Sequence record: PZ154896.1
Direction: 5' to 3' (one strand)
DNA from: a phage
Length of the DNA stretch: 64,000 nucleotides
Shown here: in pieces, positions 1 through 64,000 of the stretch
Position numbering within the stretch: position 1 is the first letter of the stretch
Layout: every line of letters starts with the position of its first letter
Notes under the pieces: model-generated
What the model was told of the DNA's origin: nothing
Databases searched by the model: none
What the model saw: only the letters and a program-made list of their open reading frames with translations
Position numbers and translations under genes: made by a program

Positions 1-235
1 GGGTACCTAAATCACGTTGACGGAAATCGTCATCTAATGCAATTTTGAAGTTGGAACCTTCCATCGTGATTGAAACCGTGATGCCATTTTCAAATCGCAT
101 ATAAACGTAATTAGGAGTCATATACTGCTCAATTTCACATACTGAACCGTTATTATGCTTCCATAAGCAAATTGTATCGATAGAACCAGCAATACCGTTA
201 GAAACATATTTACGTTCGAAGTTGATGTAGTTCAT
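1..235 (-). CDS. hypothetical protein, N-terminal part only (gene runs off window start)
   Basis: Minus-strand ATG at 233-235 with GGAG RBS; N-terminus MNYINFERKYV resembles start of the next ORF (MNTINLNATIK), suggesting paralogues. Confidence 0.4.
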   Translation of the reverse strand, partial: MNYINFERKYVSNGIAGSIDTICLWKHNNGSVCEIEQYMTPNYVYMRFENGITVSITMEGSNFKIALDDDFRQRDLGT

Positions 236-265
236 TTTATTCTCCAGATGTTTAAGTTGTTTGTT

Positions 266-306
266 GGTACAGGTCTATAATAACATAACCTGTACCAAAG
301 TAAACA
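266..306 (-). promoter_or_regulatory. sigma70-type early promoter (-35 GTTTAC, -10 TATTAT) with 8-bp inverted repeat GGTACAGG/CCTGTACC flanking the -10
   Basis: Read on minus strand: GTTTAC-N17-TATTAT upstream of ORF 1..235. Confidence 0.5.
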
Positions 307-309
307 TTT

Positions 310-681
310 TTATTTGATTTTTGTCCACTTAGCTGAATCAATAACACCTTTTGCTTTAATCTTCTCGATTAATGACTCTGCACGATTTCTGGCATTTTCG
401 TACCATACAACATCTTCAGAGTAACCAGTCTCTTCATCTTCGTAAGTTTTAGAACGAATACAACCATAAACTGTAGAATTCAGACGGTAAATTTCACCAG
501 TGAAAAAGTTTTCAATTTCGATATGATAACAAAAATCGTCTGAAGGGCCATCAGGAGTTGTACAATAAACCACATCACCTTGAACTGAACGAACCATCCA
601 CTGTAACTCGTTAACAACTTGAGATTTATATCCATCATGGTCACGGCATTTAATTGTAGCATTTAAATTGATAGTGTTCAT
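310..681 (-). CDS. hypothetical protein (123 aa)
   Basis: ORF track; ATG with GGAG RBS; own upstream promoter-like element. Confidence 0.5.
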   Translation of the reverse strand: MNTINLNATIKCRDHDGYKSQVVNELQWMVRSVQGDVVYCTTPDGPSDDFCYHIEIENFFTGEIYRLNSTVYGCIRSKTYEDEETGYSEDVVWYENARNRAESLIEKIKAKGVIDSAKWTKIK

Positions 682-714
682 TTTATTCTCCGGTTGTTTT
701 TATTGATTAGGTGG

Positions 715-755
715 TACAAGTCTATAGTAACACATCCTACAGGAGAGTAAACATC
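715..755 (-). promoter_or_regulatory. early promoter (-35 GTTTAC, -10 TACTAT)
   Basis: GTTTAC at 747-752 (minus), 17-nt spacer, TA-rich -10 upstream of ORF 310..681. Confidence 0.45.
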
Positions 756-783
756 TTTTTTAAACTTTTTCTGCCCTAAACGC

Positions 784-807
784 ACAAAAGGGAGACCGAA
801 GTCTCCC
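784..807 (-). terminator. rho-independent terminator (GGGAGAC-ttcg-GTCTCCC + U-tract on minus strand)
   Basis: Perfect 7-bp GC-rich stem, UUCG tetraloop, UUUUG tail; 6 nt after stop of ORF 813..992. Confidence 0.75.
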
Positions 808-812
808 TAAAA

Positions 813-992
813 TTATGCAACAACCTTTCCAAAACGAGAAGCATCATCTCGAAGAACTGCACGTGCTCTGCGCATGATCTTCTCAACTGTTTGATTAATA
901 CGAGAGTTCGACCCACGCTTGTATCCAGCGCGTTTAGAGGTACCATCAACTTTCTTTTCAACTGCTTTCTTTGCTTTAGCTTGTTTTGCCAT
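813..992 (-). CDS. small lysine-rich basic protein (59 aa, MAKQAKAKKAVEKKVDGTSKRAGYKRGS...)
   Basis: Manual translation; below the 60-aa track cutoff; AAAGAG RBS; ends 6 nt before a strong terminator; preferred over overlapping track ORFs 776..961 and 891..1145. Confidence 0.5.
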   Translation of the reverse strand: MAKQAKAKKAVEKKVDGTSKRAGYKRGSNSRINQTVEKIMRRARAVLRDDASRFGKVVA

Positions 993-1357
993 TATAAATT
1001 CTCTTTAATGAAAATGCAGGACTTATTGACATTGCCTGCGCAAGCCCTCAAGGGGAACATAGGTTTTCGGATATTTAACGACAGGATAACCATAAACCCG
1101 TCATCATACCTTATAGCTCTTATCTGTTGCACACCGTTAGCTTAAAGGTTCCGGGTTCGATTTCTCGAGGATAAGATATATACTGATGGATATATAGGCC
1201 TTTAGGCGTACTCCCGATTGGCCATCACCTCGGGGTAGCATGCACTTGCCGCTATAAGAATAACATTCAAGAGGTACACCGTAAAACTGCCGGGGTCTTA
1301 AAACTATAATGATTCGCAAATCATTAATCAGACAGTTCGACGGCTCCTCGATTTAAC

Positions 1358-1606
1358 TTACTTCAGGGTAATAACAAAATGACGAACTGCTTTACGTGCG
1401 GCAGAAGCCAGAGGCTTAGCATATTTCAATTCATCTTTCTGGACCAGGATATCGCGAAGATCGGCTTGTGCTGGATTCAGATGTTTGAAATACTGTAAGA
1501 TTTCAAGAGCTTCGGCTTCAACATCAATAGATGCACCGTAATTGTCATGGCCATTATTCCATGCATGGCGTTGCAGTTCAAGAGCGTGTTGTAATTGTTT
1601 AATCAT
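1358..1606 (-). CDS. rIII: rIII lysis-inhibition accessory protein
   Basis: 82 aa, near-identical to T4 rIII as I recall it (MIKQLQHALELQR...); T4 synteny rIII-31-cd. Confidence 0.85.
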   Translation of the reverse strand: MIKQLQHALELQRHAWNNGHDNYGASIDVEAEALEILQYFKHLNPAQADLRDILVQKDELKYAKPLASAARKAVRHFVITLK

Positions 1607-1730
1607 TTTAAATTCTCAATTCGAGATAATATTTAGTAGCCACGTTCTTCTGAATTTCACCTTCTTTCGACAAGTCTCTCAGTTGTAGGCTACCGCTTAG
1701 AAGAGTGTTCTCTTCATATAGTTATTTATA

Positions 1731-2063
1731 TCACTTATAAAGACACGGAATAGCTTTATAGTGGCATGTTACGAATTTCTGTTTAATTTCTTTAGGTTGT
1801 TTAAGACCTAAAGCCACAAATGGATGTGGAACATTTCGAATTTGTCCAACTGGTAGTGGAGTCAAATCACCGACTTCAACAAAACCTTCAGGAACATCAG
1901 GACCTACAGAATGAACTACACATAGTTCAGGAACTTCACCTTGAACACGTTTACCAATCACAAGTCCTGATTCTGTAACTTCTTCATCACCTGCTTGAGC
2001 GGGTTCAGAAACCAGAATGACATATTCACCAACAGCACGAATTGGGAGTTGTACTTCAGACAT
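1731..2063 (-). CDS. 31: gp31 co-chaperonin (GroES-like, capsid folding)
   Basis: 110 aa [29 protein letters not shown]... matches T4 gp31. Confidence 0.9.
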
Positions 2064-2120
2064 CTTATTTCCTTGTTGTTTGACGATAGATTAATAATAC
2101 CATACTATTCGTAAAGCATA

Positions 2121-2429
2121 TTACATAAGAAGCAAACGTTCTACAGGAGTACCATCAACCGAAATTACTTTATCAAGGCGGAAAGAACGCCACTGACCTA
2201 ACTTGGTGTCGAATGCTCGAACTGATTCACGAGGTTCATAACGAACTTCTGTTGCTGGATTGTTATTTTCATATTTGACTTCAAGTTCATCGCGCGAAGC
2301 AAACATAGTGCGTACCTCACCGTTAGCCTTTTCAAATACAACACAATGAACGCCTACAGACAGAATAGTTTTAATACGTTCACGAAGAACCATAGTTTCT
2401 TGTTCAGTTAAAATCATATTATTCACCAC
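2121..2429 (-). CDS. hypothetical protein (102 aa; 31.1-position)
   Basis: ORF track; position between cd and 31. Confidence 0.45.
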   Translation of the reverse strand: MVNNMILTEQETMVLRERIKTILSVGVHCVVFEKANGEVRTMFASRDELEVKYENNNPATEVRYEPRESVRAFDTKLGQWRSFRLDKVISVDGTPVERLLLM

Positions 2430-3000
2430 AAAAGTTTCGGATTTGTTCCCAATTCAGGGAACGAAGATTATTACGAGAGTACTGAATTACTTCAATACCG
2501 GCTTGTTTTAGAATGTCTGCCCAATTTTCAGGAGATCGATCGTATAATTCTGCGTATACAACCTTTTTAATACCTGACTGCGTAATAGCTTTAGTGCAAT
2601 CAGGACATGGAGAAAGCGTCGTATATAACGTAGCACCTTCAATAGAATTACCTTTACGAGCTGCAAACAAAATTGCATTCAATTCTGCATGGATTTCATT
2701 ATTAGCAGACCATGCACTATGAGCGGCCCGATGTTCTTTAGCCAAAACAAAATTATCCACCCGTCCAAATGCTGTAGTGCCTTCTTTATGTCCAGCAACG
2801 ATGACCGGGCTTGGTTTATTCTTCAACCAACCGTTTTCGGATGCATGTTCACAACAGTTAACGCCACCTGCTGGTGAGCCATTATATCCAGTAGAGATAA
2901 TGCGTCCATCTTTTTCAATGACGGCACCAACTTTCCATGAACAACATTTTGATTCTTGAGAAATCAGATATGCAATCTGAAGGTATGTGCTAGCTTTCAT
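2419..3000 (-). CDS. cd: dCMP deaminase
   Basis: 193 aa; zinc-deaminase motifs (HAELNAI...PCPDC); strong match to T4 Cd. Confidence 0.9.
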   Translation of the reverse strand: MKASTYLQIAYLISQESKCCSWKVGAVIEKDGRIISTGYNGSPAGGVNCCEHASENGWLKNKPSPVIVAGHKEGTTAFGRVDNFVLAKEHRAAHSAWSANNEIHAELNAILFAARKGNSIEGATLYTTLSPCPDCTKAITQSGIKKVVYAELYDRSPENWADILKQAGIEVIQYSRNNLRSLNWEQIRNFCGE

Positions 3001-3992
3001 TATTGAACCTTATTAATATAAGTTAACAGCTCTTTAGTTTGTTCCCAACCGATGCACGCATCGGTAACGGAAACGCCATAGGACATATTATCAGAAATTT
3101 TTTGATTTCCTTCATGTAGGAATGATTCTATCATAATTCCTTTGACAAAATCATTAGCTGCTAAATTTTTACCAATACCAATTTGATTGCTATAATACCC
3201 ATCAGCGTTTGCGTGGCTACAGTCAACCATTACATAATGATTCAGACCTAATGCACTTGCTTTGTTAGAAGCTTCTTGAATATCAGAAGAATGATAGTTC
3301 GGGCCGTTAGTCCCGCCACGCAATACGATATGCGTATTCTGATTACCTTCAGCTTCAACAATGCCTACAGTACCATCGACGTCCATACCCATATACCGAT
3401 GAGGCCAGGCGGCACTATACATCGCGTCTGTAGCTACTTTAATAGAACCATTGGTTGCGTTCTTGAAGCCTACGCACATCGGTAGACCTGAAGCAATTTC
3501 ACGATGTGTCTGACTTTCAGTCGTACGGGCGCCAATAGCAACCCATGAGAAAATACCAGAAAGATACTTAATCGTGAATGGGTCTAATACTTCAGTTGCT
3601 AATGGAAGTCCCATACGTAGAAGTTTACGACACAATGTTCGTGCAACTATAAGACCGTGGTTCATATCAAAACTTCCGTCAAGATATGGATCATTTACAA
3701 GACCTTTCCAACCTACGGTAGTTCGAGGCTTTTCAAAATAAACGCGCATCACTAACAGAACATTAGGAAGACGAGTTTGAAGTTCAGCCAGACGTTTGCC
3801 GTATTCAACAGCAGCAATAGGGTCATGAATTGAACAAGGACCTACAACAATAAGTTTGCGTGGGTCTTCACCGTTCATAATCGAATTAACTTGTTCGCGA
3901 TGAGAAGCCACTTGTGATGCGTAAGCTTCCGACAAAGGAATAATCTCAGCCAGTTCTTTTGGAGAAATAAGTTTTCTGACGACAGGTAACAT
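3000..3992 (-). CDS. 3-deoxy-D-arabino-heptulosonate-7-phosphate (DAHP) synthase, class I alpha (AroG-like)
   Basis: 330 aa with AroG hallmarks GPCSIHDP, EKPRTTVGWKGL, AIGARTTESQ.HRE, LRGG..PNY, ITDACIGWE; AT-rich phage-like codon usage; ATG with AAGGA RBS. Confidence 0.8.
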   Translation of the reverse strand: MLPVVRKLISPKELAEIIPLSEAYASQVASHREQVNSIMNGEDPRKLIVVGPCSIHDPIAAVEYGKRLAELQTRLPNVLLVMRVYFEKPRTTVGWKGLVNDPYLDGSFDMNHGLIVARTLCRKLLRMGLPLATEVLDPFTIKYLSGIFSWVAIGARTTESQTHREIASGLPMCVGFKNATNGSIKVATDAMYSAAWPHRYMGMDVDGTVGIVEAEGNQNTHIVLRGGTNGPNYHSSDIQEASNKASALGLNHYVMVDCSHANADGYYSNQIGIGKNLAANDFVKGIMIESFLHEGNQKISDNMSYGVSVTDACIGWEQTKELLTYINKVQ

Positions 3993-4112
3993 AACAATCC
4001 TTAGGAGATATAAACAGATTCTGATTCAACAATACCTTTAACCGGATTAGACAGGCTAAGTTGGTAGTGCTAAGATTTATGACCATTCTCGATAGTAATG
4101 AGATAGCTCTCA

Positions 4113-4349
4113 TTATAGTGTTCCATATACTCGAGTTGCTTCAACAAGACCATCACTGCCTAATTTAAGGCTAGTAATCTGGTCACCATCTTTAGGATTA
4201 ACGATTATGAGAAAAGAACGAGGAGATTCTTGAATAACTCGTAATGTTGCATCTTGGAAACGTTCAGACACTTTATTGATGAGTGCTTGAGCAAATTCTT
4301 TTACTTTAATCTGAAATTCGTGTACTGTAATTGGGTTTTCACTTAGCAT
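4113..4349 (-). CDS. hypothetical protein (78 aa)
   Basis: ORF track; cd/pseT intergenic small-gene cluster. Confidence 0.4.
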   Translation of the reverse strand: MLSENPITVHEFQIKVKEFAQALINKVSERFQDATLRVIQESPRSFLIIVNPKDGDQITSLKLGSDGLVEATRVYGTL

Positions 4350-4409
4350 TTCTATTTCCTCATTTGTTGGTAGAGTTATAGTATCACAACTCCACCATGT
4401 TGTAAACCA

Positions 4410-4685
4410 TTAAATTGCTTTGCATTCAATTTTTTGTGTACCGAAATTGATATCACATTGGATAACTAAATCGCCGTCAAGATCAAATACCACTATGACG
4501 TGTGCAGACCCAGGGAGAAGAGTAATAGCAATAGAATCTACTTGGTCTGGGAGCAAAGCATTGAGTACATGAGTTAGTTGAGCATGAACTCTGAGTTCGG
4601 CTGCATTATCAAGCACTTCAAACATATTATTAGCAATAATCTGACTGAAGACCACCTTTACAATTTCAGAATAAGTTGGGAACAT
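4410..4685 (-). CDS. hypothetical protein (91 aa)
   Basis: ORF track. Confidence 0.4.
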   Translation of the reverse strand: MFPTYSEIVKVVFSQIIANNMFEVLDNAAELRVHAQLTHVLNALLPDQVDSIAITLLPGSAHVIVVFDLDGDLVIQCDINFGTQKIECKAI

Positions 4686-4692
4686 AATTACC

Positions 4693-4917
4693 TCAGTGTA
4701 CAGTATTTACTTTAACTCGAACAACAAATCGCTCGGTTGGTTCACCTACAGGAACAAACTCTACATGATATTCACCTTTGTAACGAGTATTCAGATCATT
4801 ACGAATTCCTGCGAGTTTGTTGATTAATGTAGGACTCATATTAAGTCCCACTAGTTTACGAAGCATTTTGTATGCTTCATCTTCGATTTCATGATGTTTA
4901 TCGTACATAGTTTTCAT
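4693..4917 (-). CDS. hypothetical protein (74 aa)
   Basis: ORF track. Confidence 0.4.
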   Translation of the reverse strand: MKTMYDKHHEIEDEAYKMLRKLVGLNMSPTLINKLAGIRNDLNTRYKGEYHVEFVPVGEPTERFVVRVKVNTVH

Positions 4918-5088
4918 TTAACCATTCAATTGCCTGGTCGACGTTATCAAATATACTGCCGTCCAACCATTCTTCATGTTCATAGTCCAGCACATCAATA
5001 CCGAACCGTCCATTTACTAAAGGCCATACTACAAACAAATATTCTTTATGCTGTTCGATGGCCTCAATCACTTCATATAATCGTTTCA

Positions 5089-5089
<1 letters not shown>
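4898..5089 (-). CDS. hypothetical protein (63 aa)
   Basis: ORF track; abuts pseT stop. Confidence 0.4.
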
Positions 5090-6175
<1,086 letters not shown>

Positions 6176-6176
<1 letters not shown>

Positions 6177-6475
6177 TATTTTATTCCTAAGAAAATTTCA
6201 AGAATACGAATGTTATGCTCGCGCCGGTCTTTATTAATTTCAGCAACGTTTTTATTAATTGACGTACTTCTAACGTTTGAAGAAATAAATTTAATCATAT
6301 GACTTTTGAGTTGTTGCAAATCCAACCCTTTTTCTTTAGCAGCTTTACGAAGAGCTTTACCTGCTTCATCTAGTGCCTTTGCTGCATCTTTGTCATAATT
6401 GCCGAGTGACATTCCACGACAGATATCAATATACTCATCAGACCGTTTGATGTAATTCTCTAGTAATGTTTTCAT
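6176..6475 (-). CDS. hypothetical protein (99 aa)
   Basis: ORF track. Confidence 0.45.
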
Positions 6476-6532
6476 TTAGATTTCCTCAATTATCCATAGG
6501 AGCATTATACTCTGCTCCTGAGAGTTTGTAAA

Positions 6533-6757
6533 CTATTTTACTAAAGATTCAATATACTCGTGAAGAGCTTTAGTCGCTACTGCCCACTTATTCTGATATT
6601 CATTTTTCAGATTAGCACGAGACTGAACTAACAATCGGTCATTAGTCGGAGGCAAAGATTCTAATCGTTGAATCTGGCGCCCATAAATCATAGCCGCCAT
6701 TTCAGATTCATAGATAAGCCCTTTAATGTATTCATGTTGTTCTTTAGTCATTGGCAT
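6533..6757 (-). CDS. hypothetical protein (74 aa)
   Basis: ORF track. Confidence 0.4.
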   Translation of the reverse strand: MPMTKEQHEYIKGLIYESEMAAMIYGRQIQRLESLPPTNDRLLVQSRANLKNEYQNKWAVATKALHEYIESLVK

Positions 6758-7038
6758 TTTTCCTCTTTTAAACCACTACGATAATAACATATCATAGTCT
6801 TCTGGTCGTGTACATATCTTTTTACGTCGTTTAACCAGATACGAAATTCTTGAGAGTCTTCAAATGGCATTCCAACCCACGGATTACCATCAATAACCTT
6901 TACTTGCCATTTCTGGTTATATTCAACAATAGATTCAGGCCACGGCGGATGTAAAGTTTCTTTAGGGCTTAAGGGCACATCCTGGGCACATCCGGCCAAA
7001 ATGCCAATAGATAATACAACTGCGGTTAATTTAATCAT
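6748..7038 (-). CDS. pseT.2: outer-membrane spanin lipoprotein (o-spanin)
   Basis: 96 aa; signal peptide with lipobox LAGC; immediately downstream of and overlapping the i-spanin; T4 PseT.2 position. Confidence 0.7.
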   Translation of the reverse strand: MIKLTAVVLSIGILAGCAQDVPLSPKETLHPPWPESIVEYNQKWQVKVIDGNPWVGMPFEDSQEFRIWLNDVKRYVHDQKTMICYYRSGLKEEKCQ

Positions 7039-7391
7039 TCTGAGAGCTTCCTGAGGTCTTCTGCAAAGGAATCGAAGGACCTGTTGATTTGTTTTTCGAC
7101 CAATCCTGGTTTACTTGCCACCACGTTCTTCTTCTTCGAATCCTTACGGAGCTTTTCATTTTCGGCCTTAAGTTGGTCAACTAAAACACGGTTCTTATAA
7201 GTCATTTCTTCGATTGACTGATATTGAACCTTGAAGTCGTCTAATACTTTAGCATTGTTTTTAGCGGTCTCTTTGACAGAAGCTAATTCAGTATTCAACG
7301 AATCAACTTTGTTGTTTAAGACCACTATTGTTATCGTAGAAACTAGAGCAAAAGCTGCTACTATAGCATAAATCGGATTTACTTTAAGCAT
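7035..7391 (-). CDS. pseT.3: inner-membrane spanin (i-spanin, N-terminal TM + coiled coil)
   Basis: 118 aa; N-terminal hydrophobic helix then charged coiled-coil region; T4 PseT.3 position between alc and pseT. Confidence 0.7.
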   Translation of the reverse strand: MLKVNPIYAIVAAFALVSTITIVVLNNKVDSLNTELASVKETAKNNAKVLDDFKVQYQSIEEMTYKNRVLVDQLKAENEKLRKDSKKKNVVASKPGLVEKQINRSFDSFAEDLRKLSE

Positions 7392-7879
7392 GTTTTAATA
7401 ATCTCAATGATTTCATCTCGGGATAAACCATTAATAAGAACGGTTTTCAAACCATCACACTGGATTTTGTACGATTCAAACAATACACACAACTCTTCTG
7501 CTGTATGATATGGACTTGAAATTCCGAGGCGGTTGAATTTGTCGGTAAGAGGGTCGCAAATAATGTAGAATTTTATACCTGCGATATGTACATTTGGTTG
7601 ACTAATATTAATGAACACATTAGCGTCATATTTAGTCAAATTGTTTTGAAGAAATTCTACCATGGCATTAACTGCTTCTGGCATCGCTTCACGTTTCTCT
7701 TCGGCGTAACGTGTTGAATATTCCTTTTGCTTTAACTTCTTTTTAGCATTTTTCGCTAGAGTAGTACGAAGGTCCGTAAGATAACCAACTGCACGGCCTT
7801 TCTTAAAGACCCGGATTCCATCTGTAGAATCACCAAATGCTGCCACAACCATATCGTTAGTAATCAATTGCATATTCAT
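7379..7879 (-). CDS. alc: Alc, inhibitor of transcription from cytosine-containing DNA
   Basis: Track ORF 7379..7942 starts at a non-ATG codon; internal ATG at 7877-7879 with GAGGAG RBS gives 166 aa MNMQLITNDMVVAAFGDSTDGIRVFKKGRAVGYL... matching T4 Alc. Confidence 0.8.
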   Translation of the reverse strand: MNMQLITNDMVVAAFGDSTDGIRVFKKGRAVGYLTDLRTTLAKNAKKKLKQKEYSTRYAEEKREAMPEAVNAMVEFLQNNLTKYDANVFINISQPNVHIAGIKFYIICDPLTDKFNRLGISSPYHTAEELCVLFESYKIQCDGLKTVLINGLSRDEIIEIIKTCLK

Positions 7880-7941
7880 AATTTTCTCCTCGTGATGTTG
7901 ATAAAAACCATAGTAACACCTTCCTTGGTGTTTGTAAACCA

Positions 7942-9075
<1,134 letters not shown>

Positions 9076-9122
9076 TCAGTTAGTTTTTTTTAAATTGTAC
9101 CACAATCCTTGTGGCATGTAAA

Positions 9123-9533
9123 CTACTTTTTCTTATGTTGGATATTCCAAGGCGGGTTGAACTTTTTGATAAAAAGCGGTTCTTCAAGGTCCATTGTTGC
9201 GATGGTCATTGAACCAAGTTCGTTGGTGACTGAAAGGTCAAAACATTGGCGGGCCCAGAATTCAACCTTTTTGCCTTGCATTAAGGCATCCAAAATCATA
9301 AGTGATTTTCTTGAATCTGAAGTCTGGTCTTTTCGATTTATGGCTGTTCGATAATAGTTAATGCGTTTCTTTAAATTCTTGGTTTTACCAATATACACAA
9401 GTTCGTCATCTATAGCAATAGCGTATATGACATTTTTCTTATTAGGGACATCAACTGTTTTAATTGTTGCATCTTCTAATAGCTCCAATTCTGTATATTT
9501 AATAAAGGAATATTCGGCGGCAATATCTTTCAT
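9123..9533 (-). CDS. denA: endonuclease II (GIY-YIG-like, host DNA degradation)
   Basis: 136 aa, same length as T4 DenA; YAIAIDDELVYIGKTKNLKKRINYY motif. Confidence 0.9.
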   Translation of the reverse strand: MKDIAAEYSFIKYTELELLEDATIKTVDVPNKKNVIYAIAIDDELVYIGKTKNLKKRINYYRTAINRKDQTSDSRKSLMILDALMQGKKVEFWARQCFDLSVTNELGSMTIATMDLEEPLFIKKFNPPWNIQHKKK

Positions 9534-9559
9534 AATAAAGTGGGACCGAAGTCCCGTCC

Positions 9560-10738
9560 TTAGAAATATTTTTTGTATGAATTGATTACATTTTGGTCTA
9601 CATCATTATCAATTTGTGCGACAAGATAAGAACTGATTTCAACTTCCTGAGGAGCTGCTTGAACTAAATCAGAGTTCAGATATTCACGAATCCAAGGATA
9701 TGGATGCTTGGTCGGAGCATCAGTGATTGGGCATGGTAAACCACACTGTTTCATACGAGACACAGTCAAGTAATCAACAAAAGCACACATACTCTGCGTA
9801 TTGATACCTGGACATGTACCGTCTTTAAAGAGGTGTGCAGCCCATTCCTTCTCTTGTCTATTTACTTCCATAAAAATGTCAACTGCTTCTTGTTCACATT
9901 CTTTAGCAATTTGAACCCACTCATCACCATCAGTACCAGATTGAAGTTGACGGATAATGTACTGAGTACCCTTGAGGTGGAGTTGTTCGTCACGAGCAAT
10001 GAACTTCATAATCTTTGCATTGCCTTCCATAATTTCCATATTTTTATGGAAGTTAAAGGTACATGCAAATGATACGTAAAAACGAATAGCTTCTAAGGCG
10101 TTGATAACATGCAAACAGAGATAAAGAGACTTCATTAAATCACGCTTAGCAGCGGCTTCTTGCTTAATAGCACGTTCTAATTGAAAGTCTGCATTAATTG
10201 ACGCTTTGGCTAGTTCCGTGAATTCTTTCTGGTTTTCCCAATGACGAGTCTTGACTAGAACATCATCGTAATATTTACCTATTGATTCAGCTCGTTTCAT
10301 GATTGCTTCGTCTAATACAATTTCATCAAATACCTTAGATGGGTCTGTATAAAGATTTCGCATAATATGAGTATACGAACGAGAGTGAATAGTTTCGCTG
10401 AATGTCCATGTTGCAACCCACGTATCTAATGAAGGGTCAGAAATCAGTGCCATAAGTACCGCAGATGGGGCCCTGCCTTGGATAGAATCTAATAATGATT
10501 GATACTTAAGATTGTTTGTAAAGATGTCCTGTTGGAACTGAGGAAGCTTATTGAACTGCGCAGAGTCCAACATCAAGTTTACCTCTTCTGGGCGCCAGAA
10601 AAATGACAATTGTTTTTCGGTCAAATCTTCAAAAACTTTATGGCGTTGAATATCATAACGCGCAATACCAAGACCAGAACCAAAGAACATCGGTTCATTC
10701 AAAACATCGACTTGTTGTGTGTTAAAAACTGTACTCAT
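9560..10738 (-). CDS. nrdB: ribonucleotide reductase small subunit (aerobic class Ia)
   Basis: 392 aa contiguous ORF (no intron); di-iron/tyrosyl radical protein fold motifs. Confidence 0.92.
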   Translation of the reverse strand: MSTVFNTQQVDVLNEPMFFGSGLGIARYDIQRHKVFEDLTEKQLSFFWRPEEVNLMLDSAQFNKLPQFQQDIFTNNLKYQSLLDSIQGRAPSAVLMALISDPSLDTWVATWTFSETIHSRSYTHIMRNLYTDPSKVFDEIVLDEAIMKRAESIGKYYDDVLVKTRHWENQKEFTELAKASINADFQLERAIKQEAAAKRDLMKSLYLCLHVINALEAIRFYVSFACTFNFHKNMEIMEGNAKIMKFIARDEQLHLKGTQYIIRQLQSGTDGDEWVQIAKECEQEAVDIFMEVNRQEKEWAAHLFKDGTCPGINTQSMCAFVDYLTVSRMKQCGLPCPITDAPTKHPYPWIREYLNSDLVQAAPQEVEISSYLVAQIDNDVDQNVINSYKKYF

Positions 10739-10791
10739 TATATTTTCTCACTTAGTTTAACTCATCCATGAGTAAATTATAATCAAAAGTC

Positions 10792-13047
10792 TTAAAGCTT
10801 ACAAGCAGAACAATCTTCAGCTTTAGGTGTTTCTAATTCATAGTCATCTGTACCTGACCCATCACGAGTGTTATGATAGTAGAGGTTTTTTCCGCCAAAG
10901 TACCAGAAGTAAAGTAGATCGTCAAGCATTACTGACATTGGTACTTTACCTTTCTCAAATACTGCAGGGTCATAGTAAGTATTAGCAGAAGCAGATTGGC
11001 ACACCCATTTCAACATGATAGCAACTTGGGTCAAATAAGGTTTATTACCTTTCTTGGCAAGTTTCCACGCGTAGTCGTAAAGACTCATGTTATGTTCTAT
11101 ATTAGGAACAACCTGACGGAAGTTGCCTTCTTTAGATTCTTTAATACTTACTGGACCACGCGGGGGCTCAATCCCGTTTGTAGAGTTTGATACTTGGCTG
11201 CTTGACTCACAAGGCATGAGTGCAGACAACGTTGAGTTACGAATTCCGTGTTCTTTGAGTTCAGCTCGAAGTTCTTCCCAGTCACAGACGTAGTTCGGGG
11301 CTGCGATTTGGTCAATCTTTTTATTGTACCAGTCGATAGGTAATTCGCCTCTAGACCATTTAGTGTCTGAATAATACTCACAACATCCTTTTTCTTTGGC
11401 GAGTTTGATTGAAGCTTTGATAAGGCCATATTGCAATCTCTCAAACAATTCATGAGTCAAATCGTTAGCGTCTTCATATGAAGCAAAGTTAGAAGCTAAC
11501 CATGCGGCATAGTTCGTCACACCAACACCGAGGTTTCGACGCTTTTTAGCTTTTAAAGCTTCTGGAACCGGATAATCTTGATAGTCTAACAGGTTATCAA
11601 GTGCACGTACTTGTACTTCAGCAAGTTCATTAATTTTATCTTGGTCTTGCCAATCAAATTTATCTAATACAAAAGCAGATAATGTGCATAAACCAATTTC
11701 AGCATCAGGACCATTCACATCATTAGTTGGAATAGCGATTTCACAACATAAGTTACTCTGACGAATTGGAGCTTTTTCACGAATAAATGGAGTGTAGTTA
11801 TTCGTGTTATCAACAAACTGTGGATAAATTCGAGCAGTGCCAGAACGTTCAGTCATGAACAATTCAAAGAGTTCTAGTGCTTTGATTCTTTTCTTTCTGA
11901 TTGTTGGGTCTTTTTCAGCTTTCTCATAAAGCTCACGGAATTTATCTTGATCTTCAAAGAACGAGTAGTATAGTTCGCCTGACATTTCGTGAGGGCTAAA
12001 TAAAGTAATATAATCATTTTTACCAAGGCGTTCCATCATAAGGTCATTAATCTGAATTCCGTAGTCCATATGACGAATACGGTTTTCATCCACGCCTTTG
12101 TTATTTTTCAGAACTAATAGGTTCTCTACTTCTAAGTGCCACATCGGATAATACGCTGTAGCAGCACCACCACGAATACCACCTTGAGAACAAGATTTTA
12201 CTGCAGTTTGGAAATGTTTCCAGAATGGAATAACACCTGTATGTCGAACTTCACCCATACCGATCTTAGAACCTTCTGCACGAAGCATACCAACGTTGAT
12301 ACCGATACCAGCTCGTTTAGAAATATATTCAATAATTGATGCTGAAGTTTTGTTAATAGATTTTAACGAATCACCGGCTTCAATAACTACACAACTAGAG
12401 AACTGGCGAGTTGGAGTACGAGCACCTGCCATAATTGGAGTAGGCAATGAAACTTGATGAGTAGAAACGGCATCATAAAAACGAATAATATGTTTCAAAC
12501 GGTCATGAGTTTCGTCTTGATGTAAGGCCATACCAATAGCCATGATAGCAAACTGTGGAGTTTCATAAATCTTCCCAGTTGTTTTATCTTTAACTAGATA
12601 TTTTTCTTTAAGCTGCATAGCACCAGCATAAGTCAGGTCAAAGTCTCGTTCATGTTTAATCTGTGAATCGAGATAAATGATTTCTTCTGCTGAATATTGA
12701 GACAACAGCTCAGGGTCATATTTGCCTTCATTAACACAGTAAGAAATATGGTCGATAAAAGCAGGCGGTTCAAACTGTCCGTATACATCTTTACGAAGTG
12801 CAAACATTAGCCCTTTGGCGGCGACATACTGATAATCAGGTTCTTCGACAGAAATCGAGTTAGCTGCAACTTTAATACAAATCTTCTGAATATCTTTGGT
12901 GCTCATCCCGTCGACAAGATGGGGTTTAATTTCTTCGTACAATTCATATGGGTCAATTTGTGTTCCTTCACATTGCCAAGTTAAAACTTGAATAATTTTC
13001 TGTGCATCAAAATTTTGGGATACCCCACTGCTCTTAGTTACTTGCAT
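10792..13047 (-). CDS. nrdA: ribonucleotide reductase large subunit
   Basis: 751 aa; class I RNR catalytic motifs (SNLCCEI..., C-terminal CSACKL redox pair). Confidence 0.93.
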   Translation of the reverse strand: MQVTKSSGVSQNFDAQKIIQVLTWQCEGTQIDPYELYEEIKPHLVDGMSTKDIQKICIKVAANSISVEEPDYQYVAAKGLMFALRKDVYGQFEPPAFIDHISYCVNEGKYDPELLSQYSAEEIIYLDSQIKHERDFDLTYAGAMQLKEKYLVKDKTTGKIYETPQFAIMAIGMALHQDETHDRLKHIIRFYDAVSTHQVSLPTPIMAGARTPTRQFSSCVVIEAGDSLKSINKTSASIIEYISKRAGIGINVGMLRAEGSKIGMGEVRHTGVIPFWKHFQTAVKSCSQGGIRGGAATAYYPMWHLEVENLLVLKNNKGVDENRIRHMDYGIQINDLMMERLGKNDYITLFSPHEMSGELYYSFFEDQDKFRELYEKAEKDPTIRKKRIKALELFELFMTERSGTARIYPQFVDNTNNYTPFIREKAPIRQSNLCCEIAIPTNDVNGPDAEIGLCTLSAFVLDKFDWQDQDKINELAEVQVRALDNLLDYQDYPVPEALKAKKRRNLGVGVTNYAAWLASNFASYEDANDLTHELFERLQYGLIKASIKLAKEKGCCEYYSDTKWSRGELPIDWYNKKIDQIAAPNYVCDWEELRAELKEHGIRNSTLSALMPCESSSQVSNSTNGIEPPRGPVSIKESKEGNFRQVVPNIEHNMSLYDYAWKLAKKGNKPYLTQVAIMLKWVCQSASANTYYDPAVFEKGKVPMSVMLDDLLYFWYFGGKNLYYHNTRDGSGTDDYELETPKAEDCSACKL

Positions 13048-13135
13048 ATATTCCTCAGTATAGGTTGATAGACATTACTCCAAACGGGATAGTATTTATC
13101 CCGTTAATTTATTATACAACTTTTAAACTGAAGCG

Positions 13136-13390
13136 TTAATTATCCTCAGCAATAATTTCTTCGTATTCTTTAGGTGTCAAGACTGTGATATCGAAATAAA
13201 CCAACGGTTCTTTTTCTATACCGTAACCACCACAAAATTCACGATATTCATAAATTCGTTCGTGTGAATAACAAATGAATCGTTCACCTTTAATTGTGAT
13301 TTCACTATTCGGTGAAGGGATATCCAGTTCGGTAGGATTTTTCATTTCAAAAATTGTGGTGCCATATGAATTAATAAAACGTAAAATCAT
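13136..13390 (-). CDS. hypothetical protein (84 aa; nrdA.1-position)
   Basis: ORF track; between td and nrdA. Confidence 0.45.
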   Translation of the reverse strand: MILRFINSYGTTIFEMKNPTELDIPSPNSEITIKGERFICYSHERIYEYREFCGGYGIEKEPLVYFDITVLTPKEYEEIIAEDN

Positions 13391-13391
13391 T

Positions 13392-15077
<1,686 letters not shown>

Positions 15078-15079
15078 AA

Positions 15080-15343
15080 TTATTTCCTCAGATTTTTCTT
15101 AACAACTTTCCAATCAGCTTTAAACTGATCGACGTCAGAATGATAAATCCAGAATCCTGCACTTTCACCATCTTCGTAGAGTGGACATCCATCACATTCT
15201 TCGTTCCAACCCATTTCACGTAAAGCTTCTTCGGCTTGTTCAAGGAGTTCAGCGTCTTTACCAACTATGGTAAAGTACCATTTACCTCTAACTTCTGAAT
15301 CTTTGATGCTCTGGCGTTGCAATCTCATTTTATTCTCCTTCAC
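15080..15343 (-). CDS. hypothetical protein (87 aa; frd.2-position)
   Basis: ORF track. Confidence 0.45.
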   Translation of the reverse strand: MKENKMRLQRQSIKDSEVRGKWYFTIVGKDAELLEQAEEALREMGWNEECDGCPLYEDGESAGFWIYHSDVDQFKADWKVVKKNLRK

Positions 15344-15391
15344 TTTTATTTGATAGGGGACTACTATAACATAGCCCTATCTTGTTATAAA

Positions 15392-15784
15392 CTACTTTTT
15401 AAAAGTTTTTTGCAAAAGTTTGATGATTTCGTCGACGTTGGTTTCATCTACGATACAATGTATTTTTGTTACACCTAAAGCTATACCTTTGTTGGTAGAT
15501 TGAGGCTTTACTAAATCTACCTCAGTAAAGTATTTGAACTCGTCAGGATAAATCTCAAAATAAGTTTCAATTTCACCAGCGGCAGAACATACAGTACCGT
15601 CTTCCATAGTTACACTTACTACGTTTGGCGTATCGTCATCATAATCAGGTTCCATTCCGTTTACAACAAAACTAGGCCCGTGGAGTTCAATCAATTTTAA
15701 CATCTTAGCGTTATTGTGTGGCGCTTCTTGAACAAAGTCGTCTTTAAACAAAGGGTTAATGATATAAGATTTTCCGATTTTCAT
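15392..15784 (-). CDS. hypothetical protein (130 aa; frd.3-position)
   Basis: ORF track; own GTTTAC/TATTAT promoter upstream. Confidence 0.45.
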   Translation of the reverse strand: MKIGKSYIINPLFKDDFVQEAPHNNAKMLKLIELHGPSFVVNGMEPDYDDDTPNVVSVTMEDGTVCSAAGEIETYFEIYPDEFKYFTEVDLVKPQSTNKGIALGVTKIHCIVDETNVDEIIKLLQKTFKK

Positions 15785-15867
15785 TTTGATTTCCTCATGT
15801 TGTTGATAGAACTATAATATCACATCTATGGAAGAAGTAAACAACTTTTTTGACAATTTACAGATAC

Positions 15868-15891
15868 TCAAAAGGGAGACCGAAGTCTCCC
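15868..15891 (-). terminator. rho-independent terminator after gene 32 (GGGAGAC-ttcg-GTCTCCC)
   Basis: Same 18-nt hairpin as at 790-807; 7 nt after gene 32 stop; U-tract on minus strand. Confidence 0.75.
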
Positions 15892-15897
15892 GATTTA

Positions 15898-16797
15898 TTA
15901 TAGACCAGCTAACAGGTCGTCGAGGTCGCCATCATCAGAGGATGAGGTACTCATGAAGTCGTCTTCAGTTTTTGCAGAACTAAAGGCTTCCATGTCTTTA
16001 TCAAAATCGTCGAGGTCAGAAGCAACTTTATCTGCAACAGAAGCTGCGGCAGCTGCTGCACCACCAAGAGCGGCAGTACCAAGAACTTGAGTAAATTTAG
16101 TATTCAATTCTTCAAACGATTTGAACTTATCTTTAGAAGTCATTTCAGAAAGGTCAACCATTTGTTCGAACAATTCTTTCTGGAAAGATTCATCATCAAT
16201 GTTTGGAATCGCAGATTGATTCAGGAATTTAGATTCGTCGTAGTTACTGAAACCAGAAACCTGTTTAACTTTCAGCACAAAGTTAGCACCTTCCCATGGG
16301 CAAGTTACATCAACAGGAGTTTCACCCATTTCAGTATCGACTGCAATCATTGCATTAATTTTGTCCCAAATCTTTTTACCAAAACGGTATTTGAATACTT
16401 TACCTTCATTATCTGGAGCTTGTGGGTCTTTAACAACCAGGATATTAGCCCAATAAGAAGTTTTACGTTTCAGTTGAGAATATTCTGTTTTGTTTGTATT
16501 GTACAGGTCATTTTTACTAATGTACTGACATACCGGACAAGAGTCATAATCACCATGTGTAGATGAACAGGTTTCAATATACCATTTACCATTTTTCTTG
16601 AACCCGTGGTTAACAAGAATTGCAAACGGAAGTGCGTCATCTGTTTTTGCCGGCAGGAAACGAATTACCGCTTGACCATTACCGGATGCATCGAGTTTCA
16701 GCTTCCATTCACCTTTATCTTCTGAAGAGAAACCTTTGTTACCATTCAGTTTAGCCATCTGAGCTGCGAGGTCTGCGGTACTTTTACGTTTAAACAT
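15898..16797 (-). CDS. 32: single-stranded DNA-binding protein gp32
   Basis: 299 aa; near-identical to T4 gp32 incl. zinc site [14 protein letters not shown] and acidic C-terminus. Confidence 0.95.
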
Positions 16798-16866
16798 TTT
16801 ATTTGCCTTTATTTAGATTAATTAAATTTTACAGTTGGTTGCTACGACACTTATACCTCGTAGCTG
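16798..16866 (-). promoter_or_regulatory. gene 32 5' leader / autoregulatory translational operator (hairpin + AU-rich unstructured tract)
   Basis: Hairpin GCUACGA...UCGUAGC at 16841-16864 followed on the mRNA by UAAAAUUUAAUUAAUCUAAAUAAA before the RBS, as in the T4 gene 32 operator. Confidence 0.55.
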
Positions 16867-16874
16867 GTATGATT

Positions 16875-16882
16875 TATTTATA
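16875..16882 (-). promoter_or_regulatory. late promoter TATAAATA (gene 32)
   Basis: Exact TATAAATA on minus strand ~80 nt upstream of gene 32. Confidence 0.5.
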
Positions 16883-16911
16883 AAGTAATTTTAACACACA
16901 AGAAATAAAGC

Positions 16912-17565
16912 TTAATACTTACATGATTTGATTGTTTCTATGAACAATTTCTTAGCAGCATTTCCATCGATTTGAAGTATTTTTCGATATGCCTTTAATT
17001 TGGTAGAATAATTTTGCCAGACTAAGTTATCGGTGAGTTCGTCGTGCTTATCTATAATATTCAAAAATGAGTCCAACAATAAGAAAGTCTCAAATGAAAT
17101 TATATTGCTTTGTAGCAATTTGAATATGTAGCTCGACTGAACGTTGTTATTATAATCAAATATCTCTTGAAGCGCACTAACTTCAACTTTCTTACTGAAA
17201 TAGTAGATGTTACGTACATCTTCAGCAAACGTCTCTTTAGCTTGTTTGAGACGTCCAATATATTCCCTATAGAAAACTAATGCATCAGCGTCTGATATCT
17301 CACCAATCCATGCGTCTTGGTTAGCAACTAAGTTGCTTATGAATATCAAGGTGAGTTCCTTCAATTTATATTTCTCTGATAGTTTTTCAAAGAAATATTT
17401 ATCTCGGCGTTTTTGATACGCATTATCCGAAACACGCATGCACCAGTTATATTTGATTACGTCATACCGACCATTAAAATGTTGTTTGCACATCAAGTAT
17501 AGTTTGTATACCGATTTTCCGTTAATATAACGTTCTCCATCAGGAGGCATGCGTATTTTAATCAT
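16912..17565 (-). CDS. 59: helicase loader gp59
   Basis: 217 aa; strong match to T4 gp59. Confidence 0.9.
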   Translation of the reverse strand: MIKIRMPPDGERYINGKSVYKLYLMCKQHFNGRYDVIKYNWCMRVSDNAYQKRRDKYFFEKLSEKYKLKELTLIFISNLVANQDAWIGEISDADALVFYREYIGRLKQAKETFAEDVRNIYYFSKKVEVSALQEIFDYNNNVQSSYIFKLLQSNIISFETFLLLDSFLNIIDKHDELTDNLVWQNYSTKLKAYRKILQIDGNAAKKLFIETIKSCKY

Positions 17566-17900
17566 AATAAGAAATCTAACGTATTAGTTTTTTCACCACG
17601 AGCAACTGATGGGCGAAGCATGTTTTCGTCAATTGCTTCGCTTGTAATTTTTTCAACAATTCCTGTAGGAATAAATTTAGCAAATTGTGTTTCTGGAATA
17701 GAATTTTCTTCCAAGAAAGCAGTTGTTGCTTCTAAATAAGACATACCAAATTGTTCAACCATGGATTCGATAATAAATCCGTTTTCTTGTCGGTCAAGCA
17801 ATTTAGCGATATCATCTTTATCGTGTTTTACTGCTAATTCTTGTTCAGATAAACCGGCCTCATCAACCGGTTTAATATCACTTAGTGAAAACTGTGTCAT
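17562..17900 (-). CDS. 33: late transcription coactivator gp33
   Basis: 112 aa, same length and N-terminus as T4 gp33. Confidence 0.85.
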   Translation of the reverse strand: MTQFSLSDIKPVDEAGLSEQELAVKHDKDDIAKLLDRQENGFIIESMVEQFGMSYLEATTAFLEENSIPETQFAKFIPTGIVEKITSEAIDENMLRPSVARGEKTNTLDFLL

Positions 17901-18147
17901 AAAGCTCGACTACCTCTTCGTTTTCAGCTTCAAATTGGTCACGAGCGTCTTTATGATAAAGAGCTAACAAACGATTAAACATTTTTCCATCGACGCCAAG
18001 CTCTTCTTTAGCACGAGTACGAATGTCTTTAATCAGTTCATTATAACCAGAAATTTTAAGTTTGTTATCGGAAGCTTCCTTGACTAGTTTAGCCAGTTCT
18101 TCACCATGCACATCTTGATTAAATTCAACTGCTTCTTTCTTAGCCAT
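17878..18147 (-). CDS. dsbA: dsDNA-binding protein DsbA
   Basis: Internal ATG (MAKKEAVEF...) of track ORF 17878..18165 gives 89 aa as in T4 DsbA; T4 position between 33 and rnh. Confidence 0.65.
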   Translation of the reverse strand: MAKKEAVEFNQDVHGEELAKLVKEASDNKLKISGYNELIKDIRTRAKEELGVDGKMFNRLLALYHKDARDQFEAENEEVVELYDTVFTK

Positions 18148-18154
18148 GTTTACC

Positions 18155-19072
18155 TCAGAATTCATTAATTACACTTGTTAATTTAGAAAGACCAGATTTT
18201 ACAAAGTATGAATAAATCTTGCCTTTAGGTTGTGGTTTATATGAGTTATAATACTCTATAATGGTTGAAGCAATATTATCAGGGATATAATCAAAATCAA
18301 TGAGAACCAAATTTTCTTGATACCGTTTATATTCTTCTGCACTTAATAATACTTCAGCTTGAGAACGGTCATTAGCAATTGCTTCAATAATCGTTGTTTT
18401 CATGCTTGGAGTTCGTTCACCATCAACTCTGGTAAACCAGAAGTCGCCACGAACTCGAACCGATGCAACGCCGTCTTTACGGTCACCTTTAAGAATTTTA
18501 GTCATGCAATCAATTTCAGCAGAACCGTTCTTAATTTTAACCCATTTTTTCTGTGGTGGTGACCACTGTTTAACGTTAGGATATTTGTGTAATTGTGTAA
18601 AGTCACCATCTGATGCAACAATACATACCTTATGTCCAGCTAATGACAAATATTTAGTTAATACACCGATATGGTCATCCGCTTCATACTTGTCAATATC
18701 CATTACAACGTATGGCATGTATTTCTTAATCTCATCAACAACTTGACGGAGAGCAGTAAAATATCCTTCCCAATCCCACTTTGAAGCTTCACGATCGGTT
18801 TTACGATTTTTCTTGTAATAGTAAGCAAAGTCACGACGCCAATAACCTGAAGTAGCATTATCCATACACAATACAAATTTTGTATAACCTTGCTTACGGA
18901 ACATAACTACGTTTTTACGAATTGAATTCAAGATTACATGGCGAACCATCGGAACAGTAATTTTATCGCCGTCTTCAAAGTTGTTTAATGCGGCTGCTAA
19001 TGCAATGTTACTAAAGTCGGCAAGTGCAATACCTTCTTTGTAATCTTCATCCAACATCATTTCTAAATCCAT
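18155..19072 (-). CDS. rnh: RNase H / 5'-3' flap exonuclease
   Basis: 305 aa; MDLEMMLDEDYKEGIALADFSNIA...; strong match to T4 RNase H. Confidence 0.92.
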   Translation of the reverse strand: MDLEMMLDEDYKEGIALADFSNIALAAALNNFEDGDKITVPMVRHVILNSIRKNVVMFRKQGYTKFVLCMDNATSGYWRRDFAYYYKKNRKTDREASKWDWEGYFTALRQVVDEIKKYMPYVVMDIDKYEADDHIGVLTKYLSLAGHKVCIVASDGDFTQLHKYPNVKQWSPPQKKWVKIKNGSAEIDCMTKILKGDRKDGVASVRVRGDFWFTRVDGERTPSMKTTIIEAIANDRSQAEVLLSAEEYKRYQENLVLIDFDYIPDNIASTIIEYYNSYKPQPKGKIYSYFVKSGLSKLTSVINEF

Positions 19073-19136
19073 ATGAACCTCTGTTCAGTTAGTCAACTTG
19101 ACTATAGTAACATACTCATTTGAAAGCGTAAACTGG

Positions 19137-19144
19137 TATAAATA
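19137..19144 (+). promoter_or_regulatory. late promoter TATAAATA (gene 34)
   Basis: Exact TATAAATA 30 nt upstream of gene 34 start. Confidence 0.6.
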
Positions 19145-19174
19145 AGTATTATTGAAACAATAAAGGAAAAACGA

Positions 19175-22100
19175 ATGGCCGACATCAAACGTAAGTTCAG
19201 AGCCGAAGACGGTCTGGACGCCGGTGGCGACAAGATTGTTAACGTAGCATTAGCCGACCGTACAGTAGGTACTGATGGCGTAAACGTTGACTTCCTGGTA
19301 CAAGAAAACACCGTTCAAGTATATGATTCTACGCGCGGATATAACAAAGGATTTGTTGTTCTTTATGACAACCGTTTATATCAAGCAATAAATGATATCG
19401 TGTCTCCTTCCGGGGCATTTAACCTTTTACAATGGCGTGCAGTTCGTACTGATGCACAATGGATAACTGTCGCTTCCGGGACTTATCAACTTTCTTCAGG
19501 TGATTCTATTTCGGTTAACACTGGTGCCGGCAATGATATGGTTTTCACATTGCCAAATGCGCCGGTTGATGGTGATACTGTTGTTTTGGCTGATATTGGT
19601 GGAAGAACCGGGACAGTTAAAGTACAGATTAACGCGTCTGTGCAGAGTATTTTAAACTTTAGAGGTGAACAAGTTCGTACAGTTTTAATGACGCGCCCAC
19701 GTTCACAACTATTGTTTGTGTTTAGTAATCGTTTGTGGCAGATGTATATTACCGATTATGGTAAAGAATCAATCACTGTTACACCTGCGACACCATATCA
19801 AGCACAAGCAAATGATTTTATCGTTCGTCGTTTTACTAGTGCAGCACCAATCAACATTACACTTCCACGTAATGCTAACAATGGTGATATAATCAGCCTA
19901 ATCGATTTAGATAGATTAAACCCACTGTATCATACAATTGTTAAAACATTTGACGATACAACGTCTATTGGTGAAGTCGGGACTCATATTGCCGAAGGCA
20001 GAAATGACTCTGACGCGTTTTTTGTTTTTGATGCTGCAAATAGTTTATGGCGTATATGGGAAGGCGACCAGAAACCGCGTCTTCGTATTATCCGTGCGGA
20101 TTCAAATATTCGTCCAAATGAAGAAGTTCTTATTTTTGGCACAAATAACGCTACAACCGGAACTATTAATCTTACGCTACCTACCGGAATTTTGAGTGGT
20201 GACACTGTTAAAATTTCAATGAACTACATGCGTAAAGGCCAAACAGTAAAAATTAAAGCTGCCGAAGGTGATACAATTGCTTCTTCTGTTGCGTTGCTTC
20301 AGTTCCCTAAACGTTCTGAATATCCACCTGATGCTCAATGGGTCTCTGTTACTGAACTAGAATTCAATGGCACTACTTCATATGTTCCTGTATTAGAATT
20401 ATCGTATATCGAAGACACCGTTGCTGGTACACGTTATTGGGTTGTGCAACAGAATGTCCCTACGGTAGAACGTGTTGATGCTGGAACTGATGCTACACGA
20501 GCTCGTTTAGGTGTTATTGCTCTTGCTACTCAAGCGCAAGCAAATGTTGATTTAGAGAATACTCCAGCTAAAGAAGTTGCTATTACTCCTGAAACGTTGG
20601 CAAATCGTACAGCAACTGAAACTCGTCGTGGTATCGCCAAAATTGCTACAACAGCACAAGTTAACCAGAATTCCACAGCAACATTTGTGGATGATACTAT
20701 TGTTACGCCTAAAAAACTAAATGAGCGTACAGCAACTGAAACTCGTCGCGGTCTTGCTGAAATTGCTACTCAGGCTGAAACCGATGCTGGTCTTGATGAC
20801 ACAACGATTATTACGCCTAAGAAATTACAGGCACGTCAGGGTTCCGAAACACTATCGGGTATAGTTAAATATGTATCGACTACTTCTGCTACTCCTGCTG
20901 AAACTCGTGGGGCTGCAGGCACTAACGTTTATAATAAAACCGTAAATAATTTAACTATTTCTCCTAAAGCCCTTGACCAATATAAAGCAACTTATGCCCA
21001 ACAAGGTGCAGTAATTTTAGCTATTGATAGTGAAGTAATTGCTGGACAATCTCAGTCTGGATACTCTCATGCTGTAGTAACTCCTGAAACACTACATAAG
21101 AAAACTTCTACTGATGGACGTATTGGTTTAATTGAAATTGCTACGCAAGCAGAAACTAATGCTGGGACTGATTATACACGTGCAGTAACGCCTAAGACGT
21201 TAAATGATAGGAGAGCGACGGAAGGATTATCCGGCATAGCCGAAATTGCTACGCAAGTTGAATTTGATACTGGAACTGATGATACTCATATCTCGACTCC
21301 ACTGAAAATTAAAACTCATTTTGATTCTTCTGACCGTACCAGTGTTAATTCTGATTCCGGACTTATTGAAGAAGGAACCTTGTGGAACCATTATACTCTT
21401 GATATTTCTAAAGCAAATGAAACACAACGTGGTACACTTCGCGTAGCGACCCAGGCAGAATCTAATGCAGGAACTTTAGATGATGTTCTTATTACTCCTA
21501 AAAAGCTTTTAGGGACTAAGTCCACTGAAACGTCTGAAGGTGTAATTAAGGTTGCTACTCAGGCTGAAACTGTAACAGGAACGTCAGCAAATACTGCTGT
21601 ATCTCCAAAAAATTTAAAATGGATTGTACAGAGTGAACCTACTTGGGCTGCTACTACGGCGATAAGAGGTTTTGTTAAAACTTCATCTGGTTCTATTACA
21701 TTCGTTGGTAATGATACAGTCGGTTCTACACAGAACTTAGAGCTATACGAGAAAAATAGCTATGCAGTATCACCGTATGAATTAAACCGTGTATTAGCAA
21801 ATTACTTGCCATTAAAAGCAAAAGCTGCTGACGCAAATTTATTAGATGGCCTAGATTCATCTCAGTTCATTCGTAGGGACATTGCACAGACGGTTAATGG
21901 TTCACTAACCTTAACCCAACAAACGAATCTGAGTGCCCCTCTTGTATCATCTAGTACTGCTACGTTTGGTGGTTCGGTTTCGGCAAATAGTACATTAACT
22001 ATTTCTAACTCTGGAACAGCAACTCGTCTGATTTTTGAGAAAGGACCTCAAACTGGAACTAACCCAGCACAGACGATGACTATCAGAGTTTGGGGAAATC

Positions 22101-23050
22101 AGTTTGGTGGCGGTTCAGATACAACACGTTCTACTGTATTTGAAGTTGGTGATGAAACGTCTAATCACTTTTATTCTCAACGTAATAAAGCTGGGAATAT
22201 AACGTTTAGTATCAATGGTACTGTGATGCCGATAAATGTTAACGCTTCAGGTTCTTTGAACGCGAACGGCGTTGCAACATTTGGTAGTTCAGTTACTGCT
22301 AATGGTGAATTCATCAGCAAGTCCGCAAACGCATTTAGAGCTATTAGTGGTGATTACGGATTCCTTATTCGCAATGATGGCACTAATACCTATTTTTTGC
22401 TAACCCATCCAGGAGGCCAGACCGGCGGATTTAATGGATTACGTCCTTTGGCTATTAATAATGCATCTGGTCAAGTAACGATTGGTGAAAGCTTAATCAT
22501 TGCCAAAGGTGCTACTATAAATTCAGATGGTTTAACTGTTAACTCAAGAATTCGTTCTCAGGGTTCTAAAACTGCTGATTTATACACTCGTGCTCCTACT
22601 GCTGATACAGTCGGATTCTGGTCAATCGATATTAACGATTCAGCCACTTATAACCAATTCCCGGGTTATTTTAAAATGGTTGAAAAAACTAATGAAGTGA
22701 CTGGGCTTCCATATTTAGAACGTGGCGAAGAAGTTAAATCTCCTGGTACATTGACTCAGTTTGGTAATACACTTGATTCACTTTACCAAGATTGGATTAC
22801 TTATCCAACGACACCGGAAGCACGTACAACCCGTTGGACACGTACATGGCAGAAAACTAAAAATTCTTGGTCAAGTTTTGTTCAGGTATTTGATGGTGGA
22901 AACCCTCCTCAGCCATCTGATATTGGTGCTTTACCTTCTGATAATGCAACAATCGGAAACTTGACAATAAGGGATTTCTTAAGGATTGGTAATGTCCGCA
23001 TTATTCCAGACCCTGTGAATAAATCTGTTAAATTCGAGTGGATTGAATAA
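19175..23050 (+). CDS. 34: long tail fibre proximal subunit gp34
   Basis: 1291 aa; T4 gp34 length and position; internal ATETRRG/TPKKL repeat motifs. Confidence 0.92.
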   Translation: MADIKRKFRAEDGLDAGGDKIVNVALADRTVGTDGVNVDFLVQENTVQVYDSTRGYNKGFVVLYDNRLYQAINDIVSPSGAFNLLQWRAVRTDAQWITVASGTYQLSSGDSISVNTGAGNDMVFTLPNAPVDGDTVVLADIGGRTGTVKVQINASVQSILNFRGEQVRTVLMTRPRSQLLFVFSNRLWQMYITDYGKESITVTPATPYQAQANDFIVRRFTSAAPINITLPRNANNGDIISLIDLDRLNPLYHTIVKTFDDTTSIGEVGTHIAEGRNDSDAFFVFDAANSLWRIWEGDQKPRLRIIRADSNIRPNEEVLIFGTNNATTGTINLTLPTGILSGDTVKISMNYMRKGQTVKIKAAEGDTIASSVALLQFPKRSEYPPDAQWVSVTELEFNGTTSYVPVLELSYIEDTVAGTRYWVVQQNVPTVERVDAGTDATRARLGVIALATQAQANVDLENTPAKEVAITPETLANRTATETRRGIAKIATTAQVNQNSTATFVDDTIVTPKKLNERTATETRRGLAEIATQAETDAGLDDTTIITPKKLQARQGSETLSGIVKYVSTTSATPAETRGAAGTNVYNKTVNNLTISPKALDQYKATYAQQGAVILAIDSEVIAGQSQSGYSHAVVTPETLHKKTSTDGRIGLIEIATQAETNAGTDYTRAVTPKTLNDRRATEGLSGIAEIATQVEFDTGTDDTHISTPLKIKTHFDSSDRTSVNSDSGLIEEGTLWNHYTLDISKANETQRGTLRVATQAESNAGTLDDVLITPKKLLGTKSTETSEGVIKVATQAETVTGTSANTAVSPKNLKWIVQSEPTWAATTAIRGFVKTSSGSITFVGNDTVGSTQNLELYEKNSYAVSPYELNRVLANYLPLKAKAADANLLDGLDSSQFIRRDIAQTVNGSLTLTQQTNLSAPLVSSSTATFGGSVSANSTLTISNSGTATRLIFEKGPQTGTNPAQTMTIRVWGNQFGGGSDTTRSTVFEVGDETSNHFYSQRNKAGNITFSINGTVMPINVNASGSLNANGVATFGSSVTANGEFISKSANAFRAISGDYGFLIRNDGTNTYFLLTHPGGQTGGFNGLRPLAINNASGQVTIGESLIIAKGATINSDGLTVNSRIRSQGSKTADLYTRAPTADTVGFWSIDINDSATYNQFPGYFKMVEKTNEVTGLPYLERGEEVKSPGTLTQFGNTLDSLYQDWITYPTTPEARTTRWTRTWQKTKNSWSSFVQVFDGGNPPQPSDIGALPSDNATIGNLTIRDFLRIGNVRIIPDPVNKSVKFEWIE
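20533..21600 (+). repeat. in-frame degenerate repeats within gene 34 (..TPE/KTL..R.ATE.RRG.A.IATQAE.. units)
   Basis: Motif T(P)(E/K)(T/K)L..R(T/R)ATE recurs at least 6 times in the translation. Confidence 0.5.
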
Positions 23051-23058
23051 GAGGTATT

Positions 23059-24186
23059 ATGGAAAAATTTATGGCTAAGTTTGGACAAGGATACGTCCAA
23101 ACGCCATTTTTATCGGAAAGCAATTCAGTACGATTTAAATTAAGCATAGCGGGCTCTTGTCCGCTATCAACAACTCCTACTTATATTAAGTTCCAAGATA
23201 ATCCACTTGGGTCCCAGGTTTTTTCCGTTGGATTAAACGTTCGTGTAATAAATCCTACAACAGGTGCAGTAGTTGAATCTAAGTCATATAATTTCTCTAC
23301 TGAAAACGACACCACGTCAAGTGCATTTGTTACTTTCATGGACGCATATGCTTCTAATTTTATATTTGCTCTTGTTACTAACGCTAAAACAAACTTTCCA
23401 CCCGAAGTTCTTGCATGGTTTACTAAAGCTGGGAGTTCTGTTATTCCATTAGCCCAACAAGTTTTAAATATAGTGGACATTTCTTATTCGGCGTTTTATA
23501 TTTCTGGTAAGAATGCTATAGCACTAGAGCATATTAAGTATAGTAATAAGAAAACTTCAACTGACTATAGTACACCACTTGATGTTGTGTACGACACGAT
23601 CGATGATATTGGTGCTACCGGCTTCCCTAGCCGTACATACGAATCAACAGACACATTTTTATCTGCTGTTGGAGGTACTAATAATGAAATTAAAAGGATG
23701 CCTACAACATCCCTTATTACACCTCTCGCTGGGTATAAATTGAAGCCTGGAGATTTCCTTTATATGAAATTCCAACTAATGGCCGATGCCGATTTGTTAG
23801 CACAAGGGACGACACGACTTTCTATTCGTTTCTTTAAATCTCCTTCTACTTCACCTATTTCATTTAAAGATATAAACTTTGATGGGGGCGCAGGTGAATG
23901 GAAGATATATGAAGACTACATAGAAATTCCTGTTGGTGCTGACGGGTTCACGATTTATTGTTATCGTACAGCTCCGGTCGGGCAAGGTGGATTAAGAAAC
24001 GTTATATTCACTGAAGTATCATGTAATGGAAGCGTTTCAAAACCTGCTGAGTTTGGTATAAATGGTATTCGTGTAAATTATGTTTCAGAATCTTTAAGTG
24101 CCCCAGACATAATGACATTACCTACTCAATCTTCAACTGATACTGGTAAGGTATTTGGACAAGAATTTAAAGAAGCATCAGAATAA
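23059..24186 (+). CDS. 35: long tail fibre hinge connector gp35
   Basis: 375 aa; position and length as T4 gp35. Confidence 0.85.
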   Translation: MEKFMAKFGQGYVQTPFLSESNSVRFKLSIAGSCPLSTTPTYIKFQDNPLGSQVFSVGLNVRVINPTTGAVVESKSYNFSTENDTTSSAFVTFMDAYASNFIFALVTNAKTNFPPEVLAWFTKAGSSVIPLAQQVLNIVDISYSAFYISGKNAIALEHIKYSNKKTSTDYSTPLDVVYDTIDDIGATGFPSRTYESTDTFLSAVGGTNNEIKRMPTTSLITPLAGYKLKPGDFLYMKFQLMADADLLAQGTTRLSIRFFKSPSTSPISFKDINFDGGAGEWKIYEDYIEIPVGADGFTIYCYRTAPVGQGGLRNVIFTEVSCNGSVSKPAEFGINGIRVNYVSESLSAPDIMTLPTQSSTDTGKVFGQEFKEASE

Positions 24187-24191
24187 ATTTA

Positions 24192-24216
24192 GGGAGCCCG
24201 AAGGCTCCCATTTTTG
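24192..24216 (+). terminator. rho-independent terminator after gene 35 (GGGAGCC-cgaa-GGCTCCC + TTTTT)
   Basis: Perfect hairpin 24192-24209, T-tract 24211-24215. Confidence 0.75.
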
Positions 24217-24224
24217 TATAAATA
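24217..24224 (+). promoter_or_regulatory. late promoter TATAAATA (gene 36)
   Basis: Exact TATAAATA 25 nt upstream of gene 36 ATG. Confidence 0.6.
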
Positions 24225-24248
24225 TGGTATACATATAAGGAGACAACT

Positions 24249-24908
24249 ATGGCCGATTTAAAAGCTGGTAGTACAACTGGCGGTGCTGTTATATGGCACC
24301 AAGGTAATTTCCCTTTAATGCCAGCAGGTGATGACGTCCTGTATAAAACGTTTAAACTCTATTCAGAATATAATAAACCACAAGCGGCTGATAACGATTT
24401 CGTTTCTAAAGCTAATGGCGGTACTTATCTAGGCCGAGTTATCTTTAACAAGGGTATTCAAGTCCCGGCAGCTGGCAATGGTCTGACCGGGGTGTTTGTT
24501 GGGCCAGGTGATGGAGCAACTTATGATAAGGTTAACCTTGATATAGTATCTTGGTATGGTATCGGATTTAAATCATCTCAAGGAACAGGACCCAGGACAA
24601 TTGTTTTTAACGTTCGTGACGGTGAAATTTCGGCCCGTGGTAATATAAATTCACAGCGTCAAGTGCGAGCTGAAGCCGCAGCGCCCATTGCAGCAAATGA
24701 TCTCACAAGAAAAGATTATGTTGATGGACGAATAAATATTGTTACGGATAACGCAAATTCCCGTGTATTGCGTTCTGGCGATACCATGACTGGTACTTTA
24801 ACAGCACCAAACTTTTTCTCACAGAATCCGGCGTCTGAGGCTAATCATGTTCCTCGTTTCGACCAGATTGTAATTAAAGATTCTGTTCAAGATTTCGGCT
24901 ATTATTAA
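24249..24908 (+). CDS. 36: long tail fibre distal connector gp36
   Basis: 219 aa; position and length as T4 gp36. Confidence 0.88.
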
Positions 24909-24916
24909 GAGGACTT

Positions 24917-27900
24917 ATGGCTACATTAAAACAGATACAATTTAAAAGAAGCAAAGTGGCAGGAGTTAATCCTACTGCAGCACAATTAGCCGAAGGCGAA
25001 TTAGCGATAAACTTAAAAGATCGAACTCTTTTTACTAAAGACGACCTCGGTAATATTATTAGCCTAGGCTTTGCTAAAGGCGGGGATATTAACGGTAATG
25101 TAACTCAAAATGGTGATTATTTACAAAACGGGACATTTAACCTTAACGGTAACCAGTTTGTTTATGCAGGAAAGTATATTGAATTCTTGCCAAAAACTGC
25201 TGGAAATGGCGCTTGGGCTAACCAACACACAAATAAAGCCCCTATCTTTACAGATTTGAGTTCAACTACTTCAACTTCTGAATACCACCCTTTGATTAAG
25301 CAACGTTATAAAGACGGTACTTTTTCAGTAGGTACATTAGTAAGCGAAGGCTCATTTAGAGTTCATTATATTGATTCTACAGCTCCAGACAATTCTAAAC
25401 ACTGGGTCTTTAACCGTAATGGTAATTTTATTGTAGATTCTGGTAGTATTGAGGTCCGCGCAGGTAATATTTCTGCGTCAGGCAATATTAACTCCGCTAA
25501 TGGTATAGTTTCTGCTCCACAAGTTAATACGAAAACCATTGTTTTAGACACAAAAGCATTCGGACAATATGATTCACAGTCATTAGTTCAATATGTTTAT
25601 CCTGGAACAGGTGAAGAAAATGGTATAAACTATCTTCGTAAAGTTCGAGCTAAATCAGGCGGAACTATTTACCATGAAATCGCTTCAGCTCAAACTGGTA
25701 AGAATGATGAAATTTCTTGGTGGACCGGAAATACACTTACTACTAAATTAATGGGTCTTCGTAATGATGGCGCAATGGTATTACGTCGTTCACTTGCTAT
25801 TGGCACAATTACCACTGATGAAAATACCAATAACTACGGCTCTCCTACTCCAATGGGAGAAAGATATATTGCTTTGGGCGATGCTGCCACTGGTTTAAAA
25901 TACATTAAGCAGGGTGTTTATGATTTAGTAGGTAATTGGAATTCTGTCGCATCTATTACACCTGACAGTTTCCGTAGTACTCGTAAAGGTATATTTGGTC
26001 GTTCCGAGGACCAAGGCACAACTTGGATTATGCCTGGAACCAACGCCGCTCTTTTATCAGTTCAAACACAAGCTGATAATAACAATGCTGGAGACGGTCA
26101 AACACATATCGGGTACAATGCTGGCGGTAAAATGAACCACTATTTCCGCGGTACAGGTCAGATGAATATCAATACCCAACAAGGTATGGAAATTAACCCC
26201 GGTATTTTGAAATTGGTAACTGGCTCTAATAATGTACAGTTTTATGCTGACGGCACTATTTCCTCTATCCAACCTGTTAAATTAGACAACGAATTATTTT
26301 TAAATAGTTCTAATAATACCGAAGGCCTTAAATTTGGTGCCCCTAGCAAAGTTGATGGCTCGAGAACTATCCAATGGAACGCCGGGACCCGTGCAGGACA
26401 AAATAAAAGTTATCTGACTATGAAAGCTTGGGGTAATGCATTCGACCCTACTGCCGGTAATCGTGAAACCGTATTTGAATTGTATGATGGTCAGGGCTAT
26501 CATTTTTATTCTCAACGTTTAGCTCCAACGGGTTCTGAAACTGTGGGTTCTCTTCAATTTAGAATTTCTGGCGCTTTACGTGTGGGTGGTGGTATTATAT
26601 CGGCCGGTTCTATTGTTAGTGAATCAAGTTTAGTTGCAAATAATGGATTATCTGTAAACGGACAAGCTAAATTTGGTGGAACAGCAAATGCATTGAGAAT
26701 TTGGAACGCCGAATATGGCGCAATTTTCCGTCGTTCAGAAACGGCATTGCACATTATTCCTACTCTTAAAGACCAAGGAGAAAATGGTGAAATAGGTAAT
26801 CTTCGTCCATTGAGCATCGCACTTCATAACGGTATGGTACAAATGCGTCATTCTGTCACGTTAGGTGATGATGGTGCTGGCGGTAATATGATTACAGTGG
26901 ACAATGATAACAAACTTGTTGTTGTTACTAGTAATTCTCGCATAAGTCCAAATTTCCGCATGCAAATAGGCCACTCGTCTTATATTGAGGCCGAATGCAC
27001 TAACTCTGTTCGCCCGGCGGGTGCTGGTTCGTTTGCTTCACAGAATAACGAAAATGTTCGTGCACCGTTCTATATGAATATCAACCGTGGCGATAATAGT
27101 ACTTATGTTCCTATTTTGAAACAACGTTATGTCCAAGGTAATAGTTGTTATTCGTTAGGGACCTTGATTAACGGCGGTAACTTTAGAGTTCATTATCATG
27201 AAGGTGGAGATAATGATTCGACCGGTCCTTTAATTAAAGACTTTGGATGGGAATTCAATAGAACCGGTGATTTTATTTCTCCTGGTAAATTGGGTGCAGG
27301 TACAGTTCGTATTGGTACTGATGGTAATATTACTGGTGGTTCTGGTAATTTTGCTAACTTGAATACCACAATAAATAACCTTAAGACGGATATTGTCTCA
27401 AGTTATCCAATTGGTGCTCCGATTCCTTGGCCTACTGATACACCTCCTGAAGGTTATGCCATCATGGAAGGCCAGACGTTTGATACTGACTTGTATCCTA
27501 AGTTAGCTGCGGTGTATCCTTCCGGCGCTCTGCCTGATATGCGTGGTCAAACTATCAAGGGTAAACCATCTGGGCGTGCTGTATTAAGTACAGAAGAAGA
27601 CGGTGTTAAGTCACATAGCCATAGTGCAAGTGCATCAAGCACGGATTTAGGTACTAAGACCACTTCTAGTTTTGATTACGGTAGCAAAACGACTTCAAGC
27701 TTTGATTATGGTACTAAAACCAGTAATACTACTGGTAACCATAACCATACAGTGAGTGGTAATACTAGTGCCGCTGGTAACCACCAGCACTCACAAACTG
27801 GCCCAAGGGGTCCTAATAACCAACCAACAGGAATATATCCTAATGGAGCTACTGCAATTAGTGGATCCCAGGTTCTTTCTTTTGCCACAAGCGACAAAAT

Positions 27901-28162
27901 CGTGCCTGGTATAGGCCAATATATTGCAAAGTCATCGACAGAAGGTAACCATACCCACTCTTGGTCAGGAACTACTAGCACCACAGGTAACCATGCCCAC
28001 ACTGTCGGTATTGGTGCACATACACATACTGTAGGCATAGGTGCTCATACTCACACGGTAGCTATTGGTTCCCATGGTCATACAATAACCGTAAATGCCA
28101 CAGGAAATACAGAAAACACAGTTAAAAACGTTGCTTTTAACTATATCGTTCGTTTAGCATAA
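24917..28162 (+). CDS. 37: long tail fibre distal subunit gp37 (receptor-binding tip)
   Basis: 1081 aa; C-terminal GNHxHT / GxGAHTHTV His-x-His repeats typical of the gp37 needle domain. Confidence 0.9.
27650..27722 (+). repeat. tandem ~30-nt repeat in gene 37 ([11 protein letters not shown] units)
   Basis: ggtac/gc-aaaac-acttc-ag-tttgatta repeated 2.5 times. Confidence 0.6.
28001..28081 (+). repeat. tandem 27-nt repeat in gene 37 (GIGAHTHTV units, His-x-His metal-site repeats)
   Basis: Three consecutive 27-nt units encoding TVGIGAHTH / TVGIGAHTH / TVAIGSHGH. Confidence 0.6.
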
Positions 28163-28168
28163 GGAGAA

Positions 28169-28188
28169 GGGACTTCGGTCCCTTTTTA
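28169..28188 (+). terminator. rho-independent terminator / attenuator after gene 37 (GGGAC-ttcg-GTCCC + TTTTT)
   Basis: Hairpin 28169-28182 plus T-tract, directly before gene 38 ATG. Confidence 0.6.
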
Positions 28189-28192
28189 TAAT

Positions 28193-28744
28193 ATGAAACT
28201 CTATCACTATTATTTTGACACTAAAGAATTTTACAAAGAAGAAAATTATAAACCATTAAAAGGCGTAGGATTTCCGGCTCATTCGACACCAAAAAAACCT
28301 TTAGACCCTAAAGAAGGCTATGCTGTTATATTTGACGAACGCGAACAAGAATGGGTATATGTTGAAGACCATCGTGGAAAAACAGTATGGACTTATGATA
28401 AGCAAAAAATTGTTATTGACACTCCAGGTGCTCTTCAAAATGTTACTACAGAAGAACCTGGTGAATTTGACATTTGGACCGACGACGGGTGGAAGGAAGA
28501 TGAAGCATATAAACGCGTAGTTCAACGTGATAAGAAAATTCATGAACTCTATAAATTATTCAGTGTTTTAAGTTCTCTTATTGGCGCAGAGGTTGCTAAT
28601 AGAGAAGAAAAACGAAAATTTAAAGAGCTCAAAAAATTCTTTGCCCTTTTAGAAAAACATGAACATCTTGGCGGCGAATTCCCTAAATTCCCTGACCTTG
28701 AAAACAAATCTATTTTCAAAGCGATTATAAATATCTTTAAGTAA
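28193..28744 (+). CDS. 38: tail fibre assembly chaperone gp38 (T4-type, non-adhesin)
   Basis: 183 aa; MKLYHYYFDTKEFYKEENYKP... matches T4 gp38. Confidence 0.9.
   Translation: MKLYHYYFDTKEFYKEENYKPLKGVGFPAHSTPKKPLDPKEGYAVIFDEREQEWVYVEDHRGKTVWTYDKQKIVIDTPGALQNVTTEEPGEFDIWTDDGWKEDEAYKRVVQRDKKIHELYKLFSVLSSLIGAEVANREEKRKFKELKKFFALLEKHEHLGGEFPKFPDLENKSIFKAIINIFK
28726..28733 (+). promoter_or_regulatory. late promoter TATAAATA (gene t)
   Basis: Exact TATAAATA 20 nt upstream of t start, inside 3' end of gene 38. Confidence 0.55.
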
Positions 28745-28753
28745 GGAGGTATT

Positions 28754-29413
28754 ATGGCAACACCAAAAGTATCATTTTCGCCTAGTGATATTCTATTTGG
28801 GTTGCTAGATCGTATTTTCAAAGATAACGCTACTGGAAAGGTTTTAATGTCTCGAGTAGCGGTAATTATTCTTTTGTTCCTAATGGCACTAATATGGTAC
28901 AAAGGAAGTATTTTGCTGGATTATTATGTAAGAGCTAAGTATGATACTTATACTGAAATAATCCAAAAAGAACGAGCTTTACGTTTTGAATCTGCGGCTC
29001 TAGAACAACTGCAAATAGTTCATATCTCATCTGGTGCAGATTTTAGTGCTGTGTATTCTTTCAGACCTAAAAACTTAAATTATTTCGTCGACCTTATAGC
29101 TTACGAAGGCAAACTACCTAGCACAATTTCTGAAAAGTCCCTTGGCGGATTCCCTGTGGATAAAACGGCCAATGAATATATAATTCATTTAAGTGGCCGT
29201 CATTTCTCATCTAAATCAGAATTTGCATTTTTGCCTACAAAATCTAAGACTGCCGAACTTTCTTATATGTATAGTTGCCCATACTTTAATTTGGATAACA
29301 TCTATGCTGGAACTGTGACGATGTATTGGTATAAGGGGAGTAATATACTTGAGGAAGACCGCTTAGCGGCTATATGCAACCAAGCGGTCCGAATACTAGG
29401 AAGGGCTAAATAA
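28754..29413 (+). CDS. t: holin T
   Basis: 219 aa; single N-terminal TM segment and large periplasmic domain; strong match to T4 T. Confidence 0.92.
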   Translation: MATPKVSFSPSDILFGLLDRIFKDNATGKVLMSRVAVIILLFLMALIWYKGSILLDYYVRAKYDTYTEIIQKERALRFESAALEQLQIVHISSGADFSAVYSFRPKNLNYFVDLIAYEGKLPSTISEKSLGGFPVDKTANEYIIHLSGRHFSSKSEFAFLPTKSKTAELSYMYSCPYFNLDNIYAGTVTMYWYKGSNILEEDRLAAICNQAVRILGRAK

Positions 29414-29686
29414 TTAGTTGTTAGAATACATCGCTAAATGACGATAAATATTTTCAAAACCTTCATTGAATTCACTAATCAGTGTTTTCTTTTCTTCGGC
29501 AGTTAAATTTGTAATTAGTTTTCTGAACGAATTCTGATTTAGCTGCCGACCATCTTTTTTAATTCCAATCTCATTCAAGAATCCGATGAAACTTGCTCGG
29601 TCTTCAACAATATCTTCCCTAGAGAATTTAATCAAAATAGAAGCAATAGTAATAATTTCGCGTACGATTTCAATGTCTTTATTCAT
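29414..29686 (-). CDS. asiA: anti-sigma70 factor AsiA
   Basis: 90 aa; MNKDIEIVREIITIASILIKFSREDIVE... matches T4 AsiA. Confidence 0.92.
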   Translation of the reverse strand: MNKDIEIVREIITIASILIKFSREDIVEDRASFIGFLNEIGIKKDGRQLNQNSFRKLITNLTAEEKKTLISEFNEGFENIYRHLAMYSNN

Positions 29687-29732
29687 AACGTTTTATTCAT
29701 TCCACTTAGTTGATACGGATATAGTACCATTA

Positions 29733-29948
29733 TCAGTGTTGATTGTAAATGGCTTTTTCTACGCTTTTAACGTAATTGGTATAGTCTTCCTGTTCATACG
29801 AGTGTAAGGCCAAGAACTGAACTAATAGTTCATTATAGACTAAAGCCTCACGCTCACGTTCGGCCTCTACTACGTTCTGAAGATTATGACTCATATCGTT
29901 CCTTATAACTATCAATATAGTCCTGTATGTCGAAGAATGATATTTCAT
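29733..29948 (-). CDS. hypothetical protein (71 aa or shorter from internal ATG)
   Basis: ORF track; overlaps next ORF so true start likely internal. Confidence 0.35.
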   Translation of the reverse strand: MKYHSSTYRTILIVIRNDMSHNLQNVVEAEREREALVYNELLVQFLALHSYEQEDYTNYVKSVEKAIYNQH

Positions 29949-30183
29949 ATTCTAGGGCATTAAGAGCCCGTTCTTCAGTATAGTCAGAACCAAAGACGAT
30001 AGTGATTTCGCCAGGCTTCATGTGATTGAAATCAACACTAAAAGGAATACGAGAACATACTTCGTCTGCCATATCTGCAACAACACTACGATATACTTCT
30101 CGGTTAACCTGATAAAGCTCTGCAAGTTCTTCACAACGAATAACAAGTTCAGTGGCAGGATTTTCTTTGATTTTAGTAAGCAT
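29884..30183 (-). CDS. hypothetical acidic protein (99 aa; arn-region)
   Basis: ORF track; acidic composition; position between motA and asiA where T4 has arn genes. Confidence 0.4.
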   Translation of the reverse strand: MLTKIKENPATELVIRCEELAELYQVNREVYRSVVADMADEVCSRIPFSVDFNHMKPGEITIVFGSDYTEERALNALEYEISFFDIQDYIDSYKERYES

Positions 30184-30257
30184 AGTCTTTACCCTTATGT
30201 TTTTGTTTGCGTTTAGATTGAAGTTCTGATTTCTTCTTGTCCTTATGGACGGAAGCC

Positions 30258-30482
30258 TTATTGAAATCGTGTTTTGCTACAAGATTGTTCATAATGTTTT
30301 ATAACCTCGTTTAAACATTTATCGGTAAAAGAAAACTTTTTAGCCACAGAACATTCGATAATGTGCTCTTTCAAATCTTTAGAGTCAGTATATCCCATCT
30401 CAGTAATAAAGTGGCGAATTAAAGCTTTATTCTTATCATTAACAGAATTAAAATAATCTGCTTTAGAATCAATTATTCTCAT
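30258..30482 (-). CDS. hypothetical protein (74 aa)
   Basis: ORF track. Confidence 0.4.
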   Translation of the reverse strand: MRIIDSKADYFNSVNDKNKALIRHFITEMGYTDSKDLKEHIIECSVAKKFSFTDKCLNEVIKHYEQSCSKTRFQ

Positions 30483-30750
30483 CGTCTAATTTCCTTAATT
30501 GATATTGCAACGAGCTAATAATTTCTTCGTTCATTTTAATATACATGTCGCGCAAGAAAGGTTTTAACCCACCGCGAATAATTGCTAACGTATCACCTTT
30601 ACATAAATTAACCAAATAAGGATGGTCTAAAGCGTCCCAACCAGGCTGATTAGCATACATACCATAGTTTTCTTCCATCATATGATTAAGACGTTTGATA
30701 TCTTGGATACGCGATTCAATAGCATCTTTCTGGAGTTGTTTAATATTCAT
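30469..30750 (-). CDS. hypothetical protein (93 aa)
   Basis: ORF track. Confidence 0.4.
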   Translation of the reverse strand: MNIKQLQKDAIESRIQDIKRLNHMMEENYGMYANQPGWDALDHPYLVNLCKGDTLAIIRGGLKPFLRDMYIKMNEEIISSLQYQLRKLDDENN

Positions 30751-31211
30751 TAATAAAGGTCCTCTGAATAAAGTTCTTTCTCACTTCCACCACGTTCAAT
30801 ACGTACCTGTCCAGCATACGTTGCAATAATCATTGCTTCTTCGCGAGTCCAGTAATTAGAGTATTGGTCAATAAAGCCTTGGTCGTCACCACAAACTTGT
30901 TGCGAGACTAATTGAGGACCAACTATGTCAAGTACTTCAGCCATATCTTTAGAGTAATGACGAACTCCAGGAATAACCAGAGTTCCACCACTCTTCAATT
31001 TAAACCTATTAGCTGCACATACTATAACACGTTGAACTTTTTGGTCATTATTCCAATAGCACGTTTGCCAACAGATTTCAGGAACTTCATTCATTATATC
31101 ATCAGCAGAATAATTATAACCGTAGGACTGGAATTTTTCTGCTAGACTTTCAGGGGTCTCACGAGACAAGGCCAAATCTAATAGCTCTAAACGTTCTTTA
31201 AATGATTTCAT
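30750..31211 (-). CDS. hypothetical protein (153 aa)
   Basis: ORF track; start overlaps upstream stop (coupled). Confidence 0.45.
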
Positions 31212-31552
31212 TTAAACCATTCCTTAATACATTGCCAAATAGATTTTTGTGCTTGTTTATTTACACCAATCGAACGAATAACCGGTTGTGACTGCTGATA
31301 TTCTTTATAATCTTCTTTATAGATTTCGTAAGCTGCATCAACAAATGAACTGATAGCTGCCATAAAGTTTTTACGTATACCGCCAGGAGCTACTCCATTA
31401 GGGAATTCAGAATTTTCGCGAATAATTAAATATAACCCAGCTTTAACTTTAACTATAGTTCCAAGATAAGCCCCGTGGTACCAAATATCCCATCCTTCCT
31501 GAGTAGGTTCTGCACATTTACGAAGTTCGTTAATAATATTCAGCTTATTCAT
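31208..31552 (-). CDS. hypothetical protein (114 aa; motA.1-position)
   Basis: ORF track. Confidence 0.45.
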
Positions 31553-31562
31553 TATGTATTCC

Positions 31563-32195
31563 TCACAGTACGTTAGTTACAAGGGTAATGATTTCTTTGG
31601 ACACATTAGGGAAGTCAATGTAAGTATATTTACCACCGATCTTAATCTTAACATCATTTTCAAGAGAAGTAAACAGCTTTGATTCAGTTTCTGACATGTT
31701 GTATGCAAATATTCTAAGACAACCATCTCGACGAATTTCGATCTGACGAATACCTAGAACTCGTTTTGCAAATCGAACTTCCAAGTTACTACGGTTTTCA
31801 CCAATTTCTTTAACTTCAACTTTATCTTTAATATTTTCAAAAACAAAGTTTGCTAATTCATGCATTTCGGGAGTAACTCCACGTGCTTTTCTAGTGTTAC
31901 GTTTCTGAAGAAGTTCTGGAGCATTTTCTTGGGCAAAGAGGTCTGCAGCTTTTTGGATAATATCCATTGCTTCGCCTGTTGCTATAAGTCCATCACCAGA
32001 TTTTTCGACTAAACCTTTCTTAATCAATACACCAATGTTAGAGTTAACAACCGATGCATTGTATTCCGCTTCCAGAGCTTCACGGACATTGGCAGCAGTG
32101 GTGAAGTTGTTCTTAATGATATAAACCATTATTGCAGCAGTTTTTTCATTCAGAGCGTTTTCAGAAGCTTTGATGATGTAAGTAACTTTAGACAT
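31563..32195 (-). CDS. motA: middle transcription activator MotA
   Basis: 210 aa; MSKVTYIIKASENALNEKTAAIMVYIIKNNF... matches T4 MotA. Confidence 0.9.
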   Translation of the reverse strand: MSKVTYIIKASENALNEKTAAIMVYIIKNNFTTAANVREALEAEYNASVVNSNIGVLIKKGLVEKSGDGLIATGEAMDIIQKAADLFAQENAPELLQKRNTRKARGVTPEMHELANFVFENIKDKVEVKEIGENRSNLEVRFAKRVLGIRQIEIRRDGCLRIFAYNMSETESKLFTSLENDVKIKIGGKYTYIDFPNVSKEIITLVTNVL

Positions 32196-32229
32196 TTTAT
32201 TTCTCCAATTTGGTTGTTTTGTTTTGATA

Positions 32230-32265
32230 GGTCTATAATATCATGTTTGAAGCACATGTAAACTG
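32230..32265 (-). promoter_or_regulatory. early promoter of motA (-35 GTTTACA, -10 TATTAT, spacer inverted repeat)
   Basis: GTTTAC at 32258-32263 (minus), 17-nt spacer, TATTAT at 32235-32240. Confidence 0.5.
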
Positions 32266-32284
32266 TTTTGTGAGAAAAAATGCA

Positions 32285-32305
32285 CAAAAAGGAGCCGAAG
32301 CTCCC
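32285..32305 (-). terminator. rho-independent terminator after gene 52 (GGAGC-ttcg-GCTCC + UUUUU)
   Basis: Hairpin 32291-32304, T-tract on minus strand. Confidence 0.65.
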
Positions 32306-32381
32306 TAATCATGTTTGTCCAACCAGTATAGCCAAATCACTAGTGCAGCTATTGCACCGAGAAATCCTAAGGCTAGGGCAC

Positions 32382-33707
32382 TCAAAGTGCCTCCAAGTCT
32401 TTAGTGTACTCTGTCACAACATCAGTAGACTTCCAATACTCATTTTCTTCTTTCTTAGCTTTAGCTTCTTCTGCCAGTTTACGTGCTTCGTCGGAAGTGA
32501 TATGGAAGATGTTAAGGCCTACCAGTTTATCGACATGTTCTTTATACATTTCGATTTGTGCTAGCTCTTCAGTCAAAGCTTTACGAGTCTTGCCCTGAAT
32601 CACAATTTCGCCACTGATAACTTTTTTGATGAAGTGTGCCTTAGCAAAAGCAAGTTTAAATGCTTTTTCAGATTCAAGGATTTTGTTGTCAATACGTTTT
32701 TGAACGTAAGTCTTACGGACTTCAACAAAATCTTTGATTAAGTCCACTACGTTATCATAGACCGCTAATTTACCCTTTTCATTAATCACTGTGATGTTTT
32801 GTGAACGACGTTCGATGAGACTAAAATCTTTCATGATTTTTTCATGACGTAGCTCTTCATCATCAGGCAGCGAATACTCTTTACGGAACTTCACCTTAAA
32901 CCCAAAGCCATGTTCACCGCAATCATCTTCCCATGAGATTAGACCTTTGTCTTCCAACGGGTCAAGAACCTTACTCACATACGTTTCACGGTCGAATTTA
33001 TACGGGATTTCAGTTATCTGCATTTGAGTGCGAGATGTGAACTTATATGTTCCGTGAATCTCATAACGCCCATCAACTTCGTGTACTTCACCACGGAATT
33101 CCGGGAATTCAACTTTTGGCTTAGTAACATTTTTACCTTGAAGAGCTTGTAATACAGCCTTTTTGACTGATTTAAAACTATGAGGCAGAATATTTGTTGC
33201 GTAACCAGTTGCAATACCAGAGACACCATTCAAAAGAACTGTCGGAATAATAGGAAGATAGAATTTTGGTGGAATGTGTTCTTTATCTTCATGAGCTGGA
33301 GCATATTCAGTATCTTTATATACGTTATAGAAATTTTTACTTACACGAGCAAAAATATAACGAGATGCTGCAGCTTTTTGGACTGTTCGAGAACCAAAGT
33401 TGCCTTGGCCATCTAACAGTGGATAGTTGTTGTTCCATGTGTTAGCCATCAATGCACCTGCATCTTGTGCAGAAGATTCACCATGGTGATAACCTAAATC
33501 TGCAACACCACCTGCAATTGACGCAAGTTTATGAAATTTTTCTTTATTGCCACGAGCCAAATCTAACGCACGATGAACCACAAAACGTTGAACCGGCTTA
33601 AATCCATCAATCATGTTTGGGATTGCACGGTTTTCAACGGTGTACATCGCGTATGCTAAGGCTTCGTTATCAATAATACTTTTTAGATTACGAGAATTCA
33701 ATTGCAT
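32382..33707 (-). CDS. 52: DNA topoisomerase II medium subunit gp52
   Basis: 441 aa; type IIA topoisomerase breakage-reunion (GyrA-like) motifs; T4 position. Confidence 0.9.
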   Translation of the reverse strand: MQLNSRNLKSIIDNEALAYAMYTVENRAIPNMIDGFKPVQRFVVHRALDLARGNKEKFHKLASIAGGVADLGYHHGESSAQDAGALMANTWNNNYPLLDGQGNFGSRTVQKAAASRYIFARVSKNFYNVYKDTEYAPAHEDKEHIPPKFYLPIIPTVLLNGVSGIATGYATNILPHSFKSVKKAVLQALQGKNVTKPKVEFPEFRGEVHEVDGRYEIHGTYKFTSRTQMQITEIPYKFDRETYVSKVLDPLEDKGLISWEDDCGEHGFGFKVKFRKEYSLPDDEELRHEKIMKDFSLIERRSQNITVINEKGKLAVYDNVVDLIKDFVEVRKTYVQKRIDNKILESEKAFKLAFAKAHFIKKVISGEIVIQGKTRKALTEELAQIEMYKEHVDKLVGLNIFHITSDEARKLAEEAKAKKEENEYWKSTDVVTEYTKDLEAL

Positions 33708-33711
33708 ATTT

Positions 33712-33852
33712 TCACCATATTAATGAACGAATAGCCATTATAACATCTGAAATGAAAAGCACTACTTGGATTAGCCCAAACATCACACCGTAGTACAGAA
33801 CAGTAAGCAACAACAAGAGCCCGAAGGCTCCTGCTAAGATTTTCTTAATCAT
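33712..33852 (-). CDS. small hydrophobic membrane protein (46 aa, MIKKILAGAFGLLLLLTVLYYGVMFGL...)
   Basis: Manual translation; TAATG overlap with upstream ORF, ends 2 nt before gene 52 ATG; contains internal GC hairpin so could alternatively be a terminator. Confidence 0.35.
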   Translation of the reverse strand: MIKKILAGAFGLLLLLTVLYYGVMFGLIQVVLFISDVIMAIRSLIW

Positions 33853-33998
33853 TACTCGCCTTTTAATACGTTAAAAAGAGCTAAGACCGCTAAGGTACCT
33901 TGTGCCACCGCCTGTTGAAATACTGATGTTTCGCCTGTAACTAAAGTGTTAACGAATAAAAACGACCAACACAACAATGCAATAATCCATGTTACCAT
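33852..33998 (-). CDS. small hydrophobic membrane protein (48 aa; ac/stp-region)
   Basis: Manual translation MVTWIIALLCWSFLFVNTLVTGETSVFQQAVAQGTLAVLALFNVLKGE; GAGGT RBS 9 nt upstream; T4 has the 51-aa membrane protein Ac here. Confidence 0.45.
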   Translation of the reverse strand: MVTWIIALLCWSFLFVNTLVTGETSVFQQAVAQGTLAVLALFNVLKGE

Positions 33999-34010
33999 TT
34001 TAATTACCTC

Positions 34011-34043
34011 AAAAATAAATTAAAGGCCTAACTTAATAGGCCC
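34011..34043 (-). terminator. rho-independent terminator after ndd (GGCCTA-loop-TAGGCC + U-rich tail)
   Basis: 6-bp stem 34025-34030/34037-34042 followed on minus strand by UUUAAUUUAUUUUU. Confidence 0.55.
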
Positions 34044-34050
34044 GTATAAA

Positions 34051-34497
34051 TTAGTAACTCTGCAGAATGAATTTGAAATTATCAGCCAGAAGACGGTTCA
34101 TTTCAGTGAGTGTTTGATATTCTGATGTATGGTTGCGAGTGAATGCCAGAGCCAATTGACCTTTACCATAACCAGTGGTCAGTGGTTTCATGTTCTTAGC
34201 TGCAACAAAGATTACATCATATTCAATATTGTTAGTGCCCATAGTACGGGCTAATTGCGAACGGCCTTGACGAATGTGAGAAAGAATTGCATCCAACCCT
34301 TGTTTAGAACGTTGACGTCCTACAAAGAATCGTGCTGCTACTTGACGCCAATCGGATGAACCTTTAACAAAGAAGTAAAAACCTTCACGAGAACGAAACT
34401 CTTTAGAAACTTCAGAACCGTATTCGCCATTACGAACTACTGCAACAACTTCACCGCCAACTGCCAGAAGGTCTTTACGAGTTAAATATTTGGACAT
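34051..34497 (-). CDS. ndd: nucleoid disruption protein Ndd
   Basis: 148 aa; conserved block [31 protein letters not shown]...[32 protein letters not shown] matches T4 Ndd. Confidence 0.85.
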
Positions 34498-34573
34498 GTT
34501 AATTTCCTCAATTGATTAATGTTTTTGTAATCCATGAGAGCATTATACTCTGCTCTCAAGAGTTTGTACAATT

Positions 34574-34774
34574 TTATTCGGCTATATCAGAACGCTCAAA
34601 AAGCTCTTCAACAGTTAAACATTCAGTGTCATCTTCAATAAAGAATCGAGTCCAACACGTTGGGGCGATACAGTTATGGGTTTGTCCGGCGATAGAAGCT
34701 ACACGAATAAGCTGCTGACCATTATTCAGAACAAATTTTTCACCAATTTCAACATCTTTAAAAAGCTTAGCCAT
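34574..34774 (-). CDS. hypothetical protein (66 aa)
   Basis: ORF track; own promoter upstream. Confidence 0.4.
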   Translation of the reverse strand: MAKLFKDVEIGEKFVLNNGQQLIRVASIAGQTHNCIAPTCWTRFFIEDDTECLTVEELFERSDIAE

Positions 34775-34834
34775 TTTGTGTTCCTCATGTTTCAGTAGGA
34801 CTACTATACCATAATCCTACCTTGTTGTAAACAA

Positions 34835-34945
34835 TTAAATTACATTAAAATATGTTAAAGCCAACCATGATCCAGTGAACGAACATGCGATGTAAAAACC
34901 CGTATCACAAATTGTTCTTAGTACAATAATAAGTGCATTTTTCAT
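34835..34945 (-). CDS. tiny hydrophobic peptide (36 aa)
   Basis: Manual translation MKNALIIVLRTICDTGFYIACSFTGSWLALTYFNVI; ATGA start/stop overlap with preceding tiny ORF. Confidence 0.3.
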   Translation of the reverse strand: MKNALIIVLRTICDTGFYIACSFTGSWLALTYFNVI

Positions 34946-35028
34946 AAGTACCTCAATACAATTGAAAATACTATACAAATCATAGGGATACTAAGAAACC
35001 ATATTCCGATCCACATTTTAGAGCTCAT
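34942..35028 (-). CDS. tiny hydrophobic peptide (28 aa)
   Basis: Manual translation MSSKMWIGIWFLSIPMICIVFSIVLRYL; ATGA overlap with stop of ORF 35025..35288. Confidence 0.3.
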   Translation of the reverse strand: MSSKMWIGIWFLSIPMICIVFSIVLRYL

Positions 35029-35288
35029 ATCTCAACTTCCGCGAGTTCCATATATCCTTTGTTGATAACCTCTTTAAGGTCTTTAGAAAGAATAACACTA
35101 AAATGGTCGTTCATATGTCCATTAACCAGACGAGTTATTTCGGCTTCAGATGACATATAAGGCACGTCTGAGTCCCAATGAGATAGACCCAAATGGGTAT
35201 AAATCATCCCTTCGTCATCTGCAGTGTTGTACATTGAAACAAATTCGCCTGTTACTTTATGTTTTGCGTAGAAAAATTTAAATTTCAT
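35025..35288 (-). CDS. hypothetical protein (87 aa; denB.1-position)
   Basis: ORF track. Confidence 0.45.
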   Translation of the reverse strand: MKFKFFYAKHKVTGEFVSMYNTADDEGMIYTHLGLSHWDSDVPYMSSEAEITRLVNGHMNDHFSVILSKDLKEVINKGYMELAEVEI

Positions 35289-35356
35289 GATGTTATCCTC
35301 TTTTAGATAGGACTACTATATCATAGTCCTACTTAGTTGTAAACACTTTTATGAAA

Positions 35357-35914
35357 TTAAAGTTGAAGATACCACCCGTTGTAGTTGCTCTTGCGGACGA
35401 TTTTCTTTAGGTCTTCATGGTCTCCCACGAACTTTATAGAATAAGAGAAGACGTCAGGTGAGGTTTCTTTGACATCTAATATAATAATGCAATCTGCGAC
35501 TCGATGGTTCAAGAAGGGCCCTATGTTGATTCCGTTGCCACCTGGATAATCACCACTGTATCCTGTGGTAACAGAAATCCATTTAGAATCTATCTGGTGT
35601 GTCTTGACTTCTACACGAATTCCACAATACTTGGGGTGGGCTAACACGTCCCATGCATACGTGTACGGGTCTTCTACGTCTTCAATACCTTTATTAACAT
35701 ATCCGTCTAGCCAATTTGCTACTACATACTCTGCAAAGACCGCAACCTTACAACGTCGAACTACATCTTCTTTGTTTTGGTCAGGATTTTGGCTCAGGGA
35801 ATACCGAGCAGTGTCAGCAATCTTCACCTTCATTTCACTAGTCAAAAACTCATTCGACAGGATAAATGTCGGAAGATTCTTCAGTCTCAACAGTCCCAAG
35901 TTCGTCTTTACCAT
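35357..35914 (-). CDS. denB: endonuclease IV (cytosine-DNA specific ssDNA endonuclease), start revised
   Basis: Internal ATG at 35912-35914 with GAGGT RBS gives 185 aa (T4 DenB length); T4 position downstream of rIIB. Confidence 0.6.
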   Translation of the reverse strand: MVKTNLGLLRLKNLPTFILSNEFLTSEMKVKIADTARYSLSQNPDQNKEDVVRRCKVAVFAEYVVANWLDGYVNKGIEDVEDPYTYAWDVLAHPKYCGIRVEVKTHQIDSKWISVTTGYSGDYPGGNGINIGPFLNHRVADCIIILDVKETSPDVFSYSIKFVGDHEDLKKIVRKSNYNGWYLQL

Positions 35915-36137
35915 AGATACCTCTGATGTGTAGTTCGCCAAAATAAATGCGGTCACCTTCTTCAAGATATTCTGCATCTACAGGCGGAATTTCAATAACA
36001 ACTTCGTCGCATTCTAACCACCCGTAGTGTGCATCGCCAGGATGTTTTACCAATTTAGCGCAATAAACTGATTTACACTTATGATGACCACGAAGATTAG
36101 CAATTTTGGATTCTGATACGTCAAATGGATGAATCAT
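35850..36137 (-). CDS. hypothetical protein (95 aa, MIHPFDVSESKIANLRGHHKCK...)
   Basis: Track ORF 35850..36176 begins with TTG inside the rIIB terminator; first ATG at 36135-36137 has AGGGG RBS; 3' end overlaps denB start by ~65 nt in another frame. Confidence 0.4.
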   Translation of the reverse strand: MIHPFDVSESKIANLRGHHKCKSVYCAKLVKHPGDAHYGWLECDEVVIEIPPVDAEYLEEGDRIYFGELHIRGIYGKDELGTVETEESSDIYPVE

Positions 36138-36151
36138 AATTACCCCTAAAG

Positions 36152-36174
36152 AAAAAAAGGGGACCAAAGTCCCC
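36152..36174 (-). terminator. rho-independent terminator after rIIB (GGGGAC-tttg-GTCCCC + U7)
   Basis: Perfect 6-bp GC stem and seven-U tract on minus strand, 6 nt after rIIB stop. Confidence 0.8.
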
Positions 36175-36179
36175 AATTA

Positions 36180-37127
36180 TTATTCTACAAATAATTCAGT
36201 AACGTCTGAAATTACTTCATAACGACAAGTACGCATCTTAGCATCACCATAGTCAACTGGGATAGATACAACATCACGTGGATGAACTTTAACCTTAACA
36301 ACTTTATCTGAGCTAGAACCAAAGTAACGAATATACGATTTAGCGCAAACATGTAGACCACGGGAGCAGGTTTGTGTATCATCATCGTTAACACGAGTAC
36401 GAGGCATTGAAACAACTTTACCAGGCGAGTTATCAAATGTGCCGCTATAGCAATCTAAATAGTCCTTACGAACTACTTTCCATGCGTAGAAATGTCCATC
36501 TTCAGTGATTTCAATATCGTTTGCAACCAAGAAGTCGAATAAACGTTGTACAGCTTTTTCGCTTGGGTTTTCTAACAGGTTTTCAAGGAACGGCAGATAG
36601 AATTTAAAGTCTTCGCCTTTTTCCATAGAATCAATAATACGATTAACCAGGCCAGAACGAATCTCTATACCTTGATAAAATAAACTACCACCTTCAATAA
36701 CAACATTACCGTCAACAAACTTACTAATAGCTTTCTTGATGTTAATAAGTTCGACAGCTTTACTAAGGTTTCCTGCGACCAGATTAGCTTTAATTTCTTC
36801 AAAATTTGCATGACTTGATGGAGTCGCATTGTATGCTACGCGTCCTTCAATAATTGAAATAAATTTAGATGACGCGTTCCATACGATTTCAGGACGATGT
36901 CCGCCGATAATAGGTTCATCATTTTCTGGAACTTCTTCGATTACATAAGAGGCATCGTTTGCTTCAGGGACAACGCCTTCTGCTTTAAAATTCTTAACAA
37001 TCTTACGAAGAGTATCTGTTGAAATGTCGAAGTAATCGGCAATTTCTTTACGAGTCCATTTGCCTGATTCAACCAGGCCGTAAGCTTCTAACTGTTCTTC
37101 TTGGGACAAGCATTTAATATTGTACAT
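36180..37127 (-). CDS. rIIB: rIIB protein
   Basis: 315 aa; very strong match to T4 rIIB, C-terminal half almost identical (YFYAWKVVR...VVSMPRTRVNDDDTQTCSRGLHVC). Confidence 0.93.
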   Translation of the reverse strand: MYNIKCLSQEEQLEAYGLVESGKWTRKEIADYFDISTDTLRKIVKNFKAEGVVPEANDASYVIEEVPENDEPIIGGHRPEIVWNASSKFISIIEGRVAYNATPSSHANFEEIKANLVAGNLSKAVELINIKKAISKFVDGNVVIEGGSLFYQGIEIRSGLVNRIIDSMEKGEDFKFYLPFLENLLENPSEKAVQRLFDFLVANDIEITEDGHFYAWKVVRKDYLDCYSGTFDNSPGKVVSMPRTRVNDDDTQTCSRGLHVCAKSYIRYFGSSSDKVVKVKVHPRDVVSIPVDYGDAKMRTCRYEVISDVTELFVE

Positions 37128-37136
37128 AATGTTTCC

Positions 37137-39350
37137 TTATTTGGCCGCTTCCACGGCCTTCATGAATTTAACGATTTGAGCGACCTGTTCTTTGGAAAGA
37201 GTACCACGTCGTCCCATGTATTCTGACACAATATGATAATTGGTTTCGAATTCAATAACCATTTTATCATCATTATCGTAAGCATTATCTTTAAGCTTAT
37301 CGAAAATTTTAGCACACAATTCTAACTTCCTGTTCAGGTCTCTGTTATCAGCACCTGCGAATCGATTCCATCCCCAACGATTATTTACTGTTGAAAGTTT
37401 TGCAAAGTCTTTACTGATTTCTTTGTTCTTAGAGCTAAAATACTTACTAAGGAAGTTAAGCTCTTCATTACGAGTAATATGATTCAAATAAGGCTGGGCT
37501 CTACGACTTGGTGATACATACTCATCATAATCCACTTTATCAATTAGCATAATATAGTCATTAATTGATTTTTCAAACAAACATTCTACTTCACCAAGTT
37601 TACGAACTTTCTTAGCAATCTGTGGACGGACTACAGTGAACTCTTTAATACCTGACAAATCAGCAATACGAGTCAAGAAACTAGAATCATAGTTCAACCA
37701 ACCTTTATTTGCGTCAAGACATTCAGCGTTAAAACGATTACGAATTACAACATAACCTTGGATTTCATCAGCTTTACCGGCCGGAATAAAGAGATCTTCT
37801 GATACCCAAACATCGTTTTCATTCTTAAAGAATCGATGAGCACTTGGCGATTTAGGACGAGGCTCATTAGTCCGTTTCCTGACTTCAATCCATGGCTTAA
37901 CGATTTGTAAAAGCTCTGAAGTCTTGTACATGTTAATGTTGTCGCCATCAAAGATAACTTTAAGGCGTTCCAGAAGTTTCATTGCATCTTCGTCTGTAGG
38001 GTCAACGAATAGTACGCTTTTACCAAAACCGCGTGGAACTTTACCGGTTAATTTAACCTCGTCTTTAGACATTTCAATTGAATTAAGAGCTCGCATTAAT
38101 GGAACGCGTCCCTTAACGTCGTCAATAACAATTTCAACATTTTTAATGTTAATGCCAATCAGACTGTTAATTGAAATGGTTGCCGTTGAGCTACCGCTTT
38201 CACGAATACGACGAAGACGAGGGGATTCAACGATATCGTATACGACACCAAGATTACACCACTCAGGCCCCATTTTAAAACGTTTGTACAACTCGGAATA
38301 AGTTAGTTGTTCTTTAGAGTATTTCAGTGATTCAATATTAGACCCAGCCTTTTCCATGTATTTACGAGCGGTATAGCCAAGAGAATCAATTTCACGGAAC
38401 ACATGACGTGGGTATTTACAATCAATCCATTTCTTAGAATCTTCAGCGAACAATTTAGCATCGATTTCTGCAACGCGTTTATGGATATTTGCTACTGTAC
38501 GTTTATCAAATGACAATGCTTCACGAGACGGGGCTACATCTAGTTCACCCATAGGGAATTTAATATAAGCTGTAGTGCATCGCGTCATCATCCATGTTTG
38601 TTCTTTAATAACACTTCCGATTGGATATACAATACCACCATAAACAGCCATGATATTACCACGTTCACCCCATGGAGCTTCCTTGGCCAAATATACATCA
38701 TCGAATTCCGGGAAGTATTTGATATCTTTAACACCACGAACTTCTGCAATATCGCCGAGAGGACGCATAACATAAGCAATTTCGGATGCGAACTTTTCAA
38801 AATCTTCTGGGTTAACAGGCACAACTACTTCAACGCCGGTCCGGTCATCAGGACCCATCTTATCTACGAAGGTTGGCTTAATTTGTGGGCCTGTGTCATC
38901 TTGGTAGATTACGTAACCACGAACTTCACCATTGTGATAAGAAGTAAGGTTAAACGTATCAGTATATGCTAATGGAGCTTTAGAGCCGAGCCCGAATCCA
39001 CCAATGAAATCGTTACTCGATGTTTTAGTTGAAGCAAAATATGAGTTATAGATTCCTGGCTCTTCGTCATTACCTCGAATGGTGAAATCACTCATACCAG
39101 GACCAAAGTCTCGAACTACAAAACGTGGGTCTAAACGACCTGGAGCCTGAACAATAAACTTATCAGTGCAACCATTAAGAATTTGGCCATCGATACAGTT
39201 TGTGATTAATTCACGTACACAAGCCAATTCTTTGTTTGTATAAAGGTCATTAGACAAAATCTTATAAACTTTGCTATTGCCTTGAATAGTAAATGCCGTG
39301 CTCTTACCGCCTGAACCAATAATCGTTTCTTTAGCCGTTTCAATAATCAT
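37137..39350 (-). CDS. rIIA: rIIA protein
   Basis: 737 aa; T4 rIIA length and position immediately upstream of rIIB. Confidence 0.9.
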   Translation of the reverse strand: MIIETAKETIIGSGGKSTAFTIQGNSKVYKILSNDLYTNKELACVRELITNCIDGQILNGCTDKFIVQAPGRLDPRFVVRDFGPGMSDFTIRGNDEEPGIYNSYFASTKTSSNDFIGGFGLGSKAPLAYTDTFNLTSYHNGEVRGYVIYQDDTGPQIKPTFVDKMGPDDRTGVEVVVPVNPEDFEKFASEIAYVMRPLGDIAEVRGVKDIKYFPEFDDVYLAKEAPWGERGNIMAVYGGIVYPIGSVIKEQTWMMTRCTTAYIKFPMGELDVAPSREALSFDKRTVANIHKRVAEIDAKLFAEDSKKWIDCKYPRHVFREIDSLGYTARKYMEKAGSNIESLKYSKEQLTYSELYKRFKMGPEWCNLGVVYDIVESPRLRRIRESGSSTATISINSLIGINIKNVEIVIDDVKGRVPLMRALNSIEMSKDEVKLTGKVPRGFGKSVLFVDPTDEDAMKLLERLKVIFDGDNINMYKTSELLQIVKPWIEVRKRTNEPRPKSPSAHRFFKNENDVWVSEDLFIPAGKADEIQGYVVIRNRFNAECLDANKGWLNYDSSFLTRIADLSGIKEFTVVRPQIAKKVRKLGEVECLFEKSINDYIMLIDKVDYDEYVSPSRRAQPYLNHITRNEELNFLSKYFSSKNKEISKDFAKLSTVNNRWGWNRFAGADNRDLNRKLELCAKIFDKLKDNAYDNDDKMVIEFETNYHIVSEYMGRRGTLSKEQVAQIVKFMKAVEAAK

Positions 39351-39362
39351 ATTTTTCTCTCA

Positions 39363-39563
39363 TCACAAGTTACGTTTAAAAATTTCTGCCACTTCAAGAA
39401 GTTCTTCTTTAGTAGCTGTATCGGTTTGTATTTTATATCGAATTTCTTTAAAGCGTTCTTTAAAAGACTCTGCCGACTCGATATCAAAAAATCTTTGGAT
39501 AAGCCGGAATTCCCGGAGCACAGCTTTATCAAAAAGTTCCAAGTCCACGTTATATGTTCTCAT
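39363..39563 (-). CDS. rIIA.1: hypothetical protein (66 aa; rIIA.1-position)
   Basis: ORF track; directly upstream of rIIA. Confidence 0.5.
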   Translation of the reverse strand: MRTYNVDLELFDKAVLREFRLIQRFFDIESAESFKERFKEIRYKIQTDTATKEELLEVAEIFKRNL

Positions 39564-39655
39564 AATATTCTCTTCAGTAGATTCCTAGGGCACTATTACT
39601 AAAGACCATATAATCTATCATCTTATGTGTAATAGTGCCTCAGGCTATTCAGGAT

Positions 39656-40756
39656 TTACGCTGTGAAGATTTTATCCCACATCGCAACAACTGCATCTCG
39701 GTTATACTTCTTCCATACTGCTTCAGCACGTTTAACTCGAGCTTCGTATGTGTCAGTGAATTCTAATACAGCTTTTGTGTAAAGCGCAACTACTTCTTTC
39801 TTAGGAGTAGAGGAATCAATTTCTACACGCACAGTATCTGGGTCGTATTCAAATGTCGCATGAGGATAATCCTTAAAAACTAACTGGATTACAGGGACAC
39901 CTTTAGAGATGGCTTCAATAGAACTATTCTCTACTGTACCTGTGTCAGGACAAGTATTAATAAGTGCTTTAGCTGTTTTAAGACGTTCCATGATTTCACT
40001 GTGTGGGGCATCAATAATAACAGGATATTTAGATGGTGGTGCCCATTTGCTTGGACAGTATCCTACACCATTTTCGCCTAGTGCTTTAATCGCTTCAAGA
40101 GCAACATCAGTACGACGCATTTTAGTGTCATAACGTTGTGCACTAATAATCAGATCAGTCGCCGGAAGAACTTCAGGTTTCTCATTCAAACAAATAACCG
40201 GATAATCTTCGGCTTCAAACAACGGATTTGCTCGCCAATAATCATAATCAATTTTGTCAGTCAGACCTGAAGTCATATGGCAATATTTACGTTCAAATTC
40301 ACGGAAGGCTTTAGTAGGAGCATAACTCTTACCACCATTCTTATGAATTTGAATAGTCTGGTCCCAAATTTGAACAATGCCACGAGATACTGGTTCAAAT
40401 GGTGTTGCCATAAAATTCTTATGAACTTTAGAGAGACCTGCGTCTTTAATTGCCTGAACGGTTAGTTTAGTCGGTTCCATAGTAACAACAAAATCGTATT
40501 CATGGATGCCGGCTAGTTCAACAATCTTACGAGCCATAGTATAACTCATACCTAGACTGAATTTAGTCAGATGACCAACAGGATGGTGTGTAACTTTCCA
40601 GTCACCAAACGTGTCATTATCAAAGCCGATATAATCAATATCAGCACCGATGGACACAAGATATTTCAACACATTTAAATGTACTGCTTCAAGGCCACCT
40701 TGTACACGGTCAGGATTAAATGGGACTGCGCGAGATGGGATAAACATAACTTTCAT
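39656..40756 (-). CDS. GT-B fold glycosyltransferase (GT4-like)
   Basis: 366 aa; N-terminal RVQGGLEAVHLNVLKYL and C-terminal TGTVENSSIEAISKGVPVI motifs typical of retaining GT4 enzymes; sits between rIIA.1 and gene 39. Confidence 0.6.
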   Translation of the reverse strand: MKVMFIPSRAVPFNPDRVQGGLEAVHLNVLKYLVSIGADIDYIGFDNDTFGDWKVTHHPVGHLTKFSLGMSYTMARKIVELAGIHEYDFVVTMEPTKLTVQAIKDAGLSKVHKNFMATPFEPVSRGIVQIWDQTIQIHKNGGKSYAPTKAFREFERKYCHMTSGLTDKIDYDYWRANPLFEAEDYPVICLNEKPEVLPATDLIISAQRYDTKMRRTDVALEAIKALGENGVGYCPSKWAPPSKYPVIIDAPHSEIMERLKTAKALINTCPDTGTVENSSIEAISKGVPVIQLVFKDYPHATFEYDPDTVRVEIDSSTPKKEVVALYTKAVLEFTDTYEARVKRAEAVWKKYNRDAVVAMWDKIFTA

Positions 40757-40770
40757 AATTAAGCCTTATT

Positions 40771-40800
40771 AAAATTAAAATGAAGCTCCCGAAGGAGCTT
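40771..40800 (-). terminator. hairpin abutting gene 39 stop (AAGCTCC-ttcg-GGAGCTT + U-rich tail); terminator or mRNA-stability element
   Basis: 7-bp stem 40783-40800 directly after TAA, followed by UUUUAAUUUU. Confidence 0.5.
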
Positions 40801-42616
40801 AGGACATCCATTCTTTACGAAGTTCAGAATCATCACCCAACAACATTTCAAAGAGTTCTTTCCAATTTTCAGGAAGTTTAACTACGTCGTACACAGGGTT
40901 CTGAATCATTTCACGATATTCTGACTTTTCAAGGGAGCCCAATCCCTTGATGTATCGAATACTATGCTTAGGAAGTGTATCTTTAGCTTCTTCATACTCA
41001 GCTACAGTATAAAACCATTTTTGAGTTTTGCCAATTTGTGCAATAATTACAGGCGTTTTAACAAAGCGAATACGTCCTTGTTCAAACAATTCAGGCCAAT
41101 TACTAAAGAAAGCAAGCAAAGCCGGATAAATACTTCCAAGACCGTCATGATCGGCATCGGTCATAATTGCAATATTACGATAGTTCGTATTCTCTGCCTT
41201 TTCACCAAGAATAAGACCTGTGATAGCACAGATATCGAAGAGCTCTTTGTTCTTCATCATATCAGCATATGACATACCCCAGCTATTCATCACCTTACCA
41301 CGTAATGGGAATCCGCCGTGTAGTTCACGGTCACGAACATCAATGAGATAACCAATTGCCGAATCACCTTCTGTTAAAAACAATGTCGTATCTGCATCTT
41401 TACCACATTGGTTAGCTTTAATATGCTTATGAACCTTAGCTTTAGTTGCCTTTTTAGCTGCTTTAGTTTCTGCGGCCTTTTCTGCTGCCAATTTACGAGC
41501 TAATGCGGCTTCAACAATAGGCATAATCAAGGCTTCGTTTTTAAGAAGTGCCTGAGCAATTTTCTTAGCATCCAATTGGATATGATTACGAATATCACCA
41601 TACGTTGACGTTAAACGTTCTTTAGTCTGAGAATCAAAACGCATGTTGCTCATGTCTCTAATAAACATCAACATTGTGAGACATTCTTTAACACGAGCTT
41701 TAGTGACTTCAATACCCTTATATTTCTTTTTAATGCCGGGCAAAAGATGTTCGCAGATATCATCCATTACACATTCAACATGATGACCACCATTTTTAGT
41801 ATGGATGTTATTCACATAAGTTAAATGACGGAAGCCGTCTGGTGATGTTGTGAATGCTATAGAGACTTTATCATTTTCTTGAATGATGTTATCTTCACCA
41901 AATTGTTTAGCAAATCGTTTAAAATTACCATCAACCTTTTTACCATTAAATGTGAACTTGATATCAGGATAAACGACTGCCAATGTTTGAAGTCGGTCTA
42001 AAGTAATATCTAAATAAATTTGAGATAAATTATGCTCTTCAAATGAAGAGAAATCAGGAGTGAAGATTACTTTAGTGCCTTTACCTTTAGATTTCTTAGA
42101 AGACCATGATTTGTTTTCCATTCCGTTTGAACAGTTAACAGTGATTTCATTTTCGCCATCTGACGTGATGCCTGTAAACAACGTAGAGAAGATATTAGTT
42201 AAACTACTCCCGACGCCGTTCATACCACCAGTCTTACGTTCAGAGTCATCACCAAAGTTACCACCAGCCTTTGGAATAGTCCAGGCTGCTACAGGCCCAG
42301 GAATTTGTTCACCTGTTTGGTCGGTAACTAAACCTTGAGGAATACCACGTCCGTTATCTTCCACTGAGACTTGATTATTTTTAATTTGCACATCAATTTT
42401 ATTTGCAAACTTAAATGATGTACGAATAGCTTCATCAACCGAGTTGTCAATAATCTCATCGATTAATTTAACCAGACCAGGAACATATTCAACTTGTTGA
42501 TATTTACCAAACAAAAAACGCTCGTGGGCTTCTTTAGCCGAAGAACCAATATACATGCCACTGCGTTTCTTAATATGTTCTACATCTGACAATACCTTAA
42601 TTTCATTTTTAATCAT
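40799..42616 (-). CDS. 39: DNA topoisomerase II large (ATPase) subunit gp39, intact single ORF
   Basis: 605 aa; GHKL ATPase and TOPRIM motifs; no split into 39/60 and no bypass element. Confidence 0.9.
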   Translation of the reverse strand: MIKNEIKVLSDVEHIKKRSGMYIGSSAKEAHERFLFGKYQQVEYVPGLVKLIDEIIDNSVDEAIRTSFKFANKIDVQIKNNQVSVEDNGRGIPQGLVTDQTGEQIPGPVAAWTIPKAGGNFGDDSERKTGGMNGVGSSLTNIFSTLFTGITSDGENEITVNCSNGMENKSWSSKKSKGKGTKVIFTPDFSSFEEHNLSQIYLDITLDRLQTLAVVYPDIKFTFNGKKVDGNFKRFAKQFGEDNIIQENDKVSIAFTTSPDGFRHLTYVNNIHTKNGGHHVECVMDDICEHLLPGIKKKYKGIEVTKARVKECLTMLMFIRDMSNMRFDSQTKERLTSTYGDIRNHIQLDAKKIAQALLKNEALIMPIVEAALARKLAAEKAAETKAAKKATKAKVHKHIKANQCGKDADTTLFLTEGDSAIGYLIDVRDRELHGGFPLRGKVMNSWGMSYADMMKNKELFDICAITGLILGEKAENTNYRNIAIMTDADHDGLGSIYPALLAFFSNWPELFEQGRIRFVKTPVIIAQIGKTQKWFYTVAEYEEAKDTLPKHSIRYIKGLGSLEKSEYREMIQNPVYDVVKLPENWKELFEMLLGDDSELRKEWMS

Positions 42617-42635
42617 GTTGTCTCCTCGTTATGAA

Positions 42636-42666
42636 GGTATTCTATCATCCGAAATCTAAAGCAAAA
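42636..42666 (-). promoter_or_regulatory. MotA-dependent middle promoter for gene 39 (MotA box TTTGCTTTA, -10 TAGAAT)
   Basis: MotA box at 42656-42663 (minus) 12 bp upstream of TAGAAT at 42639-42644. Confidence 0.5.
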
Positions 42667-42680
42667 AGGGCCGAAGCCCT
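42662..42680 (-). terminator. rho-independent terminator (AGGGC-ttcg-GCCCT + UUUUU)
   Basis: Hairpin 42667-42680 immediately after stop of ORF 42680..43105. Confidence 0.65.
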
Positions 42681-43105
42681 TATTTAAATTTAATTTTCTG
42701 AAGTGCATCAATTGCAGCCAAACGCCCTTGTTCACTTTTAACTGTAATGACCACATCACCTGATACGATCACCGAACCATCAACAAATTCTACAGAGCCT
42801 TTTTTGAAATCGACAGATGTATCTGGTTCCGGAACTTCTTCAAAGAATTTAAATTCTGCACCATAAAGCAGAATATCACCTTGCATACTATGAATAGTTC
42901 GGCCATAATCACCTACGGCTTCTACAGCAATCACCGAAACGCCGTAACCAATCATCTCTTCCACAATAAAATCTTTGGACAATAAAGTAGTATGCAGATT
43001 AGTATTAAGACGTTTACCAGTCGTATTAAGAATTCTCAAGAAATTATCTTCCTGACCTTTGATAATACGATATTTCTTACCAACTTCAAAACCTTTAAAA
43101 GCCAT
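42680..43105 (-). CDS. hypothetical protein (141 aa; goF-position and T4 GoF length)
   Basis: ORF track; position upstream of gene 39; sequence identity to GoF not verifiable here. Confidence 0.45.
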   Translation of the reverse strand: MAFKGFEVGKKYRIIKGQEDNFLRILNTTGKRLNTNLHTTLLSKDFIVEEMIGYGVSVIAVEAVGDYGRTIHSMQGDILLYGAEFKFFEEVPEPDTSVDFKKGSVEFVDGSVIVSGDVVITVKSEQGRLAAIDALQKIKFK

Positions 43106-43107
43106 AA

Positions 43108-43287
43108 TTAACCCTTCTTAAGTAAGTCGTAAAAACCACCGTTCACATGTTTAGGAGCAGAAACCCGACGAGTAGACAGACGATGACATTCAGGGCAAAC
43201 ATCGTTTTCTCGTTCAGAAATTCTTTTAATTTTTTCATATTCATGACCGCAATCTTCAGATTGACATTTATAGTCGTATAACGGCAT
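43108..43287 (-). CDS. FmdB-family zinc-ribbon protein (59 aa)
   Basis: Manual translation MPLYDYKCQSEDCGHEYEKIKRISERENDVCPECHRLSTRR...; CxxC...CPxC zinc ribbon with MP.Y.YKC..CGH.(F/Y)E signature; below track cutoff. Confidence 0.6.
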   Translation of the reverse strand: MPLYDYKCQSEDCGHEYEKIKRISERENDVCPECHRLSTRRVSAPKHVNGGFYDLLKKG

Positions 43288-43289
43288 TA

Positions 43290-43718
43290 TTATTCCTTAA
43301 AATGTGCTTTCAACATTTGATACAAAGACCATGCCTGGTCGTTATTTTCGATAGTAATCGTCATCACCGGAAATTCAGACAATTCGTCAAGATCATCAGA
43401 ATCTTGCTCTTCGGACGCTAGATATGGATTTTCAACTTCGTCAAAGAACTCTGCTTCATTCGTGGAGAGCCAGATAAAGTTTTCATCAAGGATATCACCG
43501 CCTGTTGCGTATCCAACCGTGCCAGTAGATGTCACAATTTTAGTAGGACGACCAAGATGGTCAACATCTAATACTTTAAATGGTTCCATGCCAAGCCGTC
43601 GTGCATAAATCCCATTATCAGTGTGGTCTTTAATAAACTCTTCTTGGGCACGTTTATCTATAAATTGGTACCATGAGTTAACGCGGAATTTATTAGCCAT
43701 TAGTAAGTTTCCTTCCAA
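43290..43718 (-). CDS. hypothetical acidic protein (142 aa)
   Basis: ORF track. Confidence 0.45.
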
Positions 43719-43972
43719 TAAGTTGTACCGTTTTCAGTGATTTCACGGAAGATACCATAGATAGGCATTTCATCGCCTAGTTTTTCGTAAACGTAAACCA
43801 CTTCGGTGTAGCATAAAAATTCGGTCCAGTTTTTCTGTACAACAACTAAATCAGGATTAAACAGAACATCTTCAAACTCATCGATGTTTGAATCAGTAGT
43901 TACGTTTTTAATGATTTGACGTTTCATAATATTCTCCTCTTGTTTTGATAGGTCTATAGTATCATAGACCAT
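43700..43972 (-). CDS. hypothetical protein (90 aa)
   Basis: ORF track; own promoter upstream. Confidence 0.45.
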
Positions 43973-43984
43973 AGTTGTTGTACA

Positions 43985-44509
43985 TCATTTTAGCAAAATA
44001 AAATCAACTTGTTCTGCCAATGAACGTCTAAACATTAATTGACAACTTCCGAGGATGAAATCAGGTGCTTCATAGACCGCGATGTAGTATCCTTTAGCTT
44101 TCAAGAGTTCAACATCCACCTGGTCGTCAAACCAAGCGTAAACCGCGTCAACACTTTCAAATCCAAAATAGAACCCTTGGGCCCAATCTTCGCTCAATTC
44201 AAATGTGTGATCAATTCTATAGTATCTTAAGATATTTTGTTCAAGGAGTTTATCTTCATTTACTGTAGGACGATTAGGGACATTATAGTTGTCGCCGTGA
44301 TGGTAGAAGTTACCTGAGAGTATTCCATGCTTATCAAGGAACTCCCATGTTTCTTCAGAGTTGTCGGTGCCTGACCAACCGTATGGTGAGCGAGGTTCTT
44401 TATTCCAAGAGGTTTCCCAAATTCTGACGGCTTTACCGTCTTCGATAGCAATTCCTGGTAATGATTCACGTTGAGTACAAAAACTACGTTCTACGCGGTA
44501 AACTAACAT
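43985..44509 (-). CDS. hypothetical protein (174 aa from internal ATG)
   Basis: Track ORF 43985..44590; ATG at 44507-44509 has GAGGAG RBS (MLVYRVERSF...). Confidence 0.45.
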   Translation of the reverse strand: MLVYRVERSFCTQRESLPGIAIEDGKAVRIWETSWNKEPRSPYGWSGTDNSEETWEFLDKHGILSGNFYHHGDNYNVPNRPTVNEDKLLEQNILRYYRIDHTFELSEDWAQGFYFGFESVDAVYAWFDDQVDVELLKAKGYYIAVYEAPDFILGSCQLMFRRSLAEQVDFILLK

Positions 44510-44568
44510 ATTATTCTCCTCTGGTTGGTATGGATATAATATCAAAACCAGAGGAGAAGTAAACAACT

Positions 44569-44988
44569 TTATGCAAAAGATGCTGGACAATATTTTTTGA
44601 TTTGGAACTCAGGAACTACCATGAACTGTCCAGCGAAAACGATGTTATAAAGCTTAACACCATCTTCTACCCATTGGTCCGAAATAAAACCAGCAACTTG
44701 ATTCGTTGTCCATGGAGACCCGTCAGTTGCAGAAGCAATAGTAAATTCATGGTCTTTTACAACTAAAACAGACCTGCATAGTTTCCATTTGAACGCTTTT
44801 TCTTCTGGTTCAATGAATTGGCTTTTAACATAACCAATGTTACCATCGGCGTCACGAACTTTAACTTGGTTACGTCCAAAAACCGGATCACTCACATAAA
44901 GAACTTCAACCAACTTCCCGGCAACTTTAGAGCGAGAAGCAACAGATACATATACGTAATCACCTGTAGAGAGATTTACAATATTCAT
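44569..44988 (-). CDS. paralogue A of a tandem three-gene family (139 aa)
   Basis: Shares N-terminal ...V(S/A)(V/P)ASRSK(V/A)AG(K/R)LVEV and C-terminal GFISDQWVEDG.KLYNIVF.G.F.VV blocks with ORFs B and C. Confidence 0.55.
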   Translation of the reverse strand: MNIVNLSTGDYVYVSVASRSKVAGKLVEVLYVSDPVFGRNQVKVRDADGNIGYVKSQFIEPEEKAFKWKLCRSVLVVKDHEFTIASATDGSPWTTNQVAGFISDQWVEDGVKLYNIVFAGQFMVVPEFQIKKYCPASFA

Positions 44989-44997
44989 AATAATTCC

Positions 44998-45495
44998 TTA
45001 AGCTTTAAGAGGAGACACATAGCGAGTGATTTCAGATTCTTTAACAACTCGGAAGTCACCTAAGAATACGATATTGTATAACTTTTCGCCATCTTCAACC
45101 CATTGGTCACTAATGAAGCCACACATGATATCAGTTTTGCTTGGATAACCGTATTCGTCGATGTAATCAAATTCTTTATCGGTTATAAATTCAACACCTT
45201 TACACAAGGCCCATTTGAACTGTACATTAGGCTCAACGATATCGCTTGAAGCAAAGTGTGCAGGTGCAACTTCTTCGCTTGAAGCAAATTGGACTCGTAT
45301 ATGTTTTTCCAGGAATTTAGGACTTACGTAAGCATACTGGGCATCTTGTCCGCCAAAACTGGGCATGATTCGAACTTTAACTTCTTTAACACGTCCCATG
45401 CCGTTAGTACGAAGCCCTGCTACTTCAACCAGACGACCTGCAGCTTTAGAACGAGAAGCAGGAGATACACGAAGGATTTCACCAATAGTAATCAT
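44998..45495 (-). CDS. paralogue B of tandem family (165 aa from internal ATG)
   Basis: Track ORF 44998..45558 trimmed to ATG 45493-45495 (MITIGEILRVSPASRSKAAGRLVEV...); promoter lies inside the track extension. Confidence 0.55.
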   Translation of the reverse strand: MITIGEILRVSPASRSKAAGRLVEVAGLRTNGMGRVKEVKVRIMPSFGGQDAQYAYVSPKFLEKHIRVQFASSEEVAPAHFASSDIVEPNVQFKWALCKGVEFITDKEFDYIDEYGYPSKTDIMCGFISDQWVEDGEKLYNIVFLGDFRVVKESEITRYVSPLKA

Positions 45496-45557
45496 ATTTT
45501 TTCTCTCTTTGTTTAAGTTGAATTCATTATACTCCATCCATCCTTGGATGTACAACA

Positions 45558-46052
45558 TTAATTTAGAATATTAACTACTGCACTACGTGGAACCACACTA
45601 AAATCACCGGCATGAACAACGTTCAGAAGTTCAACCCCATCTTCAATCCACTGGTCAGTTACCCAGCCACTTACCGGTCCAGCGAATGGTCGTCGAATTG
45701 AAACAGCTTTACACAACAAATCAGTAGGCTCAATAGGCTTAATCAGAGTACCGTACATACAAGCGATATCCATATCAAAGTGGAGACCATCTTTAACAGG
45801 TGCTTCTTCAATCAACAGTTCAAAGTCGGTGCTTGGAATGGCGGTAGTAGAAATTATACCGTATGAATTTTTAATTTCTAAGAATAACCAAGGGCCTTCA
45901 GCTTGTTTGATAAAGTTAACAATAGTGAAACTATTACCTTGAGTGGCACCTAAAATTTCACAAAACTTTTCGTAAGCTCGCACTGAAGCACCGTACCAGT
46001 TGATTTGTTTTTCGTCTTTCAGGATGTAAGTAGCCGTAGTATTGATATTCAT
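45558..46052 (-). CDS. paralogue C of tandem family (164 aa)
   Basis: C-terminal GWVTDQWIEDGVELLNVVHAGDFSVV block homologous to A and B. Confidence 0.55.
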   Translation of the reverse strand: MNINTTATYILKDEKQINWYGASVRAYEKFCEILGATQGNSFTIVNFIKQAEGPWLFLEIKNSYGIISTTAIPSTDFELLIEEAPVKDGLHFDMDIACMYGTLIKPIEPTDLLCKAVSIRRPFAGPVSGWVTDQWIEDGVELLNVVHAGDFSVVPRSAVVNILN

Positions 46053-46118
46053 AATGTTTTTCCTGTTTGGTTAAGATAGAAAGATTATACTCCAACCGTC
46101 CTTGGTTGTAAACTGGTT

Positions 46119-46796
46119 TTATCGCTGTTTTACACTTAACGGGTCAGGATTCTCAGGGACATCTTCAAGGCCAAGCGCATAACGCTGAGCATATTTTAAC
46201 ATCAAAATATCTTTAGCACAATCATGAATACTATCATGGGCAACGAATCCTTTTAGCGTACCCATCGGTAATGGACACATACTTAATCCTCGTGTCAACG
46301 AGTAAGCTTCGATTGCAGTACGAATATCGCGTTGAGCCCAGAATTTAACCGGTTCTAATTTATCAGTATCAATATCTGGTTCAAGAACACCTTCATCACG
46401 ATAGAGGTCACGAATCAAATCGACCAAGATCGGGAAGTCAAAGCTCATACCACGGCACCACATCTGTGATTTCCATTGGTCAACTTTATTAGCTCGGCAA
46501 TAATCTAAAAAGATTTTAATGCCTTCAAGCGTAGTGACATCGTCTTCAGACGGAGCCAAGTTTTTACGTGCTTCAGCCGATTGTTCTTTCCACCATTTCA
46601 TAGTGGATTTAGCGAAAACTCGCTTCCCTTTCTGAGAAGCTAAATTAAATTTAATTCGCTTACCTCGTTGAACAAGTTCTTCAAATGATTCAACAACTTC
46701 AGGGTCGGAATTATATGCAATAACCGCAAGGTCAATAACAGCCGCTTTTGATGTATTGCCGAATGTTTCAAAATCTATAATAACATCAGTGCTCAT
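46119..46796 (-). CDS. dexA: exonuclease A (DEDD 3'-5' exonuclease)
   Basis: 225 aa; N-terminal DFETFG exonuclease motif; T4 position next to dda. Confidence 0.75.
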   Translation of the reverse strand: MSTDVIIDFETFGNTSKAAVIDLAVIAYNSDPEVVESFEELVQRGKRIKFNLASQKGKRVFAKSTMKWWKEQSAEARKNLAPSEDDVTTLEGIKIFLDYCRANKVDQWKSQMWCRGMSFDFPILVDLIRDLYRDEGVLEPDIDTDKLEPVKFWAQRDIRTAIEAYSLTRGLSMCPLPMGTLKGFVAHDSIHDCAKDILMLKYAQRYALGLEDVPENPDPLSVKQR

Positions 46797-46805
46797 AATT
46801 TTCTC

Positions 46806-48119
46806 TCAAATAAAATGGACGTCAAAACGACCACGAGTTGTGCCGACATACAATAACTGTTTAGCTAATTCTGAATCGGCATAATGGATGCACGGTGTAT
46901 AAACAAAGGCCGTGTCAACAGACATACCCTGGGCCTTATGGAAGGTTGATACTGGTAGTGCCTTCACCTTAGTGAACATACGTTTAGCATCCCAGAATTC
47001 GCTCCATGGAGCTTTACCACCTTTATTCCAAAATTTGTATGTTTCTGCGGTCTTAGCCAAAAACAAATTGAATTTATAAAGCTCTTCTTCAGAAGAAATA
47101 ACCTTTATATCTTCGCGGATGTATTCTTCATCATCCCCATATGTTTCTACTGTAAGATTCCAGTATCGTATCATATATTCGCCTGAAACACCACGTGCTT
47201 TAACGAATGTAGACGTTTCTACAGCATCTCGAATACGAACGAATTGACCGTTATTGAAAAGCATTTCGGTAATATTTTTACCATCTAGCTTATATGTCTT
47301 AGTAAACGGCTCTTGTAGAACAATGACTTCGTCTTTAATAAATGGTTTTTCTGTTTCAAGAAGTTTTCGGCGAATAATTGAATTTAACTTGTCCACCGAC
47401 TTATTTGTGAATGCCATCATTCGATTTTCGAAAAGGTCTTCAGGAGTTTTAACGACGTTAAAATAGTTCATCATATACGATTTAAGGTCTGTATATCCAT
47501 GAACGCCGTGCCCATCAACTACTTTATCGTAGATCCATTTGCCGTTACGAATATCAGTCGCAACATCAATAATTGGTGCATTGCTACGTTTAACTTCTGT
47601 AAGGTTGCATTGCACGAAGTCTTTGTGAGTGAAGAAAGGACTTAGATACGCAGTTGATTCGCCTGGGTCTACCGGACGAATCTGGCATCGGTCGCCGATT
47701 CCAATTACTGTACACCATTTAGGGATACTAGCTAACATTATTTTAAACAGAGAACGGTCGCACATTGACGCTTCATCAAATAACAGTACACGGCACAAGG
47801 CTAAGTCGGGAACCTTTTTCTGTTCAAACAATACGTTTTCTTCGTATGTAGTTGGGTTGATTTTAAGAATGCTATGAATAGTCGATGCTTCTTGACCCGC
47901 AAGTTTACTTAGAACCTTTTTAGCAGCATGTGTAGGGGCTGCTAAAATAATACCTGATTCTCCAGAAGAAATAAGGGCTTCAACGATGAATCTAGTAAGG
48001 GTTGTTTTACCTGTACCAGCAGGCCCATTAATAGTTACGTGATGTTTCTTTTCTTTAATAGCGGTCATAACAACGTTGAAGGCGTTTTTCTGGCCTTCAG
48101 TCAAATCATCAAATGTCAT
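46806..48119 (-). CDS. dda: Dda DNA helicase (SF1B)
   Basis: 437 aa; Walker A GPAGTGKTT; T4 Dda length. Confidence 0.9.
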   Translation of the reverse strand: MTFDDLTEGQKNAFNVVMTAIKEKKHHVTINGPAGTGKTTLTRFIVEALISSGESGIILAAPTHAAKKVLSKLAGQEASTIHSILKINPTTYEENVLFEQKKVPDLALCRVLLFDEASMCDRSLFKIMLASIPKWCTVIGIGDRCQIRPVDPGESTAYLSPFFTHKDFVQCNLTEVKRSNAPIIDVATDIRNGKWIYDKVVDGHGVHGYTDLKSYMMNYFNVVKTPEDLFENRMMAFTNKSVDKLNSIIRRKLLETEKPFIKDEVIVLQEPFTKTYKLDGKNITEMLFNNGQFVRIRDAVETSTFVKARGVSGEYMIRYWNLTVETYGDDEEYIREDIKVISSEEELYKFNLFLAKTAETYKFWNKGGKAPWSEFWDAKRMFTKVKALPVSTFHKAQGMSVDTAFVYTPCIHYADSELAKQLLYVGTTRGRFDVHFI

Positions 48120-48427
48120 CGTAAAGTCCCTGCAATTGGAATACTAACAATACGGCCTGTGTCCAGGATTCGTTGATACAATCTTTGCGTCTCCGCATCT
48201 AGTTTAACGTGTTTCATTTCAAGCTTATTAAACCAGAACTTACGCGGAGTTTCGACCATTCTTAGAACTCCCATTTTTAAATCTGTTTTATACTGTGTTT
48301 TCAAAGTATCGAAAACTTTATCTGCAATATCCTTTCTAAAAAATACTGCAGGACGATGCTCATCAAGTGGAACCGGGACAGTAAATCCTTCCATATCTCG
48401 ATAAACTATTGCATATACATAAACCAT
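48116..48427 (-). CDS. hypothetical protein (103 aa; dda.1-position)
   Basis: ORF track. Confidence 0.45.
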   Translation of the reverse strand: MVYVYAIVYRDMEGFTVPVPLDEHRPAVFFRKDIADKVFDTLKTQYKTDLKMGVLRMVETPRKFWFNKLEMKHVKLDAETQRLYQRILDTGRIVSIPIAGTLR

Positions 48428-48429
48428 AA

Positions 48430-49176
48430 TTAACCTTTAATCAGTTGGAATAATGATGCGCTAAGTGGTAAGCCACGTTTCAATTTTAATTTACCAATGA
48501 AACCAATCTTTTCAAAACGTTGCAGACCTTGGATAACTTTATCATATGTATCGAAAAGCGATTCAGCGTCAGTTAATTTAGTTTTAGTTTTCCAGTCAGA
48601 ACCTTTAAGAAGAACGTTGAGTTTAGTAAGTTCATGGCCTTCTGCTTGATGTGAGCCATTAATGCGTGCTTTCAAAGCAACAATTCTAAGTTTAGATTCG
48701 TTAGATAAAGGTTGATTTTTCATCATGTTCGCCATATGCTTAACACGATTTTCACGTTTTGCTCGGATTTTTAAAATAGTACCATAAACCTTTTTAATTT
48801 GGGCCCATTTCTTCTCGTCGAGATTAAGTTTCTCTACTTTACGAGCAGAAGGATTAGCGATACGTCTTGCAATGGCATCACGTTTCTCAATAAGTTCTTC
48901 TAATGTTAAATCAGAACGAGCTGTGTTATATTTTTTCTTAACTGGGATAACATTACCTTTAATGTAGCCGATATCGTTATTAAAACGTTCTAAGGATAAT
49001 TTCTCACCTTCAACAGAGTTATTGAAAGATTCACCTGAGTAAGCGCAGACCTTTTGATCAAGAATGTTTTTAAGGTAATTAAAATCTAAGTTAAAATCCT
49101 TAGAGCGTCTCTTCGCAGAAGCTCTGGTGTGGTCAAGACGACGATTGATTTTGTTAATTTTATTATTTGATAACAT
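48430..49176 (-). CDS. hypothetical basic protein (248 aa; srd-position)
   Basis: ORF track; T4 has Srd (~247 aa) here; identity not verifiable. Confidence 0.4.
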   Translation of the reverse strand: MLSNNKINKINRRLDHTRASAKRRSKDFNLDFNYLKNILDQKVCAYSGESFNNSVEGEKLSLERFNNDIGYIKGNVIPVKKKYNTARSDLTLEELIEKRDAIARRIANPSARKVEKLNLDEKKWAQIKKVYGTILKIRAKRENRVKHMANMMKNQPLSNESKLRIVALKARINGSHQAEGHELTKLNVLLKGSDWKTKTKLTDAESLFDTYDKVIQGLQRFEKIGFIGKLKLKRGLPLSASLFQLIKG

Positions 49177-49328
49177 AATATTTTCCTCTGTCTTACGGAC
49201 GTTAGGTCATTTAGCTGATAGGTCTATAATATCATGCCCTCAGGTAGTGTACACTCTTTTTTCATAAAATGCTTTAATTTTTTATGTGTTATAATGGTTC
49301 TGAGTTCCATCCGGTTATTCCAATTCAG

Positions 49329-49937
49329 TCAGTAACTGACAATAGACAGATTCCAGATTGTATAACGTCCATCTTGAATAATAGAATCTACACGCAGTGT
49401 AGTCCCTATAGGGAGCATAAATTCACATTCGTCAGATATAAGTCTAGCATTAGACCGTCTTGTCGCTTCAGGGAAAGCTCCGTTGAACTCACAAGACGGT
49501 GCAGCCAGAATCATATTAAGCATATGTTCACGGAAGTTGAAAGCAAATGGTGCATCTTTGACGCAGAACATATTAAATGTTCCATAAAAATTATATGAAG
49601 CGAAGTTACGTGCTACACCAAACACCGGACTAAAGCTCATTACTCTGTCAAATTTAATAATACTACCAACGCCTTTATCATCGAGTGTGGCCATAGTTTT
49701 CTTAGAGATTCCACGATACATTGTCTCAGGAACAGAAGACGTCCAATTTCTACGAACAATTGCACTTAAATCTTGTTGGATGCTATCAGGCTTGTTTTCC
49801 ATACACTGCCACAGTACACTTTGTTCAATGTCGCTGAATTGACTATCAATTTCGTACTGCAATACATCTTGATATTCGGGGTTTTGAGCACGACGAACCA
49901 TTTCTTCAATTTCACATTCATTATACGGCATAAACAT
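49329..49937 (-). CDS. ADP-ribosyltransferase, ModA/ModB-like
   Basis: 202 aa; ART signature order R (YRGIS), S-x-S (MSFSP), E-x-E (DECEF); T4 mod position. Confidence 0.55.
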   Translation of the reverse strand: MFMPYNECEIEEMVRRAQNPEYQDVLQYEIDSQFSDIEQSVLWQCMENKPDSIQQDLSAIVRRNWTSSVPETMYRGISKKTMATLDDKGVGSIIKFDRVMSFSPVFGVARNFASYNFYGTFNMFCVKDAPFAFNFREHMLNMILAAPSCEFNGAFPEATRRSNARLISDECEFMLPIGTTLRVDSIIQDGRYTIWNLSIVSY

Positions 49938-50284
49938 TTAGGTTTCTCCTGTGGTTGATAAAAGTATAGTATCATCGTCAGTAGAGTTTGTACACTAAAA
50001 ATTCAACATTTTCAAATGAATGATTTTGTTAGGTATTCGCGTTCTTGAAGTTCAGATTGACATGTCATGATAGACCTCCATTTAAAGATAAGCCTATCAT
50101 AACACGAGAGGAGGGAATGTAAACTACTTTTTAAGCTTTCCTACTAAAGGTCCATCAGGGCCAGGTTGTTCTAACATGAATAAGGATGCTTTAAAAAGCA
50201 ATGTCAACCCTTTCACCATTCGATACCATGTCTCAAAGTCTTTTTCCTTGATTTCTAGTAAGAATTTCTCTTTAAATTTCTCTT

Positions 50285-50473
50285 TCATTTCCAAGGACTC
50301 CATGGTGGAGGGTCGTCATAATAAGAGGCAAGGTCTTTCAGGGCTTCAACAGGTAAACTAAAGCCGTGACGTTGTATAATACTATCTAGTTCATCAACAA
50401 GTTCACTACGATGCACTTTAGGAGCCTCAACTTCAGGCTCATCAAACATACTCATCAAGTCCATATTATTCAC
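50285..50473 (-). CDS. hypothetical acidic protein (62 aa)
   Basis: ORF track. Confidence 0.4.
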   Translation of the reverse strand: MNNMDLMSMFDEPEVEAPKVHRSELVDELDSIIQRHGFSLPVEALKDLASYYDDPPPWSPWK

Positions 50474-50930
50474 CGAGATAAAAACTAGCAGGTTCAGAGA
50501 ATGTTTCTAGTGCTACACCTTTTGTCTTAAAAAATTTCCAAATAGCTCGTTGCAAATGGGTTAAATCTGCTAATGATGTAATAAAGTATTTTTTAGCAAA
50601 ATACTTATGGTCTCGCTTTTCAAACAGGTCTAAACGCTTTTCAGGATTCACATAAACGGCATTTTCCGTAGATTCATAACCTAAGTCCTTTATGCCTTCT
50701 TCAAGACTAAACGGAGAATTTTTAGAACGAGTAATAGCTCCAACTCGCTCTACACGAATTTTGTAACCTTTAGGAATCTGCAATTTACAGAATTCTTCTA
50801 CGATATATTGCGGATTATTTAGACTTTTGTTAATGAGAATAGCTATTTCTAGTGGAGTCTTATCTTCTACTGGTATATGTTTAAAAGACTTGGCTTCAAG
50901 CAAATACATTTTAAATAACATAGCATCCAT
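50466..50930 (-). CDS. hypothetical protein (154 aa)
   Basis: ORF track. Confidence 0.45.
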   Translation of the reverse strand: MDAMLFKMYLLEAKSFKHIPVEDKTPLEIAILINKSLNNPQYIVEEFCKLQIPKGYKIRVERVGAITRSKNSPFSLEEGIKDLGYESTENAVYVNPEKRLDLFEKRDHKYFAKKYFITSLADLTHLQRAIWKFFKTKGVALETFSEPASFYLGE

Positions 50931-51136
50931 TATAATTTCCTCGATGGTTCACCCATATAAAGTTTTACAATACGTTCGCCTTCATCTTCGATGAGCTTCT
51001 CTTCGTGTTTCTGGAATTCTTTAGCCATATTCTCTTCAAGAACATCCAGCCAATCTTCCGGACCGACACCATCGTCCCAGCTTTTAAACCATTTAACTAT
51101 CTTGTTCATTCGCAGCTCCCTGAGCTTGAACCACAA
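50930..51136 (-). CDS. hypothetical protein (68 aa or shorter)
   Basis: ORF track. Confidence 0.35.
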   Translation of the reverse strand: MWFKLRELRMNKIVKWFKSWDDGVGPEDWLDVLEENMAKEFQKHEEKLIEDEGERIVKLYMGEPSRKL

Positions 51137-51354
51137 TCAGAATAACTTGACCCAGAATCGCCAGGCCAAGACGATACGTATGAATGATTATAATCGGAAG
51201 AGCTTGAAGCATTAAACTGTTTTGTTTTTGGACGAACAACTTCTTCCATCATTCCGTCGCCGATATATTCCCAACTTTTTTCGTGTGTATCAGGAATAGG
51301 CATCATACCTTCGCCTGGTTTAACAGCAAACAACTTCTTCAGCATCGTAAGCAT
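51106..51354 (-). CDS. hypothetical Ser-rich protein (82 aa from internal ATG)
   Basis: Internal ATG 51352-51354 with GAGGA RBS; C-terminus SSSSDYNHSYVSSWPGDSGSSYSDCGSSSGSCE. Confidence 0.4.
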   Translation of the reverse strand: MLTMLKKLFAVKPGEGMMPIPDTHEKSWEYIGDGMMEEVVRPKTKQFNASSSSDYNHSYVSSWPGDSGSSYSDCGSSSGSCE

Positions 51355-51547
51355 TAATTGTTCCTCGAACAAAACGGACACCACCGTCATCCCAACGGAT
51401 TTCGGCATTAAATTTGACGTCTTCACCATCCATCATGAATGAGTGTACGACTACATCATCGTAATATCCAAGACCGTATTTCAACGAAACTTCTTGAGCA
51501 ATCAAAGCACCTAATGTGTTATTAGGTTTAATCCAACGATTTAACAT
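51320..51547 (-). CDS. hypothetical protein (75 aa from internal ATG)
   Basis: Internal ATG with GAGGAG RBS (MLNRWIKPNN...). Confidence 0.4.
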   Translation of the reverse strand: MLNRWIKPNNTLGALIAQEVSLKYGLGYYDDVVVHSFMMDGEDVKFNAEIRWDDGGVRFVRGTINAYDAEEVVCC

Positions 51548-51612
51548 ATTGTTCTCCTCTTGAGTAAGTAAGAATATCTTAACACAGTTTTTAGTGGTTG
51601 TAAACTGTAGAA

Positions 51613-51640
51613 ACAAAAAAAGGAATCCCGAAGGATTCCT
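51613..51640 (-). terminator. rho-independent terminator after soc (AGGAATCC-ttcg-GGATTCCT + U7)
   Basis: 8-bp stem 51621-51640, seven-U tract on minus strand. Confidence 0.75.
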
Positions 51641-51648
51641 TAAATTAT

Positions 51649-51885
51649 TTAACCACTTACTGGCGTAGGGGTAAACATTGCAGCGTTCTTAGTTTTCCAA
51701 TCAGCTGCATCAGAAACTACAGTAGAATATGCTGCCTTTTCTGATGGAAAGATTTGGTAATGAGAATCCGCAATCCGATGTTCGTTTGAATAAATCTCAA
51801 ACGGTACAGAAACTTCCATACCTTTAACTTCTTTGCCTTCACCGGCTGGATGCGTAAAGGTTTTGATGTTTACATAACCACCCAT
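51649..51885 (-). CDS. soc: small outer capsid protein Soc
   Basis: 78 aa; GYVNIKTF...HYQIFPSEKAAYSTV matches T4 Soc. Confidence 0.9.
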   Translation of the reverse strand: MGGYVNIKTFTHPAGEGKEVKGMEVSVPFEIYSNEHRIADSHYQIFPSEKAAYSTVVSDAADWKTKNAAMFTPTPVSG

Positions 51886-51916
51886 AATTAACTCCTTTGT
51901 TGTTTAATTACAGGTG

Positions 51917-51924
51917 TATTTATA
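51917..51924 (-). promoter_or_regulatory. late promoter TATAAATA (soc)
   Basis: Exact TATAAATA on minus strand ~32 nt upstream of soc ATG. Confidence 0.55.
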
Positions 51925-51930
51925 ACTTAA

Positions 51931-52452
51931 TTAGTAACCATTATCCTGGCGTTCAAAGTTGTGTTGGTTTTTCAGGTAATACAGTTTGAAGATTTCTTCA
52001 GCAGAAAGTCCTAGACCTTGGAACATATTTAGAACGAAATGTAGAATATCAATCATTTCAAATTTAATTTCAAGCTGGTCTTCAGGAGACAGTTCATCGA
52101 TACGACGATTTCGATATTCAGCATGTTGTGCTTTCCAAGGCTTCCATACAGAGCTAGCGGCTTTTTCACCATTGCTCATACCACCAAGTGAAGTCAGCAG
52201 TTCACGGAATTCATCATCAATATAATCTTTCTGATTACGCAGCCAATCAACAACATCACCAGCAGTGGCCAATTCATCAGGATGTTTGTTATGTTCAGGC
52301 TTGTCATTTGCCAGACGAACCTGTAAAGATTTCTGCATATCAAGCATTACCTGCAGAGGGTCTTTATCTTCATGAATCAGAGCATTAAAATAAGCTTCTT
52401 CTGCTTTATCAACACCAGAAATAAGTTGTGAACATTCGTTAAAGTGCGCCAT
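51931..52452 (-). CDS. 56: dCTPase/dUTPase gp56
   Basis: Internal ATG (MAHFNEC...) with AAAGGA RBS, 173 aa; strong match to T4 gp56 (DPLQVMLDMQ, FRELLTSLG, SPEDQLEIKFE). Confidence 0.88.
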   Translation of the reverse strand: MAHFNECSQLISGVDKAEEAYFNALIHEDKDPLQVMLDMQKSLQVRLANDKPEHNKHPDELATAGDVVDWLRNQKDYIDDEFRELLTSLGGMSNGEKAASSVWKPWKAQHAEYRNRRIDELSPEDQLEIKFEMIDILHFVLNMFQGLGLSAEEIFKLYYLKNQHNFERQDNGY

Positions 52453-52541
52453 TATTTTTCCTTTCAATTCAGTATAAGAGAGTTAATTCTAACATTAATT
52501 TTATAAAGCGTAATAAATAATAAGGTAACTAAGGAGATATT

Positions 52542-52739
52542 ATGTTTAAACTTCCATCGTTAATCAACGCTATTAAAGGCAATAAAAAGAAAACTGCTAT
52601 CGCTGCAATAGTTGTGGGTGGCATTATTTCATGGAACTTCGGGATTGCGCCATTGTTAGTTGCCCATGGTGTTATGGTTCCTTCTGTTCCATTGGATACT
52701 GTAGTTGATTTGGCCTTTGCTATTATAGGGCTTGTTTAA
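52542..52739 (+). CDS. small hydrophobic membrane protein (65 aa) on the opposite strand
   Basis: Strong RBS AAGGAGATATT-ATG; fills the gap between gene 61 stop and gene 56 start; two predicted TM segments. Confidence 0.5.
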   Translation: MFKLPSLINAIKGNKKKTAIAAIVVGGIISWNFGIAPLLVAHGVMVPSVPLDTVVDLAFAIIGLV

Positions 52740-53758
52740 ATCTTCGAATAACGAGATAACCTCATTTTAGCATGCAACCCACTTGAAATATTCTGTTTCA
52801 TATATTCTAAAATTTCTTGTGGTGTTGCATTTTCTTTCATTACCATATCATTCACATCCTTTGATCTCCACGGAGCTCGGTCCCAGAACATGACACGTTC
52901 GCCTGCATCAACTAATCGCTTCATGCGAGCTATAGTATCCGGATGCCTAGGTTCATTATCCATTACCCATACCCGACGTTCTTTAAATGGTACCACATCT
53001 AAATCTATTGAGCCGCCTGTAATAGCGATTGCATTGGGTATGAATAAACTATCAATAGGGCCTTCCATTACCCAGACGTCTCCTTCCTTAACACGTTCAA
53101 CACCATAAATTTTTGTTGCAGACTCAAATGCTTTAATAGTGATATATTTCTGAGGAGCATCTTTACGAAGTGCACGTCCTTGGAATGACTCGGCCTTCCC
53201 ATCTTTATTAAAAATAGGAATCACTAAACGTGGTTCTGGAATCTCTTTCTTATACGTACCAGGTTGAATCTTGTTGACCAATTTGGGCCATTCTAATGTG
53301 AACCATAATCTGTTCCATGATTCTTTAGGAATGCATCGAGACTTAACATATTTCACAATAGGATGCTCTTCAGGCAGCTTGTCCAGACGAGAACAAGACG
53401 GCAAAGAATTTATAGTCTTTTTCTCTGGCTCCGGCTTAGCTTCAGGAACCTTTTCAATCTTTGGTTCCATTCTAGCTTTTTCTTTACGAACTTCCATTAG
53501 ATATTCGCGGTAAAGCTCTTCATCATACTCTTTTAAGTATCCGGAAATTGTATTGTGGTATTGACAATTATAGCAATGTACATTACCAGGAGTACCGCCA
53601 TAATACCATCCACGAGCTTTCATTGCATCTGTCTGGGAGTCGCCACAAACTGGACATCGAAATGTTAATTTAAATGTACTTGAATTATTGATTTGTCTAA
53701 AACGAGGTAGGTGAGAAAACGCACGATAAGCAAATTCATTATCTATCCATTCAGCCAT
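52736..53758 (-). CDS. 61: DNA primase gp61
   Basis: 340 aa; N-terminal zinc ribbon CPVCG...CYNC and TOPRIM-like core; T4 gp61 length. Confidence 0.88.
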   Translation of the reverse strand: MAEWIDNEFAYRAFSHLPRFRQINNSSTFKLTFRCPVCGDSQTDAMKARGWYYGGTPGNVHCYNCQYHNTISGYLKEYDEELYREYLMEVRKEKARMEPKIEKVPEAKPEPEKKTINSLPSCSRLDKLPEEHPIVKYVKSRCIPKESWNRLWFTLEWPKLVNKIQPGTYKKEIPEPRLVIPIFNKDGKAESFQGRALRKDAPQKYITIKAFESATKIYGVERVKEGDVWVMEGPIDSLFIPNAIAITGGSIDLDVVPFKERRVWVMDNEPRHPDTIARMKRLVDAGERVMFWDRAPWRSKDVNDMVMKENATPQEILEYMKQNISSGLHAKMRLSRYSKI

Positions 53759-53797
53759 AGTATTCTCCAGAGGCCTTAAATTAATAAGGCCATCATA

Positions 53798-54292
53798 TCA
53801 CAACTTATTAATATTTACTTTAATTCGCTTTCTTTTCTTGGAAGGAATTTGTTCTGGACCTTTATTTACGACTGCACCTGTAGTTGTTCCTGATGCAATA
53901 GCTTGAGGACTACCGCCTGAATCACCAGCAACCATATCCTCAAATAAAGGGAGTTCTTTAAATATTTCTTTCTGTTGTTCTTCCGTAATGTTATAGCGTG
54001 AAGCTACAGCACTCCAGGCAGACATCATTGAGGCCATTCCATTAAGACCTGGAACAGTGCTCATCATTCGCTTCATTGAACGAACTGAAGCATGAAAAGG
54101 TGTATACGCAGCTTTCTCTTCGGGAGTAGAAGGACGTTTAAGAACACTTCCACGTTCATCGATGATTTTGGCTTCGTATGCTTTCCATTCGGTAAAAGGT
54201 TTTTGCATTAGTCGAATAAACTTATATGCATAAACAGAATCTATTGCAGTGTTAATAATACCCATAGGTACCTCCTGAGTATATTTAATCAA
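53798..54292 (-). CDS. hypothetical protein (164 aa or shorter)
   Basis: ORF track; Lys/Arg-rich C-terminus. Confidence 0.4.
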   Translation of the reverse strand: MIKYTQEVPMGIINTAIDSVYAYKFIRLMQKPFTEWKAYEAKIIDERGSVLKRPSTPEEKAAYTPFHASVRSMKRMMSTVPGLNGMASMMSAWSAVASRYNITEEQQKEIFKELPLFEDMVAGDSGGSPQAIASGTTTGAVVNKGPEQIPSKKRKRIKVNINKL

Positions 54293-54482
54293 TTACAAAG
54301 ATTGCTTTGTCACCATTTACATCTGTGACTTCATATGTAGTGCCTTCATACTGTGGAATATTCCAAATTACACCATCATTAGCTTTTACGCTAATATGAC
54401 ATTGGTGTTTTGAAACAACTTCATAATCTTCAAAACTTGTAAAAACACTAATTTTAGAACCAGTGCAAATTGCAGTAGTCAT
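54285..54482 (-). CDS. hypothetical protein (65 aa)
   Basis: ORF track. Confidence 0.4.
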   Translation of the reverse strand: MTTAICTGSKISVFTSFEDYEVVSKHQCHISVKANDGVIWNIPQYEGTTYEVTDVNGDKAIFVID

Positions 54483-54483
54483 T

Positions 54484-55143
54484 TTAACCTCGATTCATAA
54501 ATGCATTAAATATTTGGTCATCAACAGAAATTTCTAATTCGACTTCAATTGCTTCAGCCTTTTCTTCAGGTGGTAATTCGTATCCACACACTACAATTTT
54601 TTCATCGATATCAAAATACACAGAAGCAATATGATTAATGTTATTTTCGGTTAAGTCTAAATCAACATCAACATCTTTTTGACCTACACTTAAAGGATAA
54701 CTAATACGGGTTATTTTATTATCTTTAACAAAGAGACCACCGACATACTCTGTACTACGTTTGAAGTCTACACGTTTCCGAAATGAAAGATATGATGCAT
54801 CTTTACCGTGAGCTCGGCTCATAGGGCATAATGAATAGCTAGAATATGAGATGTCAAATCCTACACCTTCAATATGAGCCAACGCGTCATGATTAAACCA
54901 ATTATAATCATATGCCAAATCCATTATATTGTAATATGTGAAAGGCACCGGATTAACATCATACGTTGTACCTTTAAAATCTGCCCAGGCAACGATTTCG
55001 TTATCTTTAACAATTACAAAAATTACACCAATATGGTATCCGTTATTATTTTCATTCGGCGTTATATTATAACATTGTGCATTAGGAAATTTACCATATT
55101 TAAATGGCGCATTTTTGTGCATATAATAAATCATATTATTCAC
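54484..55143 (-). CDS. hypothetical protein (219 aa)
   Basis: ORF track. Confidence 0.45.
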   Translation of the reverse strand: MNNMIYYMHKNAPFKYGKFPNAQCYNITPNENNNGYHIGVIFVIVKDNEIVAWADFKGTTYDVNPVPFTYYNIMDLAYDYNWFNHDALAHIEGVGFDISYSSYSLCPMSRAHGKDASYLSFRKRVDFKRSTEYVGGLFVKDNKITRISYPLSVGQKDVDVDLDLTENNINHIASVYFDIDEKIVVCGYELPPEEKAEAIEVELEISVDDQIFNAFMNRG

Positions 55144-55429
55144 CTGTGATTTCGGTTACGATATCTTTGTTATCGAAATTAGGGTCACAATACAAAACAT
55201 AATTGTACTGCATGATACCACCAGATTTAAGTTGTTCAACAACTTTATTAACCATATTAGGACGGTCTCGTTTAGTGATGTTCATGATATCAGAGAAGAT
55301 TTGTTGTTCAACATCTTCTTGATTTGCAGTCATTGACCACTCACAGAGGTCTTTATCATAACCTGCCGTAACTGGAGCTGGTGCACATGATACTGCGAGT
55401 AAGATTGCTGCCAATGATAACTTTTTCAT
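55136..55429 (-). CDS. sp: Spackle periplasmic superinfection-exclusion protein
   Basis: 97 aa with signal peptide; GYDKDLCEWSMTA...KSGGIMQYNYVLYCD matches T4 Sp. Confidence 0.85.
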   Translation of the reverse strand: MKKLSLAAILLAVSCAPAPVTAGYDKDLCEWSMTANQEDVEQQIFSDIMNITKRDRPNMVNKVVEQLKSGGIMQYNYVLYCDPNFDNKDIVTEITGE

Positions 55430-55492
55430 TTTAACTCCTTAGTTGATTTGATAGGACTACTATACTATAGTCCATCTATAATGTAAACAAGT

Positions 55493-55741
55493 TTATTCTT
55501 TTTCGCGAATAATAATTACTTGTTGAGGCTGCTGAGCAGATTTCTTTTCGGCAACGATAGACCAAATTAAAGTTCCAATCCAACCAATCATCGTCCAGTT
55601 AAAGAGTAAAGATACAAAGAAGATTGCTGTTGTGCTTTTTGTGCCACGAATAAGTGCGATTACCCAAGGCAACATGTAAATGACGATTGAACCAATACCT
55701 GCGATTAAAACCGCTACTGAACTAGCTACGAATAATTCCAT
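55493..55741 (-). CDS. small two-TM membrane protein (82 aa; Imm-like size/topology)
   Basis: Two hydrophobic helices; T4 Imm is 83 aa two-TM, but identity cannot be verified. Confidence 0.4.
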   Translation of the reverse strand: MELFVASSVAVLIAGIGSIVIYMLPWVIALIRGTKSTTAIFFVSLLFNWTMIGWIGTLIWSIVAEKKSAQQPQQVIIIREKE

Positions 55742-55802
55742 GTTAATTTCCTCTTGATTTGTTATGTTTATAATATCTTGTTTTAACTTTGGCGTAAACC
55801 AA

Positions 55803-56171
55803 TTAATTAAATTTGTTTAAACGTTCAATACACTGGACGTAGTTATTTGCGATTTGTTTCTGTGTAGGCTCTTTACCGGTTGTTTCAACATAGCGAATGA
55901 ATGCGATTTCAGTAGCCTGTAGACAATGTTCTTTAACGCGCTGTTCTTTTGACATAGCTACGGTATCAGAATCACGATAACGTTGAGCATGGGCATCAGC
56001 TTGAATCATTCGATTACCTACAGTAACCGGGTCTTCCACTTCAACTTTAGGTTGGTCATACTGTTTAACATTCGGATTGTAAATCAGTTGGCCAACGTTA
56101 TTAGGGATAAAGCCGTGGGCACCACATCCGGTTAATCCAAATACCATTGCTAAAGCGATTAATTTTTTCAT
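55803..56171 (-). CDS. predicted lipoprotein (122 aa)
   Basis: Signal peptide with lipobox LTGC. Confidence 0.5.
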   Translation of the reverse strand: MKKLIALAMVFGLTGCGAHGFIPNNVGQLIYNPNVKQYDQPKVEVEDPVTVGNRMIQADAHAQRYRDSDTVAMSKEQRVKEHCLQATEIAFIRYVETTGKEPTQKQIANNYVQCIERLNKFN

Positions 56172-56242
56172 TTCAATTTCCTCTGTAGTTGATAAAAAGA
56201 TAGTAACACAGTATGTGGTGCTTGTAAACAGTTATTTTAAAA

Positions 56243-56431
56243 TTATCGAAAATCTGCTTCGAAAACTTTCTCGTCATTAACAAACGCTTTAACTAATGCG
56301 TTGTTCACTTCAGCAAGTTGTATCGCAACCCACTCGATTTCTTCACGGTCACCTGATAACATGATATCTTTAGTGAACATCTCGCCGCTTTTAAACCAGC
56401 CAATAAAAGTAACTTTAGTTAATTTGCTCAT
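56243..56431 (-). CDS. dmd: Dmd antitoxin (inhibitor of host RnlA/LsoA toxins)
   Basis: Internal ATG with GAGGA RBS gives 62 aa; VTFIGWFKSGEMFTKDIML...AEVNNALVKAFVNDEKV matches T4 Dmd. Confidence 0.8.
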   Translation of the reverse strand: MSKLTKVTFIGWFKSGEMFTKDIMLSGDREEIEWVAIQLAEVNNALVKAFVNDEKVFEADFR

Positions 56432-56745
56432 ATTTCCTCGCAAAATGCCCATTCAGCGTGATAAACTGTAGCACCTTTAGTATTATTCATTTGAACTACG
56501 TCTACCGGAGAAATTACTCGATAGAGACGTGGTTCACCTCCATAAGAGCGTGCTGCTCGTCCTGCATAAATCTTTGCTAAACCGATATCTTCAGTAAAGA
56601 ATACACGATCCAAGTTTTTCTTACGCCCAGTTTCAGACAGAACTCCTGTTTCTTCAGGAGGACAAAGCATGTTTTCGATGTTAGCTGAACTACTTGAACC
56701 GTGATAAAAAATCTTAAATTCTGCTTTACAATCAATGGTTTTCAT
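56428..56745 (-). CDS. small protein with Arr/Tpt1-like ADP-ribosyltransferase signature (105 aa)
   Basis: FYHGSSS...RVFFTED...LYRVISP blocks resemble the rifampin-ADP-ribosyltransferase fold as recalled from memory; stop overlaps dmd start (ATGA). Confidence 0.35.
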   Translation of the reverse strand: MKTIDCKAEFKIFYHGSSSSANIENMLCPPEETGVLSETGRKKNLDRVFFTEDIGLAKIYAGRAARSYGGEPRLYRVISPVDVVQMNNTKGATVYHAEWAFCEEI

Positions 56746-56804
56746 TTTGTTCTCCTCTTGGTTGGTGTAAGTACATCATATCATGCCTAGAGGAAGATGT
56801 AAAC

Positions 56805-56828
56805 CCCGAAAGGAGACCGAAGTCTCCT
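56805..56828 (-). terminator. terminator hairpin after gene 41 (AGGAGAC-ttcg-GTCTCCT)
   Basis: Near-copy of the 790-807/15874-15891 hairpin; T-tract is better on plus strand so may act bidirectionally. Confidence 0.55.
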
Positions 56829-56833
56829 TTTTA

Positions 56834-58276
56834 TTAAAATTTTAACTCATTGGCTAAGCTATCTAGGTCAGCACGTGTTGTTTTGGCTTTACCTACGCGT
56901 TCCGTACGATTCACCTCTGCCTGACGCATCTGAGCACCTGCGTTTTCATTTACTGTGTTAGGTGTGTTCATGCCTTCTTGCTCAATCTCAACCCATTTCT
57001 GGTTGCCTTTACGTACACCCATCAGGAATTTATTCCACTTATTCTTATCACCGTATCGTGATTTGATTTGTTTGATAAGTTGTTGTTCAGCTTGTGCAAG
57101 TTCTTCGGTTTCAATTACGGCCAACATGAAATCTGCCGTTGCTGGTAAACCTGCTGATTCTGCAATATCGCTCATGTTCATATCCGAAGCATCCCATGCT
57201 GCACGTCCTACTTGAGCGGCAGTCCATAGAACTGTTTCAGATTCTACTGCTAATGCACGAAGTTCTTCTGCGATAGCTTTAACTAATGTGTAGCTATTTT
57301 CAGTGTAAACTCTGATACGGCAAGACCCACAAATACCTAAGTAATCAACCATGATTACAGATGGCACAAAGTTCTTCTTGAGTTTCAATTCATTAAGCAA
57401 TGCACGGAATGTATTAGCATTAGCTCCGCCAGTAGGATACTGTTTAACTACTAAACGTCCTAATGTGGATTTTGAACGCCATTTTTCCATCTTGGCTTTA
57501 TATTCAGCATAAGATACGTTACCATCATCAATATCATCGAGCGATACGTCAAGCATGTTTGCATCTATACGCTTAGCACAAACTTCTTCAGCCATTTCCA
57601 TAGAAATATAAAGAACATTATGACCTGTTTGAAGATAATCTGCAGCAAGTGAACAAAGGCCTAAAGATTTACCGACGTTAACACCGGCCATTAAAACGTT
57701 CAGTGTACCAGTTTCAGCACCACCTTTAGTGATTTTATTCAGAATGTTTAATTTGAACGGGACCTTACGTGCTTTGTTCAGATAAGAAAGCCAGCGGGCT
57801 TCATAGTCTTCCATCCAGTCATGTCCAACATAACTATCAAACGAAATTGAAAGTGCTTGACGCATAATATCAGGAATAGCTCCTACATCAGGCATTTTCT
57901 TGTTACGTTGTTCTGGAGGTAGTTCAGCATTAGACTGAATCTCAATGATTTTGGATGTAGCATTATACATCGCTTTTTGCTGGACATATTTCTCAGTTTC
58001 TTTAACCAACCATTCGTGGTCTTCAGGAGTATCAGCCAATTTTTCAATTAGGTCTGAAGTTCCTTTATATTCGGCTTCAGTTAAAGAACTGTTATCTAAA
58101 GCCACCTTTAACGCATTGATAGATGGCATTGCATTATATTCGTTAACGTGGCTCTTTATAATTTTAAAGACATTTTTTGCCGGTCCACGCTCAAAATACT
58201 CAGAATCCATATAAGGCCAGACCTTAGAAAAATAAGCCTGGTCATATACTAGATGAGACAAAATAATTTCTACCAC
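56834..58276 (-). CDS. 41: replicative DNA helicase gp41 (DnaB-like)
   Basis: 480 aa; Walker A GVNVGKS; T4 gp41 length. Confidence 0.9.
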   Translation of the reverse strand: MVEIILSHLVYDQAYFSKVWPYMDSEYFERGPAKNVFKIIKSHVNEYNAMPSINALKVALDNSSLTEAEYKGTSDLIEKLADTPEDHEWLVKETEKYVQQKAMYNATSKIIEIQSNAELPPEQRNKKMPDVGAIPDIMRQALSISFDSYVGHDWMEDYEARWLSYLNKARKVPFKLNILNKITKGGAETGTLNVLMAGVNVGKSLGLCSLAADYLQTGHNVLYISMEMAEEVCAKRIDANMLDVSLDDIDDGNVSYAEYKAKMEKWRSKSTLGRLVVKQYPTGGANANTFRALLNELKLKKNFVPSVIMVDYLGICGSCRIRVYTENSYTLVKAIAEELRALAVESETVLWTAAQVGRAAWDASDMNMSDIAESAGLPATADFMLAVIETEELAQAEQQLIKQIKSRYGDKNKWNKFLMGVRKGNQKWVEIEQEGMNTPNTVNENAGAQMRQAEVNRTERVGKAKTTRADLDSLANELKF

Positions 58277-58285
58277 GATAACTCC

Positions 58286-58627
58286 TTAAAAGAATTTAAA
58301 TTTTTTCTTGGTCCGTTCATTAAAAGCTTGTTGTACTTGCATTGTAACACATTTTTCAACATGTGGTGCAAGTTCTGCTTTTCTGTCCTGGTCAAGAACT
58401 GCAAAGTCCATTACGATTTTACCATCAACCCAGTCTAGTTTTGTAATATAGACTATATGATGAGAACCATCTTCAAGCGTAATCAGAATCTCTTGAATGA
58501 CATTTTCCATTGCTGAACGGATAATTTTAAGAGATTCATTAAACACTCGTTCTTTGCGAATGTCTTCCCCTTCCGAAGAAGGGGATTCATCAACGATTTC
58601 TAGATTTAAATCATCGAGATTATTCAT
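58286..58627 (-). CDS. 40: gp40 head vertex assembly chaperone (tentative)
   Basis: Internal ATG overlapping uvsX 3' end; 113 aa; T4 position between uvsX and 41. Confidence 0.5.
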   Translation of the reverse strand: MNNLDDLNLEIVDESPSSEGEDIRKERVFNESLKIIRSAMENVIQEILITLEDGSHHIVYITKLDWVDGKIVMDFAVLDQDRKAELAPHVEKCVTMQVQQAFNERTKKKFKFF

Positions 58628-59792
58628 CGAAATCTTCCATTTCGTCAAGGTCGTTTTCTATATCTGCTGCAGACGGAGCATCAGAAGTTTTAACCGGAAC
58701 TTTAGTTGTTGCTTTGCAATTAATAAGGTCGTTAACAGCATCATCAACTTCTTTAATAGAAGAGATAGCACCTAGTTTATATTTAGTTTCAATTGCATCT
58801 CGGAAAGGTTTGTGTTTAAACAACGGTCCCCAGAATTCTACACAATCAGTAGCTTTAGCACGCCATGATTTTTCTTCACGAATCATTTCGCCTGTTTCTT
58901 CGTCAAGGAATTCGCGAGCATACCACCCGGCTTTAGGCTTAACTACAAAACCAATTTCAGTTGCCATTTCTAACAAGCCACTGAATGGGTCAATACCACC
59001 ATCGAAATTAACCGTGATTGGGAAAGTAGATTTTTCTTTAACGGTGCGAGATTTTTCCGCTTTCAACGTGAAGTCATAACCGGTCAATTCTGTACCTTCT
59101 TTAACCTGACGTTTAGAGATAAAAAATACCGTGTTGGCAGAATAAAGAATACCTGTACCACCACCCATAATCTCTTTAGGATACAATCCGCCGATTTCCA
59201 TTGCTGTATGGTTGATTGCAACACATGGAATATCTTTAATAGTCAGATACGGGGTCACAATGCGGAACAGAGATTTAAGTGCCTTAGCACGAGACATATC
59301 ACCTACAACTTTCTCGTTCAATGCATCTTCGGTTTCTTTCTTAGACGCAGTATTACCGATTGAATCGATAAAGATAATAACTTTATCACCGCGTTCAATC
59401 GCGTCAAGCTGATTAGTCATATCAACTTTAAGTTGTTCGACAGATTGAATCGGAGTATGAACTACACGGTCTAAATCAACACCCATTGAACGAAAATAAG
59501 ATTCTGAAGCACCAAATTCCGAATCATAGAACAAACAAATTGCATCTTTATATTTCTTCATATATGCTGCAACCATGGTCAGTCCAAACAACGTTTTAAA
59601 GTGTTTAGAAGGAGCAGCAAAAATAGTTAAGCCTGATTGCAACCCAGCATTCAGTGCACCACCTAATGCAATATTCAACATCGGAATACGAGTAGGGACT
59701 TCATCACGATTATTAAACAGCTTAGACTTGGTCAAGTCTGCAGTCATTTTAGAAGTAGAAGCTTTAATCAGACGAGATTTTAAATCAGACAT
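58620..59792 (-). CDS. uvsX: UvsX recombinase (RecA-like)
   Basis: 390 aa; RecA-like ATPase core; T4 UvsX length and position. Confidence 0.9.
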   Translation of the reverse strand: MSDLKSRLIKASTSKMTADLTKSKLFNNRDEVPTRIPMLNIALGGALNAGLQSGLTIFAAPSKHFKTLFGLTMVAAYMKKYKDAICLFYDSEFGASESYFRSMGVDLDRVVHTPIQSVEQLKVDMTNQLDAIERGDKVIIFIDSIGNTASKKETEDALNEKVVGDMSRAKALKSLFRIVTPYLTIKDIPCVAINHTAMEIGGLYPKEIMGGGTGILYSANTVFFISKRQVKEGTELTGYDFTLKAEKSRTVKEKSTFPITVNFDGGIDPFSGLLEMATEIGFVVKPKAGWYAREFLDEETGEMIREEKSWRAKATDCVEFWGPLFKHKPFRDAIETKYKLGAISSIKEVDDAVNDLINCKATTKVPVKTSDAPSAADIENDLDEMEDFDE

Positions 59793-59891
59793 TGTATTTT
59801 TCCATAGGCATCATTATATTTTACTCATGTTTAAAAGATAAGACGATTATATACTAACGGTTATACAGCATTTAAAACTTTAAACAGGCTC

Positions 59892-60440
59892 TTAACGAGC
59901 CCATTTGATAATTTCTGTAATCAAATAATTACGTTCGCTTGCATTAAATCCTATAACTTTGTTAGCGCCATCATGATTAAGTAATTGATACGTTTGGATT
60001 TCGTTATGAATTGCAAACTCTTCAAAATATGAAATGACTGTATTAAACCCGAATGAAGACAAAGTAATAAGGTCGTCTTCAAAACTTTCAGTCATTTCGT
60101 TACGTGTTAAAATAATTGTGAACACATCATGGTTTTGGCAAAGACGAACATAATCCTGTTCATAAACGTCGAGAACCGAGTCCGCATCTTGTCGAATACG
60201 TCCATAAACCCAGTTACTAATATATCCACGGTCTAGCAGATAAATCTTAGTAGGGTCTAAATAATTCAACATCGTTTCGAAACAGCCAACTTCATTTCGA
60301 GACTTAACATCGAAACGTCCATCAACTGTTCGTTTAGGGAAATCAATCTTTACATATCTTTCACTAATTTCCATTATGTCATTAATGAAAGTTGTTTTAC
60401 CAGCATTATCCGGGCCATCTACTAAAATAATTTTAGCCAT
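59892..60440 (-). CDS. thymidylate-kinase-family P-loop nucleotide kinase
   Basis: 182 aa; P-loop ILVDGPDNAGKTT and TMK DRx motif DRGYISNWVYG; GAGGA RBS; 1-nt gap after upstream gene. Confidence 0.65.
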   Translation of the reverse strand: MAKIILVDGPDNAGKTTFINDIMEISERYVKIDFPKRTVDGRFDVKSRNEVGCFETMLNYLDPTKIYLLDRGYISNWVYGRIRQDADSVLDVYEQDYVRLCQNHDVFTIILTRNEMTESFEDDLITLSSFGFNTVISYFEEFAIHNEIQTYQLLNHDGANKVIGFNASERNYLITEIIKWAR

Positions 60441-60441
60441 T

Positions 60442-61341
60442 TTATTCCTCGATTACGACATCTTCATATTTAGGTATATTATACGGCGAAGAAATTAAAG
60501 CATTAAAGTAGATGAACTCACCAAGACCTGGATGGAATACTTCTTCAGGATTTTCGAAATATTGAATCTTCGGTCGTCCTTTAAGAATTTGATAGTACTC
60601 AGTTTTAGTTGGTTTAAAAATTCGAATCAGCGCTTCTTCAGGATACTTATTTCTGTCGAAGCTATTATTTGGATCGGTTATATAAAGCGGTTGACCTAAT
60701 TGAATTGCACATTCAACCACTTGTTCAAAACGATAACACGGGTCACTAATTCGAAATGGATGAAAAATACCATCTAGATGAATAGGAGCCAAATCACCTA
60801 CAAGACGCTGCATGATGGAAGGACGTATAACTTTCTGGGTTACGATAATCTTATTACCATCGGCACCAGCGTTAACCAGCACTTCCTTTTGACGTTTATT
60901 CAACACAGTAGTTTGAAGTGAACGATTAACCGACAGCATGTCGGTTTTTAAGAATTCGTCAATATAAAAACGTGGTTTATTAGGGTCTGCAGTGATATTG
61001 AAATTGAATTCCACATCAAAAGCGCCGTCATATCCAGTGATATCTGTGATTAGAAAATCACAATCATAATAAGCAATTAATGAATCAACAACAAATTCAT
61101 TTTCAGACCAGAAATATTTACGAGTGTTATACGCGTTATCTTTATACCATAATGGAACAAACTTAAATTCCGGAAAAAGACGTTCACATTCTTTAATATC
61201 AGATGCATTACGTGGATATGTAATCACATCACCTGGATTAGCACGGTGCAAATGAAGTTGGAAGTTGCCATCCTTAAGGATAGCATACTGTCCAGTTTCA
61301 TAAGACCGCATACTCAAGATAGGTACGCGGAAAATAGCCAT
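60442..61341 (-). CDS. hypothetical protein (299 aa) in the beta-glucosyltransferase slot
   Basis: ORF track; TAATG overlap with upstream gp42-family gene; no resemblance to T4 beta-gt. Confidence 0.5.
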   Translation of the reverse strand: MAIFRVPILSMRSYETGQYAILKDGNFQLHLHRANPGDVITYPRNASDIKECERLFPEFKFVPLWYKDNAYNTRKYFWSENEFVVDSLIAYYDCDFLITDITGYDGAFDVEFNFNITADPNKPRFYIDEFLKTDMLSVNRSLQTTVLNKRQKEVLVNAGADGNKIIVTQKVIRPSIMQRLVGDLAPIHLDGIFHPFRISDPCYRFEQVVECAIQLGQPLYITDPNNSFDRNKYPEEALIRIFKPTKTEYYQILKGRPKIQYFENPEEVFHPGLGEFIYFNALISSPYNIPKYEDVVIEE

Positions 61342-62057
61342 TAGTCAAGGAATCCTTTAACATAATCAAAATCACGTTCAAACACATGGGCACTTACCAT
61401 GGTATGAGTATAATCACCAACTTCTACACCACATTCGTTAGCGATATAATGAAGTAATTTTCCTTGGAGATAAAAATCCAACTGCATAACAACAGCACAG
61501 TTCTGAGAACGCATATGACAGTGGGTATAAAGCTTACCATCACGAATATAATAAGTCACTGAGTCAGTACATGGATATTCAAGTGTTTCGTCCGAATCAA
61601 GCAAAGCCTGATCTGAACTTTCAAGAATTTGAAACACAACTCTTCGTGAATTAGGTTTCTCTTTAAGTTCTTTTAGAAGAGCTGGTAATTGGGCCGCAAT
61701 GCGAGGACCATAGAAAGTGTTGAAGTTCGCCGGCAAAACATCTGATTTTGGTTTAGAAATAAATTTAGCGACATTAGGATATGCCTTAAACGCTTCTTCT
61801 GCGTTGGTACCGCCAGAAATCATAAACTTCCAGAAGTCTTCGGCATATTCATAAGAGATGCGGTTAATACGTGGGTCGGTCATTTTGAATGTTGACGGGG
61901 TATCAACAACTACTGTCATAGACCCAATTTCATTACAACGTCCAATACGAGAATCAGTTACGAATTCCGGGTTTTCTAAAATTTCACGATTGACTGCTTT
62001 AAATGCGGTTTGAAAATCTGCGGCTTTGATATATTTCATTGTGTTATGTTTTCCCAT
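61341..62057 (-). CDS. thymidylate-synthase/dCMP-hydroxymethylase family enzyme, divergent gp42-like
   Basis: 238 aa; NSRR phosphate site, nucleophile Cys in YPCTDS, Asp in QLDFY at the pyrimidine-specifying position (cytosine-type) but RSQN where TS has RSCD and gp42 RSND; only ~30% identity to T4 gp42 by eye. Confidence 0.65.
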   Translation of the reverse strand: MGKHNTMKYIKAADFQTAFKAVNREILENPEFVTDSRIGRCNEIGSMTVVVDTPSTFKMTDPRINRISYEYAEDFWKFMISGGTNAEEAFKAYPNVAKFISKPKSDVLPANFNTFYGPRIAAQLPALLKELKEKPNSRRVVFQILESSDQALLDSDETLEYPCTDSVTYYIRDGKLYTHCHMRSQNCAVVMQLDFYLQGKLLHYIANECGVEVGDYTHTMVSAHVFERDFDYVKGFLD

Positions 62058-62075
62058 GTTTACCTCAATACAATT

Positions 62076-62101
62076 TATTATATACTCAATTCGTAAAGCT
62101 T
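62076..62101 (-). promoter_or_regulatory. MotA-type middle promoter for the gp42-like operon (MotA box AGCTTTA, -10 TATAAT)
   Basis: MotA-box core 62093-62099 (minus) 11 bp upstream of TATAAT at 62077-62082; ~20 nt before the ATG. Confidence 0.45.
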
Positions 62102-62178
62102 ATTTGAATTTCTTGATAATGTTGATATAACGTAAAGCTTCAGCATCGATACTTCCAAGAACACTATGAAGAAATGCA

Positions 62179-62340
62179 TCAGCGTAGTATTCCAATTGAA
62201 CAGGTTTCTTTAATCACTTTAGCCGCTTTAGTTTCAAACAGGCCCATCAGGGCCTTTTTAAGAATTTGTTCGTTGCTGTTAATTTTCGTAGTCAAAATCT
62301 CTTCATTAAGTTGGTGGTTAAAAGTTTTTCTAGAAATCAT
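62179..62340 (-). CDS. possible small protein (53 aa) coupled to the upstream Cys-rich enzyme
   Basis: Manual translation MISRKTFNHQLNEEILTTKINSNEQILKKALMGLFETKAAKVIKETCSIGILR; ATGA overlap with upstream stop; contains GGCCC-ugau-GGGCC hairpin that could instead be a terminator. Confidence 0.3.
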   Translation of the reverse strand: MISRKTFNHQLNEEILTTKINSNEQILKKALMGLFETKAAKVIKETCSIGILR

Positions 62341-63497
62341 TCCGGGTACCTCAAAGCGTCATCAGAGTTAGTTATATCAATAATAGATATAGAGTTTTCT
62401 GCTAACCCGTTTTTAGATAATTGACGTTTATAATATCTTTCACAATATGTACACGTCGTCCCGCAGATTTCATTAGCACAATCGAAATCTGGATGTCTGA
62501 ACCACCTTTTTTCTAAAAAGCCATCTAACAAAGAGGTTTCAATATTTACTGTATGTGAAAACTCTGTCTCATTTTCAAGAGTGAAAATGGTCTCTAAAGG
62601 CTTCCACAGTTCTAACAAATTACCTTCAAACTTTTCAGAAGCATAAGCTTCAAGAACTTTCAAAATGTAGTCTGTGCTACCTGTACGTCCTGAAACTTTG
62701 AATTGAGTGATACCAATATCATTATAAAGTTTCAAATCTTGAGGACGAACAAAACGAGTTCTCAACCAGTTAAATGGATCTGTATCACGAGCTTTAATAC
62801 AGTGCTGCATTGGATATCCATTTAAAGATTTGGCATCATCTACTGTAACATCGGTGCTATGGAAAATATAGCAAGAGTCACGATAACTACAATGTGTTGT
62901 ATACCCTTTACCAGCATTAGAACAGAACTCATTTACAAGAACTTCAAATATTATATTGTTCTTATTACAAAACTCTGCTGCACGCTTCAGGAAAGAAACT
63001 GAACGGTTCTTATGAATTCCGCAGCAGACCTTTTTGATATTATATTGGTCATGCAAGTATTTGATTTGAGTTACAGCATCGACATGTAGAATTGTTGAAA
63101 CTTCAATCTCAATGTCTTTATTGACTTCACGAACAATTTCCATAACAACAGGGTTAGCGATAGTAATACGCCATACGCCTATTGACCAAAGATACTGAAC
63201 ATAATCCTGAATAGCTTTCTTCTTCCACTCAACTAGTTCTCTTTTTGAACCAGGATTTATCGTGTTGAGTGTATAGTTAAAGCAAATACCTAATTCGTTA
63301 CAACGTTTAACGTAATCTTCTAACATCTTTTTGTCAACGTCAGGAAGCCTAAAATCAGGTCTGGCTGCTACAAAAGCCATTTCTCTTGTAGAGCCGTATA
63401 CTTCGTTTATCAAGCTATTAGGATAAGTTTTATTGAGCTCTACGATTTTATCAAGAAGAGCTAAATCAAAATTCGTTCCGATTTTAAAAGTATTCAT
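62337..63497 (-). CDS. Cys-rich TIM-barrel-like enzyme, tentatively U32 family (RlhA/TrhP/UbiU-like)
   Basis: 386 aa; blocks GTNFDLALLDKIVEL, NPVVMEIVREV..IEIEVS and HCSYRDSC resemble U32 motifs (AG.L..L.AAI, DPG.IMLVRE..P...IHLS, C-x6-C); extra C-terminal CX4CX3CX2C cluster. Confidence 0.45.
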   Translation of the reverse strand: MNTFKIGTNFDLALLDKIVELNKTYPNSLINEVYGSTREMAFVAARPDFRLPDVDKKMLEDYVKRCNELGICFNYTLNTINPGSKRELVEWKKKAIQDYVQYLWSIGVWRITIANPVVMEIVREVNKDIEIEVSTILHVDAVTQIKYLHDQYNIKKVCCGIHKNRSVSFLKRAAEFCNKNNIIFEVLVNEFCSNAGKGYTTHCSYRDSCYIFHSTDVTVDDAKSLNGYPMQHCIKARDTDPFNWLRTRFVRPQDLKLYNDIGITQFKVSGRTGSTDYILKVLEAYASEKFEGNLLELWKPLETIFTLENETEFSHTVNIETSLLDGFLEKRWFRHPDFDCANEICGTTCTYCERYYKRQLSKNGLAENSISIIDITNSDDALRYPE

Positions 63498-63552
63498 TTT
63501 TACATCTCGCGTTAATTGATGCGATGGTTTTTTGCAGGTCTTACTTAAATTA

Positions 63553-63954
63553 TTATAGATTCGGTTTATATGATTTAAATGTTTCGAATTCGCCTTTATT
63601 CATAAGAGCTTTGAATTCGTCAGGACGCATAGCTTTGTCGTCGATAATCCAATCATATACTGGTTTATGTGTTAGCAAATTATGGTACTTCAATCCAATG
63701 TTTGCCAAGTTCTGAATCAGACTTGGGAGAATGTCAATTGCTATACGACCAGGACCTACTGACTTCATACCGCGAGCAGTGTAAAGCGTTATTGTATGCC
63801 CTGCATCATACAGGGCATTAATGGCAGACACCATTTCGACGTCTGGTTTGAAGTTCACGTAATCACGATTGTTATTCCACTCTGTTATACAATCATCGAC
63901 ATCAAAACAAAGATTAAGCATGTTTTTTACACGGTGCATTAGATTCGTTCCCAT
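63553..63954 (-). CDS. HAD-superfamily phosphatase (small, capless)
   Basis: 133 aa; motif I FDVDDCIT, motif II ITLYTARG, motif III K (HKP), motif IV IIDDK. Confidence 0.6.
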   Translation of the reverse strand: MGTNLMHRVKNMLNLCFDVDDCITEWNNNRDYVNFKPDVEMVSAINALYDAGHTITLYTARGMKSVGPGRIAIDILPSLIQNLANIGLKYHNLLTHKPVYDWIIDDKAMRPDEFKALMNKGEFETFKSYKPNL

Positions 63955-64000
63955 TGATGAGTGATATCGCCACCGATTGGACGATAGGAAACACCAGTTT
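63955..64000 (-). CDS. 3' end of an upstream gene (partial, function unknown)
   Basis: Open reading frame continues on minus strand to window end. Confidence 0.3.

Follow-up and report, generated by a model that had tools for sequence, protein, structure and literature searches.

A 105-residue putative ADP-ribosyltransferase encoded beside dmd in a T4-like phage and its probable kinship with the rifampin-modifying enzyme Arr

A gene for a protein of only 105 residues was found next to the antitoxin gene dmd in a 64,000-nucleotide stretch of phage DNA (sequence record PZ154896.1; this whole stretch is hereafter termed the window), and its product appears to belong to a distinct, minimal and phage-borne family of ADP-ribosyltransferases (ARTs). 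On balance, the protein is probably an active stand-alone effector with a minimal ART fold, which would depend on NAD+ and serve early host takeover or anti-defence, while it is most likely neither an antibiotic-resistance enzyme nor an obligate partner of Dmd. The bare idea of an ART is not new, as a handful of GenBank annotations already carry this prediction: the orthologues are mostly labelled hypothetical, and a few records read "putative ADP-ribosyl transferase". In a relative of the T-even phages, moreover, a gene for an ART comes as little surprise. The present analysis adds structural and profile evidence, a family-wide residue signature, a link to phage polyvalent proteins, independence from dmd, and the picture of an Arr homologue that fails the defining tests of both Arr and Tpt1. 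In the literature searched, no report was found on RB69ORF040c or a characterised orthologue, on an Arr-like phage ART, or on a counter-defence ART of the Tevenvirinae.

The source phage is T4-like and belongs to the RB69 group (Mosigvirus), and the region 56100-57000 of the window shares 97-98% identity with many Mosigvirus genomes. The gene is located within an accessory cluster comprising dmd, imm.1, imm, sp and adfA, and the features of the locus, given in descending order of position, are as follows.

58620-59792, minus strand: uvsX
58286-58648, minus strand: gene 40
56834-58276, minus strand: gene 41, helicase
56812-56827, minus strand: hairpin GGAGAC-UUCG-GUCUCC directly past the gene 41 stop, read from the sequence
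56775-56803, minus strand: sigma-70 early-type promoter-like site (TTTACA, 17 nt, TATGAT, with a TG extension; 10 of 12 consensus positions)
56752-56757, minus strand: Shine-Dalgarno sequence GAGGAG of the ART gene, 6 nt 5' of its ATG, read from the sequence
56428-56745, minus strand: predicted mini ART-fold gene, 105 aa, ATG start, orthologue of RB69ORF040c (phrog_2110)
56643-56660: terminator-like hairpin within this open reading frame
56428-56431, minus strand: ATGA overlap of the ART stop and the dmd start (ATG 56431-56429, TGA 56430-56428), reading ...GAG GAA ATA TGA
56243-56431, minus strand: dmd, 62 aa, starting MSKLTK, antitoxin against RnlA/LsoA (Pfam PF17587, E 2e-19; phrog_2102, E 4e-32)
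56200-56228, minus strand: second promoter-like site, just past dmd (TTTACA, 17 nt, TACTAT, TG; 9 of 12 positions)
55803-56171, minus strand: imm.1-like lipoprotein gene (DUF5481)
55493-55741, minus strand: imm
55136-55429, minus strand: spackle (sp)
54484-55143, minus strand: adfA (61.2)

The 105-residue open reading frame is a real gene. It is conserved at 60-100% identity in 610 phage records (tblastn), whose carriers include phages of Escherichia, Klebsiella, Acinetobacter, Aeromonas, Enterobacter, Cronobacter, Vibrio and others, and the pairwise dN/dS values against its relatives range from 0.04 to 0.13, which reveals strong purifying selection (dN/dS about 0.1). The gene is absent from T4 and conserved in RB69-like phages and many other Straboviridae. 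Its Shine-Dalgarno sequence was graded strong, and the terminator-like hairpin inside the reading frame was treated as a chance occurrence. The PHROGs database labels phrog_2110, the group to which the protein belongs, as function unknown. UUCG hairpins like the one past gene 41 are present in the relatives designated L007, L008, L014, L019 and L021.

The preliminary description of this DNA had stated that the stop codon of the gene overlaps the ATG of dmd and that the two genes are coupled, with co-expression implied; for this phage the first statement holds and the second is supported. The four-nucleotide ATGA lies at the junction, the downstream product is a bona fide Dmd according to Pfam and PHROGs, and the promoter-like site, within the 88 bp that separate gene 41 from the ART gene, is placed 5' of the pair; because of this overlap and this upstream site, co-expression of the ART gene and dmd in this phage is likely. 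Motifs of the type GTTTAC...TAnnAT recur 5' of the orthologues and are also found 5' of T4 dmd. Since the two genes stand alone between the two promoter-like sites, with no other gene in between, the arrangement might also be taken as a dedicated two-gene module, in which the ART and the antitoxin would act on the same host toxin, RnlA or LsoA; the same order occurs in RB69, where RB69ORF040c likewise shares 4 nt with dmd, and, with a 0-nt gap, in a second clade at 84-89% identity. This proposal is nevertheless very improbable in view of the 69 related loci examined (66 from an IMG/VR scan and three GenBank phage records), among which a recognisable Dmd is encoded downstream of the ART in only about 10, all confined to the Mosigvirus group with its 4-nt overlap and to that second clade. 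In T4, gene 41 is followed directly by dmd without any ART gene. In Kanagawavirus-like and related phages the ART gene follows gene 41 and precedes a lipoprotein gene or another small open reading frame, in many phages of Klebsiella, Enterobacter and related hosts a small membrane protein is encoded downstream, again with a 4-nt overlap, and in phages of Aeromonas, Acinetobacter and other hosts the ART gene is found away from gene 41. Overlaps of 4 nt with unrelated downstream genes are thus common among the orthologues, and the stop and start codons of neighbouring genes overlap repeatedly in these genomes. The ATGA reflects the usual tight packing of such genomes. Because T4 and most ART loci possess one gene without the other, ART and dmd are distributed independently, and their adjacency is a lineage-specific case of gene packing and no conserved two-gene module; it argues for co-expression and not for a shared function.

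With 38 homologues in the alignment, AlphaFold produced a model of the protein with six strands and two helices (mean pLDDT 84.3, pTM 0.76) and with only 12 residues ahead of the first ART strand. The sole loop of low confidence, residues 38-41 with pLDDT below 50, is probably flexible. The predicted model displays the split beta-sheet core of the ARTs, superposes on known members and also corresponds to the NAD+ lobe of Tpt1/KptA. Structure comparison scored 8.4 with the RNA 2'-phosphotransferase Tpt1 (2.0 A / 75 / 21%), 8.2 with Arr (2.4 A / 85 / 22%), 6.6 with the anti-CRISPR ART AcrIF11 and 6.1 with diphtheria toxin; by predicted shape, the phage protein would be equally close to Arr and to the NAD+ lobe of Tpt1. 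A Foldseek search against the PDB returned nothing significant (best E 0.9), and the matches in BFVD were mostly members of the family itself, one of which is named "Ms Rifampin ADP-ribosyl transferase". A DarT-like toxin was considered separately and rejected, as close similarity to DarT was detected neither in structure nor in sequence.

The sequence comparisons single out Arr. Taken alone, the window protein has no match in Pfam (E <= 10), in NCBIfam or in the PDB (phmmer), and a narrow profile of the T4-like members likewise finds no match in the PDB and reaches only 46% against Arr-2 with hhalign. The link to Arr became visible because the family was widened by an exhaustive profile search, which collected 229 representatives, 127 of them with E below 1e-10. 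In a wide-family alignment of 49 sequences, 21 members match the Pfam model Arr-ms (best E 1.3e-10), and the domains of relatives score 27-35 bits, above the cut-off of 25, with the match in every case limited to model positions 1-67 of 99. The corresponding profile retrieves Arr of M. smegmatis (E 3e-4) and Arr-2 (E 0.01) from the PDB with hmmsearch, and nothing else there with E below 1. With hhalign, the wide family is paired with Arr-2 at 94.9% probability (E 4.8e-8) and with E. coli KptA at 4.8%, the region aligned in the latter being the correct NAD+ lobe; none of the 49 members scanned has a Tpt1-family match in Pfam. The likeness to the minimal ART fold of Arr and Tpt1 that had been pointed out earlier is therefore corroborated by the profile match to Arr and the 21 Arr-ms matches, and of the comparisons then suggested, Arr gave a positive answer, Tpt1/KptA a likeness in predicted structure with only the weak hhalign pairing in sequence, and DarT and the Foldseek search of the PDB none. 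The resemblance of the three quoted blocks FYHGSSS, VFFTED and LYRVISP to ARTs exceeds chance, in keeping with the conservation of the gene in 610 records and its low dN/dS: all three were recovered in the open reading frame, and the profile alignment to M. smegmatis Arr places them opposite "YLHGT" (with His19), "HIYIT" (with Tyr49) and "IFIVEPEG", respectively. These segments, together with the basic loop between the first two, are located as follows.

56689-56709, minus strand: FYHGSSS, residues 13-19, first strand, with the invariant His15-Gly16-(Ser/Thr)17, a predicted NAD+ contact
56611-56634, minus strand: ETGRKKNL, residues 38-45, the near-invariant E-x-G-R-K-K-N-L loop, predicted to bind phosphate
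56587-56604, minus strand: VFFTED, residues 48-53, second strand, with Phe49 in place of Arr Tyr49 and a near-invariant Thr51
56506-56526, minus strand: LYRVISP, residues 74-80, third strand, aligned to Arr "IFIVEPEG" (strand 72-81 in the model)

Common ancestry with Arr at the level of the superfamily is supported by these matches, and the family is best regarded as a phage-borne sister clade of Arr. That the gene encodes a true Arr, namely a phage-borne ADP-ribosyltransferase for rifamycin-type small molecules, is scarcely credible, even though Arr is the closest family by sequence. The alignments to Arr end at Arr residue 82-89, in line with the restriction of the Pfam matches to the first two thirds of the model, and the NCBIfam model rifampin_ARR (NF033144), whose cut-off is 130 bits, gives relatives only 14-26 bits and does not match the window protein. 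Full-length Arr comprises 135-150 residues with a C-terminal part beyond the ART core, which is missing from the 105-residue protein. Of His19, Tyr49 and Asp84, which are reported as necessary for the activity of Arr-ms (Baysarowich 2008, cited in PMC13246000), only the histidine is kept (H15), as Tyr49 is replaced by Phe and Asp84 has no conserved counterpart. Moreover, the phages that carry this early gene are strictly lytic, and its family is essentially confined to phages, with no plasmid match.

Residue conservation was counted over 104 domains of the wide family. Invariant or near-invariant are H15, G16, T/S17, P29, P30, T33, E38, R41, K42, K43, N44, L45, V48, F49, T51, A57, I59, Y60, A61, R63, A64, G69, G70, G91, V94 and A100, and the window protein retains every one of them. 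Among these, H15, G16, R41, F49, T51, Y60 and G69-G70 are assigned to the predicted NAD+ site. H15 and G16 occur in all 104 domains, Y60 in 103, and both F49 (replaced by Tyr in the other three) and T51 in 101; in the loop, E38 is present in 101, R41 in 100, K42 in 78, K43 in 88 and N44 in 86. In the profile alignment, Arr His19 corresponds to H15, E40/G42/R43 to E38/G40/R41 and Tyr49 to F49, a mapping onto Arr and ART sites that is drawn from sequence alignments and should be read as predicted. The signature expected of an NAD+-binding site, with a histidine on strand 1, an aromatic residue and Ser/Thr on strand 2 and a stacking aromatic residue on the helix after it, is present, the NAD+ contacts themselves being assigned by homology only.

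The acidic residue of catalysis, which is Glu in the H-Y-E or R-S-E motifs and Asp in Arr, has no family-wide conserved equivalent in the 104 domains. Arr Asp84 maps to a variable stretch, with L/I/M at position 86, Asn at position 87 in 58% and Asp at position 88 in 27%; the corresponding residues of the window protein are M86, N87 and N88. Residue 93, which starts the fifth strand and is by strand order the position expected for the canonical ART glutamate, carries Thr in the window protein, and only 18 of the 104 domains have Glu there. Glu103 is invariant only within the T4-like subclade, and its conservation is ambiguous because its GAG codon contributes at the same time to the ribosome-binding site of dmd.

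The variability at the positions of Arr Asp84 and of the canonical Glu would suit a non-catalytic binder or sponge, whose ART fold would hold NAD+, ADP-ribose or an ADP-ribose-derived signal and thereby sequester a host immune signal, or would block a host protein, without any transfer. Small phage proteins that sequester ADP-ribose-derived immune signals are known, and a length of 105 residues leaves no room for a substrate-recognition domain. This explanation is considered rather unlikely, as the invariant residues coincide with those by which active ARTs bind NAD+ productively, and the fusions to NUDIX and 2H domains described below, which are enzymes of ADP-ribose products, fit better if a product is formed. 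In addition, a catalytic acid is not obligatory for ART activity, because Tpt1 shows full activity although it has no catalytic Glu (PMC6333775).

The domain is not restricted to small stand-alone proteins. Among the 150 of the 229 representatives that were listed, at least about 60 are longer proteins of 150-3900 residues with the domain in an internal or C-terminal position. The Pfam domains beside it include ART-PolyVal, a 2H/Acb1-like phosphoesterase, a lambda-type portal, GNAT and Toprim as well as ddrB-ParB, LPD23, PcfJ and DUF7178, and in three cases a NUDIX domain is directly C-terminal of the ART domain. These long multi-domain carriers are phage polyvalent proteins of 250-3900 residues, a type for which ART domains have been described (PMC5512222), and polyvalent-type fusions were found on three IMG/VR contigs of 62-461 kb. 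Outside the T4-like phages, no recurrent neighbour was observed in the three contexts inspected (two stand-alone homologues and one ART-NUDIX fusion). Members of the family are essentially limited to phages. In a scan of 185,579 genomes only five loci were found, of which two belong to Patescibacteria MAGs and the other three to contigs of phage size. As tblastn of the PLSDB plasmids with the broad-family domain gave no match, a common occurrence on conjugative plasmids was no longer considered.

NUDIX and 2H domains have also been described in association with KptA, as KptA-Nudix and KptA-2H (PMC9503650), and this parallel raises the question of whether the phage protein could be a Tpt1-like RNA 2'-phosphotransferase, which would repair RNA cut by host RNase toxins and so complement Dmd, the blocker of RnlA and LsoA. 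The His-Gly-Thr/Ser motif and the basic residues recall His101 and Thr103 of Tpt1, which bind the 2'-OH of ADP-ribose, and the arginines that cage the diphosphate (PMC6333775), and the gene adjoins dmd. Such a repair function is quite unlikely, however, as the RNA lobe of Tpt1, of about 85 residues, is absent from a protein with 12 residues ahead of its first strand, and it is in this N-terminal lobe that three of the four essential residues reside (Arg18, His19 and Arg68 in CthTpt1; PMC6333775). The hhalign contrast between KptA and Arr, the lack of any Tpt1 match in Pfam among the 49 members and the non-conserved linkage to dmd point in the same direction.

The favoured reading, an active stand-alone minimal ART, may be outlined as a sequence of predicted steps. 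Judging from the sequence signals, the gene would be transcribed immediately after infection from the early promoter just past gene 41 and translated together with Dmd. The product would fold into the ART core of six strands and two helices and, by homology with Arr and Tpt1, would bind NAD+ through His15-Gly16-Ser17, Phe49/Thr51 and Tyr60. ADP-ribose would then be transferred to an acceptor of host or defence origin. In the weakest step of this scheme, the acceptor, perhaps a nucleic-acid end or a nucleotide, would more likely be a nucleophile that bears a phosphate or otherwise activates itself than the kind of protein side chain for which a catalytic Glu is required. A phosphate-type acceptor as in Tpt1 is speculative and is suggested by analogy, because no catalytic acid is conserved, the E-x-G-R-K-K-N-L loop is near-invariant and NUDIX and 2H domains occur as partners. 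Taken further, the family might constitute a new acid-free class of minimal phage ARTs with a phosphate acceptor, which ADP-ribosylate a nucleic-acid terminus or a nucleotide immune signal, disarm a defence at the very start of infection and are delivered ready-made within polyvalent proteins in other phages; in this complete form the proposal is unlikely. Products of host RNase toxins and a cyclic or ADP-ribose-derived second messenger are the candidate acceptors under such a class.

Viral ADP-ribosylation is classically exemplified by the T-even phages with their enzymes Alt, ModA and ModB. If the present protein is an ART, it would be a further, structurally distinct and much smaller one beyond these three. 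With about 95-105 residues it would rank among the smallest ART enzymes and could inform on the minimal needs of NAD+ activation. Its early cluster, shared with Dmd, Imm, Spackle and AdfA, and the reuse of the domain in polyvalent proteins, some of them fused to a portal, make it a good candidate for an enzyme of host takeover or counter-defence. The carriers include phages of Klebsiella, Acinetobacter, Aeromonas and Vibrio that are used or proposed for therapy, and the RB69 orthologue RB69ORF040c makes the hypothesis directly testable in a model phage.

Among the named systems, Arr (PF12120 Arr-ms; PDB 2HW2, 9IAF, 9IBA) shares with the phage family the first-strand motif [FY]-[YL]-H-G-T, the E-x-G-R loop, the second-strand [YF]-x-T and a hydrophobic third strand with P-x-G at its end. 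In contrast to Arr, the phage family has Phe for Tyr49 (101 of 104 domains), no conserved equivalent of Asp84 and an extra near-invariant K-K-N-L stretch; Arr spans 143-150 residues, of which the part past about residue 85 is unmatched, while the phage protein stops at 105. Arr is found on bacterial chromosomes and integrons, whereas the phage family occurs in lytic phages and polyvalent proteins. Tpt1/KptA (PDB 9LD3; CthTpt1, PMC6333775) resembles the phage protein in the size of its NAD+ lobe (about 97 residues), in the His-x-Thr motif, in having no catalytic Glu and in conserved basic residues, which form the diphosphate cage in Tpt1; the phage protein differs by the absence of the N-terminal winged-helix RNA lobe, and hence of three of the four tetrad residues, and by a very weak sequence relation (hhalign 4.8%, no Tpt1 Pfam match in any member). 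AcrIF11 (PDB 6KYF; PMC12421852) is an anti-CRISPR ART of phages and plasmids whose structural similarity falls below that of Arr or Tpt1; it targets the type I-F CRISPR complex, and nothing ties the 105-residue gene to CRISPR. Alt, ModA and ModB of T4 (PMC5512222, PMC10468400) are likewise ARTs that a phage encodes and directs early at components of the host, but they belong to another ART clade and were matched by the phage protein in none of the sequence or structure searches. ART-PolyVal (PF18760; PMC5512222) is found in these giant phage proteins too, at times alongside the present domain, yet it is a separate ART family, and the copy in the window is a free-standing early product of 105 residues and not part of a packaged polyprotein.

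The accessory genes around gene 41, the ADP-ribosyltransferase (ART) gene and dmd were compared between positions 56746-56833 of the window, the RB69 locus (L082:4471-4987) and the related locus L006. In RB69 and many close relatives, gene 41 is separated from the ART gene by an additional 124-aa ORF (RB69ORF041c), and gp61.4 (tifA) is present 3' of dmd, whereas the window phage lacks both. The accessory cluster is therefore a hot spot at which genes are gained and lost even between genomes that are about 98% identical.

At 56812-56827 (-), a GC-rich hairpin capped by a UUCG tetraloop directly follows the gene 41 stop codon, with the early promoter-like site a short distance downstream. Since the same motif recurs at the equivalent place in relatives from several genera (loci L007, L008, L014, L019 and L021), the sequence comparison suggests that the hairpin is a conserved element of RNA stability or termination. 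At the other end of the ART gene, the final codons GAG GAA ATA TGA (56428-56436, -) also serve as the Shine-Dalgarno sequence and start codon of dmd, and therefore the C-terminal Glu-Glu, which is conserved in the T4-like subclade, may be under a dual constraint that acts on the protein as well as on the RNA.

Two further features are located beyond dmd:

55493-56171, minus strand: imm and imm.1-like genes (Pfam Imm_superinfect; DUF5481 lipoprotein)
54484-55143, minus strand: AdfA, anti-DarT factor A (PF23813, E 4e-121)

Between dmd and spackle, the window and RB69 both carry imm and an imm.1-like gene; in T4 this slot is occupied by 61.4 alone. With respect to AdfA, sequence alignment revealed that the His within NINHIAS of the window protein corresponds to His165 of T4, and His175 of T4 AdfA is replaced by Glu. 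This pattern may correspond to R164H, which has been reported as the escape allele that enables RB69 AdfA to neutralise DarT1 (PMC11825919).

In a search of 185,579 genomes, the only non-phage-looking occurrences were stand-alone homologues of 47-49% identity in two metagenome-assembled genomes of Patescibacteria (CPR), L079:3902-4348 and L080; in L079, the locus inspected, the gene adjoins a transposase-like ORF. The Arr-like domain also occurs in larger proteins. P0168 (954 aa) comprises a portal protein followed by the Arr-like domain and then a 2H/Acb1-like phosphoesterase, and a NUDIX domain directly follows the Arr-like domain in P0162, P0207 and P0194. These fusions with 2H and NUDIX domains are reminiscent of the associations of KptA with 2H and with Nudix that have been described in the context of RNA repair and the processing of ADPr.

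Follow-up and report, generated by a model that had tools for sequence, protein, structure and literature searches.

Upstream of uvsX, bacteriophage T4 carries the interval uvsX-segA-beta-gt-42-imm-imm.1-43. In the phage sequence PZ154896.1, of which a stretch of 64,000 nucleotides (the window) was analysed, the beta-gt/42/imm block is instead replaced by five ORFs on the minus strand, which raises the question of what pathway the replacement encodes. The initial annotation, made from the sequence alone, proposed a self-contained route to a modified pyrimidine distinct from glucosyl-hmC; the outline of a dedicated pathway of this kind stands, while the chemistry proposed for it does not.

Identity of the block between uvsX and the window edge

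The five ORFs claimed earlier are all present at the positions given, and the features of the region are as follows:

59792..58620, minus strand: uvsX, the next ORF after the kinase gene
59892..60440, minus strand: thymidylate-kinase (TMK)-like P-loop nucleotide kinase (RB69 gp45), 182 aa, 98.9% identical to RB69p045
60442..61341, minus strand: predicted GT-B-fold glycosyltransferase, 299 aa, proposed first (base-proximal) arabinosyltransferase (RB69 gp46:47), 98-99% identical to RB69p047 and p046
60478..60501, minus strand: second putative MotA-box-like motif with -10 element, GCTTTAATTTCTTCGCCGTATAAT, within the glycosyltransferase 3' end, upstream of the kinase ATG
61341..62057, minus strand: 5-hydroxy-dCMP synthase (RB69 gp48), a flavin/O2-dependent dCMP C5-hydroxylase of thymidylate synthase (TS) fold, 238 aa, 98.7% identical to RB69p048
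62077..62099, minus strand: MotA-box-like motif with -10 element, putative T4-type middle promoter, GCTTTACGAATTGAGTATATAAT, 20 nt upstream of the TS-like ATG
62179..62340, minus strand: small ORF (RB69p049 homologue), in the slot of chorismate mutase in most other T4-like phages with the cluster
62337..63497, minus strand: U32-family putative Fe-S protein (RB69 gp50), 386 aa, Pfam Peptidase_U32, E 6e-11
63553..63954 (likely true start 63939), minus strand: HAD-family phosphatase (RB69 gp51, AfhF type), 98.4% identical to RB69p051
63939..64000, minus strand: last 20 codons of a bifunctional sugar-1-phosphate nucleotidyltransferase/arabinose-5-phosphate kinase (RB69 gp52:53, HY126 AfhE type), cut by the window edge

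Most structural claims of the initial annotation were confirmed. Base 61341 belongs both to the stop codon of the TS-like gene and to the start codon of the 299-aa gene (TAATG), and the kinase ATG follows the 299-aa stop with a single base between them. The MotA-type promoter postulated before the TS-like gene has sequence-level support, with both the motif and the -10 element in place; the combined pattern has 30 matches in the window vs 6.8 expected from shuffles. The contrast between a divergent block and T4-like neighbours also holds: identity to T4 is 67.7% for uvsX, 83% for gp40 and 85.8% for gp41, as against 24.8% between the TS-like protein and T4 gp42, and the other four block proteins have no match among eight T4 proteins compared, drawn from the region of gene 41 to imm.1. 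The family calls were recovered as Pfam Thymidylat_synt (E 2e-15), Peptidase_U32 and PHROG 761 'thymidylate kinase' (E 6e-45, with the P-loop GPDNAGKT), and the HAD-like protein falls into PHROG 1238 (E 6e-43, FDVDDC motif present). A sixth, small ORF (62340..62179) sits between the U32-like and TS-like genes.

The five ORF products are 98-99% identical to RB69 gp45, gp46:47, gp48, gp50 and gp51, and therefore the phage is a Mosigvirus; megablast gives 98.6% identity with Mosigvirus genomes, and the gene order of the block matches RB69 and JK45. The initial annotation had itself allowed that these proteins might be high-identity orthologues of T-even genes, which is true with respect to the sequenced T-even-type phage RB69, but not with respect to T4, T2 or T6. 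In RB69 virion DNA, cytosine is replaced by mono- and di-arabinosylated 5-hydroxycytosine (PMC13326640). The interval thus very probably comprises the greater part of an RB69-type Mosigvirus cluster for arabinosyl-5-hydroxycytosine DNA hypermodification, with published chemistry. This cluster is already known (Lee et al., NAR 2026, PMC13326640, citing He et al. 2026 and Mahler et al. 2025), and the residual interest of the block lies in its U32-like gene.

Nucleotide and sugar branches of the pathway

The TS-like protein is ~97% identical to the structures 9IQC/9IR2/9IQU; it retains C146 and carries the three diagnostic substitutions L143E, D169N and N177D. RB69 gp48 converts dCMP to 5-hydroxy-dCMP with O2 and flavin, according to 18O2 labelling and the presence of FMN, and residue 169 is taken as diagnostic, every D169N homologue tested by Lee et al. 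having yielded 5-hydroxy-dC (PMC13326640). The initial annotation had instead postulated a gp42-like enzyme that uses methylene-tetrahydrofolate as the donor of a one-carbon unit for C5, with the kinase, phosphatase and Fe-S enzyme elaborating a hydroxymethyl-type or other C5-carbon pyrimidine. Membership in the thymidylate synthase family agrees with carbon transfer, as do the catalytic Cys146 and the dCMP-specifying Asp177, both kept as in T4 gp42, and RB69 was first reported in 2018 as arabosyl-hmC (PMC6024577). However, that assignment is termed erroneous in PMC13390438, the ether link is directly at C5 by NMR and MS, and the nucleosides of RB69 and phage NP are reported without a methylene carbon between C5 and oxygen. 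Moreover, the 98.7%-identical RB69 gp48 is an FMN-binding protein whose product, 5-hydroxy-dC (243 Da), acquires 18O from O2 without one-carbon transfer, and the window protein has the diagnostic Asn169 (PMC13326640). We consider carbon transfer very improbable and retain C5-hydroxylation.

The 299-aa protein, previously described as an orphan, is predicted to adopt the GT-B glycosyltransferase fold: its AF2 model (pLDDT 95) matches MshA (3c4q, TMq 0.63) and sucrose-phosphate synthase (6kih, TMq 0.65) in Foldseek, and the sequence matches PHROG 3891. Its gene is a single intact ORF here. The role of RB69 gp46:47 as the first arabinosyltransferase is proposed in PMC13326640. The kinase-glycosyltransferase pair is found in 15/15 T4-like loci.

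The HAD phosphatase, earlier placed in the nucleotide pathway, is now assigned to sugar activation, with conversion of Araf-1,5-bisphosphate to Araf-1-phosphate proposed by analogy to HY126 AfhF (PMC13326640); its similarity to the NCBIfam capsule-phosphatase TIGR01689 (E 4e-13) is under the curated cut-off. The start given for this gene, 63954, should most likely be moved to 63939, where the start codon shares a TAATG with the stop codon of the gene upstream. The latter encodes the nucleotidyltransferase/kinase (function from PMC13326640), whose 3' end translates to TGVSYRPIGGDITHQWERI followed by the stop codon, identical to the C-terminus of JK45 'GlmU'. The pathway is not self-contained within the block: this gene crosses the window end, the arabinose-5-phosphate isomerase gene lies beyond it, as judged from its position in JK45 and RB69, and two further components are found elsewhere in the window:

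39659..40756, minus strand: second arabinosyltransferase (RB69 gp3 homologue), between rIIA.1 and gene 39, 98.6% identical to RB69p003 (tblastn); role proposed in PMC13326640
51934..52452, minus strand: gp56 dCTPase, 97.1% identical to RB69p028 (tblastn); clears dCTP and provides dCMP, the hydroxylase substrate (RB69 annotation; PMC13326640 Table 1)

By the work of others on RB69 proteins or homologues, dCMP supplied by gp56 would be hydroxylated at C5 by the TS-fold enzyme (61341-62057) with flavin and O2, and arabinose 5-phosphate would be converted to UDP-arabinofuranose by the isomerase, the bifunctional kinase/nucleotidyltransferase and the HAD phosphatase (63553-63939). Also shown by others is a dNMP kinase of T4 type, with its gene outside the window, which would convert 5-hydroxy-dCMP to the diphosphate; formation of the triphosphate and its incorporation replacing dCTP complete the proposed pre-replicative route. 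Others propose that the GT-B enzyme (60442-61341) puts the first arabinose onto the 5-hydroxyl and that the second transferase (39659-40756) adds the next. We suggest that the TMK-like kinase (59892-60440) may act on what the hydroxylase/glycosyltransferase pair produces, and that the U32-family protein (62337-63497) could be a second, O2-independent hydroxylase with prephenate as oxygen donor, yielding the same 5-hydroxypyrimidine nucleotide during anaerobic host growth.

The U32-like gene across viral loci

We found no role for the U32-like gene in the accessible literature, outside which He et al. 2026 or Mahler et al. 2025 may assign or exclude one; in Table 1 of Lee et al. (PMC13326640), gp50 is listed as 'sugar or heterocycle reductase'. 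On comparative genomics, we regard it as somewhat probable that the protein provides an O2-independent, prephenate-dependent route to a 5-hydroxypyrimidine nucleotide, with dCMP, dUMP or DNA as candidate substrates. The protein has 10 invariant Cys, and Fe-S clusters are therefore indicated. Most GenBank annotations name such proteins 'peptidase' or 'collagenase-like protease', and these database names are all that speaks for a peptidase or collagenase; an established catalytic mechanism has never been given for U32 'peptidases', and the cysteines and the nucleotide metabolism throughout the genomic context leave this function next to no probability.

We analysed 55 viral loci with a U32 gene, 15 of them T4-like (from IMG/VR) and 40 non-T4-like, the latter with flanks of up to 10 kb on each side and neighbours counted within 5 kb. 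Typical non-T4-like orders are dCTPase-kinase-GT-U32 or GT-isomerase-NTase/kinase-U32, with the same TMK-like kinase in 23/40 loci, the same glycosyltransferase family in 19/40, the nucleotidyltransferase/kinase in 17/40 and arabinose-5-phosphate isomerase in 10/40. The D169N TS-like gene was found in none of the 40 (up to 10 kb each side). The U32 gene thus appears to occupy the place of the TS-like hydroxylase, a displacement that supports a hydroxylase function. In some non-T4-like loci it is paired with dCMP deaminase, an arrangement that would suggest uracil.

The sugar genes among these neighbours, the position of the U32 gene between sugar-activation (HAD, NTase/kinase) and nucleotide genes, and the reductase label would suit a protein of the sugar branch, acting for instance on arabinose phosphate or a nucleotide sugar. 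Yet seven dCTPase-kinase-GT-U32 loci (L010, L018, L039, L043, L049, L053, L064) keep U32 without arabinose genes in flanks of ~8-10 kb, one locus (L019) keeps it beside a different sugar pathway, adjoining UDP-galactopyranose mutase and a TAGT-like transferase, and DLP3 DNA is tri-arabinosylated without a U32 gene. L019 suggests that the gene is independent of the sugar, again in favour of a hydroxylase. Nor would a sugar-branch role account for chorismate mutase and DAHP synthase recurring beside the gene (below), and ring hydroxylation is the activity with which every characterised U32 subfamily is associated; we consider such a role possible but doubtful.

The distribution among phages differs between the two genes, which we count in favour of an O2-independent route. 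U32 was found in 222 phage records, where all host genera listed belong to Enterobacterales or are Shewanella, and neither Acinetobacter nor Rhizobium is named; the TS-like gene occurs in 57 Acinetobacter and 20 Rhizobium phage records, a correlation with host that comprises few independent lineages. The syntenic cluster of DLP3 lacks exactly the pair of U32 and the small ORF. Against this, the Dhakavirus coliphages possess the TS-like cluster but neither U32 nor chorismate mutase; thus not every E. coli phage requires the U32 gene.

Proposed prephenate link and comparison with characterised U32 proteins

Chorismate mutase and DAHP synthase supply prephenate. In Entb_45 and LC53, the U32 gene is separated from the TS-like gene by that of a Pfam-verified chorismate mutase, and the enzyme was found in 51 phage records and in 13/15 T4-like IMG/VR loci. 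Among the non-T4-like loci, the U32 gene is touched by DAHP synthase (L009, L036), by a DAHP-synthase-chorismate-mutase fusion (L048, L050-L052) or by chorismate mutase (L056, L059, L060, L062, L068). This repeated linkage supports the use of prephenate by the U32-like protein. The Mosigviruses, including the window, have no recognisable chorismate mutase, which counts against prephenate use: the ORF in its slot is unrelated by every test, with no CM_2 match and without significant resemblance to the chorismate mutases of phages. When its DNA is aligned with that of RB69 and JK45, this ORF proves to be frameshifted by an extra A near 62207, the remainder of the RB69-type frame running to 62100, and phage ST0 has an independent nonsense mutation in it.

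Known U32 substrates are 23S rRNA C2501, tRNA U34 and ubiquinone precursors, and the nucleotide-substrate reading is drawn from genomic context. Hydroxylation of host or phage RNA (as by RlhA and TrhP) or of a quinone, with an incidental position in the cluster, is therefore conceivable, but we judge it unlikely, since a DNA-modification glycosyltransferase or its kinase lies within 5 kb of U32 in 28/40 non-T4-like loci and the frequent neighbours are dCTPase-like proteins, dCMP deaminase, UDG and DNA polymerase. Also against this reading, the U32-like protein, unlike RlhA (653 aa), is only 386 aa long, with PF01136 as the only domain reported by Pfam and without the C-terminal DUF3656. In vitro hydroxylation is yet to be shown for any U32 protein (PMC10990095), and profile comparison revealed a weak relation to UbiU/UbiV; both count against the hydroxylase proposal. 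It is by likeness to RlhA, TrhP and UbiU/V that prephenate is proposed as the oxygen donor.

Gene organization of the cluster and its surroundings

Five tightly packed ORFs occupy positions 59892-63954 on the minus strand, which confirms the initial annotation in that they replace the beta-gt/42/imm block of T4. A sixth, small ORF is located between the genes encoding the U32-like protein and the thymidylate synthase-like (TS-like) protein.

Features of the cluster region
63553..63939 (longest ORF from 63954), minus strand: HAD-like protein (RB69 gp51)
62337..63497, minus strand: U32-like protein, 386 aa (RB69 gp50)
62340..62179, minus strand: sixth, small ORF (RB69p049 homologue)
62099..62077, minus strand: putative MotA-box-like motif and -10 element preceding the ATG of the TS-like gene by 20 nt, with A in place of the first T of TGCTT
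61341..62057, minus strand: TS-like protein, 238 aa (RB69 gp48)
60501..60478, minus strand: putative MotA-box-like motif and -10 element preceding the kinase gene
60442..61341, minus strand: 299-aa protein (RB69 gp46:47)
59892..60440, minus strand: P-loop kinase, 182 aa (RB69 gp45)

The junctions are as originally described: base 61341 is common to the stop codon of the TS-like gene and the start codon of the 299-aa gene (TAATG), and a single base separates the stop of the latter from the kinase start. After the kinase ORF come uvsX, gene 40 and gene 41. The longest HAD ORF begins at 63954, but a start at 63939, as in RB69, overlaps in a TAATG with the stop codon of the preceding gene for a sugar-1-phosphate nucleotidyltransferase/arabinose-5-phosphate kinase (NTase/kinase), and the HAD gene therefore probably has 128 codons rather than 133. 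The block also differs from its neighbors in divergence, as had been claimed: the flanking proteins are 68-86% identical to those of T4 and the TS-like protein only 24.8% to gp42, while the HAD, U32, 299-aa and kinase proteins found no match among the T4 proteins tested (gene 41 to imm.1). Base composition reveals no anomaly across the block.

Megablast searches found 152 phage genomes in which 80% or more of the block is covered, and 156 records match it with an identity of at least 95%, with Escherichia phage ST0, a Mosigvirus, as the top match. The gene order is the same in RB69, and the protein identities are 98.9% (gp45), 98-99% (gp47+gp46), 98.7% (gp48), 99.2% (gp50) and 98.4% (gp51). 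The block had been thought to be a self-contained pathway, which it is not: a second transferase (39659-40756) and the gp56 dCTPase (51934-52452) are encoded elsewhere in the window, and the NTase/kinase gene is cut by the window's right edge, where its last 20 codons are found. The arabinose-5-phosphate isomerase gene lies farther along in RB69 and in phage JK45, and therefore would be expected beyond the window here.

The search for middle promoters required a MotA box (TGCTTtA-like) and, 11-13 nt downstream of it, a TAnnnT -10 element. The pattern GCTTYA-N10-13-TANNNT occurs 30 times on the two strands of the window (6.8 expected from shuffles), 21 times on the minus (gene) strand, which suggests the presence of many T4-type middle promoters. 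Scans of the sequence for sigma-70 promoters and terminators gave numbers at or below chance.

The gene 40 homologue (58286-58648, minus strand) is 80% identical to RB69 gp40 and 83% to T4 gp40, with uvsX 100% and gp41 99.4% identical to RB69; judged from these identities, gene 40 is a short mosaic patch. The imm and imm.1 genes, which in T4 are next to gene 42, are found in RB69 between dmd/61.4 and sp; only their positions and lengths link two ORFs of the window (55493..55741 and 55803..56171, minus strand) to these genes. The vacated uvsX-43 interval would then be taken up by the arabinosylation genes.

Enzymes of the arabinosyl-5-hydroxycytosine pathway

The prediction of a pathway dedicated to a pyrimidine distinct from glucosyl-hmC was borne out, as the RB69 cluster makes arabinosyl-5-hydroxycytosine. 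The pathway noted from the sequence is already published (2025-2026), and its rediscovery confirms that reading of raw sequence can flag such a pathway. Cytosine in RB69 DNA is replaced by mono- and di-arabinosylated 5-hydroxycytosine (Lee et al., NAR 2026, PMC13326640), and the assignment of arabinosyl-hydroxymethylcytosine to RB69 in 2018 is now considered wrong (PMC13390438).

Among the families suggested initially, the Pfam searches recovered thymidylate synthase (PF00303, score: 56.9 bits, cut-off 24.3) for the TS-like protein and the U32 domain for the U32-like protein, but nothing significant for the kinase and the HAD protein. According to the alignment (E. coli ThyA numbering), the TS-like protein retains the catalytic C146 as well as R166 and S167, and exhibits E/N/D at positions 143/169/177 (T4 gp42: D/D/D; ThyA: L/D/N). 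It is ~97% identical to the structures 9IQC, 9IR2 and 9IQU, which are presumably those of the enzyme from coliphage HY126, whose Afh genes are equivalent to those of the RB69 gp45-gp55 cluster. In the signature of the 5-hydroxy-dCMP synthase clade Asn169 is the diagnostic residue, Asp177 confers dCMP specificity and position 143 is acidic (PMC13326640). RB69 gp48, a TS-fold enzyme, converts dCMP to 5-hydroxy-dCMP, detected by LC-MS, with O2 (18O2 labelling) and flavin; the flavin cofactor and O2 as the oxygen source are reported for both gp48 and the HY126 enzyme (PMC13326640). The catalytic Cys, the signature residues and the near-identity to the active gp48 place the TS-like protein, as a predicted 5-hydroxy-dCMP synthase, in this clade. 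The C5-carbon transfer envisaged at the outset was not borne out, as gp48 (98.7% identical) involves no one-carbon transfer. A dCMP hydroxymethylase of the T4 gp42 type was rejected in view of Asn169 and of an identity of only 24.8% over 218 residues, which also make the GenBank label "dCMP hydroxymethylase" misleading.

The 299-aa protein, originally an "orphan", is predicted to be a glycosyltransferase. Pfam, PDB-sequence and NCBIfam searches returned nothing useful for it, and only the fold search was informative: the AF2 model (pLDDT 94.9) reveals the two Rossmann-like domains of the GT-B fold, and Foldseek reported MshA (3c4q, TMq 0.63), sucrose-phosphate synthase (6kih, TMq 0.65), HepE and UDP-GlcNAc 2-epimerases, with E-values down to 8e-6 among these matches. 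By synteny, it is proposed to transfer arabinofuranose (Araf) from UDP-Araf to 5-hydroxycytosine; gp46:47 and gp3 are the proposed arabinosyltransferases of RB69. Lee et al. saw no activity of single transferases on 5hoC DNA (PMC13326640). The ORF is intact here (60442-61341, minus strand), whereas in the RB69 record (L002:6598-7498) it is divided between p046 and p047, in keeping with the statement of Lee et al. that a sequencing error in that record caused the split (PMC13326640).

The kinase matches PHROG 761 "thymidylate kinase" (E-value 6e-45), and TIGR00041 aligns with its P-loop only (15 bits, cut-off 83); Lee et al. found thymidylate kinase (TMK) folds for RB69 gp45 (PMC13326640). The HAD-like protein was examined for motif I of HAD phosphatases, DxDx(T/V); it has an FDVDDC motif near its N-terminus and matches PHROG 1238 (E-value 6e-43) and, below the cut-off of 162, TIGR01689 (49.3 bits); the HAD fold of RB69 gp51 was assigned by Lee et al. 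(PMC13326640). The initial annotation regarded it as a phosphatase of the nucleotide pathway, but by analogy with HY126 AfhF it would belong to the sugar branch: AfhF and AfhE were the models on which gp51, gp52:53 and gp55 were assigned to the synthesis of UDP-arabinofuranose (PMC13326640).

The route would begin with the conversion of dCTP to dCMP by gp56, from which the flavin enzyme would make 5-hydroxy-dCMP with O2, to be taken to the diphosphate by the dNMP kinase, all three being steps shown by others; a T4-type dNMP kinase indeed phosphorylates 5-hydroxy-dCMP (PMC13326640). As others have proposed, the diphosphate would then be converted to the triphosphate and built into DNA, and arabinose would be attached by the GT-B enzymes. 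More speculatively, the TMK-like kinase may act on a glycosylated nucleotide, because its gene is always beside that of the first transferase and is kept although the T4-type kinase accepts 5-hydroxy-dCMP. Its position beside the transferase may thus indicate that the nucleotide receives the first sugar, which Lee et al. could not distinguish from addition on DNA (PMC13326640).

The U32-like protein as a candidate anaerobic hydroxylase

RB69 gp50 appears in the work of Lee et al. as a table entry only, "sugar or heterocycle reductase"; the work on RlhA and TrhP is cited there (PMC13326640). The U32 family members RlhA, TrhP and UbiU/UbiV are required for ho5C2501 in 23S rRNA, for ho5U34 in tRNA and for anaerobic ubiquinone hydroxylation, respectively, all in O2-independent, Fe-S-dependent and prephenate-dependent pathways; for UbiU/V, the donor of oxygen has been shown to be prephenate. 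Residues E161, C169 and C176 of RlhA and E162, C170 and C177 of TrhP are essential for hydroxylation. Hydroxylase activity has been reconstituted in vitro for no U32 protein (PMC10990095). We lean towards the prediction that gp50 is an O2-independent, prephenate-dependent C5-hydroxylase of a pyrimidine deoxynucleotide; its substrate could be dCMP, dUMP or DNA.

The protein possesses the U32 domain and fold. Ten Cys residues are invariant among 28 homologues down to 46% identity, including those of the tail C340-x4-C345-x3-C349-x2-C352, which is suggestive of [4Fe-4S] binding. Invariant in the same 28 sequences are also E190, F191, C203 and C209, with H202 nearly so. Since a profile compared with single E. 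coli UbiU and UbiV sequences was too weak for Cys mapping, a HMMER family profile was compared with the four E. coli U32 proteins. It aligned vYrdsCYilHa with RlhA AYSGQC176YISHA, and hence the phage segment C203-SYRDS-C209-YIFH with the RlhA stretch that bears C169 and C176. C209 thereby corresponds to RlhA C176, while C203 can be matched to C169 from the spacing within the motif, shorter by one residue; E190 would correspond to E161, as we infer from the pattern across an insertion. The same profile aligned FKVSGRTG with the FKIEGR motif. The NCBIfam UbiU score is 19.4 bits (cut-off 440), and hhalign gave an E-value of 0.01 over 86 columns for UbiU and nothing for UbiV. Searches of PDB sequences found no match. 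On these scores the phage proteins are a subfamily separate from UbiU, UbiV, RlhA and TrhP.

Analyses of genomic context point to a link with prephenate. In Entb_45 (Enterobacter) and LC53 (Serratia) the U32 and TS-like genes flank a small gene that encodes a chorismate mutase (CM; CM_2 scores: 40.9 and 44.6 bits, respectively; cut-off 27). CM relatives were found in 51 phage records from at least a dozen host genera (Shewanella and members of the Enterobacterales), and in nearly every one of these records the matched region abuts or overlaps an annotated TS-like or U32 gene. CM is present in 13 of 15 T4-like IMG/VR loci, and CM or DAHP synthase adjoins the U32 gene in the same number of them and in 11 of 40 other loci, which include near-duplicates and incomplete contigs with flanks of up to 10 kb on each side. 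In two non-T4-like loci (L009, L036) a free-standing, N-terminally short DAHP synthase gene lies immediately downstream of the U32 gene; in five loci of jumbo phages, of which three or more are near-identical, CM follows it. In four further contigs, two of them near-identical, a fused DAHP synthase-CM gene precedes the U32 gene by no more than ~600 bp, and no gene was detected in between.

DAHP synthase-CM fusions on uncultured phage contigs
L048:8399-9430
L051:7290-8354
L052:8323-9384
L050:3-968

The DAHP_synth_1 neighbors could have been KDO8P synthases, users of arabinose 5-phosphate, but this was rejected since the NCBIfam scores clearly favor DAHP synthase (L009 and L036: ~220-237 vs ~60 bits; the four fusions: ~125-163 vs ~30-52); moreover, four of the six DAHP synthases are fused to CM. 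Thus, four architectures (T4-like CM, DAHP synthase, the fusion and jumbo-phage CM) put a prephenate-supply enzyme beside the U32 subfamily, where it may raise the supply of prephenate. In the literature searched, shikimate-pathway enzymes beside phage DNA-modification genes are apparently undescribed.

The Mosigvirus ORF that occupies the CM slot of the other genera appears to be decaying. The RB69p049 homologue (62100-62340, minus strand) is frameshifted by an extra A near 62207 and encodes 53 aa instead of 79, and in ST0, the closest relative, codon 48 of the same ORF has independently undergone a CAA-to-TAA nonsense mutation. The possibility that it is a diverged AroQ CM (defined by a CM_2 domain with equivalents of Arg11, Arg28, Lys39, Glu52 and Gln88) was dropped: CM_2 did not match the small ORFs of the window, RB69 or JK45, an alignment of 15 phage CM sequences and BLAST gave nothing significant, and tblastn with two phage CMs found none anywhere in the window. 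As the ORF in this slot has no detectable relation to CMs, Mosigviruses would need prephenate from the host.

Another line of evidence is displacement. No TS-like gene with the D169N substitution was found in the 40 non-T4-like U32 loci within up to 10 kb on each side (the sole TS gene near such a U32 gene, in L038, is an ordinary dUMP-type thymidylate synthase). Within 5 kb of U32, these loci encode the kinase (23), the glycosyltransferase of PHROG 3891 (19), the NTase/kinase (17) and the isomerase (10), typically in the orders dCTPase-like, kinase, transferase, U32 or transferase, isomerase, NTase/kinase, U32. U32 therefore occupies the place that the TS-like hydroxylase has in DLP3 and RL38J1 (phages of Acinetobacter and Rhizobium) and in Dhakavirus. 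A role of U32 in arabinose metabolism is argued against by several U32 loci without sugar-activation genes nearby and by one in which the kinase-transferase-U32 order is kept beside UDP-galactopyranose mutase and a TAGT-like transferase.

The U32 gene was found in 222 phage records, with all listed host genera belonging to Enterobacterales or Shewanella; Acinetobacter and Rhizobium are not named among the matches, and the TS-like gene is present in 57 Acinetobacter and 20 Rhizobium phage records. The syntenic cluster of DLP3 is missing exactly the pair of U32 and the small ORF. A strict rule that phages of facultative anaerobes always have U32 was dropped because the Dhakavirus coliphages do not; the correlation is thus one-directional and rests on few independent lineages. 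In Dhakavirus IME341 (L016, 4439-8589) the NTase/kinase, HAD, TMK-like kinase, TS-like and glycosyltransferase genes appear in a different order, with no U32, CM or annotated arabinose-5-phosphate isomerase gene in this interval. Another contig encodes two U32 paralogues (L005:8001-9098 and L005:13227-14360), a dockerin-bearing GH43 protein and, near U32, radical-SAM/SPASM, NT5C, deoxynucleoside kinase, a PnuC-like transporter, a nucleoside deoxyribosyltransferase-like protein and methyltransferases; this gene set may represent a salvage-type route to a modified nucleoside.

Altogether, RB69-like phages may possess two routes to 5-hydroxy-dCMP, an aerobic one with the flavin TS-fold enzyme and an anaerobic one with the U32 Fe-S enzyme, and would thereby resemble their host with its pairs TrhO/TrhP and UbiIHF/UbiUV. 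In the step proposed in this work, which we regard as somewhat better than an even guess, the U32 enzyme would oxidize the pyrimidine ring at low oxygen, with the hydroxyl coming from prephenate, and yield the same nucleotide. In many uncultured non-T4-like phages U32 may be the sole hydroxylase that feeds the same transferase-kinase pair. In the literature searched, no paper was found that links U32 proteins to phage DNA, but the idea may be in print already. If it is true, this would be the first U32 enzyme with a free nucleotide as its substrate, and the first on the side of DNA instead of RNA, and a small soluble model for a family with no hydroxylase activity reconstituted in vitro. It would explain how the DNA of gut coliphages is fully modified without oxygen, with a bearing on phage therapy and on evasion of restriction and CRISPR in the intestine; phages would boost prephenate, a host intermediate of aromatic amino acid synthesis, for the chemistry of their DNA; and many uncultured phages without the TS-like marker would be added to those in which 5-hydroxypyrimidine DNA is sought.

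Comparison with known systems

The closest system is the RB69 gp45-gp55 cluster (PMC13326640), with the same genes and order in the same host group and genus (Mosigvirus) and 98-99% protein identity. The differences are the intact glycosyltransferase ORF (split in the RB69 record), the frameshifted ORF49 homologue and the neighboring gp40 with only 80% identity; no functional difference between the two clusters is expected. The glucosyl-hmC system of T4 (gp56, gp42, gp1, alpha- and beta-glucosyltransferases) follows the same logic of a dCTPase, a TS-fold enzyme acting at C5 of dCMP, kinases, incorporation and glycosylation, and is encoded at the same chromosomal position between uvsX and gene 43 (in T4: uvsX-segA-beta-gt-42-imm-imm.1-43). 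Here, however, a hydroxyl rather than a hydroxymethyl group would be added, with flavin and O2 instead of folate, by an enzyme with D169N and 24.8% identity to gp42; the sugar would be arabinofuranose instead of glucose, its activation is phage-encoded, the GT-B transferase is unrelated, and the TMK-like kinase and U32 genes are extra. DLP3 (gp76-gp83) and RL38J1 (PMC13326640) have in common with this cluster the triad of D169N TS-like hydroxylase, glycosyltransferase and TMK-like kinase, and DLP3 also the HAD, NTase/kinase and isomerase genes. Unlike this cluster, both lack U32 and the small ORF/CM; DLP3 has two more transferases, and RL38J1 uses galactofuranose and glucose.

Compared with the known U32 proteins, those of phages form a distinct, phage-borne and remote subfamily (hhalign E-value 0.01 to UbiU), whose motif has an insertion and C-x5-C instead of C-x6-C, and whose tail (C-x4-C-x3-C-x2-C) is peculiar to it. 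A deoxynucleotide is presumed to be its substrate, whereas RlhA, TrhP and UbiU/V act on RNA or quinone. Nonetheless, the phage proteins share with RlhA, TrhP, UbiU and UbiV the domain and fold of the family, the conserved pair of Cys in the U32 motif and a KIEGR-like motif, and RlhA likewise has extra C-terminal Cys residues. The linkage of phage U32 to prephenate supply is a further point of resemblance. O2-dependent and U32 routes exist side by side in TrhO/TrhP and in UbiI/H/F versus UbiU/V, as proposed here, and RlhA and TrhP are required for hydroxylation of pyrimidines at C5, the same chemistry that would be needed in these phages.

Follow-up and report, generated by a model that had tools for sequence, protein, structure and literature searches.

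The kinase gene and its neighbourhood

The 64,000-nucleotide stretch of phage DNA analysed here (the window) is a Mosigvirus (RB69-like) sequence. Its last 5 kb are 98.5% identical at the DNA level to Escherichia phage ST0, also a Mosigvirus, and match 156 records, the Mosigvirus set, at an identity of at least 95%. Toward this end, the minus strand encodes, in the direction of transcription, a HAD-type phosphatase, a U32-family protein, a 53-codon ORF, a ThyA homologue, glycosyltransferase 1 (GT1), a thymidylate-kinase (TMK)-like kinase and UvsX. The kinase gene (59,892–60,440, minus strand) has an ATG start and a 182-aa ORF, carries the RefSeq label ‘thymidylate kinase’ and is the orthologue of RB69 ORF045c/gp45 (AY303349; NP_861735.1), with 98.9% identity across 182 aa by tblastn. 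Homologues are encoded by 344 phage records at identities of 36–99.5%, and an alignment of 20 of them contains 37 invariant columns. R37, R42, R48, N49, E50, F54, E55, N76, Y79, D122 and D123 belong to the invariant residues. Judged by this conservation, the ORF is a real gene and not a chance reading frame.

The junction between the kinase and its upstream neighbour spans 60,441–60,450 (minus strand). The kinase ATG occupies 60,438–60,440 and the TAA of the upstream ORF occupies 60,442–60,444, so the spacer is a single base, 60,441, and the GAGGA Shine-Dalgarno sequence of the kinase (60,446–60,450) sits within the 3' end of the upstream ORF. A scan for promoter-like or terminator-like sites between the two genes found none above shuffle expectation, with fewer hits than in the shuffles. 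The sequence-only reading that drew attention to this locus placed the kinase start one nucleotide past the stop codon of its operon partner, as can be read directly from the DNA. The tight coupling that it drew from this spacing holds here and is the commonest layout among related clusters but is not universal, as Dhakavirus and some Klebsiella phages arrange these genes differently.

The operon partner, GT1 (60,442–61,341, minus strand; 299 aa), corresponds to RB69 gp46:47, matches PHROG 3891 (E = 3e-156) with no Pfam match, and is the proposed first arabinosyltransferase, an assignment taken from Table 1 of PMC13326640. In most loci, GT1 lies directly upstream of the kinase. The preceding gene encodes the ThyA homologue (61,341–62,057, minus strand; 238 aa; Pfam Thymidylat_synt, E = 2e-15), a 5-hydroxy-dCMP (5hodCMP) synthase equivalent to RB69 gp48, which bears the D169N and N177D signature and is essentially identical (E = 2e-160) to the proteins in PDB entries 9iqc/9ir2/9iqu. 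These entries presumably represent the HY126 enzyme (He et al. 2026).

Further upstream, a small conserved ORF of 53 aa (62,179–62,340, minus strand) occupies the RB69p049 position and overlaps the end of the U32 gene by 4 nt; it is annotated as a CDS in Shigella phage phi25-307, and a search for family matches to it returned none. The Peptidase-U32-family protein (62,337–63,497, minus strand; 386 aa; Pfam Peptidase_U32, E = 6e-11) equals RB69 gp50 and also gives a weak NCBIfam UbiU match (E = 5e-4). The HAD-type phosphatase (63,553–63,954, minus strand; 133 aa; PHROG 1238) equals RB69 gp51 and AfhF of phage HY126 and matches the NCBIfam capsule biosynthesis phosphatase (E = 4e-13); its role as an arabinose-1,5-bisphosphate 5-phosphatase comes from PMC13326640. 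Downstream of the kinase, uvsX (58,620–59,792, minus strand; annotated as recA/UvsX in near-identical genomes) forms the boundary of the modification cluster, which in such genomes continues beyond the end of the window with genes for a bifunctional nucleotidyltransferase/kinase and an arabinose-5-phosphate isomerase.

Two genes elsewhere in the window bear on the same chemistry. A gp56-like dCTP/dUTP pyrophosphatase (51,931–52,467, minus strand; Pfam dUTPase_2/PRA-PH) is the supplier of dCMP, RB69p028 being given as the dCTPase in PMC13326640. [quoted passage not shown] As in other glycosyl-5-hydroxycytosine clusters, the kinase of the window is grouped with a D169N/N177D ThyA homologue and a DNA glycosyltransferase. 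It and RB69 gp45 are the same gene, in the same position after GT1 and the synthase and with the same structural matches, and other clusters of this type have counterparts in DLP3 gp78 and RL38J1 gp214 (PMC13326640).

A divergent TMK-superfamily kinase

Both motifs claimed in the sequence-only reading, a P-loop and a DRx element, are present. The P-loop GPDNAGKT (aa 9–16; 60,393–60,416, minus strand; reverse complement GGC CCG GAT AAT GCT GGT AAA ACA) includes a TMK-type acidic residue, D11, and aligns to GLDKSGKT of vaccinia TMK. Residues G9, D11, N12, G14, K15 and T16 are invariant among 20 homologues, and D11 is kept in at least 90% of 104 family members. The DRG motif (aa 70–72; 60,225–60,233, minus strand; GAC CGT GGA) is equivalent to the DR(Y/H) of TMKs and aligns to DRY in the vaccinia enzyme and DRF in the Aquifex enzyme, with glycine as its third residue; D70 and R71 are invariant among the 20 homologues and R71 among the 104 sequences. 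An FPxR motif is likewise invariant in the family. The acidic residue that this P-loop shares with TMKs makes contact with the 3'-OH of the acceptor deoxynucleotide, and the arginine motifs FPxR and DR serve the nucleotide phosphate.

Family assignment depends on the breadth of the profile. The kinase belongs to PHROG 761, ‘thymidylate kinase’ (E = 6e-45), but has no match to the curated Pfam TMK model PF02223 at E ≤ 0.1, and phmmer against TMKs in the PDB reaches only E of about 0.8 over the P-loop. A profile of 20 homologues finds a weak match to vaccinia TMK (E = 0.003) that spans the P-loop and FPxR. With 104 family members, the profile retrieves YorR of SPbeta (E = 1e-23) and then many TMKs over their full length (E = 1e-14 to 1e-13), with a DR..S..(A/V)Y motif in register. 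Among solved folds, thymidylate kinases come closest, and the structural matches are TMK 4s35 and YorR 3kb2. The broad profile reaches TMKs where PF02223 fails, and the kinase is therefore a divergent TMK-superfamily member outside the curated TMK model; ‘TMK-family’, the term used in the sequence-only reading, fits the fold and the broad profile but not the Pfam definition. The family is small: a search of 1.84 billion proteins (E ≤ 1e-3) yields 309 clusters at 50% identity. Other hits were set aside: a Pfam AAA_14 match (E = 0.038) falls under its cut-off, single-sequence PDB and Pfam matches to RecA, thioredoxin and ABC transporters are P-loop noise, and an NCBIfam IS4 transposase match (E = 0.0026, far under its cut-off) is also noise.

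Compared with TMKs (EC 2.7.4.9, PF02223), the kinase shares the acidic third P-loop residue, the FPxR-like and DR motifs and, presumably, the chemistry ATP + dNMP → ADP + dNDP. By contrast, its identity to them is only 8–19%, under the Pfam threshold; it is shorter, at 182 aa, and has a single helix linking strands 2 and 3, where TMKs have two; it has an unusual invariant acidic stretch, F-x-D-D-L-I, in the lid region; and its genomic context indicates a cytosine derivative rather than thymine. When TMKs are aligned to the kinase family, their helix segment LLFCANRWE comes out as an insertion. In TMKs, this helix provides the stacking Phe and the Arg that binds O4.

Co-occurrence with the 5hodCMP synthase

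A search of 50,697 phage records recovers the kinase from 344 and orthologues of the synthase (cut-off E ≤ 1e-40) from 343, with nearly identical counts by genus. Kinase and synthase records number 177 each for phages of Escherichia, 57 each for Acinetobacter, 15 each for Shigella, nine each for Enterobacter and for Serratia, seven each for Proteus and six each for Yersinia; for Klebsiella there are 25 kinase and 26 synthase records. Of 20 loci centred on the kinase, every T4-like one but that of Morganella phage MP1 also has the synthase, GT1, HAD and AfhE-like genes, whereas the U32 gene is found in only some of the 20, as in only some clusters generally. The reverse test, which used synthase-centred IMG/VR loci and included synthase homologues down to 45% identity, places a kinase homologue within 3 kb of the synthase in 43 of 50 loci; four of the seven loci that have no kinase are truncated contigs.

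Gene order varies more than gene content. The kinase follows GT1 in Mosigvirus, in Acinetobacter phages and in Morganella phage Rgz1; Dhakavirus has it between the HAD phosphatase and synthase genes, and some Klebsiella and Proteus-type phages have it between the HAD and U32 genes. The commonest layout places the kinase after GT1, with stop and start codons that overlap or are 1 nt apart, and is found in the window and in the loci of remote lineages designated L027, L030, L034, L061–L070 and L074. The kinase profile detects no homologue in the 100–140-kb region of RL2RES, and a scan for related loci that started from the distant proteins P0059 and P0050, each on its own, gave no matches.

Distant loci and Morganella phage MP1

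Outside the T4-type phages, the module recurs in several forms. One locus consists of synthase, GT1 and kinase (L034); another of AfhE-like, HAD, synthase, EndoIV-like, GT1 and kinase genes (L030); a third of GT1 and kinase (L027); and a fourth of dCMP deaminase, dUTPase, synthase, a kinase::HhH-GPD fusion, FMN reductase, SIS isomerase and AfhE-like genes (L026). All synthases of this group of loci carry D169N and N177D. In jumbo-sized contigs (L075), the synthase is followed by a 430-aa protein that is a different putative transferase, then by an NAD sugar epimerase and finally by the kinase. The kinase is thus retained across a change of sugar chemistry, and it is probably tied to the base rather than to the sugar.

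The most remote relatives (L023 and L024) adjoin ThyA homologues in which D169 is kept and N177 is replaced by D, a combination that is the dCMP-hydroxymethylase-type signature. In L023, the kinase has as neighbours a MazG-like NTP pyrophosphatase, the ThyA homologue and a dCMP deaminase; this set corresponds to T4 gp56, gp42 and gp1, a pathway that runs purely at the nucleotide level. In seven distant relatives, the kinase is fused to an HhH-GPD (DNA-glycosylase-like) domain. Such fusions could hint at action on DNA, which would run against a role confined to free nucleotides.

Morganella phage MP1 carries an intact kinase gene between those for DNA polymerase and uvsX, and its product shares only 60% identity with the counterpart in Morganella phage Rgz1, which does have the cluster. 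In the 138 of 163 kb of MP1 that were covered (all but 100–125 kb), we found no synthase, GT1 or sugar genes; the same sequence carries a gene 1 kinase, a gp56-like pyrophosphatase, DenB-like and Alc-like genes, and a single ThyA homologue, at the td/frd locus. That homologue reads QRSADVPLGLNFD and so has N177D, whereas the td of the window keeps the canonical N. MP1 too therefore pairs the kinase with a cytosine-type ThyA homologue, and as a candidate counter-example, a kinase with no synthase, it is not a clean exception.

Discussion

Lee et al. (NAR 2026, PMC13326640) showed that the modified base in RB69 DNA is 5-hydroxycytosine bearing one or two arabinoses rather than arabinosyl-hydroxymethylcytosine. 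The RB69 ThyA homologue gp48 has been shown experimentally to make 5hodCMP with flavin and O2, and D169N plus N177D is the diagnostic signature of 5hodCMP synthases according to the same authors. RB69 gp159, the gene 1 kinase, phosphorylates 5hodCMP to 5hodCDP in vitro and, together with the synthase, suffices to place 5hodC in E. coli DNA (PMC13326640). The gene studied here appears in that work only in Table 1, as RB69p045, a ‘nucleotide kinase’ with TMK fold matches, and gp45–gp55 are jointly assigned to pre-replicative 5hodCTP synthesis, sugar activation and transfer. RB69p045 had earlier been entered in a 2021 survey as a thymidylate-kinase homologue with a presumed part in the modification (PMC8056088). 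Both the gene and its predicted role are therefore in print, and what we describe is the rediscovery of an annotated gene rather than a new system; PMC13326640 gives the fold matches and label of RB69 gp45, and the distribution, motifs and contexts are worked out here.

We propose, with a probability of about 0.55, that the kinase is the TMK-fold mononucleotide kinase of a cytosine-replacement module and converts 5hodCMP to 5hodCDP. Our evidence establishes the gene itself, the fold and motifs of its product and the co-inheritance with the synthase, whereas the substrate is inferred. In the proposed pathway, the gp56-like dCTPase would supply dCMP, which the FMN-dependent ThyA homologue (the gp48 equivalent in the window) would turn into 5-hydroxy-dCMP. 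The kinase would then use ATP to form 5-hydroxy-dCDP, host nucleoside-diphosphate kinase would make the triphosphate for incorporation by the phage polymerase, and glycosyltransferases would arabinosylate the 5-hydroxyl. The kinase would have entered T4-type genomes with a mobile synthase–transferase–kinase module inserted between uvsX and gene 43, at the site where T4 has its β-gt and gene 42, and its function would overlap that of the resident gene 1 dNMP kinase. For the family as a whole, the simplest account would be that its members phosphorylate the 5-substituted dCMP produced by cytosine-specific ThyA homologues. The sequence-only reading had proposed a dedicated kinase for a non-standard monophosphate. 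Co-occurrence, gene order and motifs point the same way, although the monophosphate would not be a hydroxymethyl one, as the neighbouring ThyA homologue makes 5-hydroxy-dCMP.

The relation to gene 1 is central to this proposal. RB69 carries gene 1 (RB69p159), and 156 records, about the number of Mosigvirus records, match it at an identity of at least 90%. Gene 1 lies outside the window, and at the level of the genus the kinase is an addition to it, just as had been supposed from the sequence. The T4 gene 1 dNMP kinase (PDB 1DEK, PHROG 139) would have the same role, phosphorylating 5-substituted dCMP, but the window kinase has no sequence or profile homology to it, and kinship with gp1 was rejected at an hhalign probability of 0.6%. 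As gp1 converts 5hodCMP and suffices alongside the synthase, a second kinase is not obviously required, yet it is almost never lost. Mosigvirus has gene 1 and gp1 accepts 5hodCMP, so the persistence of the second kinase becomes the main question; in our best reading, the second kinase is partly redundant with gene 1.

An alternative that would answer this question directly is that GT1 arabinosylates 5hodCMP before replication and that the kinase then phosphorylates a bulky Ara-5hodCMP that gp1 cannot handle. We regard this as doubtful, and the complete route, in which the first arabinose is placed on the free nucleotide, the kinase but not gp1 takes arabinosyl-5-hydroxy-dCMP and a pre-glycosylated dNTP is polymerised, as somewhat more doubtful still. 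Such a division of labor would explain why a second kinase is retained beside gp1 and would fit the GT1–kinase stop/start coupling, which is the commonest layout and recurs in remote lineages. It would also fit a published attempt that saw no GT activity on 5hoC-DNA, and Lee et al. left the stage of the first arabinosylation undetermined. Nevertheless, Dhakavirus, Klebsiella and Proteus-type clusters have the kinase upstream of the synthase, the L023 and MP1 relatives have hydroxymethylase-type ThyA homologues with no transferase nearby, 5hodC enters E. coli DNA without any GT, and the later arabinoses are added on DNA. Moreover, a Bas46 Aat deletion mutant could be tested against a defence system and is therefore evidently viable (PMC13216743). 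A role on the sugar side, either regenerating UTP from UMP/UDP for UDP-arabinofuranose or phosphorylating arabinose phosphate, is very unlikely. The gene does lie amid UDP-arabinose genes and directly follows the HAD phosphatase in Dhakavirus, but a bifunctional AfhE-type protein already supplies sugar kinase and pyrophosphorylase (PMC13326640), the kinase stays where the sugar genes differ (L075) or are absent (L023 and MP1), and it has an NMP-kinase rather than a sugar-kinase fold.

The kinase could instead be an ordinary pyrimidine dNMP kinase, acting on dTMP, dUMP or dCMP to boost precursor supply with no special link to modified bases. Its closest solved folds are those of thymidylate kinases, RefSeq annotates it as one, and MP1 retains the gene without a 5hoC cluster. 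Against this, its co-occurrence with the 5hodCMP synthase is near one-to-one over the phage records searched, the gene lies inside the modification operon in every lineage, the Pfam TMK model is not reached, dTMP is already covered by gp1 and host Tmk, T4-type phages that make hmC via gp42 do not have the gene, and the MP1 ThyA homologue is itself of the cytosine type; we therefore give this option little weight, comparable to that of an Ara-5hodCMP kinase. Lastly, the sequence-only reading had raised a DNA-level kinase like those of thymidine hypermodification, which here would act on the 5-hydroxyl of 5hoC in the polymer, as 5-hmU DNA kinases do on their base. M6 gp54, a verified 5-HMUDK, resembles our kinase in being a small P-loop kinase encoded near a ThyA homologue in a phage hypermodification cluster, and its profile gives a weak match (hhalign probability 81%, E = 1e-5, 82 columns); the HhH-GPD fusions, for their part, loosely recall the pairing of 5-HMUDK with a glycosylase-like aGPT-Pplase (PMC8989533). 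The similarity does not, however, extend beyond the 82 N-terminal columns that surround the P-loop, and where the kinase family has its invariant LDRG, M6 gp54 reads LFEG, with no DR motif. It also belongs to PHROG 800 and matches PHROG 761 over 24 P-loop residues only, and on these grounds we rejected identification of the kinase as a 5-HMUDK. Nor does the fused domain match the aGPT-Pplase families, as its Pfam match is to HhH-GPD. The family has conserved the TMK-type acidic P-loop residue, FPxR and DR, which would serve the nucleotide phosphate and 3'-OH, and the genes beside the window kinase encode the glycosyltransferase, ThyA homologue, U32 and HAD proteins, with no aGPT-Pplase or amino-acid:DNA transferase among them. 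M6 gp54 acts on DNA to create a leaving group; in the mature base of RB69, the arabinose is ether-linked at C5 through its C1, and O5 is retained as the oxygen of the glycosidic bond (PMC13326640), so the chemistry calls for no phosphate leaving group. A DNA-level kinase is thus unlikely, and is the least probable of the readings weighed here.

The 5-hydroxycytosine/arabinose pathway was reportedly worked out only in 2025–2026, with contributions that include those of He et al. (Nat Chem Biol 2026) and Mahler et al. (Cell Host Microbe 2025). Within the literature that we covered, which did not extend to these two papers, either of which may contain one, we found no enzymatic assay of an RB69 gp45 orthologue, and the kinase is the only conserved core gene of the module for which this is the case. 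Identification of its substrate would show whether attachment of the first sugar precedes or follows replication and why phages with a broad dNMP kinase keep a second one; were Ara-5hodCMP the substrate, there would be a pre-replicative route to a sugar-bearing base. Such knowledge would also give synthetic nucleic-acid work an enzyme with which to produce 5-hydroxy-dCTP or glycosylated dCTP. Among the structural matches, the uncharacterized protein YorR (PDB 2AXP/3KB2) comes from the SPbeta prophage of Bacillus subtilis, a prophage without known cytosine modification, and is kin to the kinase superfamily rather than to its 5hoC-linked subgroup.

Variation of the synthase and kinase module

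A module running from a homologue of the 5-hydroxy-dCMP (5hodCMP) synthase through a TMK-like kinase is present in four large IMG/VR contigs of 130–290 kb (L075, at 3684-6597, and also L071, L076 and L083). There, the 5hodCMP-synthase homologue is followed by a conserved 430-aa protein, an NAD-dependent sugar epimerase/dehydratase (in L075 and L083) and the kinase, whose P-loop reads GLSRTGKS and lacks the Asp. A Pfam search with the 430-aa protein returned no match. This version of the module probably places a different sugar on 5-hydroxycytosine.

In the non-T4 contig L030, a gene resembling T4 EndoIV (DenB) is inserted between the synthase and the first glycosyltransferase, GT1 (6217-6915), an arrangement that ties the module to a nuclease with specificity for DNA that contains C. 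Seven distant relatives of the kinase (P0059, P0065, P0060, P0067, P0069, P0074 and P0076) are fused to a C-terminal HhH-GPD domain, which is DNA-glycosylase-like. The P0059 fusion occupies 8001-9074 of contig L026, and the P0065 fusion lies at 127-1092 of L032. In L026, the fusion is flanked on one side by a synthase with the D169N signature and on the other by an FMN reductase gene, after which come the isomerase and a gene for an AfhE-like nucleotidyltransferase/kinase; GT1 was not found in the 12.8 kb examined.

Morganella phage MP1 encodes the kinase without the 5-hydroxycytosine cluster. In the 138 kb of MP1 read, the only ThyA homologue found is in the td/frd locus, annotated as thymidylate synthase (L087 17020-17859, record positions 142020-142859, minus strand). 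At the position of Asn177, this protein carries Asp (QRSADVPLGLNFD), the cytosine-specific signature, and MP1 also carries DenB-like and Alc-like genes. Together, these features suggest that MP1 may modify cytosine, using an enzyme mislabelled as td.

A U32-family protein in the cluster

The U32 proteins RlhA, TrhP and UbiU/V are prephenate-dependent, O2-independent hydroxylases, and RlhA produces the 5-hydroxycytidine of rRNA. The U32 ‘peptidase’ of the cluster (window 62337-63497, minus strand) matches UbiU weakly, and it may provide an anaerobic route to 5-hydroxycytosine as a backup for the O2/FMN-dependent synthase. In PMC13326640, its only label is ‘sugar or heterocycle reductase’.

A ‘chorismate mutase’ gene adjoins the synthase in Morganella phage Rgz1 and Serratia phage LC53; besides the window U32 gene, the loci concerned are L029 12023-12400 and 10667-11827. 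The last 4 nt of the U32 gene are shared with a 53-codon ORF (window 62179-62340, minus strand) that is listed among the CDSs of related genomes; a family search with this ORF gave no match.

Annotation of known records

Pseudomonas phage M6 gp54 (L025 16686-17249) has been verified by experiment as a 5-hmU DNA kinase. RefSeq names it ‘terminase small subunit’, as does the annotation of its PHROG family, 800; this label is a propagated mis-annotation. The RB69 reference divides GT1 between ORFs 46 and 47, a break that Lee et al. explain by a sequencing error (PMC13326640), whereas GT1 in the window (60442-61341, minus strand) is a single intact ORF of 299 codons.

Follow-up and report, generated by a model that had tools for sequence, protein, structure and literature searches.

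Characterized dCMP 5-hydroxylases

RB69 gp48 and the AfhB protein of phage HY126, both homologues of thymidylate synthase (TS), have been shown experimentally to be dCMP 5-hydroxylases, an activity also termed 5hodCMP synthase. Production of RB69 gp48 in E. coli yields 5-hydroxy-dC, detected as a 243-Da product that co-elutes with the standard, and under 18O2 the product has a mass of 245 Da, so the incorporated oxygen derives from O2 (Lee et al., NAR 2026, PMC13326640). FMN co-purifies with gp48 and is released from the protein, and the in vitro reconstitution of the reaction is credited by the same paper to He et al. (Nat Chem Biol 2026). The 5-hydroxy-dCMP formed is phosphorylated by the phage dNMP kinase, enters DNA in place of C, and is then arabinosylated on the 5-OH. 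In RB69 DNA, the arabinose is carried on a C5-O ether with no methylene group (PMC13326640). D169N (E. coli ThyA numbering) is the published diagnostic substitution of the hydroxylase clade, and L143E has been noted for RB69 gp48 (PMC13326640). An independent paper likewise treats the Mosigvirus enzyme as a dCMP 5-hydroxylase (PMC13390438).

Structures of HY126 AfhB are deposited as PDB entries 9iqc, 9ir2, and 9iqu, of which 9iqc and 9iqu were released on 2025-07-16. Entry titles include 'Monooxygenase dependent on riboflavin with dCMP and FAD' and 'phage HY126 dCMP hydroxylase-AfhB with substrate dCMP'. The structure and mechanism of this protein are reportedly the subject of the paper by He et al. 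in Nat Chem Biol 2026. The flavin named differs by source, with FMN co-purifying with gp48, FAD present in the AfhB crystal, and riboflavin appearing in the PDB entry title. The dCMP 5-hydroxylase is a known enzyme, published and crystallised in 2025–2026.

Identification of the hydroxylase gene

The DNA analysed here (the window) is a 64-kb stretch of a Mosigvirus (RB69-like) genome. Judged by its likeness to the characterized proteins, ORF 61341..62057 almost certainly encodes the Mosigvirus dCMP 5-hydroxylase, which would use flavin and O2 in place of the folate co-substrate. The gene and the codons of its predicted active site are as follows.

61341..62057, minus strand: predicted dCMP 5-hydroxylase (AfhB / 5hodCMP synthase; RB69 gp48 orthologue), 238 aa, TS fold; from ORF call, Pfam, identity, and AF2 model
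61641..61652, minus strand: codons for N136-S137-R138-R139, putative phosphate-binding Arg pair (ThyA R126/R127); from alignment
61569..61580, minus strand: codons for E160-Y161-P162-C163, Glu at the ThyA L143 position and putative nucleophile Cys at ThyA C146; from alignment
61500..61511, minus strand: RSQN codons (R183-S184-Q185-N186), N186 being the D169N signature of the hydroxylase clade; from alignment
61476..61490, minus strand: codons V190 to D194, with Val for ThyA G173 and Asp194 at ThyA N177, predicted to select cytosine; from alignment

The ORF opens with ATG, preceded 6 nt upstream by the Shine-Dalgarno sequence GAGG. A scan of 59700..64000 for promoters and terminators was uninformative, returning fewer sites than were found in shuffled sequence.

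The product is 99% identical to RB69 gp48 (235/238 residues), with which it shares length, locus, and neighbouring genes. The two proteins are separated by three conservative substitutions outside the active site (T55S, N85D, and V107A relative to gp48), and gp48 likewise carries D169N, N177D, L143E, and the Cys146 equivalent. Identity to HY126 AfhB is about 97% across all 238 residues, the six substitutions sparing every signature residue, and the gene order at the locus matches that of both RB69 and HY126. The features that mark the AfhB clade are found here together: a predicted TS fold, Asn at ThyA D169, Asp at N177 with an acidic residue at L143 and the Cys kept, a close characterized relative, and DNA glycosyltransferase, NDP-sugar, and dCTPase genes in the genome.

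Residue equivalences were derived from an alignment with E. coli ThyA and T4 gp42, in which the ThyA numbering was checked. An initial annotation, made from the DNA letters, had described a TS-type phosphate site (NSRR) and nucleophile motif (PCTDS) in this protein; both are present in the translation, at residues 136–139 (N136-S137-R138-R139) and 162–166 (P162-C163-T164-D165-S166), with R138/R139 aligned to ThyA R126/R127, E160 to L143, and C163 to C146. Its placement of an Asp at the cytosine-selecting position also holds, since Asp194 aligns with ThyA Asn177 and with an Asp in T4 gp42. The tetrad R183-S184-Q185-N186 aligns with ThyA R166-S167-C168-D169 and with RSND of T4 gp42; the reported replacement of RSCD or RSND by RSQN was thus correctly read, and the N of RSQN is the published diagnostic D169N. 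V190 corresponds to G173, H224 to H207, and F226 to Y209. Among 120 homologues reaching down to 53% identity, R138, R139, E160, P162, C163, V190, and D194 are kept in every sequence, and the residue at N186 is Asn in 120/120. At ThyA position 173, the AfhB-like clade is non-Gly throughout, whereas the hydroxymethylase-like clade has Gly.

The Pfam profile Thymidylat_synt (PF00303) matches the protein (E-value 2.3e-15; 56.9 bits, cutoff 24.3) over residues 122-235 only. The AF2 model (pLDDT 88) gives TM scores of 0.94 to 9iqc and of 0.75–0.83 to TS and MilA structures. The predicted resemblance to the TS family is not a chance one, because the Pfam score exceeds its cutoff and the AF2 model superposes on TS-fold structures.

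Comparison with T4 gp42, MilA, and thymidylate synthase

T4 gp42 and the window protein have in common their genomic position, the TS fold, the Arg pair, the Cys nucleophile, the cytosine-selecting Asp, and an acidic residue at L143, and both feed a pathway to glycosylated cytosine. The hydroxylase gene lies between uvsX and gene 43, the place that gene 42 occupies in T4. The chemistry differs: gp42 employs folate and a one-carbon unit to make a 5-hydroxymethyl product, whereas the hydroxylase employs flavin and O2 to make a 5-hydroxy product, and RSND-G of gp42 is replaced by RSQN-V. In sequence, the hydroxylase shows no greater similarity to gp42 than it does to MilA or to ordinary TS.

The CMP hydroxymethylase MilA (PDB 5jnh and 5b6d) is the best structural match outside AfhB, with a TM score of 0.83 and 25% identity. 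Like the hydroxylase it is cytosine-specific, and it has Asp at both the L143 and N177 positions; unlike the hydroxylase, it has a ribonucleotide as substrate, requires folate, retains D169 and G173, and is extended at the C-terminus (about 320 aa). E. coli ThyA and the phage td protein share with the hydroxylase the fold, the phosphate-binding arginines, Cys146, R166, S167, and H207, at a structure-based identity of 18–21%. Relative to ThyA, the hydroxylase shows N177D, D169N, G173V, L143E, and Y209F, and it lacks about 26 C-terminal residues. The window itself contains a comparator of this kind, outside the hydroxylase system:

13392..14252, minus strand: canonical thymidylate synthase td, 286 aa; from ThyA identity

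As the initial annotation had recognized, this td is canonical; its full-length identity to E. coli ThyA is 45%, it has NDRR, PPCH, RSVD, and Asn at position 177, and it is flanked by frd and nrdA.

Alternative identities

Public records name the hydroxylase variously as thymidylate synthase, dCMP hydroxymethylase, or hypothetical protein, and each of the two enzymatic names has been weighed against the present identification. Many GenBank annotations, together with an assumption made in the 2018 RB69 paper, would make the ORF a divergent, otherwise ordinary gp42-type dCMP hydroxymethylase that converts dCMP to 5-hydroxymethyl-dCMP with CH2-THF. The gene-42 position from uvsX to gene 43 agrees with this, as do the Asp at ThyA N177 and the acidic residue at L143, which resemble gp42 and MilA; these two residues (D194 and E160), however, are common to both cytosine-specific clades and do not discriminate between them. 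The low identity to T4 gp42 that had been pointed out initially is only 25% over 218 aa (BLASTP E-value 2e-13), short of the 60% identity to a characterised dCMP hydroxymethylase from which the initial annotation would have counted as refuted, and true gp42 orthologues of other Tevenvirinae are 68–97% identical to T4 gp42. D169 and G173, on the folate/pterin side of the pocket, occur in all 40 of 40 hydroxymethylase-like representatives, against Asn186 and Val190 in the window protein. Product data point the same way, as gp48, its near-identical orthologue, gives 5hodC, of 243 Da instead of the 257 Da of a hydroxymethyl product, that elutes apart from the 5hmdC of T4 gp42 (PMC13326640), while the methylene-free ether of RB69 DNA and the flavin, rather than folate, held in the AfhB crystal structure also speak against a hydroxymethylase. 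No other gp42 homologue was found in the 64-kb window, and in the sampled Mosigvirus records the single T4 gp42 match, at about 25% identity, lies at the hydroxylase locus. A hydroxymethylase is, on balance, highly improbable.

That the ORF encodes a second thymidylate synthase converting dUMP to dTMP, as the many 'thyA / thymidylate synthase' annotations and the Pfam Thymidylat_synt match would have it, has a close to negligible probability. The uracil-selecting position is occupied by Asp194 and not by Asn, the NCBIfam TS equivalogs score 17–68 bits against cutoffs of 108–427 bits, and the Pfam match is limited to the residues given above, whereas a full-length canonical td is already present in the window; the product determined experimentally for gp48 is 5hodCMP (PMC13326640). 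Both a second TS and a true gp42 were accordingly rejected on residues, scores, and published product data. The overall proposal of the initial annotation, that the enzyme acts at C5 of cytosine but departs from a standard hydroxymethylase in cofactor or chemistry, is borne out by the gp48 and AfhB experiments, although it specified neither the product (a hydroxyl as opposed to a one-carbon group) nor the cofactor (flavin). With a hydroxyl product and a flavin cofactor, the CH2-THF assay that it suggested would therefore have been negative.

Modification pathway and proposed mechanism

Genes assigned to, or neighbouring, the modification pathway of the dCMP 5-hydroxylase in the window are listed below.

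60442..61341, minus strand: DNA arabinosyltransferase 1 (RB69 gp46:47 orthologue), intact 299-aa ORF; from PMC13326640 Table 1 and RB69 synteny
59892..60440, minus strand: putative thymidylate-kinase-like nucleotide kinase (RB69 gp45 orthologue); from synteny and PMC13326640 Table 1
62179..62340, minus strand: small variable ORF in the RB69p049 slot, 53 aa; from ORF call and locus comparison
62337..63497, minus strand: putative U32-family protein (RB69 gp50 orthologue), 386 aa, with conserved Cys clusters; from Pfam Peptidase_U32 and AF2 fold
63553..63954, minus strand: HAD-type sugar phosphatase (RB69 gp51 / HY126 AfhF orthologue), UDP-arabinose synthesis; from NCBIfam and PMC13326640
51934..52452, minus strand: gp56 dCTPase, which removes dCTP and supplies dCMP to the hydroxylase; from tblastn with RB69p028 (97% identity) and RB69 annotation
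39659..40756, minus strand: DNA arabinosyltransferase 2 (RB69 gp3 orthologue); from tblastn with RB69p003 (98.6% identity) and PMC13326640 Table 1

The window thus also carries part of the UDP-arabinose pathway; the HAD phosphatase matches an NCBIfam capsule biosynthesis phosphatase subfamily (E-value 4e-13), and the remaining arabinose cluster beyond it runs past the window end. The gp45-orthologue kinase gave no Pfam match. The ORF in the RB69p049 slot varies in length (53 aa in the window, 79 aa in RB69, and 40 aa in HY126) and gave no Pfam or NCBIfam match. In other genera this slot is occupied by a chorismate mutase; descent of the window ORF from such an enzyme by degeneration was considered and rejected, with a BLASTP E-value of 6.9 against the Entb_45 enzyme and an hhalign probability of 0.2%.

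The protein keeps the nucleotide-binding half of the TS site (the Arg pair, the Cys nucleophile, and the Asp at the base-selecting position), and the folate co-substrate would be replaced by a loosely bound flavin and O2. By analogy with TS chemistry, we infer that Cys163 would add to C6 of dCMP and render C5 nucleophilic, that C5 would attack a flavin C4a-hydroperoxide made from reduced flavin and O2, and that elimination of Cys163 would restore the aromatic ring and leave 5-hydroxy-dCMP. The reduced flavin would probably be provided by a host flavin reductase. In the window, the gp56 dCTPase feeds dCMP to the hydroxylase, and arabinosyltransferase 1, whose ATG overlaps the stop codon of the hydroxylase gene by a single base (TAATG), is translationally coupled to it. 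A metagenomic relative is fused to a MazG pyrophosphatase domain, a fold family shared with the dCMP-supplying dCTPase.

For the hydroxylase gene, the value of this assignment is one of annotation, as it names the enzyme that starts the arabinosyl-5-hydroxycytosine modification of DNA. Many restriction enzymes are stopped by this modification, which also influences sensitivity to type IV systems. The assignment further provides a case in which a cofactor switch in the TS superfamily was correctly predicted from one active-site tetrad (RSQN), by sequence alone.

The U32-family neighbour as a candidate O2-independent route

U32 hydroxylases use prephenate as oxygen donor, and one of them, RlhA, makes 5-hydroxycytidine in rRNA. 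Tentatively, from sequence features and analogy, the protein encoded by 62337..63497 might be a prephenate-dependent, O2-independent pyrimidine C5 hydroxylase, with the dCMP 5-hydroxylase forming the O2-dependent arm. Such a two-route system, which we regard as possible rather than probable, would extend the identification given above: the dCMP 5-hydroxylase would be the aerobic half, and the U32 Fe-S protein would give 5-hydroxycytosine from prephenate without O2. No proposal of U32 as a second route to 5hoC was found in the literature covered, and the idea may already have been tested or refuted in print.

The putative family assignment draws on two lines of evidence only, the Pfam Peptidase_U32 profile (PF01136; E-value 6.3e-11, 42.4 bits, cutoff 22.4) and the AF2 model, whose top fold match is the U32 structure 5d88. 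A sequence search of the PDB with the U32 protein returned no matches, BLASTP against E. coli RlhA gave an E-value of 0.048 over 26 residues, and the NCBIfam model for UbiU gave no more than 19 bits. Compared pairwise, the protein has no significant similarity to RlhA, UbiU, or UbiV, which weighs against a second route, as does the alteration of the canonical CX6CX15CX3C arrangement. The canonical 4Fe-4S motif of RlhA, TrhP, and UbiU is CX6CX15CX3/4C; the cysteine spacing of the window protein differs from it, and of its cysteines C192 and C209 alone are matched to cysteines of RlhA. On the side of a second route, Cys158/192/203/209/233, His213, and a C-terminal CX4CX3CX2C motif (C340/345/349/352) are all invariant in 120 homologues.

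Genomic context bears on the same question. The U32 gene lies two genes upstream of the hydroxylase gene on the same strand, and in 51 phage records from at least 10 genera the two genes flank one for an AroQ chorismate mutase whose catalytic residues are conserved; both placements speak for the second route, as do the use of prephenate by U32 hydroxylases and the 5-hydroxycytidine product of RlhA. Mosigviruses, including the window, have no chorismate mutase in that slot, which speaks against it; prephenate for the U32 protein could come from host PheA and TyrA. Acinetobacter phage DLP3, whose host is a strict aerobe, still makes tri-arabinosyl-5hoC without a U32 gene; the sugar can therefore be added in the absence of the U32 protein, which accords with a second route. 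So does the presence in RB69 of both a dCTPase and the anaerobic reductase NrdD/NrdG, since 5hodCTP for replication under anaerobic conditions would have to be made without O2. A search of the window for the glycyl-radical motif found no NrdD; the RB69 genes for NrdD and NrdG are in another part of that genome. Against the two-route reading, the E. coli Dhakavirus JS10 has the hydroxylase and lacks the U32 gene, and Lee et al. call the U32 protein a 'sugar or heterocycle reductase' (PMC13326640). In its favour, U32 homologues about 50% identical adjoin genes for dCMP deaminase, thymidylate kinase, MazG, a TAGT glycosyltransferase, and UDP-galactopyranose mutase; profile HMM searches for AfhB and chorismate mutase at five distant U32 loci found neither within 6-8 kb.

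If the U32 protein were an anaerobic, prephenate-dependent hydroxylase, it would account for the O2-free replication of fully cytosine-substituted gut phages, which could go on putting 5-hydroxycytosine in place of cytosine under anaerobic conditions, and it would carry U32 chemistry beyond RNA and quinones, to DNA nucleotides. No other U32 hydroxylase would precede it in having DNA or its precursors as substrate, and it would provide a new entry to glycosylated bases. In other phage lineages, where U32 homologues adjoin genes for dCMP deaminase, Tmk, MazG, or TAGT and lack a TS homologue in the vicinity, the U32 protein would be the sole base-modifying enzyme.

Pairing of the two chemistries has precedents in UbiI/H/F with UbiU/V and in TrhO with TrhP, where an O2-dependent hydroxylase (flavin-dependent in the case of ubiquinone) is matched by a prephenate-dependent, O2-independent U32 route. 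The phage loci resemble these pairs in combining genes for an O2-dependent hydroxylase and a U32 protein, joined in many relatives by one for chorismate mutase. Compared with UbiU/V and TrhP, the phage U32 protein, a candidate hydroxylase, differs in its Cys motif and carries an extra C-terminal four-Cys motif.

Sequence and active-site residues of the hydroxylase

Two members of the thymidylate synthase (TS) family are encoded in the window:

61341..62057, minus strand: hydroxylase ORF, 238 aa, ATG start
13392..14252, minus strand: canonical thymidylate synthase td, 286 aa, 45% identical to ThyA

A ribosome-binding site (GAGG) lies 6 nt 5' of the hydroxylase ATG, and the translation contains the motifs NSRR (136–139), PCTDS (162–166) and RSQN (183–186). 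Residue equivalences were derived from an alignment of ThyA, T4 gp42 and the query, with E. coli ThyA numbering checked by script. R138/R139 correspond to ThyA R126/R127, E160 to L143, C163 to C146, V190 to G173, H224 to H207 and F226 to Y209; RSQN aligns with R166-S167-C168-D169 (RSND in T4 gp42), and D194 occupies the position of ThyA N177, which is also Asp in T4 gp42. The Pfam Thymidylat_synt model matched residues 122–235 (E 2.3e-15), whereas NCBIfam TS equivalog models scored 17–68 bits against cutoffs of 108–427, none coming near its cutoff. The td product carries RSVD and Asn177, and its gene is flanked by frd and nrdA.

The initial annotation, made from sequence alone, had noted the three motifs, an Asp at the base-selecting position, low identity to T4 gp42 and a canonical td; all of these elements were confirmed, the identity being 25% over 218 residues (BLASTP, E 2e-13), below the mark of at least 60% that would speak for a standard hydroxymethylase. 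Its interpretation, a cytosine C5 enzyme with changed cofactor or chemistry, is supported as right in kind, since a near-identical orthologue makes 5-hydroxy-dC (5hodC) and releases FMN; it named neither hydroxylation nor flavin.

Relatives, structure and genomic position

The surrounding 4.2-kb region is 98–98.6% identical to Mosigvirus genomes, including ST0, phi25-307, JS09 and O157 typing phages, and its gene order is that of RB69 (uvsX, kinase gp45, gp46:47, gp48, gp49, U32 gp50 and HAD gp51). RB69 gp48 is identical to the hydroxylase at 235 of 238 residues, and PDB entries 9iqc/9ir2 and 9iqu share ~97% identity over the whole length. The AlphaFold model (pLDDT 88.3) superimposes on 9iqc with a TM of 0.94. 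Fold-match entries are titled "Monooxygenase dependent on riboflavin with dCMP and FAD" and "phage HY126 dCMP hydroxylase-AfhB with substrate dCMP", both released on 2025-07-16. Beyond AfhB, the model most resembles MilA (TM 0.83, 25% identity), followed by ordinary TS (TM ~0.75, 18–21% identity).

In comparisons of sequence, structure and gene context, the hydroxylase agrees with the AfhB/5hodCMP synthase clade in every testable feature; it departs from gp42-type hydroxymethylases in identity and at D169 and G173, and from ThyA at N177 and in the model cutoffs. Because it is orthologous to an enzyme characterized biochemically and structurally in 2025–2026, the hydroxylase is an already known AfhB/5hodCMP synthase orthologue. 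A T4 gp42 query matched the window at no place besides the hydroxylase locus, and in the sampled Mosigvirus records it likewise matched only this locus, at ~25% identity and in one place per record; the hydroxylase gene is therefore a positional replacement of gene 42. Orthologue records are inconsistently labeled thymidylate synthase, dCMP hydroxymethylase, deoxycytidylate 5-hydroxymethyltransferase or hypothetical protein, and none of those sampled reflects the experimentally shown function.

Published function and proposed mechanism

According to Lee et al. (NAR 2026, PMC13326640), DNA of RB69 and of Acinetobacter phage DLP3 carries arabinose ether-linked directly to cytosine C5. Co-expression of RB69 gp48 or DLP3 gp80 with their own dNMP kinases yielded 5-hydroxy-dC in E. 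coli DNA, a 243-Da product that co-elutes with the standard and shifts to 245 Da with 18O2, and the purified protein was yellow and released FMN (PMC13326640). A crystal structure of the HY126 homologue that contains flavin, and reconstitution in vitro in the presence of O2, are credited there to He et al. (Nat Chem Biol 2026). Lee et al. treat D169N, numbered as in ThyA, as the diagnostic substitution: another nine homologues that have it, taken from diverse viruses, all produced 5hodC. The N of RSQN in the hydroxylase is this signature. A second paper (PMC13390438) gives the Mosigvirus enzyme the same treatment.

The orthologues have been shown to convert dCMP to 5-hydroxy-dCMP with O2 as the oxygen source and to bind a flavin loosely; the product is accepted by the dNMP kinase, and arabinosylation occurs on DNA. 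By analogy with TS chemistry, and in view of the invariant residues, Cys163 would attack C6 and activate C5, which would in turn attack a flavin C4a-hydroperoxide before elimination of Cys163 restored the ring, the reduced flavin probably being provided by a host reductase. The D169N and G173V positions would lie on the pterin-binding side of the ThyA pocket, which fits a change of co-substrate. Further modification genes in the window are:

51934..52452: gp56 dCTPase, which supplies dCMP
60442..61341, minus strand: arabinosyltransferase 1 (AraT1), single intact 299-aa ORF
39659..40756: AraT2

The AraT1 ATG and the hydroxylase stop codon share one base (TAATG), an overlap that suggests translational coupling. 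The intact AraT1 supports the published view that the gp46/gp47 split in the RB69 reference is a sequencing error. The UDP-arabinose genes past the HAD phosphatase lie beyond the window end.

Family landscape

Across 120 homologues, down to 53% identity, R138, R139, E160, P162, C163, R183, S184, N186, V190, D194 and H224 are invariant. When 1.84 billion representatives were searched with a profile, 65 proteins scored E <= 1e-30, and the best 150 representatives formed the family table. Among these, ~74 belong to an AfhB-like group (E...C...RS-x-N-[V/T/I/L]...D) and 40 to a hydroxymethylase-like group (D...C...RS-N-D-G...D). Another ~25, including P0137, P0145, P0159, P0168, P0175 and P0187, are AfhB-like except at 169, where they have Ser, Cys, His or Asp; they have Glu at L143 and Asp at N177 and lack Gly at 173. 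Since these variants lack Asn169 and yet also lack Gly173, loss of Gly173 tracks the AfhB-like clade in these sequences more inclusively than D169N, and the published D169N rule would miss or mis-sort them.

Among metagenomic relatives, four AfhB-like representatives carry a C-terminal histidine phosphatase domain and one is fused to a MazG pyrophosphatase domain (P0124, P0126, P0128, P0130 and P0179, the MazG fusion among them). The MazG fusion fits a putative dCTP -> dCMP -> 5hodCMP channel.

The U32 neighbor as a candidate second route

Two further ORFs lie upstream of the hydroxylase gene:

62337..63497, minus strand: U32 protein, 386 aa, Peptidase_U32 family
62058..62340, minus strand: stretch with the small ORF of the RB69p049 slot (ORF at 62179..62340)

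The U32 gene is labeled peptidase or protease in public records, and its product is listed without discussion as a "sugar or heterocycle reductase" in PMC13326640. Its only fold neighbor within the family in the PDB is 5d88. Characterized U32 proteins, exemplified by UbiU/V, TrhP (ho5U) and RlhA (5-hydroxycytidine in rRNA), contain Fe-S and are implicated in O2-independent, prephenate-dependent hydroxylation.

We consider it possible, though with rather less than even confidence, that the phage U32 protein likewise hydroxylates pyrimidines in a prephenate-dependent way and without O2. In 51 phage records from at least 10 genera, a 75–79-aa AroQ chorismate mutase (40.9 bits to Pfam CM_2) lies between the U32 and hydroxylase genes and keeps counterparts of E. 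coli R11', R28, K39, E52, S84 and Q88, the catalytic residues of that enzyme; in Mosigvirus, however, this slot holds an unrelated, frameshift-variable ORF. All 120 homologues of the U32 protein that were compared, with identities down to 48%, share its C158, C192, C203, C209, H213, C233 and a C-terminal CX4CX3CX2C, but the cysteine spacing differs from the canonical motif, and comparing the protein directly with RlhA, UbiU and UbiV gave no significant similarity. Homologues at ~50% identity in phage contigs adjoin dCMP deaminase, thymidylate kinase, MazG or dNK/NT5C, and others adjoin a TAGT DNA glycosyltransferase with UDP-galactopyranose mutase; an HMM scan of the five related loci L015–L019 detected neither AfhB nor chorismate mutase within 6–8 kb of the U32 homologue.

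Host distribution and gene content further favor this route. DLP3 infects a strict aerobe, lacks a U32 gene and still produces tri-arabinosyl-5hoC, and Acinetobacter, which accounts for 57 of 346 hydroxylase-bearing records, is absent from the ten host-name categories listed for 222 U32-bearing records. RB69 has NrdD/NrdG and dCTPase, so replication under anaerobic conditions would depend on making 5hodCTP without O2. Against the route, the E. coli phage JS10 (Dhakavirus) has the hydroxylase and lacks the U32 gene. No such proposal was found in the accessible literature, although He et al. (2026) and Mahler et al. (2025) may address it.

Homopolymer indels change the length of the RB69p049-slot ORF from genome to genome: it has 79 codons' worth of protein (79 aa) in RB69, 53 aa in the window, where an A-run is longer by one A, and 40 aa in HY126. 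The gene may be in decay; alternatively, at least one of the records may contain a sequencing error. Relatedness to the chorismate mutase of other genera was ruled out by comparison.

On contigs with a UDG–PolIII-alpha fusion (L015, L017 and L020), the gene after the U32 homologue always encodes a conserved 247–254-aa protein, to which Pfam assigned no family, and SSB comes next; this conserved protein may work together with the U32 enzyme. In L018 (9145..9891), a gene of the DAHP_synth_1 family (DAHP or KDO8P synthase) and an epimerase gene come after a distant U32 homologue, an arrangement that could reflect either shikimate-pathway (prephenate) supply or sugar synthesis.
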